From NCBI GenBank assembly GCA_964016885.1, contig OZ024741.1, positions 394,754,001-394,818,000 on the forward strand: a DNA stretch of 64,000 nucleotides. Reading direction: 5' to 3'. Each line of letters begins with the position of its first letter. The stretch's first letter is position 1. Shown here piece by piece: positions 1-64,000 of the stretch. The position numbers and the translations under genes were made by a program. Source of the DNA: Eledone cirrhosa (lineage: Eukaryota). The notes under the pieces are model-generated. The model saw only the letters and a list, made by a program, of their open reading frames with translations. It ran no database searches and had not been told where the DNA came from.

Positions 1-280
1 TCTATTACTGAGTACCGCCAAAGGTCTCGGTCCAGTGACATTGTCTTGGAGAGGTGTAAGCGTGTGAGGTCGGAATTTATCATGTCGTCCCAGGTTTTTC
101 TGGGTCTGCCTACTCCGTGGCTACCGTCTATCTTTATTGCCCTGCACTTTGTTATACAGCTGTCGTCTTTCATGCGCATCACGTGACCGTACCAATGTAG
201 CCTTCTCTCGAGTAAACAACATCTGATCCCTCTTATTTCTAATTTTTTCCTTAGTTCGTTTATGCTTATCCGTTCACGTA
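1..280 (-). mobile_element. RTE-clade LINE, 3' end of the RT ORF (fragment running off the window)
   Basis: Near-identical reverse complement of 51003-51282 ([14 protein letters not shown]...GRPRKTW); abuts (TA)n. Confidence 0.85.
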
Positions 281-301
281 TATTACTATATATATATATA
301 T

Positions 302-490
302 ATCATCATCACTATTTAGCATCCATTTTTCCATGCTCATATGGGTTAGATGGGTCGTCCATGTTCGGAGACAAGTCTGGCCAGAATTGGCCACGCCGTA
401 CCTTGCTCCGATGGGAGTGTAAATTTGGTCGGGGATTTTACAGCTGGATGTCCTTCTTAACACCAACTACATTTACAGTGTGGGACTGGA
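302..490 (-). mobile_element. SINE / RTE 3'-UTR-derived repeat
   Basis: (CAT)n tail and core gctggatg.ccttc.taacaccaac.acatttacagtgtgg, recurring at 43660, 47845, 49500, 51500, 63350. Confidence 0.7.
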
Positions 491-1748
491 TGGTACTGTT
501 ATGAGGAGGGACAGGCCAGATGGCAGTGCTGAACCTATCTCACAGTGGAGCCAATGGTTTTGGAGCCCAGAACCAGATGGCACCACTATGAGGAAGGACA
601 GGCCATTTGGATGAGCAGAACCCATCTCACAATGGAACCATAGTTTTTGAGCCTGGTATTGGATGGCATTGTTATAAGGAGGAACAGGCCAGTTGGCAAG
701 GCTGAACCCCTCTCATAGGAGAACCACAGTTGTGGAACCTGGAACTGGGTGGCACCACTAAATGAGGAGGGACTGGCCAGTTGGCTGCGCCAAACCCTTC
801 TCGCAGCAGAACCATAGTTTGGGAACCGCAACCATGTTTAAGCACGGTACTGGATGGCACAGCGATGGGAAAGAACAGGTCAGTTGGTCGCATCAAACCC
901 TTCTTACAGTGGTACCACAGTTCAGGTATATTGCGGTGTGGACTGGATGGCACTGCTACGAGGAGGGACAGGCCAGTTGGTTGCGCCAAACCTATCTCAT
1001 GGTGGAATCATAGTTTTGGAGCCTGGTATTGGGTGGCACTGCTATGAGGAGAGACAGGCCAGTTGGCCATGCTGAGCCCCTCTCACAGTAGAACCACAGT
1101 TCAGGAGCCAGAAACTGGATGGCGCCACTAATGACGAGGGACAGGCCAGTAAGCCGTGCCGATCGCACTCACAGCAGAACCATTGCCGAAAGATTGTCAC
1201 AGTAGAACTATAGTTTGGGTGCCACAACCACATTTACAGTGTGGCACCACTGTCAGGAAGGACAGGCCATTTGGCCGCAATGAACCCCTCTCACTGCGGA
1301 AATGCAGTTCGGGAGCCTGGAACTGGATGGCATCGTTATGAGGAAGGACAGGCTTGTTCGTCACGCCGAACTCTTCACACAGTGGTCTCACATTTTCAGT
1401 GTGGCACCACTGTGAGGAAGGAAGGAAATTTGGCTGTGAAGAACTCTCCTCACTGCGGAACCAGTTTGGGAGCCTGGGACTGGATCCACTACGAGAAGGG
1501 GCAGGCCTGTTGGCTGTGCCAAACCAATGACACAGTGGAACCTTAGTTTGGATTTTGCATGGTACCACAATGATGAGGGACAAGCCAGTTGGCTGTGTCA
1601 AAGCCTTCTCACAGCAGAACCATATTTTGGGTGCTGCACTCAGTTTGCAGTGTGAGACTGGGTGGCACTGCTATGGGGAGGAACAGGCCAGTTGGCTGTG
1701 CCGAACCCTTCTCACAACAGTACCACAATTTGGGAGCCTGGGACTGGA
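487..1748. repeat. Degenerate tandem array of ~84-bp hairpin-forming units (array 1)
   Basis: Recurrent unit ~ggcaccactatgaggagggacaggccagttggctgtgccaaacccttctcacagtggaaccacagtttgggagcctggaactggat; roughly 14 diverged copies. Confidence 0.85.
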
Positions 1749-1879
1749 TATATATATATATGTATATATATATAGGGAATGTAACATTCAGTTACTGTAG
1801 GTTCACTCAAGTGAGCACTCGATGTGTAGTTTCCAGTCAGTAAAGAGGTGTAGAACCAAGCAGAGTGTAATTATAATAA

Positions 1880-3510
1880 TAAAAAGGTAGTGTCATTACC
1901 ACAGCAGAAGTCCAACGAGCTTTTGATTCCAGAGTCGGGCTAGATTGATACAAATTGAACCTTGAGCTGATCAATAGCGAAACACTTGGTTCCAAGAATT
2001 GCCTGATAAATGTAATACCCGTTTTCTGCAACTGGATATAGAAGACTACTACCCTTCTATCTCAGAGCCTCTACTGAAGGATGCACTTGCTTTTGCCAGG
2101 AACTTTACCACCATCACTGATGCTGAGCAGGATGTGATCCTCCACGCCTGCAAGATCTTTTTATACCACGAAGGGTCTTACTGGATTAATAAGAAGTCTG
2201 AGACTCCATTTAACGTCAGTATGGGAGCAAGTGACTCCGCAGAAGTTAGCAACCTGGTGGGCATGTATATCCTATACAACCTGAAGAATCATTTCACAGG
2301 CCTGACTGGAGGATTAATACCACGATAATGGCCTTTTTGCTTTGACAAGGTAAATCCCAGAACCACTGATGGGTTTTGGAAAAACTTATGCTCTTTCTTA
2401 CGTAATCTAGGTTTTAGAATAACCATAGAATCAAATATGACTAGGGCCAACTTTTTAGATGTCACTTTAGATTTAGATACTTCCCTCAATTACCCATACC
2501 ACAAACCTAATGAATCCCTTAGATACATAGATGTTAGTTTGAACCACCCCCAAAATATTACTGATAATTTAGTTAAAAGTGTCTCACTTAAAATTTCCAG
2601 TCTCTCAGCCAATGAAAACATGTTTAGTGCCTCTGCCCCTAATTACAATGAAGCCTTGCTCGCAGTGCCTTTAAAGAAAAGATTACCTATCTAGAAAACA
2701 CCCCAAGACCACTTAGGAGAAATAGGCATATGCAAATTAGTTGGTACAACCCTGCTTCAACAGAGAGTTATCTACACCAATAGCTAGGACTTTCTTCAAA
2801 TTTCTGAATATACACTTCCCAACACAACATAGGTACTACACTATTTTTAATAAGAATATGATAAGACTCTCCTATTCCACTACACCTAACTTAGCTAGGA
2901 ATATAGCTAACCTCAACAATGCTAAATTAAATAAGCCTACTACCTCCAAAACCCACCCATGGACGGGAACATTGTGCAACTGCCACAATAAGGAAGTGTG
3001 TCCACTCAAAAACAGATGCCTGATGAATGACATCGTATATAAATGCAATGTCATCTCAGGTATTGACAACAACAAAAAAATATATATCGGAATGACATCC
3101 AATAAATTTAAGACCCGGTGGTATACCCATAACCACTTGTTCAGAAGACCAGACAAATCTAACCAAACAACACTCACCTCCTATGTCTGGAACCTCAAGA
3201 GGAACTCCACTCTCTTCATGTTCAAATGGAAATTACTCCAGAAAGCGCGCTCATACATAGGTGGACACAAGTGTTGCGACCTTTGTATTTCGGAGAGCTA
3301 TGAAATACTATTTGCCAAGGGCCCGACACTGAACAAACTCTCTGAACACTGCCCGAACTGCATATACAAAAACTATGCAACATATAAATCCTGCAAACCA
3401 GTTCTTCCCCCATAACGATAGTTTAAAAAAACACCTCACTTGACATAATATCCCCTCCCTCACTATCCCACCCTACCCCCTATACCCTCTTTCGGTATGC
3501 CTCACAGTAT
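1880..3510 (+). mobile_element. Penelope-like retroelement, 5'-truncated and frameshifted (RT + GIY-YIG endonuclease)
   Basis: ORFs 1999-2328 (FLQLDIEDYYPSI, MGASDSAEV), 2437-2694 (NFLDVTLDL, YHKPN), 2741-3415 (CNC..CPL, IVYKC, YIGMT..FKTRW, CDLCISE). Confidence 0.92.
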
Positions 3511-3564
3511 TGAGGTTCTGTAAATACTCTTTACCTACTTGTATAATCATACTTGCATCTATGA

Positions 3565-3692
3565 GAATGTGTGTGTATGCTTGTATGTACGTATGTGTGT
3601 GTATGCATTTGCATGTATATATATATATGTGTGTGTGTGTGTATATTTGTATATATGTGTGTGAGTGTGTGTGTGTATATATATATATATAC

Positions 3693-3740
<48 letters not shown>

Positions 3741-3792
3741 GTATGTATATGGATATATTTACATATATTTACACACACATATATATATGTAT
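3565..3792. repeat. (TG)n/(TA)n compound microsatellite
   Basis: Directly visible; accounts for the YI/VC-rich ORFs at 3473-3831. Confidence 0.95.
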
Positions 3793-4097
3793 ATAAATAG
3801 GCATCCCAGACCCGGCCCGAACCGGCATTAGTAAAGCAGCACCCACAAAATAATAAATAGGCATCCCAGACCCGGCCCGAACCAGCATTAGTAAAGCAGC
3901 ACCCACAAAATAATAAATAGGCATCCCAGACCCGGCCCGAACCGGCATTAGTAAAGCAGCACCCACAAAATAATAAATAGGCATCCCAGACCCGGCCCGA
4001 ACCGGCATTAGTAAAGCAGCACCCACAAAATAATAAATAGGCATCCCAGACCCGGCTCGAACCGGCATTAGTAAAGCAGCACCCACAAAATAATAAC
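3793..4097. repeat. 60-bp tandem repeat, 5 near-identical copies
   Basis: Unit ataaataggcatcccagacccggcccgaaccggcattagtaaagcagcacccacaaaata; only two substitutions seen across copies. Confidence 0.97.
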
Positions 4098-4723
4098 GCA
4101 AAAAATCATCATGTGAACGGGTAAAAAAGCCAGTGGGACAAGATTATTCAAGCACCGGCCTGAGTTACTCCCCTTGCTCTGCGGCAATAACACATGTACT
4201 TAAGCAAAGAATGAACTCTAATGTAAATTTAACCTTAAAACCCCTCCTGGGTCGCGTACTGATCATTTTTTTGTTTTCTATGCCCTTGAGAAGAACGTTC
4301 TGGGCGAAACATACGTAGGTGTATTGTTATATAAACATGTTTTAATGGTATATACTCCTTTGTATTCATTTCTTTTATATATATGTATATGTATATATGT
4401 ATAGCTGGATTTGGGACAGGGCGTCGGCTGCTACGTTGTCTGATCCCTTGATATGCCGAATATCAGTTGAATATTGGGATACAAAATCCAGGTGTCGGAG
4501 TTCTCATGGTGAATGTCGATCAGGTTTGGTACGGAACGCATAAACTAGTGGTTTATGGTCCGTGTAGATCACGAAATCTGATCCTTCGAGCATGTGCCGA
4601 AAATGCTTAACCGAAAGATAAGTTTGCCAAGAGTTCGCGGCCAAAGGTACTGTATTTCGTTTCTGCCGGTTGCAACCGCTTAGAAAAGAAGGATAAGGGT
4701 TGCCACACGCCGTCGACATGTTG

Positions 4724-5959
4724 TTATAAAACGCCTCCAAACCCCGTGTCTGATGCGTCCACTAGCAGCGAAAGAGGAGCGCCAGACCTGAGGAAAACGA
4801 GCATGGAAGCGTTTGACAACATTTCCTTTAGGCGGTTAAAAGATGTTAATTCTTCCTCGTTTAGAGTGATCTCTTCGTTTTTGCGAGTCCGGTTACGAAG
4901 AAGGTCCGTGAGGAGTCTGGCTGCGTCGGAACAATGAGGGATAAAACGCCTATAAAAATTCACCAGACCGAGGAATTCACGCAGTTTCCGAAGTGATGTA
5001 GGTGCGGGAAAACTGCGGATAGCTTCTACTTTCTCGGGAAGTGGACGAATGCCGTCTTTATCGATGATGTGCCCGAGAAAGGACAGTGAAGGAACGCTGA
5101 GAAGGCACTTGCTGGGTTTGATGATGATACAGTACTCAGCCAAACGTTGGAAAAGGAGATCTAAGTGCTTCTCGTGTTCTTGCTCGGAAGTACTTGCTAC
5201 CAGCACGTCGTCAATATACGCGTATACAAAGGGTAGATCATGTAAGATGGTGTCAATAAACCGCTGAAAAGTTTGTGCAGCGTTGCGCAGACTGAACGGC
5301 ATTCGCAGAAATTCGAATAAACCGAACGGTGTTGTGATTACGGTCTTCGGAATATCTGCAGGCTCCATAGGTATCTGGTTATATGCACGCACCAAATCTA
5401 CCTTGGAAAAGATGCGTGCGCCTTGCAGAGAGGCAGAACAATCGTGCAGGTGAGGTACAGGGTAATTATCGGGCACTGTAGAATTGTTAAGTGCACGATA
5501 ATCCCCATATGGTCGCCAATCATTCTCGTTTTTTTGGGGAACAAGGTGTAGGGGTGCAGACCAGTTGCTGGAGGAAGGGCGAATGATTCCGAGGTCCAGC
5601 ATGTGTTGGAACTCCTGTTTGGCAATTCTCAATCGGTCTGGAGGCAGTCTCCTTGGTCGGGCAGCTGTGGGTGGTCCCTTTGTCTCGAAGTGGTGCGTGA
5701 CACTATGCTTAATGGGACCATCCTTAAATACCGGGCGAGTGATGTCTGGGTATTTCTGGAGATTGCCGTTGTACCGCGAAGGCTCTGACTGGCACATTAC
5801 AGGGCTCACTGTGGATTGCATCGTAAATATACCTCTCACAGTGAGGTTTGTGGTGGTGTCGATAAGCCTCCGGTTCTTCATATCCACCAGAAGGTTGAAG
5901 TGGTGGAGAAAATAGGCTCCTAGGATCGGGTCGGCAGGTCTGTCACGACGAACACCCAT
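4724..5959 (-). pseudogene. Gypsy pol fragment (end of protease, RT, start of RNase H); frameshifted at both ends
   Basis: ORF contains [41 protein letters not shown]. Confidence 0.9.
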
Positions 5960-6363
5960 TGAAAACGCCGCCTCAGGCCTAAATTGAGGGTCAGAGACTT
6001 CTCCCCGAAAGTCGGAATTGACGATTGATTCACTGCCTGCAGAAAGGATGGGGTTGGGTGTCTTTTTCCCGAGATCAGTGAAACCGGAATAACACTGACC
6101 TGGGCTCCTGTATCCACGAGGTATTGGATGCCTGTCGCCTGGTCGTTAATAAAAAATAGACGACTTTGTGAAAAGGCCTGGATCGACTGTTGCTGCGTCG
6201 CCGGTGTGTTTGAAAGGTCAAGTTCTCTACTTGATTTGAAAGGGCTTTAATTTGACCAGCCCGCTCTCTGATCATAGCCCGCAGCTCTGAAATCTCGGCC
6301 TCTGTCGTTTGTGACATGTCCATGTTGATATTTTCTTAGGTGTTGTCTGGTTGCGCGTTCGAC

Positions 6364-6380
6364 TCACGTTCGGGTCACCA
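6364..6380 (-). other. Primer-binding site complementary to the tRNA-Trp 3' end
   Basis: Minus strand TGGTGACCCGAACGTGA, 2 nt after the LTR CA; resembles the complement of tRNA-Trp ...UCACGUCGGGGUCACCA (about 2 mismatches, tRNA sequence from memory). Confidence 0.75.
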
Positions 6381-6916
6381 ATTGTGGCGACGTGGTTAGT
6401 CAGTCTAGTCACTACTTCTGATCAGATCCGAGAATAGTCCTTAGAAGGACTCTTATCGCATACGGTCTGATCAGATATGAAGATAGCCCTTAAAAGGACT
6501 GTTGTCGCATATAGCCCTTAAAAGAACTGTTGAAGATGGACAGACGAAAGCACAAGTTGAAAGGACGAAGCAAGGCGAGATGTAAATTCGATCAGCTATT
6601 TATTTTCACATGAATCGGCGATACGGGGTACAAGGCGTGTGAGTGACAAAGCGTGGCAGAGTAAAGGAACAACGATGCGCTAGCTGACTCTGCCAAAAGT
6701 CGACTGGCGAAGTGTTGGAAACCACTCTATTTATACAGGAACAATCGTGTTGTTTAGTCGATGTGTAGGCGTTTATTCTGGTAGGTTCTAAGGGTTCTTT
6801 TGTTTCACGTTGAAGTAGCTAGCGAACAGGTAGATGGCACTGTATATTTCACAGATGTTATTTCCGGTGGCTGTACATATGTATGTGAATGTATATGCAC
6901 ATATATATATATATAT

Positions 6917-7572
6917 TCGTAGAACACTGGAGGGATACTCCTGTGCTAAGAATATGAAGGTCCACATCACCATCAACCCTAAGAGCACAACCCTACCAGG
7001 ATGCTCTTGCCGAAGCCCTGAAGCTTGTCCCCTTCAACAACCGTGCAACACACCCGCTATAATTTACAAAGTTGTAGTCACTTCTAACCGACCAAATCAA
7101 CAAGAGATCAAATCCTATGTAGGTATGGCGGAGGGCCGATTTAAAGAACGCTTTCCGAATCATTTGTCAAAATTCAGACACCTGAAGAAACAATCATCCA
7201 CGAAGCTCACAAGCCACATATGGTCCCTCAAGATGCAGGCGTGGATTACTCCATTCAATTGAAAGTTATTACTAAGTAAGCCATATGGAAATGGGAATCT
7301 GTTTTGTGGGCTATCCACACGTTTCGAAACACCTATTATGTAATTTCAAAGCCCCAGATTGACTCTCCGACGTAATCACTGGACTTAATAACATGAATAA
7401 TCTATTATATTCTAAGTTTTCACAGTCGTCACCCGCCATTGCTCTAACATGAGTTGCCTTCCCTTTGGGAAGTAACTTCTGCACATGCGTATTCGTATAA
7501 TTGTTTTTCCTTCTCCGTATAATCTCATTTAAACCGAGCTGATGATCTGTCTAAGGTGAAACAATTGTTCTC
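6917..7572 (+). mobile_element. Penelope-like 3' fragment (GIY-YIG domain + pLTR)
   Basis: CSCRSPEACPL, IIYKV, YVGMAEGRFKERF in ORF 6834-7262; hammerhead motif at the 3' end. Confidence 0.85.
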
Positions 7573-7574
7573 AG
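7534..7574 (+). ncRNA. Minimal type-I hammerhead ribozyme motif
   Basis: gag-CTGATGA-tctgtctaaggt-GAAAC-aatt-GTT-ctc; palindromic loop III; weak stem II. Confidence 0.6.
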
Positions 7575-8945
7575 CAACTATCCCCGACAGTCCAGTGGCC
7601 TTACAATTTTTCATTTCCTTAATTGCCTCTTTGACTTTATAGTCGTCAACCTCAATAGCTCTGGTCCCTCTCTTGGGGGTAGTTTCTCTCTCTATCATTC
7701 ATTTTCAACAGTCACCAGTCTCTCATAATGACATTTCCAGGCCTCCTTTTTCTGATCATTCGTGACACTAAGTACACCGGCATCATTCCGAACACACTTA
7801 TCTCCAACAACATCCTGATTTACACTGACACTGCGTTGCAATGCAGAACACCTCACGTCTCTGATCCTCTTGTTGCAGAACATTGGCAAACCTACTCTCA
7901 GCTTCCCTGCGTGGTAAGTATACCTGATGTCTAGCATCTCTTTTAAGCAGCTGAGTATTGGTCTCTACTCCCCCATTTTTACAATTCTTCCATGCTTGTC
8001 TTTTGCCTTTAATGGCTCTATCTCCCATGCTCTTTCACCACCGAGTCACCCTCTGTCTGGTTGGAGCTTTGTTCCAGCCACAAGTCTCTTGCATGCAGTA
8101 GGTTGTCGCGTAAGAACTTCCAGTTATCTTCTATATCATATAATTCTAATTCATCTTCTTTCTCAACATACACATCTTGAAGAGCTTTCCTAAATTTATA
8201 TTTAAGTTAATGGTCCTTTAGCTTCCAGACCTTCCTTTTCCATACCTTCCTGTATATCTCATTTTGTCTCTTGCTTATTGAGATGTCACTAACGACTAAC
8301 CTATGTTGGGGGTGCATTCTTCCCCAGGGTATGTCTTAGTATTCAAAATCATCTGTCTGCCTCGTTGCCTGATTGGTAGGTTATTAGGTGATTGGCTGAT
8401 TGGTAAGTTATTAGGTGATTGGCAGGTTTCCTGAAGTTAGAGTTGCAAATGGCTAGTGCACTTGCATCACAAAATTCAAGAAGCCTCACTCATTTTTGTT
8501 ACTTGAGCCATGACCATAACAAACATGTACCCCAATGTATCCATCCTGGAGTTGTCCTACATGACCATTGAACTCACCTGCTAGTATGACTAGGTCTCTG
8601 TCCTCTGTCACTATGCTTGTCTGTAGAAGTTGCTCGTAAAAGCAGACCTTCTCTTCATTACCTAGGCCCACTTGGGGAGCATAGGTAGAGATAATTGTCA
8701 GCAGTCTATTGCCTACAACTAATTTAATCTTAATGATTTTATTACTTACTCTAACTACCTCTATTGTCTTGTTAATCCACTTCTTAATCGTTTCCTACTC
8801 AGAAAAGCTTATAGCTAAGCTGTTTGCCTGCGATTAGTTTCACTGAGGCACCTCCCCATCTCACCTCTTGCACGCAGCACACATTCACATGTCTTCTTTC
8901 AAGCATCTCCACTATCTCACCAGATTTACCTCTCAGAGAGCCAAC
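7569..8945 (-). mobile_element. RTE LINE fragment (APE endonuclease and linker), degraded
   Basis: Minus strand: GSLRGKSGEIVEMLERRHVNVCCVQE, ILAGEFNGHVG, KKEAWKCHYERL. Confidence 0.85.
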
Positions 8946-9739
8946 AATATATATATATATTTACACACACATACAAATATAATTGAAAATTCAATAAGAC
9001 CAAGGATTAGTATTATTATTATTTATTGATACATCTATGGTCGTATCAATGTGACTCGGATATTTCATCAATTGTGGAGAAAAAAACAGATATTATCAGT
9101 TAAGTTACTCTATTAAAGGTGCTTTACTCTAAGCCATATCTTTTCAGGAAATATAATTTTTTAAAAATAACAATAATTTGTTTAAAATCATACGACAAAT
9201 TATCAAGAATTCAAAGTATAAAAGCAAAGGCATAAGCTTGTGAATATACTTTTTAGATATGCAAAAATAAAGAGTTATGGGTGTTTATTACAAACATGTT
9301 AAAATACATTAAAGCTGTTAATTGGTTATAACAGGAGTTGTTAGAAAGGAAATTTTCATGAGATAATTTTAACATTGAAAGATGTGAAAAATATGAAGAT
9401 GTTTAGAAGATATTTCGTTAGTTAGAAACTCATACAAAATGTGAAATAATATTGTCTTAATGCAGTAAAAAAATGTTTAGGATATGTATCTTAGAAAGCA
9501 TATTACCTATTATTTTCCTAATCAGGTTTTAATGAAAACATTACATAATACGTTCTATTCATTTCAAATATTTTTCGTTTCGAATAGCATTATTAACTGG
9601 TGTTATTTCAATTTAGGTTCCTTATTTAAACATTTTTAATGGTGTATGTTAAGTATTTTTTATTACATATGAATATATTTTATATATTTCTTACTTTTAA
9701 AGTAAACATTTATGATTTAGTACATAGTTAAGTTAAAAC

Positions 9740-12700
9740 TATTTTAATATGTCAACACACAAGAATATACCAATACCAACTCAGGATTCTTACTGCATGC
9801 TTTTGATTGGCAGTGTCAATTCACTCGTCAGAAGATTAAAATGGTGAAACACCAAAGGACAGAAGGATCAAGAGCCCACTAATTTTTATCAGTTTAAAAC
9901 ACATAAAAGTTCTCCACACAATACATTGATGGATAATTTCGAAAATGAACTAATTAACATAAGAAATCTAACTCTCATATGAACAATTTCTTGAAGTATC
10001 TCAACTCTAATATAAACAAACTTAAAAAACATAAAAACTTATTTGTATTAGCTGGTAAAATAGAAAATGTGTATAGTGTAGACTTAACCACATATAAAGA
10101 GCTGTATAAGAACTACAAAAAAAAACTTTATAGAATAAATAAAGACATAAATCTCATAGCTAACAGACTCAACCTTGAGAGACGTACTGAAACTTATACC
10201 CACAAAACACCCAGATTTACTCTTAAGGACCATAAGGTAGATTTTAATAATAACCCCTCAATTAGGCTAATTCGCCCTTCCACATTTGACATAGGTACGA
10301 TCAGCAAAGAAACCTACATTAAATTTATTGAAAAACACAACCAAAGTGTTAGACTGGTTTACCAACCTCCAATATAAGAATAAATTAAACTTCTTACAAT
10401 TTGACATAGACTTATACTACTCTTCTATATCTCCTAATCTTTTAAACAGGGCCTTAATTGTGATTTAACTAGAGCTGAAATCGATATAATACTTACAGCT
10501 AAAAAAACCATAATAGAAATCGATGGTAACTATTGGACCCCGCCAAAATAAAACGCCCTAATAATTTCGACATCACTATGGGTTCAAGTGACTCAGCACA
10601 AGTCACTGACTTAGTAGGTATTTTCTTACTAACTAAGCTTAACCCTTTAGCATTCGCATTAATTTTCAAATGTCATGCTTATCTGTTCAAATTATTTTGA
10701 GTTAATCATACTCAAGAGGGTTATCAATTTTATTTGTTTGTAATTTTCTTAATTTTCTATGTGCAGACTTGAAATTTTGTCAGTAGATGTTTAAATATCA
10801 ATAATTTACAATTATATAATTTAACCTGATTTTTTGGTTAAATTTGACTTTTATGGGCAGGTGAAATTAATTAATAGGGGCATTTGAAGTATCAACCAGG
10901 TGCAAATACTGGTTTAATTTTAAATACGTTGTTTTCGGCATAATACTTGATATATAAGGATCACTAAACCTTATATCAGTGCTCCAGTAATTCCAGTCTT
11001 GGAAATTGTTTTATACTGAACATAATATTTATGGTAAAAAATGCTTGCATTTCCACAGCCAAACAGATCGGGTTTTCCTCGATTTGAAATCTGTTGTTGG
11101 GCATATCGATTAATCTCTTCTGCCACAACTTCAAAGAAAGTTTGAGGTAAAAACAAAAAGAAATAATCCAGTGCTTTAGCATCGGGAGCTAATGTGTGTT
11201 GTGGACCAGTATTTTGAATAAAATTGGGAACATATATTGGTGTGGTATTTTTCAACCACGTTGCTGTAATATTTTCAATGGCTTCCTGGAGATTTCCTTC
11301 GTTTTCACTTTCAAAACAACAATCATCATTGGATGAAATTTCAGAAATGTAAACATCTGATTCATTTGACAATAAATCATTAATATCATCTTTTGTTTTT
11401 TGTTCATTTTGAATGTTGTTGTGTGTAAAACCTTCAAAGTTGGTATTGCTACTTTCACAAGCCATGTTGATACACAAAAAATCTGTTCTACTTTCGTTAA
11501 AAAAACACGTGTTGTTTTTTAAGTTGTTTCACTATATTATGTGTTAATTTTCACGGTAAGGGCCTAATCTCACAGTAATCTCGAATTGACGAGATTTTGA
11601 TGACAGTATTATTTATTTTTAGAATGATATTTTAGTGTTATCGGCCGGTTTCGGGCAGTTTGAACAAATGAAGGGGAAATAATTTCGGCCAGTTTGAGGC
11701 AGTTTGAACACTAAAGGGTTAAAAGCATTTTCCCCAAATTCAAAAGGGGATTATATCGGAATGACGCCCTTTTCCCCATCAACAGAAATAAGAGAAATCT
11801 TGAGCTAACCAAAAAATGTCTTCATAAATTTTTTGAATACAACTTAAAAATCACAATAGATACTAATAATAAAATAGTGAATTTTCTTGATGTTAAGTTA
11901 AACTTAGAATCTGGTTTATATAAACTGTTCCATAAACCAGGTGAACACTTATTCTACCTAAATAGACTCTCTAACCATCCCAAATCAATACTAAACTCTA
12001 TAGTCAATAACATTTCCACCCATATTTCTAAATCGTCCTCTAACCAGGATATATTCAACCAGAGTGCTCAATACTATAATGAGGCATTAAACAGATCAAG
12101 TTATAGTGACAAAATAACATATATTGAAAACGCCCATATGAACAGAACTCGTATATAATTTTACATAAAATGACGATTCAAAGGCATAACTTAAGCAGTA
12201 ATAGAATTAATAAACCTGATAATCACTATAAACCATGAGGAAATAGTAATGGAAATTATAAATGGGCGAACGAACACCCACCTACAGAATTTAAGAGCAA
12301 AAAAACACAAAATAACCACATAGAGGATCATATAAGTACATATAACAATACATGTAATAGAAATAAATGAAAAAAGGAAAATCTCAACATTAATAACAAT
12401 ATAATTAACACTGAAATCCTAAATAGACGTTCATGCAACCAGAAGTATAAATCAAGAACTAATATAAATATTAATGTCCTTAATGACACCATAATAAACC
12501 TAAATCAAACTATACACAAGTAAGGACTCCTAAACCAAATCGCAGAAAACCCACTACATGATTCAACCTTCCTTTTAACAAGAACTTAGCCACCAACATA
12601 CCTAGAGTATTTTTAAATATCTTAGAGAAAAACTTCCCACCAACGCACTGCCATCATTCAATCATTAATATAAATCTCATACTCTACTACCCCTAATATA

Positions 12701-13260
12701 GCTAACTACATATTCTCCAGCAATAATAACAAATTAAAAATATATAATTATCCTCTTACTAATAATGATAATACTATAAAAACAAAGGATAATTAAGTAG
12801 GTAGCTTCCAAAATACCCTAACTCAAATTAATATACACAATTATAAACCAAATACTGACGTAATACGTAACAATAATAAAAAATATAACTGTAGAAACTC
12901 TGATACATGCCCTCTTAATAGTGAATGCATAACTAGAGGCATTATCTACCTATGCACTGTAACTAGTAGCAATAACAGTAAGATATACATAGGACCTACT
13001 TCTAACAGCTTAAAGTTCAAATAATATGTCTACTGCCATTCTTTCCGAAAAAAAGAACTTAAAAACTCAATATCACAATGGCACCTAAAGGAGACTAATA
13101 TAGAATACTCAATAGAATGGAACAAATTAAAGGTGACCCCTTCCTACTAACCAGGAAGAAAAAATGTAGTTTGTGTCTCAAAATATAAACTAAACATTCT
13201 TAACAGAAAATCTGAAATTCTCTCTACTTGTCCACATAAATTAACCATCTAAATTTTACA
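9740..13260 (+). mobile_element. Penelope-like element, nearly full length but degraded, interrupted by a piggyBac
   Basis: FTLKDHKVDFNNNPSIRLIRP (9979-10377); MGSSDSAQV near 10578; NFLDVKLNL (11877); CRNSDTCPL..IYLC..YIGPT near 12890-13000. Confidence 0.85.
10643..11718 (-). mobile_element. Internally deleted piggyBac DNA transposon
   Basis: TTAA TSDs at 10639-10642 and 11719-11722; TIRs ccctttagcattc / gaacactaaaggg; ORF 10971-11477 with acidic N-terminus and ALDYFFLFLPQTFFEVVAEEINRYAQQ. Confidence 0.92.
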
Positions 13261-13959
13261 AGTATTCAAATGATAATGCATGGAAAACTAATAATAAAAA
13301 TAAAAATGTATGTAATTCCTATAAGTATTTTACTAATTAAAATAAACTAGAGTAATAATTACACCCGTCTGTCGATGCTATAGGTAAACAAAAATTTAAA
13401 CTTAAGTGTTATTATTAAATTATTTAGGTAATGATATATAGTTAATCATATATAAATAAACTAATATCAATAGTTATGTATTATAGTCAAAACTTTCTTT
13501 ACAATCAGTACAAACATATGTGTTCTACATTATAAGAGTGCCTAGTCTAGACTTATATGCATTAGTAGAAGGTCACAAATTATCTGCACATTACACAGAT
13601 CAATTACTATACTTCAGGATCAATCACAAGGCTATAAGGAAAGTATAGTATCTAAGTTGGATCATAAACTGTATTAGAAAATGAAAATGAAAAGCAATGT
13701 GTACAATTGATCACGACCTCCTTACGGTTATTAATTGTGTTAGGTAACCTGTAAAAGATTACATAAATATTGTTAAAAAGAAATTAGATAGAGATAATTT
13801 CAGCTTAAGTGTGAATTTCATATGAAGAATACAAAAAGATGGTTTCTCGAGTTAGTACAGCTAAAATACTATGTCTAACATGAGAGGAAAGGTTTGGCTA
13901 CAGAGAACTGGGGTTATATATATATAAAATAAATTTTTTCGCTCTACATAGCTGAATAC

Positions 13960-14443
13960 AATAAATGTAATCTGAGTTTTTCCAATATTAATAATAACAT
14001 TCGATTCATTTGTAATTATGCAAACAGGCCTCATCTTTTTTATTTTAATTTGGCAAAGCCAGCCATTTATCGCTCGTATACAGGAAACTGACTGGCCAGT
14101 CTGCTGATATGAAAATCTGGCTGATCAGTGGATCTGCTAATATGCAGATCTGTATATTAGCAGCCAGTCTGCTAATATACAAATCAAGTCGATCAGTCAC
14201 TGTGTATTTTTGAAAATAGCATATATTTTCACTAGCTCTGACAGTTTGGCAGGTGAACAGGAGCTGTACTGATGAAGGGTGATACCCAGAAACATTAGTG
14301 TCTGCAGTTCTGTTCACATGCCAACACAAGAGCAAGAATGAAGGGTTCATTCTACTGACATGGCTTTAAAATTGAGGTTTGTTTGCATAATTGCAAACGA
14401 ATCGAATGTTATTAATATTCAAAAAACTCAGATTACATTTATT
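13960..14443 (+). mobile_element. Small non-coding element with ~80-bp terminal inverted repeats and an internal hammerhead
   Basis: 13960-14040 is the imperfect reverse complement of 14368-14443. Confidence 0.75.
14246..14324 (+). ncRNA. Type-I hammerhead ribozyme with extended stem I
   Basis: ttggca-g-gtgaaca-g-gagctgta CTGATGA a-gggt-gat-accc-a GAAAC attagt GTC tgcagttc-tgttcac-a-tgccaa; core intact, GUC site at 14300-14302. Confidence 0.88.
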
Positions 14444-14939
14444 ATCATCATTGTTTTCATGTCCTTCTCTTGGCCTTAATTGTCACATCTACCTTATTGT
14501 TCCACCACCAAGTCGCCCTCTTTCTCCCTGTAGTCTTGCTCCATCCATAAATCTCGCCTGTCGCCTTTAGTAGGTTATTTTTTAGGAACTCCCAAAGTTC
14601 TTCTATATTGAATGTCTCTATCTGTTCTTATACTGTAATATAAGTTTGTAGAAATATCCAAGAGTAAGAGCACTTGGATGAATTAAGTATAATTAATTAA
14701 AAGAGTGACATATACAGGTACTTAAGTTTAAGGGCAGGTAATTTCGAATTTAGCTATAAATAAACAAAACTTTTAGATAGTGTAAAGATAGGTAACTATC
14801 ACAAAGGTAGGAAACTTGTACTAAGTTAGTAATTCAAAGAAATCAAATTACTTGAAATTCAAATTAGTTTGTCTGGTCTATACCATTTTCTCAGAATGAA
14901 TTTCATTTCATGTGGACCATGACTAAAGCAGTCAAGGTG

Positions 14940-17895
14940 AGAATTTAAGCAGTGTTTCTCTGAAGTCATATAAATGGACACAGGATCTGATCTCTCATTT
15001 ATAACTGAAGACATGACATTAAAATGTAACCTCAGTATCCAGCCATATCAAAATATTATTTCTATCTCAGGTAAAACACATTGTCAAATTACTTGTAACT
15101 CTACTATATTCAGCAAATTTATTTGTGATTAAATCTCTTGTGGTGCCTTTGATAACAGGCATGCATATTCTCCATTCTCACTGATCGGTATCTTTTCAAC
15201 TGGAGGACCAAAGCCTCCAATAGCCTACTGTCTCACTTTCTCTGCGATGACCTGCAAGAAATACACCCTCATTCCAGGAGTAGACATTAATAAACTGACG
15301 CCAAGTGCTATGCCTTCTCAATGCATAACAACTGATCCATTTATAGCTAAAGAATTATATCGCCTACTTAATGATGGAATCATAACTGACAGTCAAAGTC
15401 GTTGGTGTGGTCAATGTTTCGTTGTACAAAGATTGGTAGCTGACTACTCTAAAACCATAAATCTTTATCCACCACTTGATTCATATCCTCCTGCAAATAT
15501 CGATCACATCCTTCAACAAATGGGATGTAATAAAGTTTTCAGCAAGATTGATTTAAAGTCAGCATATCATCAAATCGAACTGAAGGAAAGAAATATGCCA
15601 CTTACAGTGTTTGAAGCTTGTGGACATTTATATCATTTCCATAGGTTACCTTTCGGGTGTACCAATGCAGTCCCCATTTTTCAATGAACAATTGATGATT
15701 TGATTAGCTCTAATGCATTGACCAAAACCTTCGCATATGTCAACAACATATATTTTCAGAAAAGATTTCCCAGAATATGACCACAATCTATTTCAGTTTA
15801 TAAAGGCAGCAAAGTTAGTAAAAATTACAGAGGACGACCCCTAATGTGAATACAGACTGACAAAACTAAATTTCTTGGGAAACAAAATAGAAAATGGTAA
15901 GATTAGACCAGATCCTGAACAGTTTAAAAGTTTTTTGGATTATCCAGTTCCAAATAAAATTCCTCAACTTAACAGCTTCGTTGGATTAGTTGCTTACTAC
16001 GCCAAATGGATTAAGGGATGTGCTAACTTGATCAGACCTTTAATACAAGCAAGAGATAACTGTGTGAAGTCAGATTGTCTCATTCTATCTAGAATGCGTA
16101 AACGCTGTCGAGCTCATTAAACAACAACTCAAGTCTGAATCACTAGCCTCGTATGGATACACTACTCGTGCTTAAAACTGATGCATCAGATGTAGCAATA
16201 GGAAGAACCTTGCATCAAGAAGGTAGACCTGTTGCCTTTATATCTAAGACACCGTCTAACTCAGAACAAAGGCCGTCAACTGTGGAACGCGAGGCACAGG
16301 CTATTCCTGAATGTTCTAAGAAATGGAAGCACATACTAAACATGGTGCCATTTTTCACAATCATAACTGATCAGAGATCAGTGGCCTACATTTTTGATAG
16401 TACTCCTCGAACAAAAAAAATGATTAAAATTACCAGATGGAAACTAGAACTGTCAGGATATCGCTTTGTCATATACAAACCCGGGTCTAAAGATAAGGCT
16501 GCTGACACTCTCTCAGATTGTGCTGTATTTTCTCTTAACTCACAGAACACATTTGCTACCTCTGCATGAAAGATTGTGCCATCCAGGTGTGATCTGGAAG
16601 ATCCGTTTCTGTCAATCTAAACATTTACCTTTCTCAATACGAGAAATCAAGGAGACCATTTCCCAGTGTAAAGTCTGCTAAGAACTGAAACCTCATTTCC
16701 ATAATTCAGTTCCTTCTAAGTTGATCACTGCAATGCATCTATGGGAAAGATTATCAATGGATTTCGTCGGCTCTCTTCCATCTTACATGAGTGAGAAATA
16801 TATATATTAGTTATAGTGGACAAATTTTCTAGACACTTGTTTGACTATTCATTTTTTTGATATGTCCTCAGAGACAGTCATTAAAAAACTAGAAAAATGA
16901 TTTTGTCTGTTTGGGGTTCCCTTGGCTATACATTTAGACAGAGGAGCACAGTTTGAAAGCAAATCTCTCAGACAATTTCTTCTGTTGAATAATATTGTTA
17001 AGACTTGCACAACACCCTATCCACTACAAAGAAATGGCTAGTGTGAAAGAATTAATGAAGTGCTCCTAAAAACATTAAATCTTGCACTCAGGAGTAAACA
17101 GTTAGATAATTACCAGTGGAAAAGAATGCTACCCCTGGCTTTATCTTGTATAAGAGGACTTCTTTGCACGTCAATGAACCAAACACCTCATAAACAAATT
17201 TTTAGCTTTCCCAGACAGTCCTCTTCAGGACAGACGTTACCTCAATATCTGCTCCAAAAGAACATGGAAGTCCTTAAAAGAATTCATGTATGAAATAAAA
17301 TAGATTATCTGATCAAAAGAAAAACCCTATTGGAAACTATTTCACCATACATGGCGCGTGTAAAAAAACTGGAAGGGGAACAGTGGAAACTATATCGATT
17401 AGAGATATCGCCCCTCTAACAACAGATTGTCAAATGCAAATAATAGAAGAGAATAATCTAGACAGATTTGGTGACCAACAACACAAAGACCACTCCGTCA
17501 ATAATCCCAAGGTCTCTGAAGATGTTATTTCAGAAAACGATGCATCTCTTACTACTAAACTGCCAGACAACGTCAATCCACAAATGTCAGAGGAAGAAAT
17601 TAGTCCAGAAATAAACAAATTTAGATCAATTCAAGGCTCATAGCTCAATAGTGAAATTCACACTCGTTCTGGTTAAATTATTAAACATCCTAAAAGAATC
17701 GATTTGTAATTGACATACTAGTACAACTTTCTTGGAACAAGGGGAAAATATTATGAAATCAGCTGCCAGCACATTAGTTAGTGCTGACTACTTAGTTACA
17801 TGTAAATCTGGCAACACAAATTGCAAGTGTCCATAATTTTGTATTGTCAATGAAGATTGGAATAAAGCCTTATAACTTCTTGTACATATAACACT
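14940..17895 (+). mobile_element. Degraded Gypsy LTR retrotransposon (PR-RT-RH-IN, PPT, probable 3' LTR)
   Basis: MDTGSDLSFI (~14975); FSKIDLKSAYHQI, RLPFGCTNA; TDASDVAIG; HERLCHPG..CKVC; IHLDRGAQF; purine tract aaggggaaaa ~17740; many stops. Confidence 0.88.
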
Positions 17896-17977
17896 AAAGC
17901 CTTATGACTTACTACTCTGAATTTGTCATGCTCAAGGATCTGAAGTTTTTTATGTCTCTACTAATTTTATCATGACA

Positions 17978-18031
17978 GTGCTGATGAGTGTGATTTGGTG
18001 GGCCTTTTTATCTTAGAAACAAAATGTACAC
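17978..18031 (+). ncRNA. Degenerate hammerhead-like motif
   Basis: gtg-CTGATGA...GAAAC-aaaat-GTA-cac; poor stem II. Confidence 0.35.
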
Positions 18032-18169
18032 CAAAATATTCTGTACTCTAGAATATTGGTATAACAATTAAGTAGAAGCCAGTAGGTTAGAATTTACTTC
18101 ATTATACTGATTACATAACTGATTATATAATCAATAAAATGAGGTAAATTCTAACCTCCTCCCACTGCA

Positions 18170-19672
18170 ACCACCTGGTTCTGGGTGGCTCCCGCTACAA
18201 GGAGGGGCAGGCTAGTTGGCCACGCCGAAGCAATCTCACAGTAGAATCAGAGTGCAGGAGCCAGGAACTGGGTGGCGGCACTAATGAGGGGGGACAGACT
18301 AGTTGGCTGTGCTGAACCCTTCTCACAGCAGAACCGTATTTTGGGCACGCCACAACATTTGGTGTGGGAACAGGGTAGCATTGCTATGGGGAGGGACAGG
18401 TAAGTTGGCCGCGTCGAACCCTTCTCACAATGGAACAACAGTTTGGGTACCACAACCAGATTTACAGTGGGAACTGCCATTTGGCTGCGACAAGCCCTTG
18501 TCACTGCGGAAACACAGTTTGGGAGCTTGGAACTTGGCTTGTTGGCCTGCCAAACTCTTCATACAGCAGACCCACATTTACAGTGTGGCACTGCTATGAG
18601 GCAGGACAGGCCAGCTGGACGTGCCAAACCCTTCTCACAGCGGAACCATACAATCACATTTACATTGACACTGAAGTGAGGAAGGGCAAGCCATTTGGCC
18701 GCGACAAACCCTTCTCACAGCAGAACCACAGTTTGGGAGCCTGCAACTGGATGGCTATGAGGAGGGAGGCCATTTGGTAATGCACCTCTTTTCACAGCGG
18801 AACCGTATTTTGGGCGTCACGTTTGCAGTGTGGAACTGGGTGGCACCACTATGGGGAGTGACACGCCTGTTGGCCGCACCGAGCCCTTCTCACAGCAGGC
18901 CATAGTTTGGATGCCACAACCGCATTTATAGTGTGGCACCACTGTGAGGAAGGACAGGCCATTTGGCCGTGACAAACTCTTTTCACTACAGAAACCACAG
19001 TTTGAGGGCATGGGACTAGATGGCAACACTATGTGGAGGGACAGGCCTGTTGGCTGCGGCGGAACGACAACTCAGGAACCACATTACAGCGTGGCACCAC
19101 TGTGAGGAAGGACAGGCCATACACCCACAACATACCCTTCTCACTGCGGTTCAACAGTTTGGAAGCCTGGAACTGGATAGCACCATTATGAGAATGGACA
19201 GGCAAGTTGACTGCACCAGACCCCTCTCGCAGTGGTTCCACAATTCGGGAGCCTGAAACTGGATGGCACCGATAATGAGGAGGGACAACCCAAACCATCT
19301 CACAGTGGAACCACAGTCCAGGAGCTTGAAACAGGATGGCACTGCTAATGAGGAGGGACAGGCCAGTTGGCCGTGCCAAACACTTCATGCAGTTCAGGTG
19401 CTGCATGACACCGCTATGGGAAGGGACACACCAGTTGGCCACATCGAACTCCTATCACAGCGGAGCCACAGTTCGGATCCCAAATGGCACCGCTATGAGG
19501 CAAGACAAGCTAATTGGCCGCGCCGAAGCCTTCACACAGCGGCATCATAGATTTAGAGACCTGTTAGCCACACCAAACCCTTTTCACAGTGGAACCATAG
19601 TTTGGGAGCCACAACGGCATTTACAGTGTGGCACCACTGTGAGGAAGGACCACCCATTTGACCCCAACCACC
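18170..19672. repeat. Degenerate tandem array of ~84-bp hairpin-forming units (array 2)
   Basis: Same unit and orientation as 487-1748. Confidence 0.85.
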
Positions 19673-19679
19673 TTTGATT

Positions 19680-22060
19680 TGATACCCCAGATAGCAGAAG
19701 ATATAGATTATTTCTATAGGATCTTCTGTGTAATTGAAGGGGCATGCTACTCCTGTGCAGGGTTCACATATGAAGTCCATGTTTTTTGCTAGCCTGCATG
19801 TTTTTCCATTACATATCTTTTGTACACACTGTTTGCATTTGGGACACTGGATTGAGTTTCTGCCTATACCTTTTCTACATATCGAGCAGGGCTATTTCCT
19901 GGAGTGTATCAGAGCTCTGTTTCTTTTTCTGGTCTTTGCCAGGTTGACTTTGAGGCTTTTTTGTTTCCAAGTCGTGCCTCCATGTCTGAAATTTCTTCTC
20001 TAACTTTGTCATAGACTCGACTAAGAGAGTCATGTCATCAGCGGATAGTAGTTCCCGAGGGTAACCAGTCTTTAATTCCTCTGTTATAGCCTGTAGAACA
20101 ATAATGAAGAGGAGGGGGCTAAGGACAGAGCCCTGATGAACCCCCCACCTGTACACTGAAATCCTCACTATTCATTGTTGATTTTAACTTTGCTGGTGGC
20201 CCCTCTGTACATGGCTTGTACTCTTCTCATGAGCCACTCATCTATACCGTGATTTCTGAGGGCCCACCATATTACGGGTCGAGGGATGCTGTCAAAAACT
20301 TTCTCTAGGTCCACGAATGTTAGGTAGAGCAGTTTGCTTTTAGCCAGGTACTTTTGCTTCACAAGAAAGGGCGTGTCGGTGGTGCTGTTTCCTGGCACAA
20401 ATCCAAGCTGCATCTCATCAGCTTTATATCTTTGTAGGGCGACTCCTTTACTCTTGTAACAGTTGACAATGATGCTGCTATTCCAATCACTGGGAATGAC
20501 ACCATTCTGTATTACATGGTTTACAATATGGGCGGTTAGGGTGTGCCCTACTATCCCAGATGCTTTTAACATCTCAGCAACTACACCTGATGGCTCAGCT
20601 GCTTTATCTGCCTTCATGGTCTTAATTGCCTTATTAGGTTGCTGCTTACACGTATACAGCTGGATCTTCTGTAGCAGGCTGTTTTCTCCCAAGCATTTTC
20701 TTTGTTCACCAGCCTCATATAGTGGCATTTCCAGGCAGCTTTCTTTTTAGTGTCAGTGAGGGCAAGTGTGCCATTGTTGTTATGGATGCATTCCTCCTCA
20801 AATAACATCACGGTTTTCCTTGACACATTACCTTGCAATCTTGAACACCTCCTGCTTTTGGTCTTCACATTACATGGTTAAACTTTTCATTTTCTGCTTC
20901 ACTCCTTGCCAGGTATACTTGTGGTCTAGCCTCTCTCCTGGCTTCCTCGTAGGGGTGCCTGCTACCTCCATTTTTCCATTTTTTCCATGCCAGTCTTTTC
21001 ACTTAAATTGCCATGTCCACCTTGTTATTGCACCACCAGGTGGTTCTACTGCTCTTCCCTGGGGCCTTGCTCCAACTACAGATCACATTTGTTGTTTTCA
21101 GTAGGTTATCTCTCAGGAACCCCCACTGCTCCTCTATATTGTATACCTTTATTTCTTCTTCCTTGCTATTAAAGACGTGAAGTATGAGTCTCCTGAAAGC
21201 TGAGGCCTCTTCAGCTTCCATATCCTTCTCTTCTAGGATGTTTTGTTGCTCCTGGACAGCCTGGTTCTGACTCTAAAGATGCTAACTACCAGGTTATGTT
21301 GGGAAGTGCATTCCTCATCCAGGATGCTTTTTGTGTTTACGACCGTTGCTCTGTATTGTCTTCTGGTGAGAATATAGTCAATTTGGTTGGCGTGCTCCCC
21401 TCAACAATAGGTGATCAGTTGGTTTGCTGGTTTCTTAAAGTTTGTATTGCAGAATTAGACCTACCTTTCAGCGTCCCTACATTGATGGCTGTGGCTCTAA
21501 AGTTTGTATTGCAGAAAGTCGTTGGCATAGCAGAATTCCAGGAGCCTCAGTCCTTCTTGTGCCAAACACAAAACCTCCATGGAGCCTGTGGAATCCATCA
21601 CTTAGTCTCCTCACATGTCAAAGTCACTTGCAATAATGGTGACTTTGGTGTTTCAGGTTTGGGATGTTGCACTTATTAGGGACTCATAGAACAGGTCTTT
21701 TTGTTCATTTGGCAGACCAGATTGGGGTGCATAAACAGACATGATTGATACCATTGTTCTATTTAGGATGAGCCTAAATGAAATGATTCTGCTATTTATT
21801 CTATTTACTGCTATTACCTTGTCCACCGATATTTCAGCTAGCATAGTACCTACACCTCCAGGCCTGCTGCCATTACTTTTCCAGAAGAATTTAAAACGTT
21901 TTCTGCCTACTAGGAGTCTGGAAGATTCTCCTCTCTGCCTCGTCTCTTGTATACAGCATACATCAATTTTGTTATGCTTGAGCATCTCCACAATCTCATT
22001 TGACCTACCTTTCAGCGTCCCTACATTGATGGTTGTGGCTCTAAAGTCTCAAAAAGGTGG
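19680..22060 (-). mobile_element. RTE LINE, APE + RT, degraded
   Basis: KIDVCCIQETR, SVYAPQSG (21653-21991); FVDLEKVFD (20168-20728); [13 protein letters not shown] (19875-20168); 46-bp segment duplicated at ~21456 and ~22001. Confidence 0.9.
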
Positions 22061-23159
22061 TACTGCTTTTCTGGTGGTGGATGATGTCTTGGTGTTGGTT
22101 TTTTGTGTCCAGGAAAAAAGATAGGGCAGGTGTGGCCCCCAGGACTGGGCATTTGCATCGTGACCTTGTTATGAATATTACTTACCAGTCAGTGATATTT
22201 GGTGCTACTGGCAGGGGAGGGGGTATTAGTGTTAAAGAGTTAGTGGTGCATGTGTTGGTGGTGAAAATATTACCCGTAGGGGTGGACAGGTGTGTTGGTT
22301 ATAGAGTGGTATAACACATATGGGTGTAGTTAATGTAGTTTGGTTGACAAGATGGTGCTCTCCTGTTTTCATTGGACTATGCAAAGGTGGTGAGTGGAGG
22401 TGGGTAAAATGTTTAAGTGATTGTAGACACAAGGTACACCCGGTGTGGAATAAATTAAAAATAGGATATAGGCTTGAAGATAGATTTTAAGAATAATACA
22501 ATAAAATAGAATTGAAAGTAGATGCCTTTTATTTTTAATAATTTGAATCGGTTATTAAAGAAAGGTTTGCAAAACTTCAGCTTACAGTAAAACACAACGA
22601 AATAGTTTCAGAATTAGCTCAATGAGTTTATATGTTATTGGGCAGAAAAATAAGGAGATTTTTCAGGAAAAAACAAAGTTTGGAAAGACAGACATAAACA
22701 CAGAGCATATATGAGCAAAAAGAGAGATAGAAAAATAGATAGTGTTCCATTAATGGCGTAATAAATATCCATTAATTTTTTCATTAGTGAAGTTAGTTCC
22801 TATGGTGTATCAACATGTAGACGTACAATGAATTTTGTCATTTTTAACTTGGAGTTGACTATGGTTACATTTCTATTAAATTGAATATAATTTTAAATAC
22901 CTCTGAAGAAAATGTTATACATTGTTGTCTTTTCTTTTTTCTTTTCTTTATTTACTTTTTGCTTCTGCAACCAACGGACGTAAAATGGTGATGATGATGA
23001 TGAACCATTTGTATAATGCAGAAATGGTATTACTCTTGAAACATGTTATTAAAATAGTTCTAAAGCTACTTTTCCATCTCTTTTTTTCGCTTATATATAT
23101 TTAAATTTACCAAAATATTCAAATATAGCTAAAATTGAAATAATTAAAAGAAATAACTA

Positions 23160-23290
23160 TTTCACAAGTAAATGGTTCCAGGTGTAAACCCATTATGTGA
23201 CACCTTGGGGAAATGTCGTCTATTGTAGCCTAATGTTGACCAATACTTTGTGAGTGAATTTCATAGACAGAGACTGGGCAGAAGCCTGTC
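23160..23290 (+). mobile_element. tRNA-related SINE fragment
   Basis: ggttccaggtgtaaaccc...caccttggggaaatgtc..ctattgtagcc resembles a SINE head/body. Confidence 0.45.
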
Positions 23291-23596
23291 ATATATATCC
23301 TCATCATCATCACCGTTTTACGTCCGTTCTTCCATGCTAGTATGTATATATGTAAATGTGTTTATGCTTATGAGTGTGAATATGAGTGTTATATTGTGCC
23401 CCCTCTTTGTATAAAATAGTAACTTAGCCCTTCAATGAATCAAGATCAATAAAATATGTACCATGTAGTAAGTACTGTGGTCAATGATTAACAAGAACCT
23501 TTGAAGTTATTTTCCCTAGCATAGATACAGTCCAATGACTAATACCAAGAAAAGAATTAAAAGAATATAAATAAAAAAATACATAATAAAACTAAC

Positions 23597-23689
23597 CTGT
23601 GTAAAAGATGAGCTTCAAGTTCTGAACGGGGCAATACATCTTCACAGTAATCCACATTAGGACATACCACTAATAATTTATCCAGTAAT
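23597..23689 (-). CDS. LNX: Internal coding exon of an LNX1/LNX2-like E3 ubiquitin ligase (zinc finger immediately C-terminal to the RING)
   Basis: ttttgttgtag|A TTA CTG GAT...CAC AG|gttagt; 93 nt, phase 2-2; encodes LLDKLLVVCPNVDYCEDVLPRSELEAHLLH(R), matching the vertebrate LNX2 segment LLDKLLVLCP..C..V.QRCDLEAHL.NRC (recalled, not aligned). Confidence 0.88.
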
Positions 23690-25079
23690 CTACAACAAAA
23701 TATTCATTATAGCAATTACACAACACATAACAAATATTTGAGAAAACCATTTTTTAAAATGAAAATACATGACAAAATATTTCTTCAGCATCATCATCAT
23801 TAACACCACCGCCATTAAACATCTATTTTCCCTATTTGCATGAGTAAGATGGGCTGTCACATACTGAAGTGACTGTCCTGCTTGTACACTCCAGTTTCTA
23901 TGGCTAAATGCCTTTCTTAAAACCAACCACTTTACAACATGTACTAGGAGCATTTTATTGTGACTGGCACTATCATCTTACAGGGTAGACTGGGTGCTTT
24001 TTATTGTGGAAACAGCTCTACCACCTTACAGTGTAGAATGGGTGTTTTTTTATCATGGTACAAATTGTTTTCTTTTATTTTACCATGCTGATATGAGTTG
24101 AACAAATCTATAGTCCCATGTATCTCCACTTGCTTCAATTATATGCATTTTCCATGCCAAGTGTAACATTCTATGACCTGAATTTATTACTTTTTCATAT
24201 ATTTTCCTTGGTCTTCTTTATAATGCCCAGCTACTGTCTCAGCTGCCTTGTACTCTGCCTTTCATGCAGGTTGGCATCGTAGAGCCAAAGAATATACTTT
24301 TTCTTGTATATTTTTTCTTCAACAACAATGTCCATGTTTTACACAATTGGCTGCTTGCAACAAAAGTAAATAACGCCCTGAACTTATTTCATTGCTTCTT
24401 TACTCCAATTATTACAGTAACTTCCAGTATTAATTAGATCACTGAGATAATGTAAACTATCAATTCCCTCTTTTTGTTTCCATGATGAATATAAACGTTT
24501 TCTTATGGGAAATGCCCATGCTCAGTGTGTAGGAAAGGGGCAGGTAGAAATTCCACCCTCTGTCCCAAATGCAAACTATGGGTACATAAGAGATGTAGCA
24601 GGATCTCAAGTAGGCTAGAACATGGGTTTTACATATGGGTGTTGCACAGGAGTAGTAAACAGCAAGAGCTCAGAGGAAACCAAGCCAAAATCAGTTCATG
24701 CTAGCTTGAAAAAATGAATGTTAAACGGTAATGATGATGATGATGATATGTGTGTGTGTGTGTGTGTGCGTGTAGGTGTCACAATAAAAAGCACTCAGCA
24801 CACACTGTAAATATGGTTGGTGTTAGGAAGAGAATCCAGATGTAGCAACCAAACCAAAACTAACCCTGCATGAGCCAAAACCTGGCTTGTCACACAACGT
24901 GACAACTCATCTAACCCATGTTAATGAGGAAAATGGACGTTAAACAGTGATGATGATAATCATCATCAGCATGGCCTTAGCCTGTCGACTGGAATACAAA
25001 ATAGAAATAGAAAAATGGAAATATATATACATATCATCTGTGAAACATATATATAATCTACTTATATATTGTGGAATTG

Positions 25080-25550
25080 TTATAGAACCCAGGAGAGGGA
25101 CACAGTATCCAGAGATATAACTAAAGGATTTGGCCTATGCTGATAACATCATACTGATCAGGAGTCACTGTAGTGGCTGAAAATTTATTACATTGTGTTA
25201 AACATACAGCAAATCTAGTTGGTTTACATCTTAATGCTAGTAAAACACAAACTGTAACAGATGGAATTAATGATTATTATCAAGTAAAATCCTTAACTGG
25301 TCAAATCATTAATTAGGTGAAACAATTTAGATAGCAAGGATGATTTTAATGTGAGGAAAGGACTGGAATGGGTTGCAATAATCCAGTTAGACAAAATATG
25401 GAAGGCTATCATGGACAGAAAACCGAAACTTAGGTTTTTCAGGGCACGTGTAGAAAGTATTTTGTTATACAACTCAGAAGTTTGGACCATAACACAAAAC
25501 CTATAAATAAAAATAGATAGATTATGTACTAAGCTATCAAGAATAATTGA
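25080..25550 (+). mobile_element. Old LINE RT remnant
   Basis: DLAYADNI, VGLHLNASKT, FRARVESILLYNSEVWT-like segments; similar to the LINE at 60800-61300. Confidence 0.65.
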
Positions 25551-25654
25551 AAATATATATATATGTGTGTGTAAAAGCTAAACAGAAATAACAACTCAAA
25601 CAGTACAGTATATGGAAGGGATATATTAGTTTAATACTTGAAATAGCAGGAAGA

Positions 25655-25990
25655 GGGTCTTTGCGTTTTGGACGCTAGTCCTTCATCAGAAGAAAGAATA
25701 AGAAGTTAGAATGATTGAGAGGACAGGCAGGACAGAATCAGTGAAGGAGAGGCAGATACGGAATGAACCATTGGTGTCTGTGAGAGTGGTGAGTTTGGAA
25801 ATGAAAGGACAGGTGTTACAGCGGGGATGAGAACAGAAATGAGAGGTGGGTGAAATCGTAGGAGAGGAAGGGAAAGAACTGCGTACCAGGAGGTTGTGGA
25901 GATTACAGGCGCCCTTAAACACAGTAATAGGTGGGTTTGGAAAAAAAGCAAGAAGTGACAGGGTAAGAAGAGAGGGTGCAGAAGAAACGG
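25655..25990 (-). mobile_element. Penelope-like remnant (linker Cys motif) with a decayed hammerhead
   Basis: NLHNLLVRS...CSHPRCNTCP; downstream tctt-CTGATGA-a-ggac-tagc-gtcc-AAAAC-gca-aaga with mutated core. Confidence 0.6.
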
Positions 25991-26616
25991 AGAATATGTC
26001 AGCTAAGAATAATAATTGTTGCTGATCATTCAACAATACCACATTACCAACAAAAGGAGCCCTTTATAAGTCCTATTTAGCAGCTATGACTTCATATTTC
26101 AACACTTATCCACACCACATCTACGTTAGACATGTTTGTTTACATTGAATAAACGACTGGTAATGCATGTAATGTACCCTGGTCTCTATGTAATGTACCC
26201 TGCTTCACCCGTTCTTCCATTCTTTCCATGCCTGTCTCTTAGCCTTAATTACCTCATCTACCTTATTGTTCCACCATCAAGTCACTCTCCTCCTCCCTGT
26301 GGTCTTGCTCCAACCACAGATCTTATCTGTCACTTTTAGTAAATTATTTTTTAGGAACTCCCAGTGCGAAACCTACAGTCAGTAGGCACCTCTTAACCAA
26401 ATATACACCCCAACCCACTAGCCATACTCCACCCTCTCACTCTCACCAACACCACCCTTTCTCTGTAAAGTTATGTTGGTACCACAACATCCAGTCCAAA
26501 CTAATGAGGTTGTGTAGGTGTCACGACAAAAAAAAAACACACAGTCCACGCTGTAATGTGGCCGTGTAGCTAACAAGGTAAAAGGTTCCCAGTCCACACT
26601 GTAAATGTGGTTGGTG

Positions 26617-27520
26617 TTAGAATTTCTGGTCTATCGGCCAATGAAGATATCTTTAGTGCTTCTGCCCCTTACTACAACGATGCCCTCGTCCGCAGTAAAT
26701 TTAAAGAAAAGATTACTTATCTAGAAACCACCCCAAGACTACCTAGGAGAAATAGGTATAGGCAGATTAGTTGGTACAACCTCCCCTTCAATAGAGACTT
26801 TTCTACACCTATATCTAGGACTTTCTTCAAATTGCTGAATATACACTTCCCCACACAACATAGGTACCACACTATCTTTAATAAGAATATGATAAGACTC
26901 TCCTATTCCACTACACCTAACCTAGCTAGGAATATAGCCGATCTCAACACTACAAAATTAAATAAGCCTACTACTTCCGAAACCCATCCCCGGACGAGAG
27001 CTTTGTGCAACTGCCAAAATAAGGAAGCCTGCCCACTCGAAAACAAATGCCTGACAAATGACATCGTATATAAATGTGATGTCATCTCAGGCACTGGTGA
27101 CAAGAACAAAAAGACTTATATCGGAATGACTTCCAACAATTTTAAGACCCGGTGGTATGCCCATACCCACTCAGTCAGAAGACCGGACAAATCCAATCTG
27201 ACAACATTCGCCTCCTATGTCTGGAACCTCAAGAGGAACTCCACCCCTTTCACGCTCAAATGGAAATTACTCCAGAAAGCGCGCTCATGCATGGGAGGAC
27301 ACAAGTGTTGTGACCTTTGTATTTCAGAGAGCTATGAAATACTATTTGCCAAGGGCCCGACACTGAACACTGCCCGAATTGCATGCACAAAAGCTTTGCA
27401 ACTTAAAAAATATCTTAAGCCAGTGTTGAAGCCAGATGGATAAAAAAATTAAAACAAAACCCCACTCGACAAAATATCCCCTCCACCTCCATCCCACCCT
27501 ACCCCTACCCGCCTCACGGT
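26617..27520 (+). mobile_element. Penelope-like element, 5'-truncated; same family as 1880-3510
   Basis: ORF 26607-27443 closely similar to 2437-3415 (IRLSYSTTPNLARNIA, YIGMTSN.FKTRWY). Confidence 0.92.
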
Positions 27521-27789
27521 ACTATGGTTATGTAAGTACTTCTTACCTATCTCCTTTTTCCACATGTATAACATACTTGAATTGTGACTCTAAGTGTGTA
27601 TATATATATGTGTGTGTGTGTGTGTATGTATGTGTGTATGTATGTGTGTATATGCGTATATATATAAATATATATTCAGAAAAGATTGTTTTGGTAAAAA
27701 CAGGAGTAAGCAGGAGAAAGCTCTCAACAATCGTTGTTTTAGTTACGATGGAGAATTTTATAAAAATAACAAAATAAGATGCTGAGGTT

Positions 27790-29570
27790 ACATATATCGT
27801 TTAATCATAATAATCAATTACACGCTTCTCCATGCAATCGAGATGTCCTTCATGCATTTGCTGTTGATTATGAGAACGGTCGCCTCAGATGAAAATCGAT
27901 ATATTTGATATGCCGCTGGCAAGAAAACACACATCCTAGTGCCTGTGTGGCCAGTATACATATGAGTTCCTTGAAGGGTTTGCCAACTGTCACATTTGTT
28001 AAAAAAGCTATCAACGAAAAAAGACGAAAAGAACAAAAAACTGTGTGCCGCCAAAACCCAGTAGACAGTAGAGCAATAAAAGGAGCTCTGAGGGAGAGTG
28101 GGGTATATATTTAGTTGACAACCACCTATAGACAACAACAACAATGACAATAACATCAAACCGCCGACCAAAGTTGCCCACACTGGTCGCAATAGTCGTG
28201 GTGATACCACTACTCTATTGACAACAACTAAAACAACAGCAAAAACACAGACCAACGTCATGTATACAGGTTGTAGTCGTCAGTGACGGTACCACCCTGT
28301 CGACAATAAACAGCGATAACGCCAAATCAATAAAAAGGAGTTTAGAGGTAGGTGGGTACACAGAGTTGGTGGTATCAATCACCATGATCATAAACAGTAA
28401 CAACAATGGCAACGGCAACAAGCCCCAACACCGCCGATCACCCACCCCGTTCGTCGCAGTAGTGGTGGTATCATCTATATCAGTATTAAGCCATTGGTAA
28501 CACCAATAACAACAACAAGACCAGTGATGACCCCACCACGGCGACGGCAGCAACAGGAAAAAAGCCACGCTTCCATGAAAAATAAACTAACCACAATAGT
28601 AGTCCGTTGAAACAAGGAAGTGAAAATGGTGTAGAAACATAGATGGGTATTTATATATATATAAACAAATACATTCCCAGTTAATACAGTCCTCTCTAAC
28701 ACTGTAAGGCACAAGACCAGCGATGATCATAGCATTCAGTCCCAACTACAGTGGCAACAATACTATCAAAAGGGCTGTTAGGCCATGGAAGAGAGTTACG
28801 GGAAGCGAAAGTAGGGACAGGAACAAGTAGATAAGAAATGAGAACACATATAGAGAACACAATAATAAAAGAACAGGACAAAAATACATAAAAAACAACA
28901 GTAGGTATATAAACAGAGGAATAGGGAACAAAGGACAAGAAACAAGTACACATAGAGACTACAGGTGTGCAAATAAGATATCCAAGGTTCGCCTGACGTT
29001 GGGGTTGCCGCGTGGCCATGCCCGGCTTCCACGGGCAAGTTTGCAATAGTCTTCAACTAGCACAACTACGTTGTTAGTCTGTACAGTTTGAGGAAGGTTC
29101 CAGAAGATCTGTGGAGGCACGGGCTGTAATTGTAGAAACCCCAGTAACTGCCCCCTGGAGGGTAGGTGCCTCGGCAGTGGCTTAGTATATGAATGTAGGG
29201 TGAATACCAACAACCATACCTTCACCTATATCAGAGCCACAGCTGATAAATTTAAGGAACGCTGGTACAATCATTGCCACACCTTTAAGAGGGCTTATAA
29301 TAAACACAGCACTTCTCTCGGAAGTAGTGTGGCGTCTCAAACATAACGTAGAATTCACCTTGTCGTGGTCCAAGGTAGCCTCAGCCCAACTCTACGGAGG
29401 GGGTGGACATGACTCATGCGATTTGTGTGTCACCGAGATTATGGAAATAATCAAGAGGGGAGCTCAAGTTATCAATAGAAGGATTAACCTCTTCAGCACC
29501 TGCCTCCACAGATCTTCTGGAACCTTCCTCAAACTGTACAGACTAACAACGTAGTTGTGCTAGTTGAAGA

Positions 29571-29571
<1 letters not shown>
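27790..29571 (+). mobile_element. Degraded Penelope-like element with low-complexity linker and inverted 3' duplication
   Basis: GCNCRNPSNCPLEGRCL..LVYEC (~29120) and CDLCVTE (29327-29554); 29048-29118 is the reverse complement of 29501-29571. Confidence 0.7.
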
Positions 29572-29631
<60 letters not shown>

Positions 29632-29633
<2 letters not shown>

Positions 29634-29909
29634 AGTGAAAAATTGAAGAATAAGATGGTCAGCTGTACAAAAAGGGTTTTATTTACAGTATTAACAATTG
29701 TTTCATTGATTAAGTTGTCTAAAGGCCGCTAATCACTCGAAGTTGCGTCACTCGACCTTAAATACGGTGTTTGCTTGATCAAATCATCGGAATACTAAAT
29801 AATTTACACGCAGTGTTTGAATGTATAGATACAATGGAGAGTCCTGTAAATACTGTAAATAAAACCCTTTTTGTACAGCTGACCATGTTATTCTTTAATT
29901 TTTCACTAT
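29632..29909 (-). mobile_element. Small element with 61-bp inverted repeats enclosing a hammerhead
   Basis: 29632-29692 is the imperfect reverse complement of 29849-29909. Confidence 0.75.
29687..29796 (-). ncRNA. Type-I hammerhead variant (CCGAUGA core) with long stem II
   Basis: Minus strand: agtatt-CCGATGA-tttgatcaag...cttaatcaat-GAAAC-aatt-GTT-aatact. Confidence 0.65.
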
Positions 29910-29991
29910 TATTACTCCAAGATTAACCTGCATAGGAATTCTCGCGAACTCGCTGCCTAACTGGATTACCTATAACAATAATTTTTTTTAT

Positions 29992-30028
<37 letters not shown>

Positions 30029-30189
30029 CAGTTCTGTATGAGGAAAGCATGGTCACCTGACCTAGCATTGCCCACAACAAGGCAACTTGTTTAACCCATG
30101 CTAGTGTGAAAGAATAGATGCAAAATGGTGGTGATGATGACATATGTATCGACAGTCGATCGACTTTCGTCAAATTGGACCGAGGAAAC

Positions 30190-30362
30190 AATGTTTCCAT
30201 TGGTCTTTCCAATTGCTAATACTATCTATCGGTCGCAACTCCAGGTAGAAGGAGCAACGTGAAATAAAGTGTCTTGCTCAAGGACATAACACATCGCCCG
30301 GTTCGGGAATCAAACTCACAATCTCACGATTGTGAATCCAGTTTTCTAACCACTCAGCCAAA
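30190..30362 (-). mobile_element. tRNA-derived SINE
   Basis: Minus-strand A box TGGCTGAGTGG and B box GTTTGATTCC, followed by tgtccttgagcaagacacttta body. Confidence 0.8.
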
Positions 30363-30370
30363 CATTCCTT

Positions 30371-30940
30371 ACAATGCTCAGTGTGTTTGTAAACAATGAA
30401 TGTTAGGTGAATCCATACGTACACATATATATGTGTGCATGTATGTATATATATATACATACTACTGTACGTCTGTATACATATATGTATGTACGTGTAC
30501 ATACTTATATTTAAGTAACAGCCGTACTAAGAGTGGGAAATGAAATTTCGTTTCATTTTTTCCGTTTATCGTTTTCGGTGCACCCGGCCGATTAACCCAC
30601 TCGATATGTAAATTGGGCTACTCAGCCGTTAATATGCATAAGGAAAGTATATTCTTTCGGACGTTCAACAATCTGTCAGGAAGGTATACGTTGCTGACGA
30701 TAGCTAATAAGCTTGAAACTAGTACAGCGTTCCTTTGTCAGTGTTGAACAAACGAGCAACGATGGTTGCTGGACACTACGGCTTAATACGGGATGTTTGT
30801 TTACAAATACACCGAGCATTATAATAAATGTTCGGTGAATCCATACGTACATATATATATGTGTGCATGTATGTAAATATATATATATACATACTACTGT
30901 ACGTCTGTATACATATATGTATGTACGTATACATACTTAT
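30371..30940 (+). mobile_element. Retrozyme-like / PLE pLTR non-coding element with ~110-bp terminal direct repeat
   Basis: ~30398-30508 repeated at ~30827-30940; short inverted segment 30371-30395 versus ~30797-30821; internal hammerhead. Confidence 0.7.
30688..30730 (+). ncRNA. Minimal type-I hammerhead ribozyme
   Basis: acgttg-CTGACGA-t-agct-aata-agct-t-GAAAC-ta-GTA-cagcgt; 6-bp stem I, palindromic ACTAGT stem III. Confidence 0.85.
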
Positions 30941-31065
30941 AATGATGATATATATATATTTTTTTTTTTTTTAATATATATATATACATATACCTATATT
31001 ATATAGATATTTATATATATTAATTCAAAATATTAACAAAAATAAACATCAGTGTGATCAAGTAT

Positions 31066-31130
31066 ATTTTATTATACATATTTCAGAGGTACTGAGCTAT
31101 CTTCAACAGTACGTCCTCATCAGATAAAAT
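31066..31130 (-). ncRNA. Type-I hammerhead ribozyme (left arm)
   Basis: attttat-CTGATGA-ggacgtactg...cagtacctct-GAAAT-atgt-ATA-ataaaat. Confidence 0.75.
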
Positions 31131-32053
31131 AAGATGATGCATGACATACCCTGACTTAGTAGATGGTTAAGATTCAGTCATGGTAGTGAATAAGATATGA
31201 CAAAACTCAATATTTATATACCTTAAGATTGAGACATGAAAAAATTACATATAATACAGAGGGTGCGTGTGAGAAAGCTTAAAAATACATAATAGCAATT
31301 TACATAACTGTTAGAGATTCAAATAATTTAAATTATTGAAGAAAGAAGAAAGACAGAAAGAAACATGAGGAAAAAGATAGTTACTAGAAGTATAGAAAGC
31401 AAAAGAGAATTGATCAAGGATAGAGAGACAAGGAGGAATAGTTTTTATAGTGTAAAGCATAGGGAGGGAGATTTGTATTGTCATGGATAAATAGCGTATA
31501 ATTAGATGATGCAAAGATATATATATATAAATACTTAAATATACATTTGGGCATAGCTTTGTGAAAAAGTAATTTTGAATCTTTGAATTATCTAGAAATA
31601 ATCAATCAATCTAAGTATTAAATATATCTGGGTGTAATTATATGAGGGTTTAAATTTCGAGTCCTTAAGTTAATTAGAAATATACTAATAATTAATTATA
31701 TATATTATATATATCCAAACATATCCGGATGACCGTTAAATTTCGAATCATTTATGTTAGTTCAGAATAATGAATTAATCTAAAGATATGTTTCAGGCTA
31801 TAAAAATGTATAAGTATTTATATTAAAGTATACTATCATATTTAATTTATAAAATCATATTTAAAGTATTTGCAAACACGAGAAAGAAGAGACTTAATAT
31901 TTTCATCATCTCGAAGGTAATCCATATTAAATTATATTTTTTTTTCATGTCTCAATCTTAAGGTATATAAATATTGAGTTTTGTCATATCTTATTCACTA
32001 CCATGACTGAATCTTAACCATCTACTAAGTCAGGGTATGTCATGCATCATCTT

Positions 32054-32118
32054 ATTTTATCTGATGAGGACGTACTGTTGAAGATAGCTCAGTACCTCTG
32101 AAAAATGTATAATAAAAT
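32054..32118 (+). ncRNA. Type-I hammerhead ribozyme (right arm; one stem III substitution)
   Basis: attttat-CTGATGA-ggacgtactg...cagtacctct-GAAAA-atgt-ATA-ataaaat. Confidence 0.65.
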
Positions 32119-32286
32119 ATACTTGATCACACGAATGTCTATTTTTGTTAATATTTTGAATTAATATTAATAACTCCGGAAAACTATTTCTGTGGAGTGC
32201 TTCCAATCTATTGTAAAACTCATTCTTTGATTTATTCATTGAACCTTGTTTAACCTTTAAATATATTTATATATATGTATATACAG

Positions 32287-32437
32287 AGGCGGTGAATTGG
32301 CAGAGCTGTTAGGATGTCAGATAGAATGCTTTATGGTATTTGTTCCAGCTCTCTGAGTTCAAATCTTGCTGAGGTCAACTTTGCTTTTCATCCTTTCAAA
32401 GTTGATAAAAAAATACCAGTTTAGTACTGGGGTCAAT
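32287..32437 (+). mobile_element. tRNA-derived SINE
   Basis: ggcggtgaattggcagag head and gagttcaaatc B-box-like motif. Confidence 0.55.
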
Positions 32438-32582
32438 TCTTCCTCTATATCTTTCTCATTTCCATCTTTCTCTGGAAGAAATCTGCTGTCTCAGGCCTAG
32501 AGAAGGATGGGCTCTGCCAGACTTAAAATACCCAAGAAGTGCTGTATGTCAATACGGCGCCCCTAAGTCTCTGGAGTTACAT

Positions 32583-32626
<44 letters not shown>

Positions 32627-32869
32627 CATCATCATCATTTTTACATCCGCTTTTCTATGCGTGCATGTGTTGGACGCGTTTTTATCAGCACAGGTCTCTC
32701 CACTTGTCGCGTTCTTCGTCACCTCCTTTTCCAGCCTTAGAGATTTGAGGTCAGCTCTCACCTCTACCTAAGTATTTCTTGGTCATACTTTACTGCTACT
32801 TCCTTCTACTGGGATTTCCTTGCATTTCTTTACCCATCAGTCATTGTCAATGCACATCACATGTCCATA

Positions 32870-35450
32870 CCAACACAGTCTTCCCTCCATCACACCACGT
32901 CGGATTACCCTTAAAACCAGCTTCTCCCTCAGCTCATCCAACGAAATATGGGTCCTTCATTTCTCTCCAGTCTATGCATGTTGTCTGCAGTCACTGCTCA
33001 TGATTCACTACTGTGCAGCATCGCTTACCACACATAGGCGTCATACAGCCTTCCTTTTGTTGTCAGCAGTGGGAGTAGTTCTCCAAACTTTTTCCATCCT
33101 ATCCTTATTCTAGCTATTATACTCTCGGCGCACCCACTTCCGCTGCTAATTAGGTGACCTAGATAGCAGAAGCTATCAACCACATCTACGAATCCTTCCT
33201 GAGACTGGAAAAGATTTACGTCATTAGCACTGTTTTTCTTGATTTCTCCTGTGCATCTTCTGTAAGCAAAGTTCTCCCTTCCTGTTAGTCTACTCGTTAT
33301 CTCTCTACATCTTTTGTGAACCCAAGATTTACATTGTGTATATTGTATGGAGTTTATGCCTACTCCTTTTCTGCATATTGAACATGGCCACTTCCCTGGG
33401 GTATCTGGGTCCTATCTTCTCTCCTACTCACTAGCACTTTAGTTTTGGCTAAGTCTACTCTCAAACTAAGTTTACTCCAAATTTAGTTTACATAATCAGA
33501 ATTTATTCTCTAGTTCTTTTTTGGTTTCAGTTATGAGGACCAAATCATCTGCATAGAGAATTTCCCTGTGTAGCCCGTTTTAAACTCCTCTGTTATGGCT
33601 TGAAGAACTATGATGAACAACAGTGGGCTAAGAACTGAACCTTGATGAACTCATACCTGTACCTTGAATTCCTTGCTAAACACTTTACTGACAGCTCCTC
33701 TGTACATAGCTTGCACTGCTCTCACAAGCCATTCTTCTACATCTAATTTCCTTAAGGACCACTAGAAAATAGATCAAGGTACTCTGTCAAAGGCCTTCTC
33801 TAGATCAACAAAAGCTAAATATAGTGGTTTATTTTTGGCTATGAACTTCTCTTGTAGTTGCCTCACTAAGAAGAGGTCATGTGTAGTACTATTTTGACTC
33901 TTTCCCTAATTAGCTGCGCTATAACTCTTTCTGTCACTTTCATAACTTGGTCCATTAGTTTTATTCCTCTATAGTTGCTCCTCTCTAGGGTATCACCTTT
34001 GCCCTTGTAGCAATTTACAATTGTACTGCTGCGCCACTCATTGGGTATGACTCTGCCATGTATTACTTGATTTACTAGCTTGACTCCTACCTCTCCCAAT
34101 GCTTTTAGCATCTCAGCAACTATTTCTGATGTCCTGCAGCTTTACCATTTTTCATCTCCTTGATTGTGTCTTTGTCCCTAAAACTATAAACTTCAATAGC
34201 TGGTCCTTCCTTTGGGTAAGTTGTGGGTAGTTTCTCTTCCTCCTATTCATTCTCTACTTTCATCAATCTCTCAGAGTAACATTTCCAGGCCTCATAAATT
34301 TGGGCATCAGTGGTGTTAAGTGTACAAATGCCATTTCTAACACATTTTCCCCAAACATCTCGATTCACACTACCTTGCAATTCGGAACACTTTACATTTC
34401 AAGACATTGGCAAATTTACTTTGTTCAACCTCTCTCTGAGCTGTGTGTACCTGTCACCTAGCTTCTTTCTTAGCTACTTGGTACCGGTCTCTGCTAACTT
34501 CATTTTTCCAGTCTTTCCATGTCTGTCTCTTATCTTTAATGGCTGTATCTACTATGCTGTTCCACCACCAGGTCACTCTCTGTCTGGCTGGCATTTTACT
34601 CGTCGCAAATCTCGCCAGTAGTTTGCAAAAAGTTGTCACATAATAATTTCCAATTGTTCTCTACGTTATATGTATCTAGTTTGTCATCCCTCTTATCAAG
34701 TACATCCTGTAGGGCTTTTCTAAACCTATATTTAACCAAGAGGTCTTTTAGCTTCCACACCTATTTTGTTGTCAATAATAACTAACTTGTGCTGGGCAGT
34801 GCATTCTAAGGCCTTCCCCAGGGAAGGCCTTAGTCTGCTTGTCTTGTCTAACAAGCAAGTAATCGATTTAGCTTGTGCGTTCACCTGATTGATATGAAAA
34901 CAGGTAGCTGGCTAGTTGCAGATGATTAGTTCATATACATCACAGAATTCCAGGAGATCCAGCTCCTCTTCATTCCTTGATCAATAACCATAGCTGCCAT
35001 GAACTCCGCTAAATCCATCTTGGTACTGTCCCACATGTTCATTAAAGTCACTTGCCAGGATGATGAAGTCTCTTTCGTCAATATCTAAAGTTGTCTGCAA
35101 AATTTCCCCATAGAACCTGTCCTTTTGTTCTTTACCTTATCCAGCCGACGGAGAATTGGTGGATGTGATTCTCACCAGTATTTCCTACAGTTAATCTAAG
35201 CTTGATGATTCTGTCACTTACTCTAACTACCTCTATCACCTTATCTATCCATTTCTCAGCTAGTAGGATGCCTACATCCTCTACCCCATTGTCATTTCCT
35301 ATTCAGTAGAGTTTATATCTAAGTTGCTTGCCTGTGATTAGTCTCACTGAGGCACCCTTCCATCTCACTTCTTGTACACAGCATACATCTACTCCTCTTC
35401 TCTCTAATAGTTCCACAATTTCATCTGATTTGCCTTTCAGGGTACCAACA
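32870..35450 (-). mobile_element. RTE LINE, APE + RT, degraded; 5' region interrupted by the Gypsy element
   Basis: GTLKGKSDEIVELL..VDVCCVQE (~35400); YKGKGDTLERSNYRGIKLMDQVMKV; FVDLEKAFD; LYADDL. Confidence 0.9.
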
Positions 35451-35484
35451 GCCCTGAGATTTGTACCTTGATAGTTGTTGTTAC

Positions 35485-35862
35485 TGTGGTTGGAAAAAGC
35501 TATCTCACTTACCGCTTTTCAAAGGCGCCGCTCAATCTCCACTGCATGGTCGTTTGAAGACCATTTCGTGTACGTCCGTCTTCCTCGGTTGGCCGTCTCT
35601 ATCGTCGTATCAACAGTCCCATATCGTTTTGCTCTTTTCACTAGTGCTGCTATCGTCCTGCTCCTTACTCCTCGCCTGCCTGCTTCCAACTACCTAGCAC
35701 CGGGAGATCCCAAACTGGCGTTTACGTCGCTGCTAGGTACTACGCTAGGTACTGCCCAAACTTGCGTTCACCCCGTTGCTAGACACTGCCCAAACTGGCG
35801 TTCGCCCCGTTGCTAGGCACCACTAGGCACCTGCAGCCACCGCACGCCACACCATACCCACA
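35485..35862 (-). repeat. 3' LTR
   Basis: TG...CA termini; about 6 differences from the 5' LTR by eye. Confidence 0.95.
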
Positions 35863-35881
35863 CGCCCCCCCCCCCCTGATC

Positions 35882-38680
35882 TCAAGGATCAATTTCCTCC
35901 TCGTCTCTCTGCATGTGGAAGTCTGCTGTCCAGGTTGGTGGTCTACGACATCGTTGCGATCTTCGTAGTATTGGGGCAGGGCTCTGAGTTTCCACCTCGT
36001 CTTGGGTTTCCTCTTCCTCGGAGTCCGTCGACACAGTGACTCTTCTTACATCCAGGACATGACGTGGTACCCCGTCCACGGACACATTGTTCTTTGAATT
36101 TACGGCCGTCACTGTTCCCCTTCCCCATTGAGATGTGCAACGTGCATCTGGGGGCTTAACCCAGACTTCTTCGTCCACCTGCACGAATGCACTCTCTTTC
36201 CCTACTGGCCGTTGTGGTGGCGTGCACAGGTGCCTCCACTCGTATTTGAATACTGCTCTGTGTGGCACCGATTCCTCGACCTGTCCAACCCGAGGAGACA
36301 TGTTGTACCAGAACACTGCCTCCATTGGTGAGACATGGCCCCGCTCCGCCATTGCCTTGATCGTCCGGTGGTGTCGCTCCACAATTCCATTCCCGCTCGG
36401 CCTGTGCGCCGCTCTGAAGAAACGGTTCACCTTCCATCCATCGAGCATCTCCCTCAGTGCCTCCGAGTCGAACGCTGCGCCGTTGTCCATCAGCAGTTCG
36501 TCCACAGGGCCCCGCTCCAAGAACACCTCTCTCAACGTCCGCACGATTTCCTCGGCCGTTTCAGTCCTCATCTCCCTCCATATCGCCATTCGACCTGGTC
36601 CACAGTCGACCATCGAGAGGTACGTTCCCTGCCGGTAGTGCGTCACATCCACCGCTAATCGCTTCCAGTCGCGATCTACCGGGAGGCTTCCCGTTTCGTG
36701 TACACCCGGGGCGGGATCAATGGACTGACATCGGACGCAGCCTCTAACCACTCCCTGAACACTGTGTCTGCTAACGTCCGGGTCGATTCTCCTGGCTAGG
36801 AACAGGCTCCTATCAACCCCTTCAGATCCGACTCAGTCAGCCGACACACAGCAGCTATCTCATCCTCTACCTCCTCCGGCGCTCCCATCCAGGCTTTCTT
36901 CACCCTAGTTAATATGTCCGCCCTGTTTTTCTCTGAGGGCACGAAAACTACGCTCAGCCTCAGGTCGAACTCGGTAGCCAACTCTCCTAAAGTTCCCAGG
37001 CGGCGCTTTATCAGCATCTCCGCCGCGCCTCTCGTTCGCACTGGTGAGCACTGATCTTACCCATCCGAGAACAGTAGCCGAGTCGGTGTGTATCTCGATG
37101 GTGTGCAGCCCCCACCACAGGGCGAGGTTCACCCCTCTCAACACTGCGTCCAGTTCGGCCACATTGATGTGATTGCAGTCGTCCTTCTTTCTAAGCCAGG
37201 CTGCATCCTCGACCTCAACAACTCCTATCTCCAACGTGACACCCAGCGCTATGCTGCTGGCATCGCACCACACGGTCCCGCTCTGTGATTTGGGAACATA
37301 CCAGCGTCCCCGCACTGGGTCGTCGGCCTTCACCCTTCCCACGATCTCCTGCAACATGGCCACCGTCCTCTCTCCCACTCTGTCACTCCAAGTCACTCCT
37401 CCCGCTTGTCTCTTGACATAGCTGCATGCCGTCCGGAGCCACCCAGCGATCGGGTAGTGACCCACCAGCTTTCCGCACACCGAGAAAAGCTCCCGCCTAC
37501 TCATACTTGGGCCCAGTTCCGGAACTTCGTTTCCCCTCTGGAATACCAAAACGCCTGTCCTGTCTCGCCACAGCCTAAGTCCCAGCGCGGCTCCTCCCTC
37601 CAATGCTTCTGACGGCTTCGCAGTCAGTCCGTACCCCTGTAAATGGCTCGTGACCTCCGCCGCCGACACCACCGACTCGTCCACTAAGATGTCGTCAATG
37701 TAGGAGTTAGTAACCCACTTTATCTTGTCAGCCTTCCCCAGAACGGTCTTGAGGACCGCCGCCATGATCTTCGGTGCGGAGCTCAGCCCGAAACCGAGCC
37801 TGGTCAGGCAATATGTCCGGCCCTTATACCTGACCAGCTGATACCGCCAGAGCTTCTCAGCTATATGCAACTGCAAGTAAGCCGACTTTAGGTCAACGAT
37901 CGCTGAACCCCCTGTCATGCGTCTCCACTCACGCAGAGTTTCTCCGCAGATATCCGTGACCTCGCCACCCGTGTGGCATGACACGTGTTCGTTCAGCTCC
38001 CGATAGTCCAGCACCGGCCTCACCTTGCTCTTCGTGGGTTGCACCACCGCCATTAACGGAAATACTCCGCACTTCAGCTCCTCCTTCCAGGGAAGCAGTA
38101 TGCCCTCTTCGATCCATCTCTCTACTTCTCGCTCGAACTTACTCCTAACGTTTCCCTTCAATGTGTGTTGATAGCAGCCCACTTTGGTCTTCAGTGTTGG
38201 TGGTTCTCCCTTCCAGTACCACTCAACAACCCATCGCTGCCCATCAAACACGGCCTTGAAGCCTTTGTCCTGCACAGTGTAAGCGGGGTATTCCTCCTCG
38301 TGGGCCTTCTGGTTCTCATGACGTGCACTCACTGCGCATGCCGATGCAGCGGCGCCAAACGACACACCGAGGTTGTCCACCGTGACGCCTCCTAAACGGC
38401 CAATCGCGTCCATGCCCATAACCATGCCGATCCCATCCACCACACTGTCTACTACGATGGCCGAAAGCTTTAACCTCCTTCCCCGTACCGCTATTTCCAC
38501 CTCGCTGCGACCTCAGCATCCGATTTTCCTGCCGTCGACTGCCCTTACACTGCTCTTCCTTCCCCACCTCTGCGCCACCTCTGCGCCACCCCCACGGTCA
38601 CCAGTGTCGTCGTACAGCCCGTGTCCACGAGGGCTCGCTGTGGCTTCCCCCTCACGAAGACTTCCACCATGGGCAGCGCC
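35882..38680 (-). pseudogene. Gypsy pol (protease-RT-RNase H-integrase), broken by a few frameshifts
   Basis: VRPVLDYRELN, VDLKSAYLQ, YIDD, WCDASS, HINVAEL, TDSATV (36905-38500); CVRC, AVDVTH, MDNG, GNGIVER (35882-36751). Confidence 0.92.
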
Positions 38681-38681
38681 G

Positions 38682-39441
38682 CTACTCGTAAGGGGCAACT
38701 ACCGGCGCAGTAGTTCCCCTTGGATCGTTTCCCTGGTCGCAGTTAGTAGCGATGTGGCCTGGTCGCTTACACCGGTAGCAAATTATCTCCGGCCTCAACT
38801 CTCTACAGTCTCTAGCCATATGCGGGCCCTGGCAACGAAAACAGCGCCCTCTAAACGTTCGCGTGCGACCGCGTGCCAAGGTTGCCTCCCTTTCACTGTT
38901 TCGTTGCCAGGTGTCCTGAGCCTCCGTAGTTGCTATCGCCGCAACACTCTTTGGCATCTTCTGCTATGATCCGGGCTTGTTCCACCAGTGAACGCATTTC
39001 CATCTCTTTATAACCCGGGACTTGCTGCAGCCTCACCGCTATGTCGTCTGGAAATCCATTAATGAACGCCAACTGCACCGTGCGTTCGCATTCCGCCTGA
39101 TAACCAGCCAACATGGCCAACCGCCTTATTTCTGCGGCGAAAATGTCGACGCGTTCACCATTCCACCTGATTCTCGCCAGCTTAGCAAAAGCTGCCAACG
39201 GTCCCTCGGCGAATGCATCTATCAGACGCCGCTCAATCTTCTGCGCATCTCTTTGGCTGTGCTCATCCAACTCAAGGAAGAGTACCAGCGCGTCTCCCTT
39301 GAGGTAGAGTGCCATTAGGCCAGCCACATCCTCTATCTTCTGCAAGCTTGCGACCAGCCGAACTTTCAGCAGCCAAGCGATTACATCACCCTCCCCGGTA
39401 AATGCCCTGATGGCTTCGCTCGTCCGTAGTCTTGTCGCCAT
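38682..39441 (-). pseudogene. Gypsy gag with two CCHC zinc knuckles, one frameshift
   Basis: ORF 38893-39441, continued by CFRCQGPHMARDC and CYRCKRPGHIATNC in 38682-38957. Confidence 0.88.
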
Positions 39442-39560
39442 CCTCTGATTTGTCTAGCGGTAAGTGACACAAAAAAAAAAAAAACAACAACAGACTCCTC
39501 TCTGTTTTTCCAGTAGCTTTTTCTTCTTTTTTCTTTGTTCCGTCAGATCTGTTTCCAGTT

Positions 39561-39573
39561 GCCGAAATAGCTC
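39561..39573 (-). other. Non-canonical primer-binding site complementary to tRNA-Phe nt 1-13
   Basis: Plus strand GCCGAAATAGCTC equals the first 13 nt of metazoan tRNA-Phe(GAA), abutting the 5' LTR; no TGG-initiated PBS. Confidence 0.75.
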
Positions 39574-39950
39574 GTGGTTGGAAAAAGCTATCTCACTTAC
39601 CGCTTTTCAAAGGCGCCGCTCAATCTCCACTGTATGGTAGTTTGAAGACCATTTCGTGTACGTCCGTCTTCCTCGGTTGGCCGTCTCTATCGTCGTATCA
39701 ACAGTCCCATATCGTTTTGCTCTTTTCACTAGCGCTGCTATCATCCTGCTCCTTACTCCTCGCCTGCCTGCTTCCAACTACCTAGCACCGGGAGATCCCA
39801 AACTGGCGTTTACGTCGTTGCTAGGTACTACGCTAGGTACTGCCCAAACTTGCGTTCACCCCGTTGCTAGACACTGCCCAAACTGGCGTTCGCCCCGTTG
39901 CTAGGCACCACTAGGCACCTGCAGCCACCGCACGCCACACCATACCCACA
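39573..39950 (-). repeat. 5' LTR
   Basis: Direct repeat of 35485-35862; ends CG rather than CA. Confidence 0.95.
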
Positions 39951-40738
39951 GTTACTTCTTTAGTTAGAGGTTCTATGTACCTGAAAGGTAAAATGGTTAT
40001 GCAATTGCTTGATGACGGTCGAGGGGTTCTTGCACATGGCTACTCGAACCACTCCACATCCGGGCACAGCACTAACATGACTAGTGTTAACCCTGTGTTC
40101 ACAACTAGTAAAATTAATATTGGCTGTGCTTTTCATAATTTTGGCTAGGTTTTACTGACTGGATGTCCTTTCTATCACCAACCACATTACAACATGGACT
40201 GGGCACATTGTTCATGCCGCCAGCGCCAGACAGGTTGTCTTACCAGACTTAAGAGTCCTCTCCAACCTGTATCAGTTTTTATTTGGAGTATCTACTCTCC
40301 TAGATGGGTGGCCTTCACTTTGGCTTACAGAGCCCATGTCTGCCCTGTGCAGTCATTTTTATATTGTAGTCACTGCCCTTGTAACCGGGTTGCCTTCACT
40401 TCGGCTTATGGGGTCCACATCTGCCCCATGCAGTATTTTTTAATTGGAGTCACTGCTCTCCTAGACAGTAGCTTTCACTATGGCTTGCGGATTCCATGTC
40501 TGCCCCATGCAGTCATAAAACGGTTTGCAGAGTAGCGAATTGAGGTTCATGATGTAGGAGGATATGTAATGGCAAGTGTAAGTGTGTAAGGAAAAGGGAA
40601 AAGGGAAAAGGAAAAAGGCAGGAACACAGGGTCATGTCTGCCAGACAGCTAGTCAAATGGTAGTGGATAGGGAGTGGGTGGGAGACATCCGGAATCAGTG
40701 TCTGGAAGAGATAGGTAGATAGCTGAAAGATTAGTAAT

Positions 40739-41196
40739 ATATAGGTGAAGAGTTAAAAGTTATCATGAGAAATATAACTGAGAGGTTATTAATAAATAAA
40801 TAAATACGTTAAGGAAGAGAGAGAAAGGGAGAATAGAAATATAAAAAACATGGTCTTCACCTTAAGATTTTATATGTCTACCATTTGCCTCAAATAGATT
40901 TTATATATTTATATTTTTACATGTGTGAATGGCAGAAAAAGGGAGCAAAAGAGAGAAAAAGAGAGTCAGTGCGTCGCACCGCATGTTGTAATGGATTATG
41001 ATGATGAGAGAGAGGCACGCAAATTCACGAGTTGGCTTTTATAAAAGAAGACAAAACATCGTAATAAATGTAAAACTATATAGGGGAAGAGTTAAAAGTT
41101 ATCGTGAGAAATATAACTGAGACGTTATTAATAAATAAATAAATATGTTAAGGAAGAGAGAGAAAGAGAGGGTAGAAATATAAACACCATGGTCTT
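40739..41196. repeat. ~120-bp direct repeat pair spaced ~340 bp
   Basis: ataggtgaagagttaaaagttatc...catggtctt at ~40740 and ~41080. Confidence 0.8.
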
Positions 41197-41269
41197 AGCT
41201 TCATACACACACACACACATATATATATGTATTAGCCTCCCTCGCCCTCCTTGTCTTCTGACTAAACAT

Positions 41270-42130
41270 CACAGAACACAGAGGGGTTAAGACAGACTTC
41301 TACTGCAAGGTGGCCTGCAGTCCACTTCAAGTCTGCCTGACCTAACAGCGCTATGAGGATACATCACAAGCGAGATTACGCAGATAAAAGATAGATGCAG
41401 TGATCCTATGAATGATGTCACCCACATCAAGCAGTTCCACAGGAGGTTGGAAACCAACAGCTATCCAGCATCCTTCACTAACAAAATAAGGAACCCCAGA
41501 CACATGAGGCAGAGAAACCTGAAAGACAAGTGCTTCTTCAAGATCTCACACCTAGGCGAAAAAACCACAAGCGCTATCTGCAGAGCCATATGAAAGGAGG
41601 GTCTTGACATCCAATTGGCCCACTTGGGACCCTCCCCACAGAGACACCTCTTCAGGAAACATTACAATGCAGATAATATGTACTCCTTCAGCAATTGCCT
41701 GATATGCCACACAAACTGTTGCTTGTGCATCTACGTCGTTTATAAGAACAAATGTGAGAAGTGCAAGGATTTTTACATCAGAAACACCATTTGACTGTTG
41801 CACATACGAATCAAGGGGTATGTCAGCACTAGAGCCTTATCCTTTTGGAAACACATCACCAAATGCAGAAACAAGGATGGCAGACTCACTGTCACAGTGC
41901 TAGCAACAGAGCACAACATTGGAACTCTAAGGATCAAGGAAGCACTTTGAATAAAACGACTGGAACTGCCAATCAACAACAGATCCAAAAGGAGTCAAAT
42001 GTGGTGGCTGGTCTAACCTGAATGACAATACGAATACACAATAACAGATGAGTGAATGTTATTGTACATTTTTGCTCACCTACTGGGAAACTAAAGAACA
42101 AACAAATCCGAAATATAGTGACGAATAAAT
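41270..42130 (+). mobile_element. Penelope-like remnant (RT thumb + GIY-YIG)
   Basis: LETNSYPASF; YKNKCEKCKDFYI; LRIKEAL*IKRLELPINN. Confidence 0.7.
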
Positions 42131-42290
42131 ATATTCCAAGGTAACTCCATCTCTGGTTTTCTTTTTACGTTTCTTTCTACATATCTCTTCTTTCTTGTGA
42201 CTGCCATCTGAATCTGTTACCCGGAGATTTACCCATCTGCGTTGTAGAAGCTTCCAAAACAACCATTTTATATGTATGCATATATATATA

Positions 42291-43541
42291 CAGGGTGTGG
42301 ACGATATTTGTTCGCAATTTTCAACTGCTAATTTTATGCAATTTTTTTTACTTCCGTTGTTACTCTTGCCTCCATAAAAACAGTGACTATATTTCCATTA
42401 TTTATTTTCAGAATAATTGATTATGAATAATTTTGAACCTCCAAATTGGAATCCACGCCGGGAGGACAAATAAGGAAATTTCAGACTTTCTCAGCATCAG
42501 CAGGAGAATGGTGAAAAAGGTCAGAAAGGAATTGGAAGATTCAGGATTTGACTACGAAGCAACATCAGAGAGGAAAACACATGATCGACGATCTTACGCC
42601 TTCAGAACGCCCGAGTTCATCGCTGAAGTTCAGGATATCATCAACAATGAACCTAGCAAGTCGATGCGTGCCATTGCAAGGGAGAAAGGCGTGGATGAAA
42701 AGCTCATTAGGCTGGTGGTACATGAAGACATTCGCTACATTTCATACAAGATGAGGAAAGGACAATTTCTGTTAAAGGCGATGCAAGAAAAAGCAACTGA
42801 AGCACGCAAAGAAGCTGATCAACAAGTTGAAACACCCACTGGAGCCAGACATGCTGTGGTTTTTCTCCGACGAGAAAAACTTCTGCCAAGACCAGAAGAT
42901 CAAATCCCAGAACAGCAGGTGGCTCGCTGTCTCATCCAAAGACGTGCCCAGAGTGATGCAGACAAAGTTTCCAGCGACAACATTGGTCTTAGGTGTCGTC
43001 AGCAGTCACTTCTTCCCTGAGGGCCTCAAGCTGAACACCGATGGCTACATCCGCGTTCTGAGCGAGATAGTAAAGCCCTGGATCGACCAGGTAGCTGCAG
43101 GTAGGCCATACATGTGGCAGCAAGACTCAGCGCCCTGCCATACCAGCCGAAAGACCCAAGCCTGGCTGTCAGAGAACTTCGTCGACCACACTTCACCTGG
43201 CATCTGGCCTCCCAGCTCGCCTGACTGCAACCCCCTCGACTTCTTTGTGTGGGGCGCAGTGGAGCGAGACACCAACAGATCTAGCTGCAATACGAAAGAC
43301 GATCTGAAGGCCAGGATCACAAGTGCCTTTAGTCGGGGGACAGTGACGAAGGCCTGTAGCTGGTTCCGAGGCCGCCTTGAGGCCGTCATCAAAGCCAATG
43401 GCGGGTTTATCGAGTGAGATCGAAAGAACAAGTCATGAAGACAAACTGACCCAAGTTTGATAAATATATCTTAAAAAATAAAACTACTGTGCTATTTTTT
43501 CCTAGACAGTAATCTTGCAAACAAATATCGTCCGCACCCTG
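42291..43541 (+). mobile_element. maT (DD37D) Tc1/mariner transposon, near full length
   Basis: 27-bp TIRs cagggtg(t/c)ggacgatatttgtt(c/t)gcaa, TA flanks; FSDEKNF, WQQDSAPCH, WPPSSPDCNPLD with 37 residues between the last two D; frameshift near 42790. Confidence 0.95.
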
Positions 43542-43659
43542 TATATATATTTAGTTTGAGAAGATCCCGTTAAGGGTGAAAGCAGCGATTCTTTGCTTAA
43601 ACTTTAATCTGTTATTTTAATATATAAATATATATATATATATATGCTTATATATATAT

Positions 43660-45147
43660 ATCATCACCATCATCATCGTTTAACTTCCATCTTCCACGCT
43701 TGCATGGGTTTGGACGGGAGTTTTCCCATTTGAGGCAAGATTGGTTGTCCTGCTCATATAGGACTGTCTGGCGGGTTTTCTACGGCTGGGGGCCCTTCCT
43801 AACACCAACCACGTTTACAGTGTGGACTGGGAGGTTTTTACCGTGTTACCTACATGGTCACATTACAGCGTGGACTGTGTGTTTTTTTGTGGTGACACCT
43901 ACACGACCTCATTTGTTTCGGACTGGATGTTGTGGTACCAACATAACTTCACATTTAAGGGGGTGGTGTGGATGGGGTGGGGGTAGTGGGACAGGGTGTA
44001 TTTTTGTTAGAGGTGCCTACTGACTGTAGGTTTCGCTTTGTACTTAGGCAAAGCGGGTCTTCTGTATTACTGTGTAGCGCTAAAGATCTCGGTCCAGTGA
44101 CTACCGTCTATTTTTATCGCCCTGCATTTTTTATACAGCTGTAGTCTTTCATGCGCATCACGTGACCGTACCAACGTAGCCTTCTCTCGAGTAAATAACA
44201 TATAATCCCTCTTATTCCTAATTTCTCCCTTAGTTCGTTTATGCTTTGCCGTTCACGTATATTACTATTACACATCCAGCGGAGCATGCAAGCTTCGTTC
44301 CTCTCCAGTCTGCGCAGATCCTCTGCACACAATGCCCAGGTCTCACTGCCATGTAACATTGCTGTTCGTATGCAGACATCATACAGTCTGCCTTTCATTT
44401 TTAGAGAGAACCCTTTAGCGGCCAATAGTGGTATAAGCTCTCTGAACTTTTTCCATCCCGTTCTGACTCTAGCTACTGTACTTTCAGAGCAGCCTCCCCC
44501 ACTGCTGATTTTGTCACCCAGGTAACGGAAGGTGTCCACTATTTCTCTAGAACCATGTGTGCAATGGAATGAGCTAGTATTCTGTGGGCACTTGCTGCTA
44601 CTTATTGCACCAGAGCACCGGCCACATATAAAATCTATATTCTTAGTTAGCTTACCTGTGGTCCCACTACATCTTTTATGCACCCATACTTTGCATTTGG
44701 GACATAAAATGGACTTTCTGCCTACTCCTTTCCTACACACTGAGCATGGCCACTTCCCAGATGGGACCGGTGCCCTATTTTCCTTCCTACAAACTAGAAC
44801 TTTAGTCTTAGACAAGTTAACTTTAAGGCCTTTTGATTCTAGGCCTTGCTTCCATGTTTGGAATTTCTTGTCTAATTCAGCCATTGATTCAGCTATGAGC
44901 GTTAGATCATCTGCATATAGGAGTTCCCATGGGCAGCCGGTCTTGAACTCCTCTGTTATAGCCTGAAGGGCAATAATAAATAGTAGGGGGCTAAGAACGG
45001 AGCCCTGATGAACACCAACTTTTACGCTAAACTCTTCACTATATTCGTTGTTAATTCTAACCTTGCTGACTGTTTCTTTATACATGGCTTGTATAGCTCT
45101 CACAAGCCATTCATCAACACCTAGTTTTCTAAGAGCCCACCAGATAA
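43660..45147 (-). mobile_element. RTE LINE, 5'-truncated, with 3' UTR and (GAT)n tail
   Basis: ORF 44114-45280 (true RT from IIWWALRK); near-identical to 50053-51797; ~80-bp deletion at 44100. Confidence 0.93.
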
Positions 45148-45148
45148 T

Positions 45149-45185
<37 letters not shown>

Positions 45186-45658
45186 AACATATATATGTCT
45201 ATATATATATACTTATATATATATGCATATGTATATATGCAAACATATATATGCCTATATATATATATATATGTTTGCATATATACATATGCATATATAT
45301 ATAAGCATATATATATATATATATTTATTAAAATAACAGATTAAAGTTTACGCAAAGAAACGCTGCTTTTACCCTTAACGGGATCTTCTGAAACTAAAAA
45401 AATCAATCTGTGAACGCAGAAGTAAATATTTCGAAAAACATTGCAACCGAAGGAAGACAGGAAGACGATACTTTAGTTTGTATATATATGTGTGTATGAA
45501 TATATACATATGCATATCATCATCATCATCATCGTTTAACGTCCATTTTCCATGCTAGCATGGGTATATATATATACATATATTTAATATAGAAAAGCTT
45601 CTACAGAACTAGAACTGTTTCATTCATGAGAAACCATCATAAGCTGACTGTCCAAGTA

Positions 45659-45698
<40 letters not shown>

Positions 45699-45881
45699 CA
45701 TGTGCTCCAACATGGCCTCAGCCGGATGGCTGGTACAAGTAAAAGAGTAAAATAGTATATATATATATATGCATAATTAATATATATATATATATGCTTA
45801 ATTAAGAATGTAGGCTTCACATGCAGCAGCTGTGCTGGGACAGCAAGCAGCAAACAGCCACAGGAAACAAGTACCACCAAT

Positions 45882-46540
45882 CTCTGGGAGGGCTCTGTAG
45901 AAACAGTAGACAGCTTCTGCTACCTAGGTGACCGAATTAGCAGCGGAGGTGGGTGTTCAGAAAGTACAATAACTAGGGTAAGAACGGGATGGAAGAAGTT
46001 TAGGGAACTACTACCATTGCTAGCTGCAAAAGGCTTCTCCCTCAAAATGAAAGGCAGACTGTATGATGCGTGTATCCGAACAGCAATGTTACATGGTAGT
46101 GAGACCTGGGCGCTGAAGGTGGAAGACTTACGTAGATTAGAGAGAAACGAAGCCTGCATGCTCCGATGGATGTGTAATAGTAATATACGCGAACAACAAA
46201 GTATAAATGAATTGAGAGAGAGACTGAGCATAAGAGGAATCAAATTCAGTGTGCAGGAGAGGCGGTTGCGTTGGTATGGACATGTGATGCATATGAAGGA
46301 TGAAGAATGCATATGAAGGCTGCATAAAAAGGTGCAGAGCACTAGAAGTCGATGGAAACCGCACTCACTGTAAATGAGGTTGGTGTTAGGAAGGGCATCC
46401 AGCTGTAGAAATCAAGCCAAATCAGTTCCTGTATGAGCAAGGCATGGTCAACCGACCAGACACTGCCCACACAGGACAACCCGTCTAACCCATGCTAGCG
46501 TGGAAGAACGGACGTAAAACGGTGATGATGATGATGATGA
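45882..46540 (+). mobile_element. RTE RT 3' fragment plus SINE-like tail
   Basis: [11 protein letters not shown]...RLRWYGHVM (46017-46316); (GAT)n tail. Confidence 0.85.
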
Positions 46541-46680
46541 TAAATATATATGTAAACACACATACACACATATATTTGCACAGGAAACAAACTAATGTGA
46601 CATATAATGTGATAATATTTCTAAATAGAATATATTTATTTTATTTCTACCTTGTGAAAATTAGCTCAATCGGTTATATT

Positions 46681-46717
<37 letters not shown>

Positions 46718-46904
46718 TACACAGAATTCTACATCAAATTTACATTAGCCTGAAATGCAGTGTGTAGAAAACAAATAACTGTAAGATTTCTATTTATAAA
46801 ACAGGGAAAAAGCGAACGTAAAATGAAATGATGATGATTATGATGATGAAAACAGCTTTAAGAAATGTGCGTATCAATAAATAATAAACTAATGAGATAC
46901 TCAC

Positions 46905-46948
46905 TGACAAGGAGACAACAATATAGATGAAGTCTCATTATCCTCCAT
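46905..46948 (-). CDS. Candidate upstream (alternative first coding) exon of the LNX-like gene
   Basis: ATG GAG GAT...TGT CA|gtgagta = MEDNETSSILLSPC; phase-2 donor compatible with the 23689 acceptor; lies in non-repetitive sequence. Confidence 0.35.
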
Positions 46949-48170
46949 AATGCAGAGTTCTGCTGCAGGATCACTGATGTAAGTTTAATCAACTAGATGT
47001 ATGTCAACTCTACATTGAAAACTATAGAAACTTTCTGCTAGCTGACTAATCCATCCATCTTTCTCGTCATTAAAAATAGTAGCAGTAGCATTGCTACTGC
47101 TGGTCCAGCAAGTAATCCCAGCTTTTGCAGTGTCTTCCAGGTGAGGGATAGAACACCATACAGAGATCCATCTAGATGAGGAAAGCTAAACAACCAGAGC
47201 TATAACTTAACTCAAAGCATACTAACTTCTTTCATTTTATCAGTGCTTGGTAATAACTGCTCCTTTATCTGCTGGGCCATAATGTTTACAACAAACAATT
47301 ACTTAATTTGTGCTTATTTTCTTCATTTTATAATGGAAATTTGTTTTGCTTTATAAAAGACTCAGTTATTTTTAAGTGCTTTGAATCTCATCTTTAAAAA
47401 ATTCTATTGACTTTCTAATACAGTATATAAATTATAATCAAATTTCTATTAAATATTTTGATTTATTAAAACCATTAGATTATATTGATATTTGGTCTAA
47501 TTTCAAATTAAAACATTTTTTCTGCCTTTTTAAAATGTTTAAATTGTGAATTTTTGAACAGCAAACTAAATATATTGTAATACTTCTAAACATGAAACAG
47601 CTCTCTTTAGAGTCTCTTCTAGCTCAAATTTTTAAATAAAATTTAAATTAAAAAGACAAACAATCTGATTATTGTAAATAATAATTCGGAATTACTTACA
47701 GATAATTTAATTTAAGTTAATTATTATTATAAATCCAGCCGGAACTAATAATTTTATTTTAAAAGTAGATGAAAGTAGGTAATTAAGATAATAATAGTTT
47801 GGAAAAATAACGTTGCATGGAGAAACTGCAGAAGTCTGTTTGATATCATCATCATCATCATCATCAACGTTTAACGTCCGTGTTCCACGCTTGCATGGGT
47901 TTGGACGGGGGTAGTCCCACTTGAGGCAAGAGTGATTGTCTTGCTCGCATAGGACTGTCTGGCAGGTTTTCTACAGTTGGATGCCCTTCCTAACACCAAC
48001 CACATTTACAGTGTGAGACTGGGAGGTTTTTACCGTGTTGCCTACACGGCCACATTACAGCGTGGACTGTGTTTTTTTGTCGTGACACCTACACGATCTC
48101 ATTTGTTTCGGCCTGGATGGTGTGGCACCAACATAACTTTACATAGAACGGGGTGGTGTGGATGATGTTG

Positions 48171-48203
<33 letters not shown>

Positions 48204-48222
48204 TATATACATATATATATAC

Positions 48223-48290
<68 letters not shown>

Positions 48291-49496
48291 ATATATCATC
48301 ATCATCGTTTAACGTCTATCTTCCACGCTAGCATGGGTTTAGACGGGAATTGTCCCACTTGAGGCAAGATTGGTCGGGAGACCATGTCTCGCTCGTATAG
48401 GACTGTCTGGCAGGTTTTCTACGGCTGGATGCCCTTCCTAACACCAACCACACACACATATATATATGTGTGTATGTATATATGTATGTGTGTGTGTCTC
48501 TATGTTTATATCTATGTTTGCATTTGTTTCAGTCTTATAACTTAGCAGTTCAACAACAATTAAAAACTCGATAAAATAAGTACCAGACTTTAAAATATAT
48601 ATAAGGAATGGGATCAATATGATTGACTATATCTTTTTAAGTCAGTGCTCCAGTATGGCCACAGTCTAATGACTGCAACCAGTAAAAGAATAAAAAAAAA
48701 GAATTGACTAAAATTGATTTTAAGAGAAAGAAAATATCCCCAACCAAAAGTATGAAAAATAATAGAAATAAACACTGGAAGTAAAAGAAAGTGCAATAGT
48801 TTAATTTTCTGTAGTGATAGTGTATTTGGCCACATAACCAGTTCAGCATGTAACAGCATGCTCAGGTACACACAACTAAAATATTGGCCTGCCTAAATTA
48901 TATTGTGAATAATAAAAACTTATTAACTGAAACATATTTTACAGTTCCATTGATTTGTAATTTGCACAGCTATCAACAGACTGATGATGACATAGATTAT
49001 AAGTGTCATAAAAGGTTCAACTAAAGATAGGGAAATATGAACGAATTAAAACACAATAACTTCTACCGAATTAATAAGTTGTAATAAAAGTAAGCCAAGC
49101 ATGATTACTATGCATTTTAATAACAGGTGGTTAGTAATTGAAGTATGAGTGATAAAGTTAATATTATGTTATTATTAGCTTAAATGATTATGGTGTGGAA
49201 GAAAAGCTATTTTAGTTGTTGCTGTGGCATTTTGATAGTAGTGATCTGTGCTTGAATAATAATAATAATAATACAGCCAGCAGACAGCTCTTTATCCAGA
49301 CACTACCCCTGCTCCTAATGGTAACAGATCAATACCCAGTATTTTCCACCAGCATGAAACAGAAAAAAGAACTGATTTAAAAGATCTATATAGTTGCTAA
49401 AGTACAGCAGTAATTGGTGTCAGATATGACAGAGCAGCAGTAACAGTGGTGTATTAATGATTGAAACCTCAGCAACAGCAGTAATTATGTGTGAAT

Positions 49497-49992
49497 ATCA
49501 TCATCATCATCATTTAACGTCCATCTTCCAGGCTAGCATGGGTTTGGACGGGCATTTTCCCACTTGAGGCAAGAGTGGTTGTCTTGCTCGCATAGGACTG
49601 TCTGGCAGGTTTTCTCCGGCTGGATGCCCTTCCTAACACCAACCACGTTTACAGTGTGGACTGGGAGGTTTTTACCATGTTACCTACACGGCCACATTAC
49701 AGCGTGGACTATGTGTTTTTTGTTATGACACCTACACGACCTCATTTGTTTCGGACTGGATGTTGTGGTACCAACATAACTTTACATCGAAAGGGGGTGG
49801 TGTGGATGGGGTGGGGGTAGTGGGACGAGGGTGTATTTTGGTAAGAGGTGCCTACTGACTGTAGGTTTCGCTTTGCACTTAGGCAAGGCGGGTCTTCTGT
49901 ATTACTGTGTAGCGCCAAAGATCTCGGTCCAGTGACATTGTCTTGGAGAGGTGTAAGTGTATGAGGTCGGAATTTATCATGTCGTCCTAGGT
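49497..49992 (-). mobile_element. RTE 3' end (last RT codons, 3' UTR, tail)
   Basis: Reverse complement of ~51180-51790. Confidence 0.9.
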
Positions 49993-50001
49993 TTTTCTGA
50001 A

Positions 50002-50052
<51 letters not shown>

Positions 50053-50053
<1 letters not shown>

Positions 50054-51797
50054 GTAAACCCCTATACTTAGCTTTTGTTGACTTGGAGAAAGCCTTCGAC
50101 AGAGTCCCCCGTTCCATTATCTGGTGGGCTCTTAGAAAACTAGGTGTTGACGAATGTCTTGTGAGAGCCATACAAGCCATGTATAAAGAAACAGTCAGCA
50201 AGGTTAGAATTAACAACGAATATAGTGAAGAGTTTAGCGTAAAAGTTGGTGTCCATCAGGGCTCTGTTCTTAGCCCCCTACTATTTATTATTGCCCTTCA
50301 GGCTATAACAGAGGAGTTCAAGACCGGCTGCCCATGGGAACTCCTATACGCAGATAATCTAACGCTCATAGCTGAATCAATGGCCGAGCTAGAGAAGAAA
50401 TTCCAAACATGGAAGCACGGCCTAGAATCAAAAGGCCTTAAAATTAACCTGGCTAAGACTAAAGTTCTAGTTTGTAAGAAAGAAAATAAGGCGGCGGTCC
50501 CTTCCGGGAAGTGGCCATGCTCAGTGTGTAGGAAAGGCGTAGGTAGAAACTCCATTTTGTGTCCCAAATGCAAAGTATGGGTGCATAAAAGATGTAGTGG
50601 GATCACAGGTAAGCTAACTAAGAACATAGATTTTATATGTGGCCGGTGCTCTGGTGCAATAAGTAGCAGCAAGTGCCCACAAAATACTAGCTCTTTCAAC
50701 TGCGCAGAGGGTTCTATAGAAATAGTGGACAGCTTCCGTTACCTGGGTGACAAAATCAGCAGTGGGGGAGGGTGCTCTGAAAGTACAGTAGCTAGAGTCA
50801 GAACTGGATGGAAAAAGTTCAGAGAGCTTATACCACTATTAGCCGCTAAAGGGTTCTCCCTAAAAATGAAAGGCAGGTTGTATGATGCTTGCATACGAAC
50901 AGCAATGTTGCATGGCAGTGAGACCTGGGCATTGTGTGCAGAGGATATACGCAGACTAGAGAGGAACGAAGCTTGCATGCTCCGCTGGATGTGTAATAGT
51001 AATATACGTGAATGGCAAAGCATAAACGAACTAAGGAAAAAATTAGAAATAAGAGGGATCAGATGTTGTTTACTCGAGAGAAGGCTACGTTGGTATGGTC
51101 ACGTGATGCGCATGAAAGACGACAGCTATATAACAAAGTGCAGGGCAATAAAGATAGATGGTAGCCACGGAGTAGGCAGACCCAGGAAAACCTGGGACGA
51201 GCTGATAAATTCCGACCTCACACACTTACACCTCTCCAAGACAATGTCACTGGACCGAGACCTTTGGCGGTACTCAGTAACAGAGAAGACCCGCCTCACC
51301 TAAATACAAAGTAAAACCTACTAGTCAGTAGGCATCTCTAACAAAATACACCCCCGTCCCACCCCATCCACACCGCCCCCTTCAATGCAAAGTTATGTTG
51401 GTGCCACAACATCCAGGCCGAAACAAACGAGATCGTGTAGGTGTCACGACAAAAAAACACACAGTCCACGCTGTAATGTGACCATGTAGGCAACTCGGTA
51501 AAAACCTCCCAGTCCCACACTGTAAATGTGGTTGGTGTTAGGAAGGGCATCCAGCTGTAGAAAACACGCCAGACAGTCCACGCTGTAATGTGGCCGTATA
51601 GGCAACACGGTAAAAACCTCCCAGCCCCACACTGTAAATGTGGTTGGTGTTAGGAAGGGCATCCAGCTGTAGAAAACCCGCCAGACAGTCCTATGCGAGC
51701 AAGACAACCACTCTTGCCTCAAGTGGGAAAACCCCCGTCCAAACCCATGCAAGCGTGGAACAGGGATGTTAAATGATGATGATGATGATGATGATGA
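50053..51797 (+). mobile_element. RTE LINE, 5'-truncated, RT frame open to its stop
   Basis: SKPLYLAFVDLEKAFD...QGSVLSP...YADN (catalytic DD changed to DN), Cys-rich PHD-like insert, stop at 51303, (GAT)n tail. Confidence 0.95.
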
Positions 51798-52249
51798 TAT
51801 ATATATATATATATATATAGGGTAGGGTTTTTGGTTAATTAAGAGGGATAGGTTTTAAATTACATAACTGATCATGGGGTGTAGGTTTGGTTGGTTTAGG
51901 TTCTGATTATTGAGCTTGTGGTTTATTTCAATAGATATCTTTATGTCAGATCAGGTTCCTAAGTGGTACATGATCAGGGAATATTTCTGGTGGTTACACT
52001 GATTATGTGGGGATGCATTGCCAATTATGCAATGGGGTCATAGTCACTGTAGATTGTTATAGAAACTACAAAATATCACAGCTGCAGCCTGATGACATCT
52101 GTCACCCCCATACAAGTAATAGATGCAGGTTGACAGTTGATTTGCCAGGGAGATTGGGATTGGGCTTTAAAGGATGTGTGTGGTTTTTACTTTTCCTTGT
52201 GTGGTGTGGGTCTGGTGAGTAGAGTTGTTTATAGATTACATTTGCTTGA

Positions 52250-54130
52250 GCTCATGCACAGCTTTGCCTTGTAAATATATTCATGTTCAAGTTAAGATAA
52301 TTGATGGTCTTAGTTACATATATGTATGTTATAACTTGATATTGGGTGGGCTGAGTTCCCTGACATAAAAGTCCATCTGTAGGATCAGCTCTTATCACAT
52401 TTGATAGATGGGTATCTACCAAACACTCCAAAGAGCAGTTCTTTTTCATGCTTCTTCTTCCAGTCTACCATACTGCTCCCTATACATAGCCTGTAAATAT
52501 GGATCTTTCCCACCAAGCAATATACAAGCCTCCAAGAGACATAGCCAAGCATCAAAGACAATGGTAGATATTGATTGCTTCAATACTCCTACAGTTTGTT
52601 CTCTGCAAGATATTTGGATGTGAAACACAAGCTTGCTAGGTTATTTTCAAAATGCATTGGAAGAAGCACCTTAGAAAGCTTTTAGCTGCTCCAAGTGGAA
52701 ATTCTGGGCCTTATATGCCTTCAATGGGATTCACTCTGTGGAAAGCATTAGGGTTAGGTCTCTATAAACACCATACCTCTCAGCTGTCTAAAATGGGGAA
52801 TATTTGCTTGATTTGATATAGTTATCTAAAGTAAATCTTCCTAAGTTCTTTAGAACAGTGGTTGAAGAATTAGCTATGAAGGAGACATGGAATGTAATAA
52901 ATCCTCTGATAGGAGTCTTCCTTGTCCTCTATGTTCCTCCCTATTCAGCTGTAAACTTCAACTGCTGTCAGGAGTACTGCTTGGAGTTTCACACAAGTGT
53001 GCTTTCAATGTACTGGAATTTAAGTACACATTAAAAGCTAATATTTGCTTTATACATTTACAGACAAATATAAAGGCTGCCTCCTCTATTTCAAGTCGAC
53101 CACCTTCTGATAAGTCTCAGTTCTCTATATGATTCATAAACTCTGAAGGTGGCACTTCAGACCTACCAGCAAGTTTGTTGCAAATTGGGTAATGCTGGTC
53201 AGTTGCATTTATCAGAATGATGTTAGGGCCCTTGAGAGCATCAAGCAAGAGACAAATTCTTCCACACATATTGAATTATGTAACAAAGTGAAACAACTTG
53301 CTCTCGTTTTCGAACAGAGAGCTTGTATGTAGTATACCAAGTAGTATTTCTTTTTTTTCAAATCTCATCTATGCTCTCTATCCAATTTACTCTATCTTCT
53401 GCAAGACATTCCCAATCATCCAAAGAGAACTAGCACTTTCTTAGTAGGGTTTTAAATAGTCGCTATATTTGAGCTTTGGTTTTGATGCATAGTAATTACC
53501 CTCCCATAGTTCTCCAGAGAACATTTGCTTTGAAAGACGTGAATCATCCATACAAACAAAATGACCAGACCAACGCAGACAGTTTTCTTATGCTTAGAGA
53601 TTCAATACTAGGCAAAACTGCTCTCTCAAGAACTTTGGTGCTTGGAGAGTGTGCAAGAATTTATCAATGCAAAGAATATGTTACAAGCATATCTGACAAA
53701 AGCAATGTAGCAATTTGATCTGGTATTTATAGATGACCTAAGCTTAACCCTTAAGTTTCTCTGATGTATAAAAGAGACATCAGATCACATACTCTATACA
53801 CAGAGATTTTGGTCACCATTTTTATGCCATGCATAGACGAAAGCCACTTTTCAAAGTCTAAGAAGGATCTGGATGCTTTTTCAATGCGGAAAGAAATCTA
53901 AGTGTGCTGTCCAGGTACAAAAAAAAATGGAATTACCACTATAGTTACCCATCGATACTGATAGAGAGCTTGACTCATAGTTGGTTAGGGACAGGTTTAC
54001 AGTCAACTATAGTCTTATTGATGTATATTTGAGGCCTTGCAAGCATTGGAGAAGTGGTCCATGATAAGTTGCATTTGAGTCAATGTGTATGTCACAATAA
54101 CACAGTCATCTGCATAAAAGAAATCTCTAA
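52250..54130 (-). mobile_element. Highly degraded LINE remnants
   Basis: Minus strand LLRDFFYADDC near 54110 and RT C-terminal-like peptides; many stops. Confidence 0.5.
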
Positions 54131-55459
54131 GCAGAATAGTCTATGTATGTTGAACCCTGCCTAAAGTGTAATATTTGAAAGCCACAAGAAATACTGCAGC
54201 AAAGTTTTAAAGAAAACAGTCTAAATGCTGGTTTACTGAAAATAATAGAGAAATTGACAATTTACAAGGAACAAAAAGACTTGCTTTTTCAGATTACTCT
54301 GAAATCTTCCAACTCCAGCTCAAAAGAATTCCACTCAGGAATATAAGTCATTCTATTCTCTCCTTCAAAAATATATGCAAGAAATCCAGAACTCTTCATG
54401 AACACATAAGGCTTCTGAGATTCAATTTGCTGCAAACACTTCTGAAAAGACGTAAGAATTTTATCCTACAATCTTTATATCTACCCCACACATTCTACAA
54501 TCTTTATATCTACCCCACACATTCTACAACCTTTATATCTACTCAGCGCATGCTACCATCAGTTTAGAAGAATTCTTTTGATTATGTAAATGAAAAGGAT
54601 GTAAGAAAGTCTTCATTGGGTGTTTAATATCATCATCATCATTTAGTGTCCATTTTCCATGCATGCATGGGTTAGACAGGTCATTGGCTTATGAGATAAG
54701 ACAACGTCATGCTCATACGGATCTGCATTTTGGCTTGATTTCTAATTAATTCACTAAATGGAACTGCCAAAATTGCATACAAGTATAAGGTATAGAAAAA
54801 TTTGAGAAAAGAAAAATCAATAATCTTATTAATGTTTTTGGTTTACGTGTCACAAAGAATTTTGAGTTTGCATGGTAGAGTTTTAGCAGCAATTTCAAGA
54901 AACATCTATTAAAGTGATTGATCAGCTTTAAACCAGTTAACTTGGTTCTTGCTAAAAACTAAACTTATTACAAATGTTTGTTTATCTATGTTACCTTAAT
55001 TGCCGTGATGATGACATCCATAAGAAGGTAAGTTTGGTGCAAGTGTGGCACATGTAAACAGAATTTAAGAAATTATATCATATATTTATGGTATGTAATT
55101 ATGACAATATCAGACCTGCTAATCTCTAAAAACTCAAACTGGGAGAAATGAGGCAAAATCGGGAGATTTTACATAATGAAAGCTATACCCATTTTCACAA
55201 GAGAAGACAAGACATCTGTCACCCACCCCAAATGCTATTGCAAATCTCCTCATCGGACGGGGAAAATCGACAAGTCTGCAATATCTGTGTGATTGTTCTG
55301 TTGTTAATAACAACAATCCACAAAACGCTAGTTATTAGTTATGCACGGAGATTAAATAAAGTTTAAATAGCACCATACGGTCCACAGCAAGCAACATTTG
55401 CCCCTCTCAAACTGAAAGTTGGTATCAACATATATATAGTGAGAGAGAGGGACATGAAA

Positions 55460-57860
55460 ATATTCCGATTCTAGTCTCTATTGCATCTGATGAGCAAATC
55501 AATCCTAGAGTTGATCTGTTGTCAGAAGCAACCAACTCCAACTGCTCCAGCTGGATGCCCAAGTGTACCAGCCAAAGACCCTTCGGAGGATCCACATTTC
55601 AGTCACTTGTATTCGCGATCATATACTTAGTCATTATCCAAGATTCATGACCATAGGTAAGGACCGGCACTAATACCGAATTGAAGATAGAGAGTTTGGC
55701 TTTTACACCTCCCTTCTTCTGATTACCGAATGCTTAAGCTGGCGCATTATTACACCAGGTCCCACAATCCTTGCACTTAATTCAGCCTCCTGCCTTCCAT
55801 CACTTGTGAACACAGCTCTGAGATACTTGAACGTCTCCACCTGATGCTCCATTTACACGTAGAGTACGCTGCGCAGGCTTACTAGAGAGGATGAGTGTCT
55901 CAGTTTTCGAAGCACTGATTTTCATTCCAACCATGCACCACTTGGCATCAAACCTGTCAAGAACAAGGTGGAGCTCAACTTCTGTCCAGTTAATGAAAAT
56001 AATGAACAAGAAAGGTGACAGCACGCAACTTTGTCTGAGTCCAACTCCCACATTGAATGGTATCGATTTAGCACCATTTATCCAAATACAAACACTTCAC
56101 CATTTGTATAGAGACAATAGGGCAGCAAGATGTTGACCATCAATCCCGTAATCCTGCACAACCTTCCACAACAAGTCCCGAGAAATACGGTCATATGCCT
56201 TCTCAATATTGACAAAACAAGAATATACTTCTTGGCAATACTCCCACGATTTCTCGAATACTTGCTACAGTGTGAATATTTGGTCGGCTGTGCTGCATCT
56301 GGGGTGAAAACTGCATTGTTCATCAGCTAGTTTAGACTCAACAATCTTCCTGTACCTCTTTGCCAGACACTTAGCATAGACTTTACCAGGGAGGCTTAAC
56401 AAGGAGATCCCTCTGTAATTGGAACAATCTCTCTTGTCTCTCTTTTGGAAAATTTGGATTATCACTTCCAATTGCCACTGCTTAGGTGCCTTTCCAGAGA
56501 TTCAAGGCACCTAGCACACATGCTTCCCCAGCAGCCTTGTCACATTTGAACAGCTCATGTGACCTCAGCCTCCTAGTCACCACTCCCAGATGCACCTTGT
56601 GTACATCAGAAAATGCTGTTGTGATGGGGTTTAGGAGATCAGTTGAGAGCTCAGCCTCTCTTTTAACATGAATATCCAGTACAGAATCGAAGAAATCAGA
56701 GACAATAACAAAATCAATTATTGATCTCTGTCCCTGATTCCCCTTATACCATGTATATTCCTGTGCTAGAAGGTGTTCATAACAGAGAGTCCATTGCTAG
56801 AACAGAAGTCTAGTAAGGCCTCTCCATTCATATTTATTAAAATTGGGGTAACCATTCCTTCCAATCACTCCTTTCCATGTCAGGTCGTCAGTTCCAACAT
56901 GTACATTGAAGTCTCCCATCAGTATATATATGACTCAGTCTTAACTACATCTAACACTGCAGTGACTTCATCAAAGAAAGACCTGTATTTGGACTCCTTG
57001 TTCGGTGCATAAACTTGCATCGCCCGCAGGGACCTATCTTTCAGCCTAAGCTTCAAGAGGCAAATCCTCCCTTGTAATGCAATCCAGTCCATAACACATT
57101 CTGACAGCTGGGGCTTGTGAGTATCCCCACTCCCACTCATGCAGTCATTTCTGGTGCCACACCTGAATAGTGGAGTTTCCATCCTCCATCCAAATCTACA
57201 GTATCAGAGCCAGGGAACTTTCATGAGGAAACTCCGACTATATCTCGCTGGTCGTATCTAGCCTCCTCCACTAGTTCCTGCTCCTTACCTGTAAGGGTTG
57301 TGATGTTCCAAGTTGAAAATGTCAAGGTTCGCTCCTTTTGAACCCTCTTTGGGGTCTTGAGATACGGCAGAGGTGTTCTGCTAGAGAACAGGTCACAGCT
57401 GGTGGATAGCATTATGGCCACCAGATATGATGGTTAGTTACAATATAAACAGGCAGCTGCCAGACAAATAAATAACCCCAAACCAACAGCAGTAAAGTAC
57501 TAGGGGAGATGGAACAATGGGTGACACCTTTAGCTCCAAAGAAAACTCTTACAACCCAGTGATGAGGCAAGTAAAAGCCACCTCTAAAAAATCCTAGTCT
57601 TCACGGGTTTGAGAAAGTACGAGATTGATGACTGGCACAAATAAAACCACCAAAACTACAATATGGTGAGAGGAACGAAAAAGAACCATACTGCATTGTC
57701 CTTTGCGCAGGTTAATAAAGGACCCGTTCAGGCCTTAGGTAAAGGAGCCTGTTCAAAAAATATATTGCAATCTCCATTTCATGCCACAAAAACTGGCGGT
57801 GGCACTGCAACCTGTTCTGTGAGGTGTGGGATGGACGCACAAAGATTGCGTCTCCCAATC
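55460..57860 (-). mobile_element. RTE-like LINE of a second family, internally deleted
   Basis: TWNITTLTGKEQELVEEA; QVYAPN; CSNYRGISLLSLPGKVYAK; GLRQSCVLSPFLF. Confidence 0.88.
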
Positions 57861-58325
57861 ACTTTCTTAATATAAAAATTCTGCATACTACACCGATAAC
57901 AGATATCAGTGTTAAGCCACATTTTTTAACACTGAATTTCCAATTTGCATAAAAAGATTGAGTGCTGAAACAGGTACAACCTGTAGTAATTAGCATTACT
58001 CATCAACTGGCAGTATGTGTGTATACACATACACATGCGCACAGACATATATATGGTGTATGGTGGCTGTTGACTCACTCTTGAGTATGACCACCCTTCC
58101 ACTTTCCTTTTAAGATGTAGTGCTTTCATGAATTCTTAGAATGACAAAGATGTAGCAGTATAGCAAGACCAACACTCCACCTCCAAGACACTAACAGCAC
58201 TTCAATGGAGGACATAAGCATTTGAGTAACTGGAGAATAATAACTGCTCTTGTCTATACTACATCTTAACCAAGCTACGTTAATGCTACTGTTAATTAAT
58301 CCTAGCCAGTTAAGTTCACACTATT

Positions 58326-58645
58326 TGACATTAAACTACATCCAGTGGCAAGGCTCCAGTTCGGGAGTTCAGGAGCTGTGGGGAATGTGGAGTTACCCCT
58401 TAGTTGTTATCAATCCTAGGTCTGCTCTGGCCCAGAATAGTAGTACCTGTTAGGGCCCCATTTATGGGTTAAATAATTACAATGTCCTGGGTATGACATT
58501 AAACTACATCCAGTGGCAAGGCTCCAATTCGGGAGTTCAAGAGCTGTGGGGAATGTGGAGTTACCCCTTAGTTGTCATAACTCCCAGGTCTGCTCTGGCC
58601 CGGAGTATTAGTACCTGTTAGGGCCCCATTTATAGGTTAAATAAC
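58326..58645 (+). repeat. Tandem duplication of a ~168-bp unit at the LINE 5' end
   Basis: tgacattaaactacatccagtggcaaggctcc...gggccccatttat repeated at 58326 and 58494. Confidence 0.9.
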
Positions 58646-61632
58646 TACCTTAATCGAGTGGCGCTGGTAAGGTATTATCAGCCACTGAAAAGAACCATGG
58701 AGAGTGTATCTAACAGCACTAGGGTTAGAGCCCCTAATTACACTGTCAAGTAGCAGTCTGGTCGTTATGACTCTGCTGGTTTAGAGCCACAGGGAGGGCC
58801 AGTCGATGATGGATCAGCTGCCTCCGAGACAAATATAAAGAATGCAGTTTTGTCCTCAGAAGAGCCATTAAAATGGCACTCTGAATGTGAGGAGTGTCCA
58901 GACGCTGAAGAGAGAGGCGTTGGGTCATCTGTTCGTGAAGAGTGGTATGCAGATACTTGCGATGCAAGAACACAGGATCCTACATGATGAGCCTGTCAGG
59001 AGAGTGATGATTGGGAAGAGGAGCCAACTCATCACCACATCAGCTGTGAAGAACACAACGAATGTTGCAGTGGGAGGTGTGGGTTTTGTTTTCAGTACAA
59101 AAACCAATCTATTGGTGAGGGAAATAATGCCTGTCTCTCCACGAGTGTTGAAGGTGACCTTCAATGGAAACCCAAGACTGACAGTCATCTCAGCCTATAG
59201 TCCAACCAAGGGAGACAGTGATGTGAGTGCGGCAGAGTTCCATGAGGAGGTGTGTAGAGCTGTCAACACCACACCAGCTCATAACATCCTGCTTGTTCTG
59301 GGGTACTTCAATGCAGGTACTTCCATAACAACACCAACCAAAATGGAATACTATTGAGGGACACCTGGAGGCAAACTTGATGGCAACCAACCTAAGGTTT
59401 AGGAAGAATCCGGGGAAGATGTGGACCTACATCTCAGATATGCACCTGTCCAAATCCCAGATTGATTTCATTCTGGTGAGGAAAAAGTGGCAGAATAGTG
59501 TTCTGAACACAGAACCATACAACTATTTCAGTACACTGGGTAGTGACCACCGGCTTGTTATGAGTAAGGTCTGGGTGAGCTTAAGAAAGAGCAAGGTTCA
59601 GCCTCGGAGAGCAATCTATGACTGGGGAGCTTTCAAGGAAGATGATAAGCTACAGGAGAGGTTCACAGTAGAAGTGAGGAACAGGTTCAGTGCTCTGTGT
59701 GGAGAGACAGAGGAGAGAGAGATTGGCGGGACTGAGGAGAGTGTGACGAGGAGGTACAGGTACTTCACCAGTGCAGTGACGGAAGCAAGTGAGACCCTGG
59801 TGCCGAGGAGACAGAACAAAAGGAAGCACGTCAGCTCTGCAGACCCAAAAGTGTGTGCAGCCAGAGAACACCTGAAAGCTGCCAAGGACCAATTCTATGA
59901 TGATCCTACAGAAGGAGAAGAAGGAGAATGTAGAGGTGATGAGGGAAGAACTCTGGGCCGCTTACACTGAGGCCAGAGAGGAGATGCTGATGGAGAAGAT
60001 CAGAAGTGTGGAGAGAGTGGTTGACAGGTCTGGGTGTAAGGAGAGCTGGATGATCCTCAACGAGATCACAGAGAGGAAAGAAAGGGTTCGAGTCAGATCC
60101 AGGGAACAAGGCCCAAGGATAAGAGGAAATAGCTGGACCATTTTAGGACCCTACTAGGAAAGCCACCCTCCACAGCCCAGAACACTGGGTAGATCAGGCA
60201 GCTGTTTGGGGAACTGATATTGAGATAGGAGCTTCAGAGAGCCAAGAAGAAGATCAAGGAGGGCAAGGCTCATGGAGAAGATGGAGTAGCATCAGAGGTG
60301 ATGAAGAGGTGTGATTTTGATGGTATCATCCTGGGGTTCTGTAACCAGGCACTGGAGAAAGGAGTTGCCCTGAATCAGTGGAGGATCAGTAACATTGTCC
60401 CAGTGCCAAAGAAGGGAGATCTCTCTAACACCAACGTCACTTGTGGCAAAGACCCTCAACAGGATGATTCTTAACAGGATCCAGCCTGAGATGGAGAAGA
60501 AGCTCAGGGACAACTAGAACGGCTTCAGAGAGGGAAGATCAACCACCAGTCGCATCTTGATGCTGAGGAGGATATTAGAGGGAGCTAGAGCAAAGAGCTT
60601 TCCTGCGGTCATCGTTTTCATTCACTTTAGGAAGGCCTTTGATTCTGTGGACCGTCACTGCCTGATGAAGATCTTACAGGCTTATGGAATCCCCAAGAAG
60701 ATAGTGGACCTGATATCACTGCTCTACACCAACACCAAAGCCCAAGTTATTACACCTTAATCACTGCAGTGGACTACTGTGTGCGCCTTGCGCTGCAGAA
60801 ACACCAGGACTCTGGCTTTACTGTAACATTGGCTCAGAGCAGGAGAGTTAAGGCGAAAAAGATATCGGATGCTGAATTTGCCGACGACATAGTTCTGATG
60901 ACAAACACAGTGAAGGAGGCAGAGGAGTTGATGCAGGAGGTGGAGACTGTGTCGATGAGTGTGGGGCTGAGAATGAATGAGATTAAGACGAAGTATCTGG
61001 TAGAGAATATTAAGAAGCCAGAGAAGATTATGAATGTAGGCGGGAAGCCGCTAAAATTGGTTGAGGACTTCCTGTATCTGGGAGCAAAGATTGGAAACAC
61101 AGAGGTTGATGTGGTTGAGAGGAAGAGCAAACATGCCACAGTTTGAGATCGGTGTGGAAGTCGAACCTTCATAAAGACCTGAAGATCTGTCTCTTTGTTG
61201 CTACAGTGGAGTCTGTGCTGCTGTACGGGTCTGAGACTTGGACACTAACCAAGAAACTCACTAAGAAGGTGGATGGGTGCTACACGAGAATGCTGAGGAT
61301 GGCTCTGAACATTAATCAGTATACACTGAGGATGAAGAACTCAGAGCTGTACGGGAGCCTCCCAAAAGTCAGCTCAAAAGTAACACAGAGGAAACTGAGG
61401 TTAGCTGGACATGCTCACCGACATGCAGAGTTGACACTGTACTCAGTGCATGGACACACTAGGAGAGGGAGACCGAGGTTGACATATGTTGATGCCCTAA
61501 GGACAGACACCGGTCTCTTGGAGATGCAGGACATGGCAGTGATGATGTGGGACAGAGACTGCTGGAGAGAACTCATCCATGGATCTCGGGAATTTTACCT
61601 GCCCTAGATAGATATAGATATATAGATATATA
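58326..61632 (+). mobile_element. Near full-length RTE/RTEX-like LINE (third family) with stops and frameshifts
   Basis: MALLNVRS..ILAMQEHR, SAYSPT, QIDFIL, SDHRLV; FRKAFDSV; FADDI; VESVLLYGSETWTL; (AGATAT)n tail. Confidence 0.9.
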
Positions 61633-62469
61633 TACACACAAACACTTTATTTTTCGTTGAATCACCAGTCTGATGAGCAATAGGAAGTTTGAGAAGTTGA
61701 AAGAACCATCAATATCATTTGACTATGAAAAATATTCTAATAAGTTGGGCTATGATTCTAAAAATAGATTGTGTACATTTATTGCCTATAGTATAAGGCT
61801 TAATATAACAGAAAAATTTGTCAGTGTTGCTTTGGAATAAATGTTAAGCACAGCTTAACAGTATATTGTAGGTGTGGGTTCAAGTCCCACAGGCAGTACT
61901 ATACAAAATGTTTTCCATATTCAAGTTTTATATGTCCAACTTATAAGATTATTTTTCATAGTCAAACAATGTTGATGCTTCTTTAAAATTCTCAAGCGCA
62001 ACACATTTTCCTTGACATCACATAAATTCTATGTATACATGTTATAAATTAATTGCAATAAATTATTAAGAAATTATTGTTTTGTCTTGTCTCTTACTCC
62101 GTGAACAGCATTTTGGCTTGTGTCAGATGATGTGACCCCAGTTGGACCAGCAGTAAGATCGGTAGGGCTCTAAATTACCAAAGACCATCTCAACGGGCGA
62201 TGACCCTGGAGTTCTGTATCTTTTGCTTATATTTTTATTTTCAAAAAATATTTTTTTAAGTTTTTCCCTTTCAAAAATTGTTTCTTGTTTTTCTTTTTGC
62301 TTTGTTTTGTTTCTTGTCTTGTCTTCTCTTTGTTAATTTTCCTATATGTATATGTATGTATATATATATATATATATATATAATAATAGAATATACTGAT
62401 ACCTTCTGATATAAGGAACTTGTTCTTTGTTTTTATTCCATTGTTTTTATTAATTTATATATATATATA

Positions 62470-63055
62470 TCGAACCTTACTGCCGAATTGTTGATTTGAG
62501 AAATGTAATGTATACAGTTCATTTTCTTGTCGTGTCTCCATTTACCTATCAGTATTTAAACTGTTATTATTTGTTATATGTTCATTTAACTTTTCAATAA
62601 TATGGATAAATCTGTTGGACCTTTCTAAAAATAATCTTCTCGTAAACTTACCCATTGTTATTATTATTTACTTCTGAAATCTTCCTGGAATCTTCTTTGC
62701 CTTCTGTCTCCCTCATACATTGTTTATACGCTTCCATGTTCTCCCCCCCCCCCCCCTCTCCGCAAATATAAAATAAACTTTGATAGAGTACTGGACCAGA
62801 ATTTATCGGACCTTACTGCCGAATTGTTGATTTGAGAAATGTAATGTATGCGGTTCATTTTCTTGTCGTCTCTCCATCTTCATAGTCCATTTACCTATTA
62901 GTATTTAAACTGTTATTATCTGTTATATGATCATTTAACTTAGAATCTAATCCTTTCAATATTATGGATAAATCTGTCAGACCTTTTCTCTAAAAATAAT
63001 CTTATTATTTGTTATATGTTCATTTAACTTAGAATCTAATCTTTTCAATAATATG
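62470..63055. repeat. Direct repeat pair (~170-200 bp, period ~337 bp) with a partial third copy
   Basis: accttactgccgaattgttgatttgagaaatg... at ~62473 and ~62810. Confidence 0.8.
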
Positions 63056-64000
63056 TAGGTGGTGACACAGGACCGTGATCTCTAGCGTTATGCAATAATA
63101 CAGAAGACCAGCCTTGCTATGTGCATGGGTTGAAGAAAACATCTAGTATCATCCCTTCCATACACCTCCCACGTCGTAACACTCCACTCACGTCCAAACA
63201 CCCCACCCATCACCAATGAACCTCCCCCACTCCAGCCCCATGCCACACACAAAAGTGGTCATTTTGGTCCCATGACAATAAATACCCAGTCCACACTATA
63301 AAGTGCTAGTGTAAGAATGACAAAAAGTGCCCAGCCCACATTGTAATGTGGTTATGTAGATGTCATGACAAAAAGCACCTAGTACACATTATAAATGTGG
63401 TTGGCATTAGGAAGGGCATCCAGTCATAGAATACAAGCCAAAATCAGTTCTGTAGGAGCAAGACAAGATCATCTGACCTGGCTTGTCTCACAACAGGACA
63501 GCTCAACTAACCCATGCTAACATGGAAAATAGATGTTAAACAATGATGACAATGATATACACACATACATATTTATATACACATCTACCATCATCATTTA
63601 ACATCCGTTTTTCTTACTGATCCCTCAGATGAGCTAAGGGCCCGAATCTCATTTACATATGATCCTGTGCTCTACTGATTGCATGTTTTTATTTGAAAAT
63701 ATAGACCACAGCTAAATATACTTTAATATCTTAATATGCTAGCCATCCACATGCACAAAACATCTTTCTCCATTTAACCAATGGAATCAATTTTATTACT
63801 GTTGTTATTAAGGCGATAAACTGCCATTGCTACACACACGTATATGCACACACATACAAATATTTTTTGTTTTCCAACAACTACTCCCATTCAAACACAC
63901 ACAAACACACAAATCCTTACTATCCTGCTATCACCATCACCATCGCCATCACTATCATCATCATCATCATGGGACACAGACATATAAACCAATTCCTTGT

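What the first reader, a model, noticed from the sequence alone, without database searches (positions are those of the whole stretch)
13960..14443. MITE-shaped non-coding element carrying an intact hammerhead ribozyme
Seen: 484 bp, ~80-bp inverted ends, no meaningful ORF. It contains a complete hammerhead (CUGAUGA/GAAA/GUC) whose stem I extends ~21 bp with a bulge and a mismatch, and stem III is near-palindromic. Established: PLE pLTRs and retrozymes carry minimal type-I hammerheads with palindromic stem III that work as dimers; described retrozymes are direct-repeat or tandem elements. Inference: a non-autonomous PLE-mobilised ribozyme element with inverted termini that would be mis-annotated as a MITE.
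Basis: partly seen in the sequence, partly recalled or inferred. Interest (0 to 1): 0.75.

Follow-up and report, generated by a model that had tools for sequence, protein, structure and literature searches.

The report
Penelope-type hammerhead repeat mimicking a MITE
This is one copy of an abundant, protein-less 437-base repeat that carries a predicted self-cutting hammerhead RNA motif; its inverted ends differ from copy to copy and were likely left by a Penelope-type retrotransposon enzyme copying the RNA into both ends of a DNA break, so it is likely a new member of the known animal retrozymes rather than a new kind of element.

Summary
The hammerhead motif and the inverted ends are real, but the ends are not fixed termini. 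The copy belongs to a family with a 437-nt head-to-tail unit (912 exact core matches in a 3-Gb genome). Of 199 loci, 132 have two back-to-back arms, with 129 different joints. Arms end at two fixed sites about 36 nt apart, mostly beside (TA)n; 76 of 82 classifiable two-armed insertions use one site each. The two arms share subfamily alleles (60% against 15% by chance). Partial tandems, an inverted truncated arm and a 30-40-nt tail are the published footprint of Penelope-like elements (PMC8557442, PMC11167929); non-coding hammerhead tandem units are known as non-LTR retrozymes (PMC7229834, 10.64898/2026.07.22.740005). Cleavage, expression and circular RNA are untested, and no coding partner sharing the sequence was found. 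This scan has already noted the same kind of element on other DNA, in this genome and others. Verdict: new member of a known kind; modest interest.

The parts
13915..13926 (.). Short (TA)n tract at the left boundary, likely the target
   Evidence: sequence; 216 of 269 arm ends at the two fixed sites have (TA)4 or more within 30 nt
13922..13959 (-).
   Evidence: blastn to the unit of locus L024, 82% over 38 nt
13960..14033 (-). Inverted, 5'-truncated arm (unit positions 365-437)
   Evidence: 93% over 73 nt to the reference unit
14034..14442 (+). Direct arm (unit positions 27-437), almost one monomer, ending at fixed end site E1
   Evidence: 93% over 413 nt; family architecture
14095..14197 (+). 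Internal imperfect repeats and hairpins of the unit (33-35-nt period)
   Evidence: repeat families D1, D2, I6, I12
14246..14324 (+). Type I hammerhead motif: stem I 14246-14268 with 14303-14324; CUGAUGA 14269-14275; stem II 14277-14287; GAAA 14289-14292; short palindromic stem III 14292-14301; predicted cut after 14302
   Evidence: all 12 core letters intact in 43 of 59 copies from loci not picked by the core pattern
14355..14442 (+). 3' structured domain (predicted three hairpins closed by a helix with the tail); likely the signal read by the Penelope-type enzyme; E1 falls in the loop of the last hairpin, E2 just behind the closing helix; here cut short at E1
   Evidence: fold of the complete domain in locus L030, z -5.72, 0 of 200 shuffles; the role is inferred

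Best explanation
The feature is one two-armed copy of a dispersed, non-coding 437-nt tandem-unit repeat with a predicted type I hammerhead, likely copied in trans by the reverse transcriptase-endonuclease of a Penelope-like element, and its inverted ends are likely a by-product of each insertion. Shown: tandem unit, copy number, two fixed 3' ends 36 nt apart, (TA)n flanks, variable 5' ends and inversion joints, one end site per arm, allele sharing between arms. Inferred: the enzyme (probably a dimer) cuts both strands of a (TA)n tract, binds the structured 3' domain of one RNA that is longer than one unit or circular, and primes cDNA from each DNA end, one at E1 and one at E2. Both cDNAs stop at variable points and are joined head to head. 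In the window copy the E1 cDNA ran 411 nt to position 27, almost to the E2 site, and the E2 cDNA ran about 110 nt. The hammerhead would cut only part of the RNAs, mainly when two units pair their palindromic stem III, releasing 437-nt monomers that could be circularised.
For: 912 exact matches to the 39-nt core, 0 for the reversed control; 4,138 first-look candidates, 40 scored. Two-armed: 50 of 84 loci picked by the core pattern, 46 of 64 picked by the junction pattern, 132 of 199 in all, with 129 distinct joints. Of 331 arm ends, 136 lie at E1, 133 at E2, 62 elsewhere. Of 132 two-armed loci, 82 have both ends at a fixed site: 76 are E1+E2, 3 E1+E1, 3 E2+E2, against 41 mixed expected, p 8e-17. 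Minor alleles at 15 diagnostic sites are shared between opposite arms in 116 of 193 cases (60%; control mean 15%, maximum 25% in 200 draws) and between tandem units in 64 of 103 (62%; control 16%, maximum 31%). Protein-coding RT+GIY-YIG elements of the same genome show the same anatomy: stop codon, hammerhead 354-407 nt later, an end about 120 nt further on running into (TA)n (L160) or a roughly 40-nt extension (L155, L156, L164). Literature: partial tandems, inverted truncated copy, 30-40-bp tail often at one end only (PMC8557442, passages); both strands cut and extended, two internal start sites that bound the tail, predicted dimer (PMC11167929, parts 1-2 of 4). 9 of 199 loci hold two complete cores in tandem, 8 of them 432-443 nt apart.
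Against: No coding partner that shares the unit's sequence was found: 50 GIY-YIG loci (30 of 150 listed, plus 20 picked for long frames) and 28 loci of a C-rich family share nothing with it beyond two inserted copies. The one apparent hybrid (L235-L238) is a head-to-head chimera with a decayed core. The core is not clearly better conserved than the rest of the unit: 3.9% against 5.7% divergence, 1,119 of 10,000 random 12-site sets as low. 5' ends do not pile up sharply at the cut: 15 of 324 at 293-297 against 6.5 expected, but windows at 280-284 (13), 307-311 (13), 298-302 (11) and 337-341 (11) are nearly as high. The free fold of the monomer hides the core. Allele sharing could also come from conversion between neighbouring arms or from age-matched subfamilies. 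In PMC11167929 the hammerhead was not needed for insertion in vitro; in 10.64898/2026.07.22.740005 only 1 of 9 tested dimers cleaved. The window copy itself has no (TA)n on its right side, and its two arms differ by a 3-nt indel.
Confidence: 0.85

Rival explanations
1. The unit is the pseudo-LTR of a protein-coding Penelope-like element, and the copies are its heavily 5'-truncated insertions.
For: Coding elements of this genome have 3' regions of similar size and layout; only 150 of 10,596 GIY-YIG candidates were scored.
Against: Position 437 runs straight into position 1 of the same unit (886 exact junctions); arms reach 822 nt and wrap round the unit; no co-linear coding frame in 120 loci or 34 loci. 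Neighbouring PLE fragments belong to unrelated families that share the microsatellite target.
Confidence: 0.08
2. It is a MITE or another fixed-end element (DNA transposon derivative, or DIRS-like) that captured a hammerhead.
For: In the window the two ends are 88% complementary over 73-74 nt and the whole folds back (z -17); 24 of the 29 best-scoring loci are also two-armed.
Against: Arm lengths and joints differ in nearly every copy (129 of 132); 34 of 84 core-picked loci have one orientation only; tandem units occur; the two outer ends are different sites of the unit.
Confidence: 0.02
3. The element is a Penelope passenger as in the best explanation, but the hammerhead is an inactive relic and templates are plain read-through transcripts of partial tandems.
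For: A.A mismatch next to the core, competing fold 6.2 kcal/mol lower, no significant extra conservation, no sharp 5' pile-up, no arm of two full units among 331.
Against: All 12 core letters are the family majority; a mismatch at the base of stem II also occurs in hammerheads of coding elements here; arm lengths fall off just where cDNA would pass a hammerhead (38 to 14 across 200 nt; 19 to 10 to 3 across 600-650 nt), although hairpin stalling explains this as well as cleavage. This rival overlaps the best explanation except for the ribozyme step.
Confidence: 0.3

Closest known systems
Animal non-LTR retrozymes (Cervera and de la Pena 2020, PMC7229834: passages and parts 2 and 4 of 6 read; Li, Clavereau and Pollet 2026, 10.64898/2026.07.22.740005: parts 1-3 of 5 read)
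   Same: Non-coding unit of 150-450 nt, GC 38%, one type I hammerhead per unit, tandem units, short palindromic stem III suited to dimer cleavage, highly self-paired monomer (circular fold z -8.7), Penelope-like elements present in the genome.
   Different: Copies are mostly 0.3-1.5 units and never two full units in 331 arms; two-armed inverted insertions dominate. 'Inverted' has 0 occurrences in PMC7229834. RNA and circles are not shown here; kinship to a known pseudo-LTR was not found.
Endonuclease-bearing Penelope-like elements and their insertion footprint (Craig et al. 2021, PMC8557442, passages; Frangieh et al. 2024, PMC11167929, parts 1-2 of 4; PMC8969392, passages)
   Same: 5' truncation, partial tandems, inverted truncated copy, 30-40-nt tail often at one end, microsatellite or AT-rich target, two internal start sites downstream of a hammerhead.
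   Different: No reading frame. The near-strict one-site-per-arm pairing is counted here; Frangieh et al. saw no difference in start site between the strands in vitro.
Hammerheads of PLE pseudo-LTRs (Cervera and de la Pena 2014, PMC4209133, passages)
   Same: Extra nucleotide between A9 and G10.1, G10.1-C11.1 pair, small palindromic helix III.
   Different: Long stem I (21 bp) and short stem II, closer to the canonical than to the minimal form; a second extra A between C11.1 and G12.
MITEs (definition recalled, not from a call)
   Same: Short, non-coding, many copies, inverted ends in single copies.
   Different: Ends are not fixed; tandem units and 5' truncation point to reverse transcription.

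Membership tests
non-LTR retrozyme | Short non-coding unit (150-450 nt, low GC) with one type I hammerhead | tested here: met
   437 nt between cut sites, GC 0.38; no Pfam match for the antisense frame
non-LTR retrozyme | Tandem organisation with at least two complete hammerheads at some loci | tested here: met
   9 of 199 loci; 2 same-strand pairs 437 nt apart among the first 100 listed of 912 matches; no longer array seen
non-LTR retrozyme | Self-cleavage | not testable with these tools
   folding and 5'-end counts are inconclusive
non-LTR retrozyme | Expression as linear and circular RNA | not testable with these tools
   needs RNA data or a northern blot
non-autonomous Penelope-like element | 5' truncation, partial tandems, inverted truncated arm | tested here: met
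non-autonomous Penelope-like element | Optional 30-40-nt tail between two 3' end sites | tested here: met
   269 of 331 arm ends at E1 or E2
non-autonomous Penelope-like element | AT-rich or microsatellite target | tested here: met
   216 of 269 such ends beside (TA)n
non-autonomous Penelope-like element | 3' sequence shared with an autonomous family | tested here: inconclusive
   none among 78 PLE loci examined; only 150 of 10,596 candidates scored
MITE | Fixed terminal inverted repeats and uniform length across copies | tested here: not met
   129 distinct joints in 132 loci; 67 of 199 loci without an inverted arm
MITE | Fixed short target-site duplication | tested here: inconclusive
   flanks are mostly (TA)n, which hides any duplication; not counted formally
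minimal PLE hammerhead | Short helix I (4-5 bp), long helix II, helix III nearly absent | tested here: not met
   21-bp stem I, 3-4-bp stem II, 3-bp stem III, against PMC4209133 passages

The most novel reading that the evidence does not exclude
A Penelope-type enzyme dimer holds one small ribozyme-made RNA circle and primes it from both ends of a (TA)n break with a fixed division of labour (one subunit at E1, the other at E2), so the thousands of genomic copies are direct footprints of circular retrozyme RNA being reverse transcribed, the step of the retrozyme cycle that has only been proposed.
Probability: 0.25. Interest if true: 0.6.

Novelty: new member of a known kind. Interest (0 to 1): 0.3.

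Why it matters
For annotation: single copies look like MITEs, but the family is a retro-element passenger. For mechanism: thousands of short copies make the Penelope footprint countable. The one-site-per-arm rule (76 of 82) and the allele sharing between arms tie the two start sites seen in vitro for an anole element to one RNA copied from both DNA ends, and the 437-nt unit would be a compact substrate for testing this. The class, the footprint and the proposed link to Penelope-like elements are already in print, and this scan has noted several sister families, so the gain from this copy is incremental.

Tried and rejected
Rfam: no hammerhead model matched. No RNA holder listed among public runs; three contig runs laid show presence only. 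Partner search: GIY-YIG loci, tblastn of 11 PLE frames against family loci, all-against-all comparison of flanks (output cut, head and tail seen), and two loose-end motifs (0 matches; 2 matches). The two matches led to a decayed 85%-identical hammerhead piece joined head to head to a C-rich PLE; the 39 other places listed for that family begin beyond the hammerhead part and 28 fetched loci lack it, so it was rejected as partner. A second abundant PLE type with a C-terminal GIY-YIG, present in the window, shares no sequence either. Idea that a tRNA-like SINE borrows the unit's 3' end and travels on its own: rejected, since 29 of 30 such loci have unit sequence directly upstream and the SINE carries its own target duplications. 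Idea that the direct arm always stops at the other arm's start site: not significant (15 of 75 against 8 of 75, p 0.17). A genome-wide count of tandem dimers is missing; dimers were counted only in fetched loci. The script stopped at its last table, and the missing test was run. Rows dropped: 21 duplicate or overlapping loci before the counts before; the samples come mostly from contig C1 and were picked by exact motifs, which favours younger and longer copies. Literature searches; none showed this family or a count of end-site pairing, but subscription journals, Repbase and preprint supplements were not searchable, and no supplements were read.

Full report
Observation. With the core held open, stem I has 21 bp, stem II 4 bp and stem III 3 bp (-31.0 kcal/mol); the free fold pairs the core away and is 6.2 kcal/mol lower; the ten letters of stem III pair with a second copy at -8.8 kcal/mol. 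The region folds better than all 200 shuffles. The loose motif alone is weak (6 matches against 1.23 expected), and Rfam has no match. The inverted arms are 73-74 nt at 88%. The only long frame has no Pfam match.

The family. The window lies in a 3.0-Gb genome. The 39-nt core has 912 exact matches. Using the real unit of locus L024 as ruler (437 nt, cut after position 294), copies resolve into head-to-tail pieces. The window copy is positions 365-437 plus 1-36 on the minus strand (14033 down to 13922), joined to 27-437 on the plus strand (14034-14442). The 'terminal inverted repeat' is therefore the unit's own 3' end seen twice, and the true left edge is about 35 nt further left than reported. 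Full monomers are a median 92% identical to L024 (79-96%, n = 98), so the burst is not very recent.

Architecture, on 199 non-duplicate loci from four differently picked sets. Two back-to-back arms: 132, with 129 different joints; one orientation only: 67. Of 331 arm ends, 136 are at E1 (position 437), 133 at E2 (positions 20-45) and 62 elsewhere; 216 of the 269 fixed-site ends have (TA)n beside them. Following a lead from earlier scan notes, I tested the pairing: 76 of 82 insertions with both ends at a fixed site use one site each, against 41 expected; the other 50 two-armed loci have at least one end elsewhere. The window copy follows the rule. Opposite arms share minor alleles in 116 of 193 cases against a control mean of 15%, which fits one template molecule, though conversion or age-matched subfamilies could contribute. 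The longest arm is 822 nt; none of 331 reaches two units. Nine loci hold two complete cores in tandem. The 3' domain that spans both end sites folds into three hairpins closed by a helix (z -5.72); a hairpin just upstream has one compensatory change, A-U to G-C, in 43 segments against 241 with A-U, probably one event.

Is the ribozyme active? Not shown. 43 of 59 copies keep all 12 core letters, but the core is not significantly better kept than random sites. 5' ends are three times denser just downstream of position 280 than upstream (1.68 against 0.58 per nt), with a mild peak at the cut (15 against 6.5 expected) that other windows nearly match. Arm lengths drop where cDNA would cross a hammerhead. 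Partial cleavage and stalling at a 21-bp helix both predict this.

The partner. The genome is rich in RT plus GIY-YIG elements, and one family shows the same layout of hammerhead, first end, optional tail and (TA)n. None of 78 PLE loci examined shares sequence with the unit except as inserted copies. The enzyme's class is thus inferred from the footprint; its identity is open.

Mechanism. Shown: the anatomy above. Inferred: a Penelope-type enzyme cuts both strands of (TA)n, primes one cDNA at E1 and one at E2 on an RNA longer than one unit or circular, and the two truncated cDNAs are joined head to head. Untested: dimer cleavage and circularisation. Confidence 0.85 for the mobilisation model, about even for real cleavage, 0.25 for circles as the main template.

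Comparison. Craig et al. (PMC8557442, passages) describe partial tandems, an adjacent inverted truncated copy that makes inverted repeats flanking the unit, and a 30-40-bp tail often at one end. Frangieh et al. (PMC11167929, parts 1-2 of 4) show extension of both strands from two internal sites that bound the tail, and that the hammerhead is dispensable for insertion in vitro. Cervera and de la Pena (PMC7229834) define animal non-LTR retrozymes and propose PLEs as their mobiliser; Li et al. (10.64898/2026.07.22.740005) link them to pseudo-LTRs and report monomer-rich families. The element meets the sequence-level retrozyme and non-autonomous PLE tests and fails the MITE test. No paper on this family appeared in six searches, and the scan held no look-alike by sequence, but it holds several unrelated families of the same design. 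Earlier notes call the genome octopus-like; I did not test this.

Verdict. Real, explained, and a new member of a known kind. Interest 0.3.

Noticed in passing
unit position 402/403 (window about 14408); e.g. L067, L207, L234: A 187-nt tRNA-like SINE sits in the loop of one 3' hairpin in many copies: 575 exact junctions genome-wide, 15 of 84 core-picked loci. The 5' junction varies and target duplications resemble those of solo copies. Occupancy is 15 of 157 such sites against 23 of 574 similar flank sites, a mild enrichment.
   Followed up: yes
L235-L238 (G000:C25, about 5.634 and 7.155 Mb): Duplicated locus with a decayed, 85%-identical hammerhead piece joined head to head to a truncated C-rich PLE; a contig with the same 11 differences has depth 644 in run X4, far above other contigs there. 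The run's type is not on record.
   Followed up: partly
window 2741-3415, 11934-13243, 26574-27443, 29116-29530: Remnants of a PLE type with a C-terminal GIY-YIG (weak Pfam hits; tblastn); one ends about 680 nt left of the finding.
   Followed up: partly
window 15133-16569 and 4724-6145: Broken reverse transcriptase and RNase H frames of LTR-retrotransposon type; described only.
   Followed up: no
window 35882-38969: GC-rich stretch with RVT_1, DUF7047 and RVT_3 hits in one frame and an integrase-core hit in the next; an unusual combination, not examined.
   Followed up: no
window 44114-45340 and 49957-51303: Two copies of a frame with reverse transcriptase followed by a PHD finger.
   Followed up: no
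window 3796-4096: Five tandem copies of a 60-nt unit behind a PLE remnant.
   Followed up: no
L155, L156, L160, L162, L161, L169, L258: Hammerheads of coding PLE families in this genome often have a mismatch (U.U or A.A) at the base of stem II.
   Followed up: partly
L157, L166: Coding PLEs also occur as back-to-back inverted pairs of frames, the same two-armed layout at larger scale.
   Followed up: no

What the first reader, a model, noticed from the sequence alone, without database searches (positions are those of the whole stretch)
31021..32163. 1.14-kb element with a hammerhead in each inverted arm, one per strand
Seen: ~220-bp near-perfect inverted arms, each with a hammerhead fold (7-bp stem I, long stem II, AUA site), pointing outward. 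A transcript from either strand contains one ribozyme plus its antisense. The minus-strand copy has the better stem III and is sense to the LNX pre-mRNA. Inference: it could cleave the intron or be silenced as a long dsRNA hairpin; probably tail-out inverted PLE pLTRs.
Basis: partly seen in the sequence, partly recalled or inferred. Interest (0 to 1): 0.7.

Follow-up and report, generated by a model that had tools for sequence, protein, structure and literature searches.

The report
Penelope transposon copy with twin hammerheads
This is an ordinary broken, folded-back copy of a very common jumping gene inside a host intron; each end carries the element's usual self-cutting RNA motif, and the two ends are predicted to pair with each other and keep it from folding.

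Summary
Observation confirmed; interpretation mostly right, but this is routine. The arms are real (241 nt, 96%). Each holds a type I hammerhead motif (predicted cuts 31073|31072 and 32111|32112). The element lies in a 78-kb LNX intron. It is a 5'-truncated Penelope-like retroelement, probably Hydra clade: 31017-31938 is its 3' end on the minus strand, and longer genomic copies continue into an RT + GIY-YIG frame. The motif has 56,178 pattern matches in this genome; 40 of the first 100 lie in such tail-out pairs. In 15 of 15 pairs of this family and 7 of 7 of sister families, exactly one end has the tail. Stem II covaries and helix III is a palindrome, so the ribozyme likely needs a dimer; a T>A change weakens the plus copy. 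In LNX pre-mRNA the antisense arm is made first and is predicted to trap the sense ribozyme (about 97 kcal/mol), so intron cleavage is unlikely. The layout is published, and this scan noted it before on other DNA of this genome. One detail not found in print: a near-invariant C.Y mismatch in helix II (95% of matches).

The parts
31017..31938 (-). 3' end (non-coding 3' UTR and pLTR end, no tail) of a 5'-truncated Penelope-like retroelement
   Evidence: Matches other genomic places at 88-94% over about 930 bp. Longer copies continue into RT + GIY-YIG frames. The end falls at the family's tail-less terminus.
31065..31131 (-). Type I hammerhead motif, sense to LNX. Stem I 31131-31124/31072-31065, CUGAUGA 31123-31117, stem II 31116-31085, helix III palindrome 31081-31074, predicted cut 31073|31072
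   Evidence: Sequence
31937..31945 (.). Inversion junction inside a run of 9 T: 2 from the body, 6 from the inverted arm, 1 unassigned
   Evidence: Comparison with copy L004 and with the left arm
31940..32167 (+). Second, inverted 5'-truncated 3' end of the same element (right arm)
   Evidence: 224 of 228 identical to the left arm
32053..32119 (+). Hammerhead motif of the right arm, predicted cut 32111|32112; private T>A at 32104 breaks a helix III pair and the palindrome
32168..32266 (+). 99-bp tail, present on this end only; equals the sequence upstream of the ORF in copy L031; begins with a predicted hairpin
30948..31016 (.). TA-rich microsatellite target, left flank
   Evidence: Sequence; nearly all family ends abut (TA)n
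32267..32284 (.). TA-rich microsatellite target, right flank
   Evidence: Sequence
23597..23689 (-). Host context: 93-bp internal LNX exon; the element lies in the 78.3-kb intron upstream of it
   Evidence: AG/GT ends, LNX2 match, in-frame join to the upstream RING exon

Best explanation
This is a 5'-truncated, folded-back copy of an abundant Penelope-like retrotransposon inside an LNX intron; it was likely made when both strands of a cut (TA)n target primed copying of the element's RNA from two fixed start points, and its hammerheads are predicted to be trapped by arm-to-arm pairing rather than to cut the host RNA. Shown by calls: family membership, the RT + GIY-YIG frame in longer copies, two discrete 3' termini 99 bp apart, (TA)n flanks, one tailed and one tail-less end per pair, covarying hammerhead stems, and the LNX intron. 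Inferred: (1) the element's protein cut both strands; one cDNA started at the upstream site (922 nt, left) and the other at the downstream site (about 327 nt with tail, right). Both stopped early and were joined head to head in a T run. (2) The hammerhead is part of every 3' end of this family and likely works in the element's own tandem RNA as a dimer through the palindromic helix III, perhaps with protein help. (3) In LNX pre-mRNA the antisense arm is made about 680 nt before the sense ribozyme, so a duplex of about 230 bp would form. That duplex is a plausible A-to-I editing substrate but probably of no consequence to the host.
For: Family matches cover query 1-928 and do not continue into the right arm. 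L048 aligns continuously over 3.7-3.9 kb to L034 and L049 and holds RT and GIY-YIG motifs; atlas neighbours at 0.93-0.95 carry RVT_1 / GIY-YIG / HTH_animal. Two termini, each followed by (TA)n. Of 33 places, 15 have a tail-out partner, and 15 of 15 are tail + no-tail; sister families 7 of 7 (read by eye). Among the first 100 motif hits, neighbours within 4.5 kb are 20 tail-out, 3 tail-in, 8 same-strand. On 28 sequences, 90.4% of cells pair, 8 of 10 stem II pairs change on both sides, and slid controls give 32-59%. Folding. PMC11167929 shows a PLE protein cutting and extending both strands, two adjacent internal RT starts that define the tail, and a protein-assisted hammerhead not needed for insertion in vitro. 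PMC4209133 shows no cleavage by a single minimal metazoan PLE hammerhead.
Against: Pfam found 0 families on 4 of 4 ORF pieces of this family and PDB gave no relevant hit. Rfam does not recognise the motif. The tail is 99 bp against 30-40 bp in PMC8557442. 18 of 33 places show no inverted partner (8 of them had only about 1.5 kb of upstream context). Two-strand priming is inferred from layout; template switching or later recombination could give similar inversions. Folding energies are equilibrium predictions without tertiary contacts or proteins.
Confidence: 0.9

Rival explanations
1. The sense hammerhead cuts LNX pre-mRNA co-transcriptionally, or has been co-opted to regulate LNX.
For: The minus copy is sense to LNX and keeps an intact core and the family's helix III.
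Against: The antisense arm is transcribed first. 66 of 67 ribozyme bases pair with it in the best fold, and stem I/II pair probabilities round to 0; the enforced fold costs 96.6-99.7 kcal/mol. My descriptor found one sense copy in the whole intron, so no dimer partner in cis. The copy carries 21 private changes in 922 nt and is one of 4,488 clade matches.
Confidence: 0.04
2. A MITE or foldback DNA transposon whose terminal inverted repeats contain a hammerhead.
For: Long terminal inverted arms, a non-coding AT-rich interior and TA flanks.
Against: None of the other scored matches spans the whole unit; they follow only 31011-31938 and run on into a retroelement ORF. Spans between ends vary from 1.2 to 6.2 kb and arm lengths vary. 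The ends are asymmetric because of the tail.
Confidence: 0.02
3. The inversion arose after insertion (recombination, hairpin repair or template switch) or is an assembly artefact, rather than from priming on both strands.
For: The junction lies in a T run without clear microhomology. No listed contig piece bridges the junction (short contigs, so uninformative).
Against: The arms differ at 4 positions, and the right arm has 99 bp that the left lacks, so it was not copied from the left arm. The tail + no-tail rule holds in 22 of 22 pairs.
Confidence: 0.04

Closest known systems
Hydra clade of C-terminal-endonuclease Penelope-like elements, incl. Hydra-1_Obim (PMC8557442; section 11, passages and supplement rows read)
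   Same: RT followed by C-terminal GIY-YIG; DKT motif; CxCx5C linker; CxxC and CxH around the last E and N; (TA)n targets; 3' hammerhead; an inverted 5'-truncated copy with a tail at one end only (Fig. 2 legend).
   Different: A different family from Hydra-1_Obim (different hammerhead sequence, compared by eye). Unit at least 4.4 kb with a 3' UTR of about 2.2 kb, against 'generally <3 kb'. Tail 99 bp against 30-40. RWC in place of RWK in the one copy read. No tree was built.
Metazoan PLE type I hammerheads with minimal or palindromic helix III (PMC4209133; parts 1-2 of 4 read)
   Same: Long helix II, palindromic helix III suited to a dimer, location in pLTRs, dual motifs on opposite strands about 100-700 bp apart.
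   Different: Helix II closes with A-U or G.U (25 of 28) rather than G10.1-C11.1, with no bulged base needed at its 5' end. Helix I has 8 bp. A C.Y mismatch sits at helix II position 4 in 53,353 of 56,178 matches.
Poseidon element PAc of Anolis, in vitro mechanism (PMC11167929; parts 1-2 of 4 read)
   Same: Two fixed ends that define a tail; AT-rich targets; a predicted hairpin at the start sites; both-strand activity would explain the fold-back.
   Different: In PAc the hammerhead overlaps the ORF start and RT starts inside the ORF. Here both ends lie upstream of the ATG (about 55 nt for the tail end in L031). Two-ended joining was not shown there.
Animal non-LTR retrozymes (bioRxiv 10.64898/2026.07.22.740005, part 1 of 5 read; PMC7229834, listing only)
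   Same: Type I hammerhead, non-coding at this locus, linked to PLEs.
   Different: Not a tandem repeat of a small unit; it is the truncated end of a protein-coding element.

Membership tests
Penelope-like elements (C-terminal EN+) | Single frame with RT followed by GIY-YIG endonuclease in longer copies | tested here: met
   L048 477-aa open stretch runs from RT motifs to YIG; L031, L039, L046, L049 hold pieces. Atlas. BLASTP E 6e-30 to a window ORF with a weak GIY-YIG Pfam hit. Pfam direct: 0 of 4.
Penelope-like elements (C-terminal EN+) | 5' truncation, inverted truncated copy, tail at one end | tested here: met
   15 of 33 places paired, 15 of 15 with one tail
Penelope-like elements (C-terminal EN+) | Hammerhead near the 3' end / in the pLTR | tested here: met
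Hydra clade | DKG modified to DKT | tested here: met
   Present in L031, L039, L043; feature
Hydra clade | CxCx5C linker; CxxC and CxH beside the conserved E and N; CCHH absent | tested here: met
   Read by eye in L039, L046 (all three) and L043, L048, L049 (linker); one Cys in the GIY-YIG core
Hydra clade | N-terminal RWK motif | tested here: inconclusive
   Only L031 covers it, and it reads RWC
Hydra clade | Insertion into (TA)n | tested here: met
Hydra clade | Generally short (<3 kb); descriptive in the paper rather than diagnostic | tested here: not met
   L031 unit spans about 4.4 kb. Filed as Hydra-like, not formally as Hydra.
Hydra clade | Groups with Hydra in an RT phylogeny | not tested
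   No reference Hydra proteins were held as usable sequences
Type I hammerhead ribozyme | Core CUGANGA, GAAA, NUH joined by three helices with helix I open | tested here: met
Type I hammerhead ribozyme | Covariation of helices | tested here: met
   Helix II: 8 of 10 pairs change on both sides; helix III palindrome 95.5% paired. Helix I and the outer helix III letters were imposed by my search pattern and are not independent.
Type I hammerhead ribozyme | G10.1-C11.1 closing pair (highly conserved, not invariant) | tested here: not met
   G.U here; A-U 17, G.U 8, G-C 1, unpaired 2 of 28
Rfam hammerhead families | Covariance-model match | tested here: not met
   No hammerhead family at E<=10
Type I hammerhead ribozyme | Self-cleavage | not testable with these tools
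   Needs an in vitro assay or RNA end mapping
MITE / foldback DNA transposon | Uniform copies with both terminal inverted repeats | tested here: not met
Non-LTR retrozyme | Tandem small units, each with a hammerhead, no coding parent | tested here: not met

The most novel reading that the evidence does not exclude
These elements carry an undescribed hammerhead subtype: a long helix II with a near-invariant unpaired C opposite a pyrimidine at position 4, which docks on helix I or binds the element's protein in place of the usual loop-loop contact. It is present in over 50,000 copies. The strict one-tail-per-pair rule is the genomic footprint of a dimeric enzyme that primes the two target strands at two fixed, different sites.
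Probability: 0.3. Interest if true: 0.45.

Novelty: new member of a known kind. Interest (0 to 1): 0.18.

Why it matters
The locus itself matters little: it is one of thousands of like insertions. The family-level counts have some use. The tail + no-tail rule (22 of 22 pairs) is a genome-side prediction for the open question of how Penelope-like elements make inverted insertions. The conserved helix II mismatch is a concrete site to test in these slow or protein-assisted hammerheads. By extrapolation from 100 hits, such pairs number in the thousands and would supply many long dsRNA hairpins in introns for A-to-I editing.

Tried and rejected
Rfam: no hammerhead hit, only microsatellite-driven miRNA matches. 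Single-strand folding z-scores were not significant. Pfam on family ORF pieces gave 0 of 4; PDB gave 3 irrelevant hits. The LNX exon was missed by motif scans, by Pfam on 88 hand-picked stop-free frames (87 minus, 1 plus; 412 candidates were listed, so most were not scanned) and by a genome PDZ search; it was found by reading frames. RNA: no RNA holder listed, so expression, cleavage and editing were not examined. DNA contigs X1-X3 (one sample) laid on 31300-32560 were short, and no listed piece bridged the junction; uninformative. Fossil A-to-I editing: 2 A>G and 4 T>C among 21 private changes against 29 copies, no excess. A Neptune assignment was dropped because the linker is CxCx5C and DKT is present. 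The tail hairpin: the letters recur in the sister families, but it was in the best fold of only some of the 20 tails folded, so it is weak support. Literature: 'octopus, Penelope, hammerhead' listed 4 papers, one relevant; 'Penelope, twin priming, inverted, tail' listed 1 review, not read; 'hammerhead, stem II, C-C mismatch, tertiary' gave 0. These exact-word searches do not prove absence, and the supplementary alignments of PMC4209133, which I did not open, may show the mismatch. Earlier-findings look-ups near this window, for 'LNX' and by sequence were empty.

Full report
Observation. The repeat finder gives arms at 31011-31251 and 31933-32173, 241 nt, 96% complementary. Over the shared core they differ at 4 of 228 positions: 32104, 32133, 32134 and 32139. 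Each arm reads, outward, 8-bp stem I, CUGAUGA, a 32-nt stem II hairpin, GAAA, six bases, UA, stem I. Predicted cuts are 31073|31072 on minus and 32111|32112 on plus. I therefore tested it on relatives.

The hammerhead is real as a conserved structure. A pattern fixing the core, part of stem I and the outer helix III letters, and leaving stem II free, has 56,178 matches in the genome and 0 for the reversed control. I aligned 28 sequences: the two window copies plus 26 relatives. 25 came from the 39 distinct cores, with 14 left out (13 near-identical copies of this family and one near-duplicate of a sister family); one shorter motif was added. 90.4% of cells pair; 8 of 10 stem II pairs change on both sides; slid controls reach 32-59%. 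The shuffle controls are mixed: 0 of 500 for percent paired, cells changed and covariation score, but 60 of 500 for pairs changed and 483 of 500 for pair types. The sequences fall into a handful of related families, so cells overcount events. Helix III is an 8-nt self-complementary stretch whose free inner pairs hold in 25 and 27 of 28. As a monomer it costs 3.5 kcal/mol; the self-duplex is -2.2 for the minus copy and +0.6 for the plus copy. This fits the dimer-dependent PLE hammerheads of PMC4209133 (parts 1-2 of 4 read), where a single minimal motif did not cleave. Position 4 of stem II is unpaired in 28 of 28, and C opposite a pyrimidine holds in 53,353 of 56,178 matches.

What the element is. 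A genome search gave 2,122 candidates, 40 of them scored. The long matches cover query 1 to about 930 at 88-94%, and none but the window runs on into the right arm. Twenty 10-kb stretches show variable 5' truncation. The longest copies carry RT and GIY-YIG frames upstream, on the hammerhead strand. Pfam was blank on 4 of 4 pieces, but atlas neighbours carry RVT_1 and GIY-YIG and BLASTP links the C-terminus to a window ORF with a weak GIY-YIG hit. DKT, the CxCx5C linker, CxxC/CxH and (TA)n targets match the Hydra clade (PMC8557442 section 11; supplement rows compared by eye). Length and one motif do not fit cleanly and no tree was made, so I call it Hydra-like. The clade lead came from earlier scan notes. 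The host is probably an octopus; that is inference from repeat style (recalled) and likeness to Hydra-1_Obim, and no call names it. 4,488 places match this clade's hammerhead pattern.

Anatomy. The family has two discrete 3' ends, at window-equivalents 32167 and about 32266, each followed by (TA)n. The 99 bp between them is the tail; in L031 the same sequence lies about 55 nt upstream of the ORF start. The window copy is a 922-bp tail-less 3' end on minus, a junction in a run of 9 T, and a 3' end of about 327 bp with tail on plus. After merging 17 duplicate loci, 33 places remained. 15 show a tail-out partner, all 15 with exactly one tail; 18 show none. These were the best-scoring long copies, not a random sample. 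In sister families, 7 of 7 pairs among loci L051-L080 show the same (by eye). Among the first 100 motif hits, neighbours within 4.5 kb were 20 tail-out, 3 tail-in and 8 same-strand. PMC8557442 describes this layout with a tail at one end, and PMC4209133 mentions dual motifs on opposite strands.

Mechanism. PMC11167929 (parts 1-2 of 4 read) reports that a PLE protein cuts and extends both strands of AT-rich DNA and starts at two adjacent internal sites that bound the tail. It is predicted to be a dimer, and it assists a hammerhead that is not needed for insertion in vitro. I infer that each cut strand primed one cDNA, one from each site, and that the two truncated products were joined. The right arm cannot be a later copy of the left, since it holds the tail. 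The joining step is not shown anywhere that I read.

Host context. A 93-bp minus-strand exon at 23597-23689 matches LNX2. The RING exon ends at window-equivalent 101,951, the two join in frame, and PDZ-like exons follow downstream. The intron is about 78.3 kb. Polymerase meets the antisense of the right arm first. In the best fold 66 of 67 ribozyme bases pair with it, and enforcing the hammerhead costs 96.6 kcal/mol even for a transcript ending just after it. My descriptor found three motifs in the intron, only one of them sense; degenerate ones could be missed. Cleavage of LNX pre-mRNA is therefore unlikely, and a long duplex is likely if the intron is transcribed. No RNA data were available.

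Verdict. A real feature, correctly described, and ordinary: a new member of a known kind, already met several times by this scan in this genome. The helix II mismatch was not found in my one direct search, and the strict tail rule was not found. Both are family-level leads rather than properties of this locus.

Noticed in passing
window 30395-30941, + strand: A separate retrozyme-like repeat: about 430-bp period (30395-30509 repeated at 30823-30941, 93%) with a small hammerhead motif at 30694 and a palindromic helix III. Relatives lie within the loci of this PLE family at L008, L027, L030/L042 and L031, perhaps from shared (TA)n targeting.
   Followed up: partly
window 29048-29572 and 29632-29909: Two small fold-back pieces either side of a (TA)n run: 79-nt arms around a GIY-YIG-like fragment, and 65-nt arms 148 nt apart. 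Probably further inverted PLE insertions.
   Followed up: no
window 1978-3415, 6834-7262, 9958-12158, 26574-27443: Several other PLE fragments of Hydra type by eye; two have weak GIY-YIG Pfam hits.
   Followed up: partly
window 35882-39453 and 4507-6335, - strand: Two interrupted Gypsy-like LTR retrotransposon copies (gag, RT, integrase-like frames), named by eye.
   Followed up: no
window 42427-43417, + strand: Tc1/mariner-like transposase in two frames, named by eye.
   Followed up: no
L031 (G000:C28:112577254-112587253): This copy begins almost exactly where the tail-less 3' end stops, so it is close to one unit length without a pLTR. It resembles the 'no pLTR' note for Hydra-1_Obim.
   Followed up: partly
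L004:500-1600 and equivalent copies: The 3' UTR holds an old internal duplication of about 550 bp at about 68% identity.
   Followed up: no
LNX gene, G000:C2 about 394.69-394.86 Mb, - strand: RING, zinc-finger and several PDZ-like exons spread over about 160 kb, with a 78-kb intron after the RING exon.
   Followed up: partly
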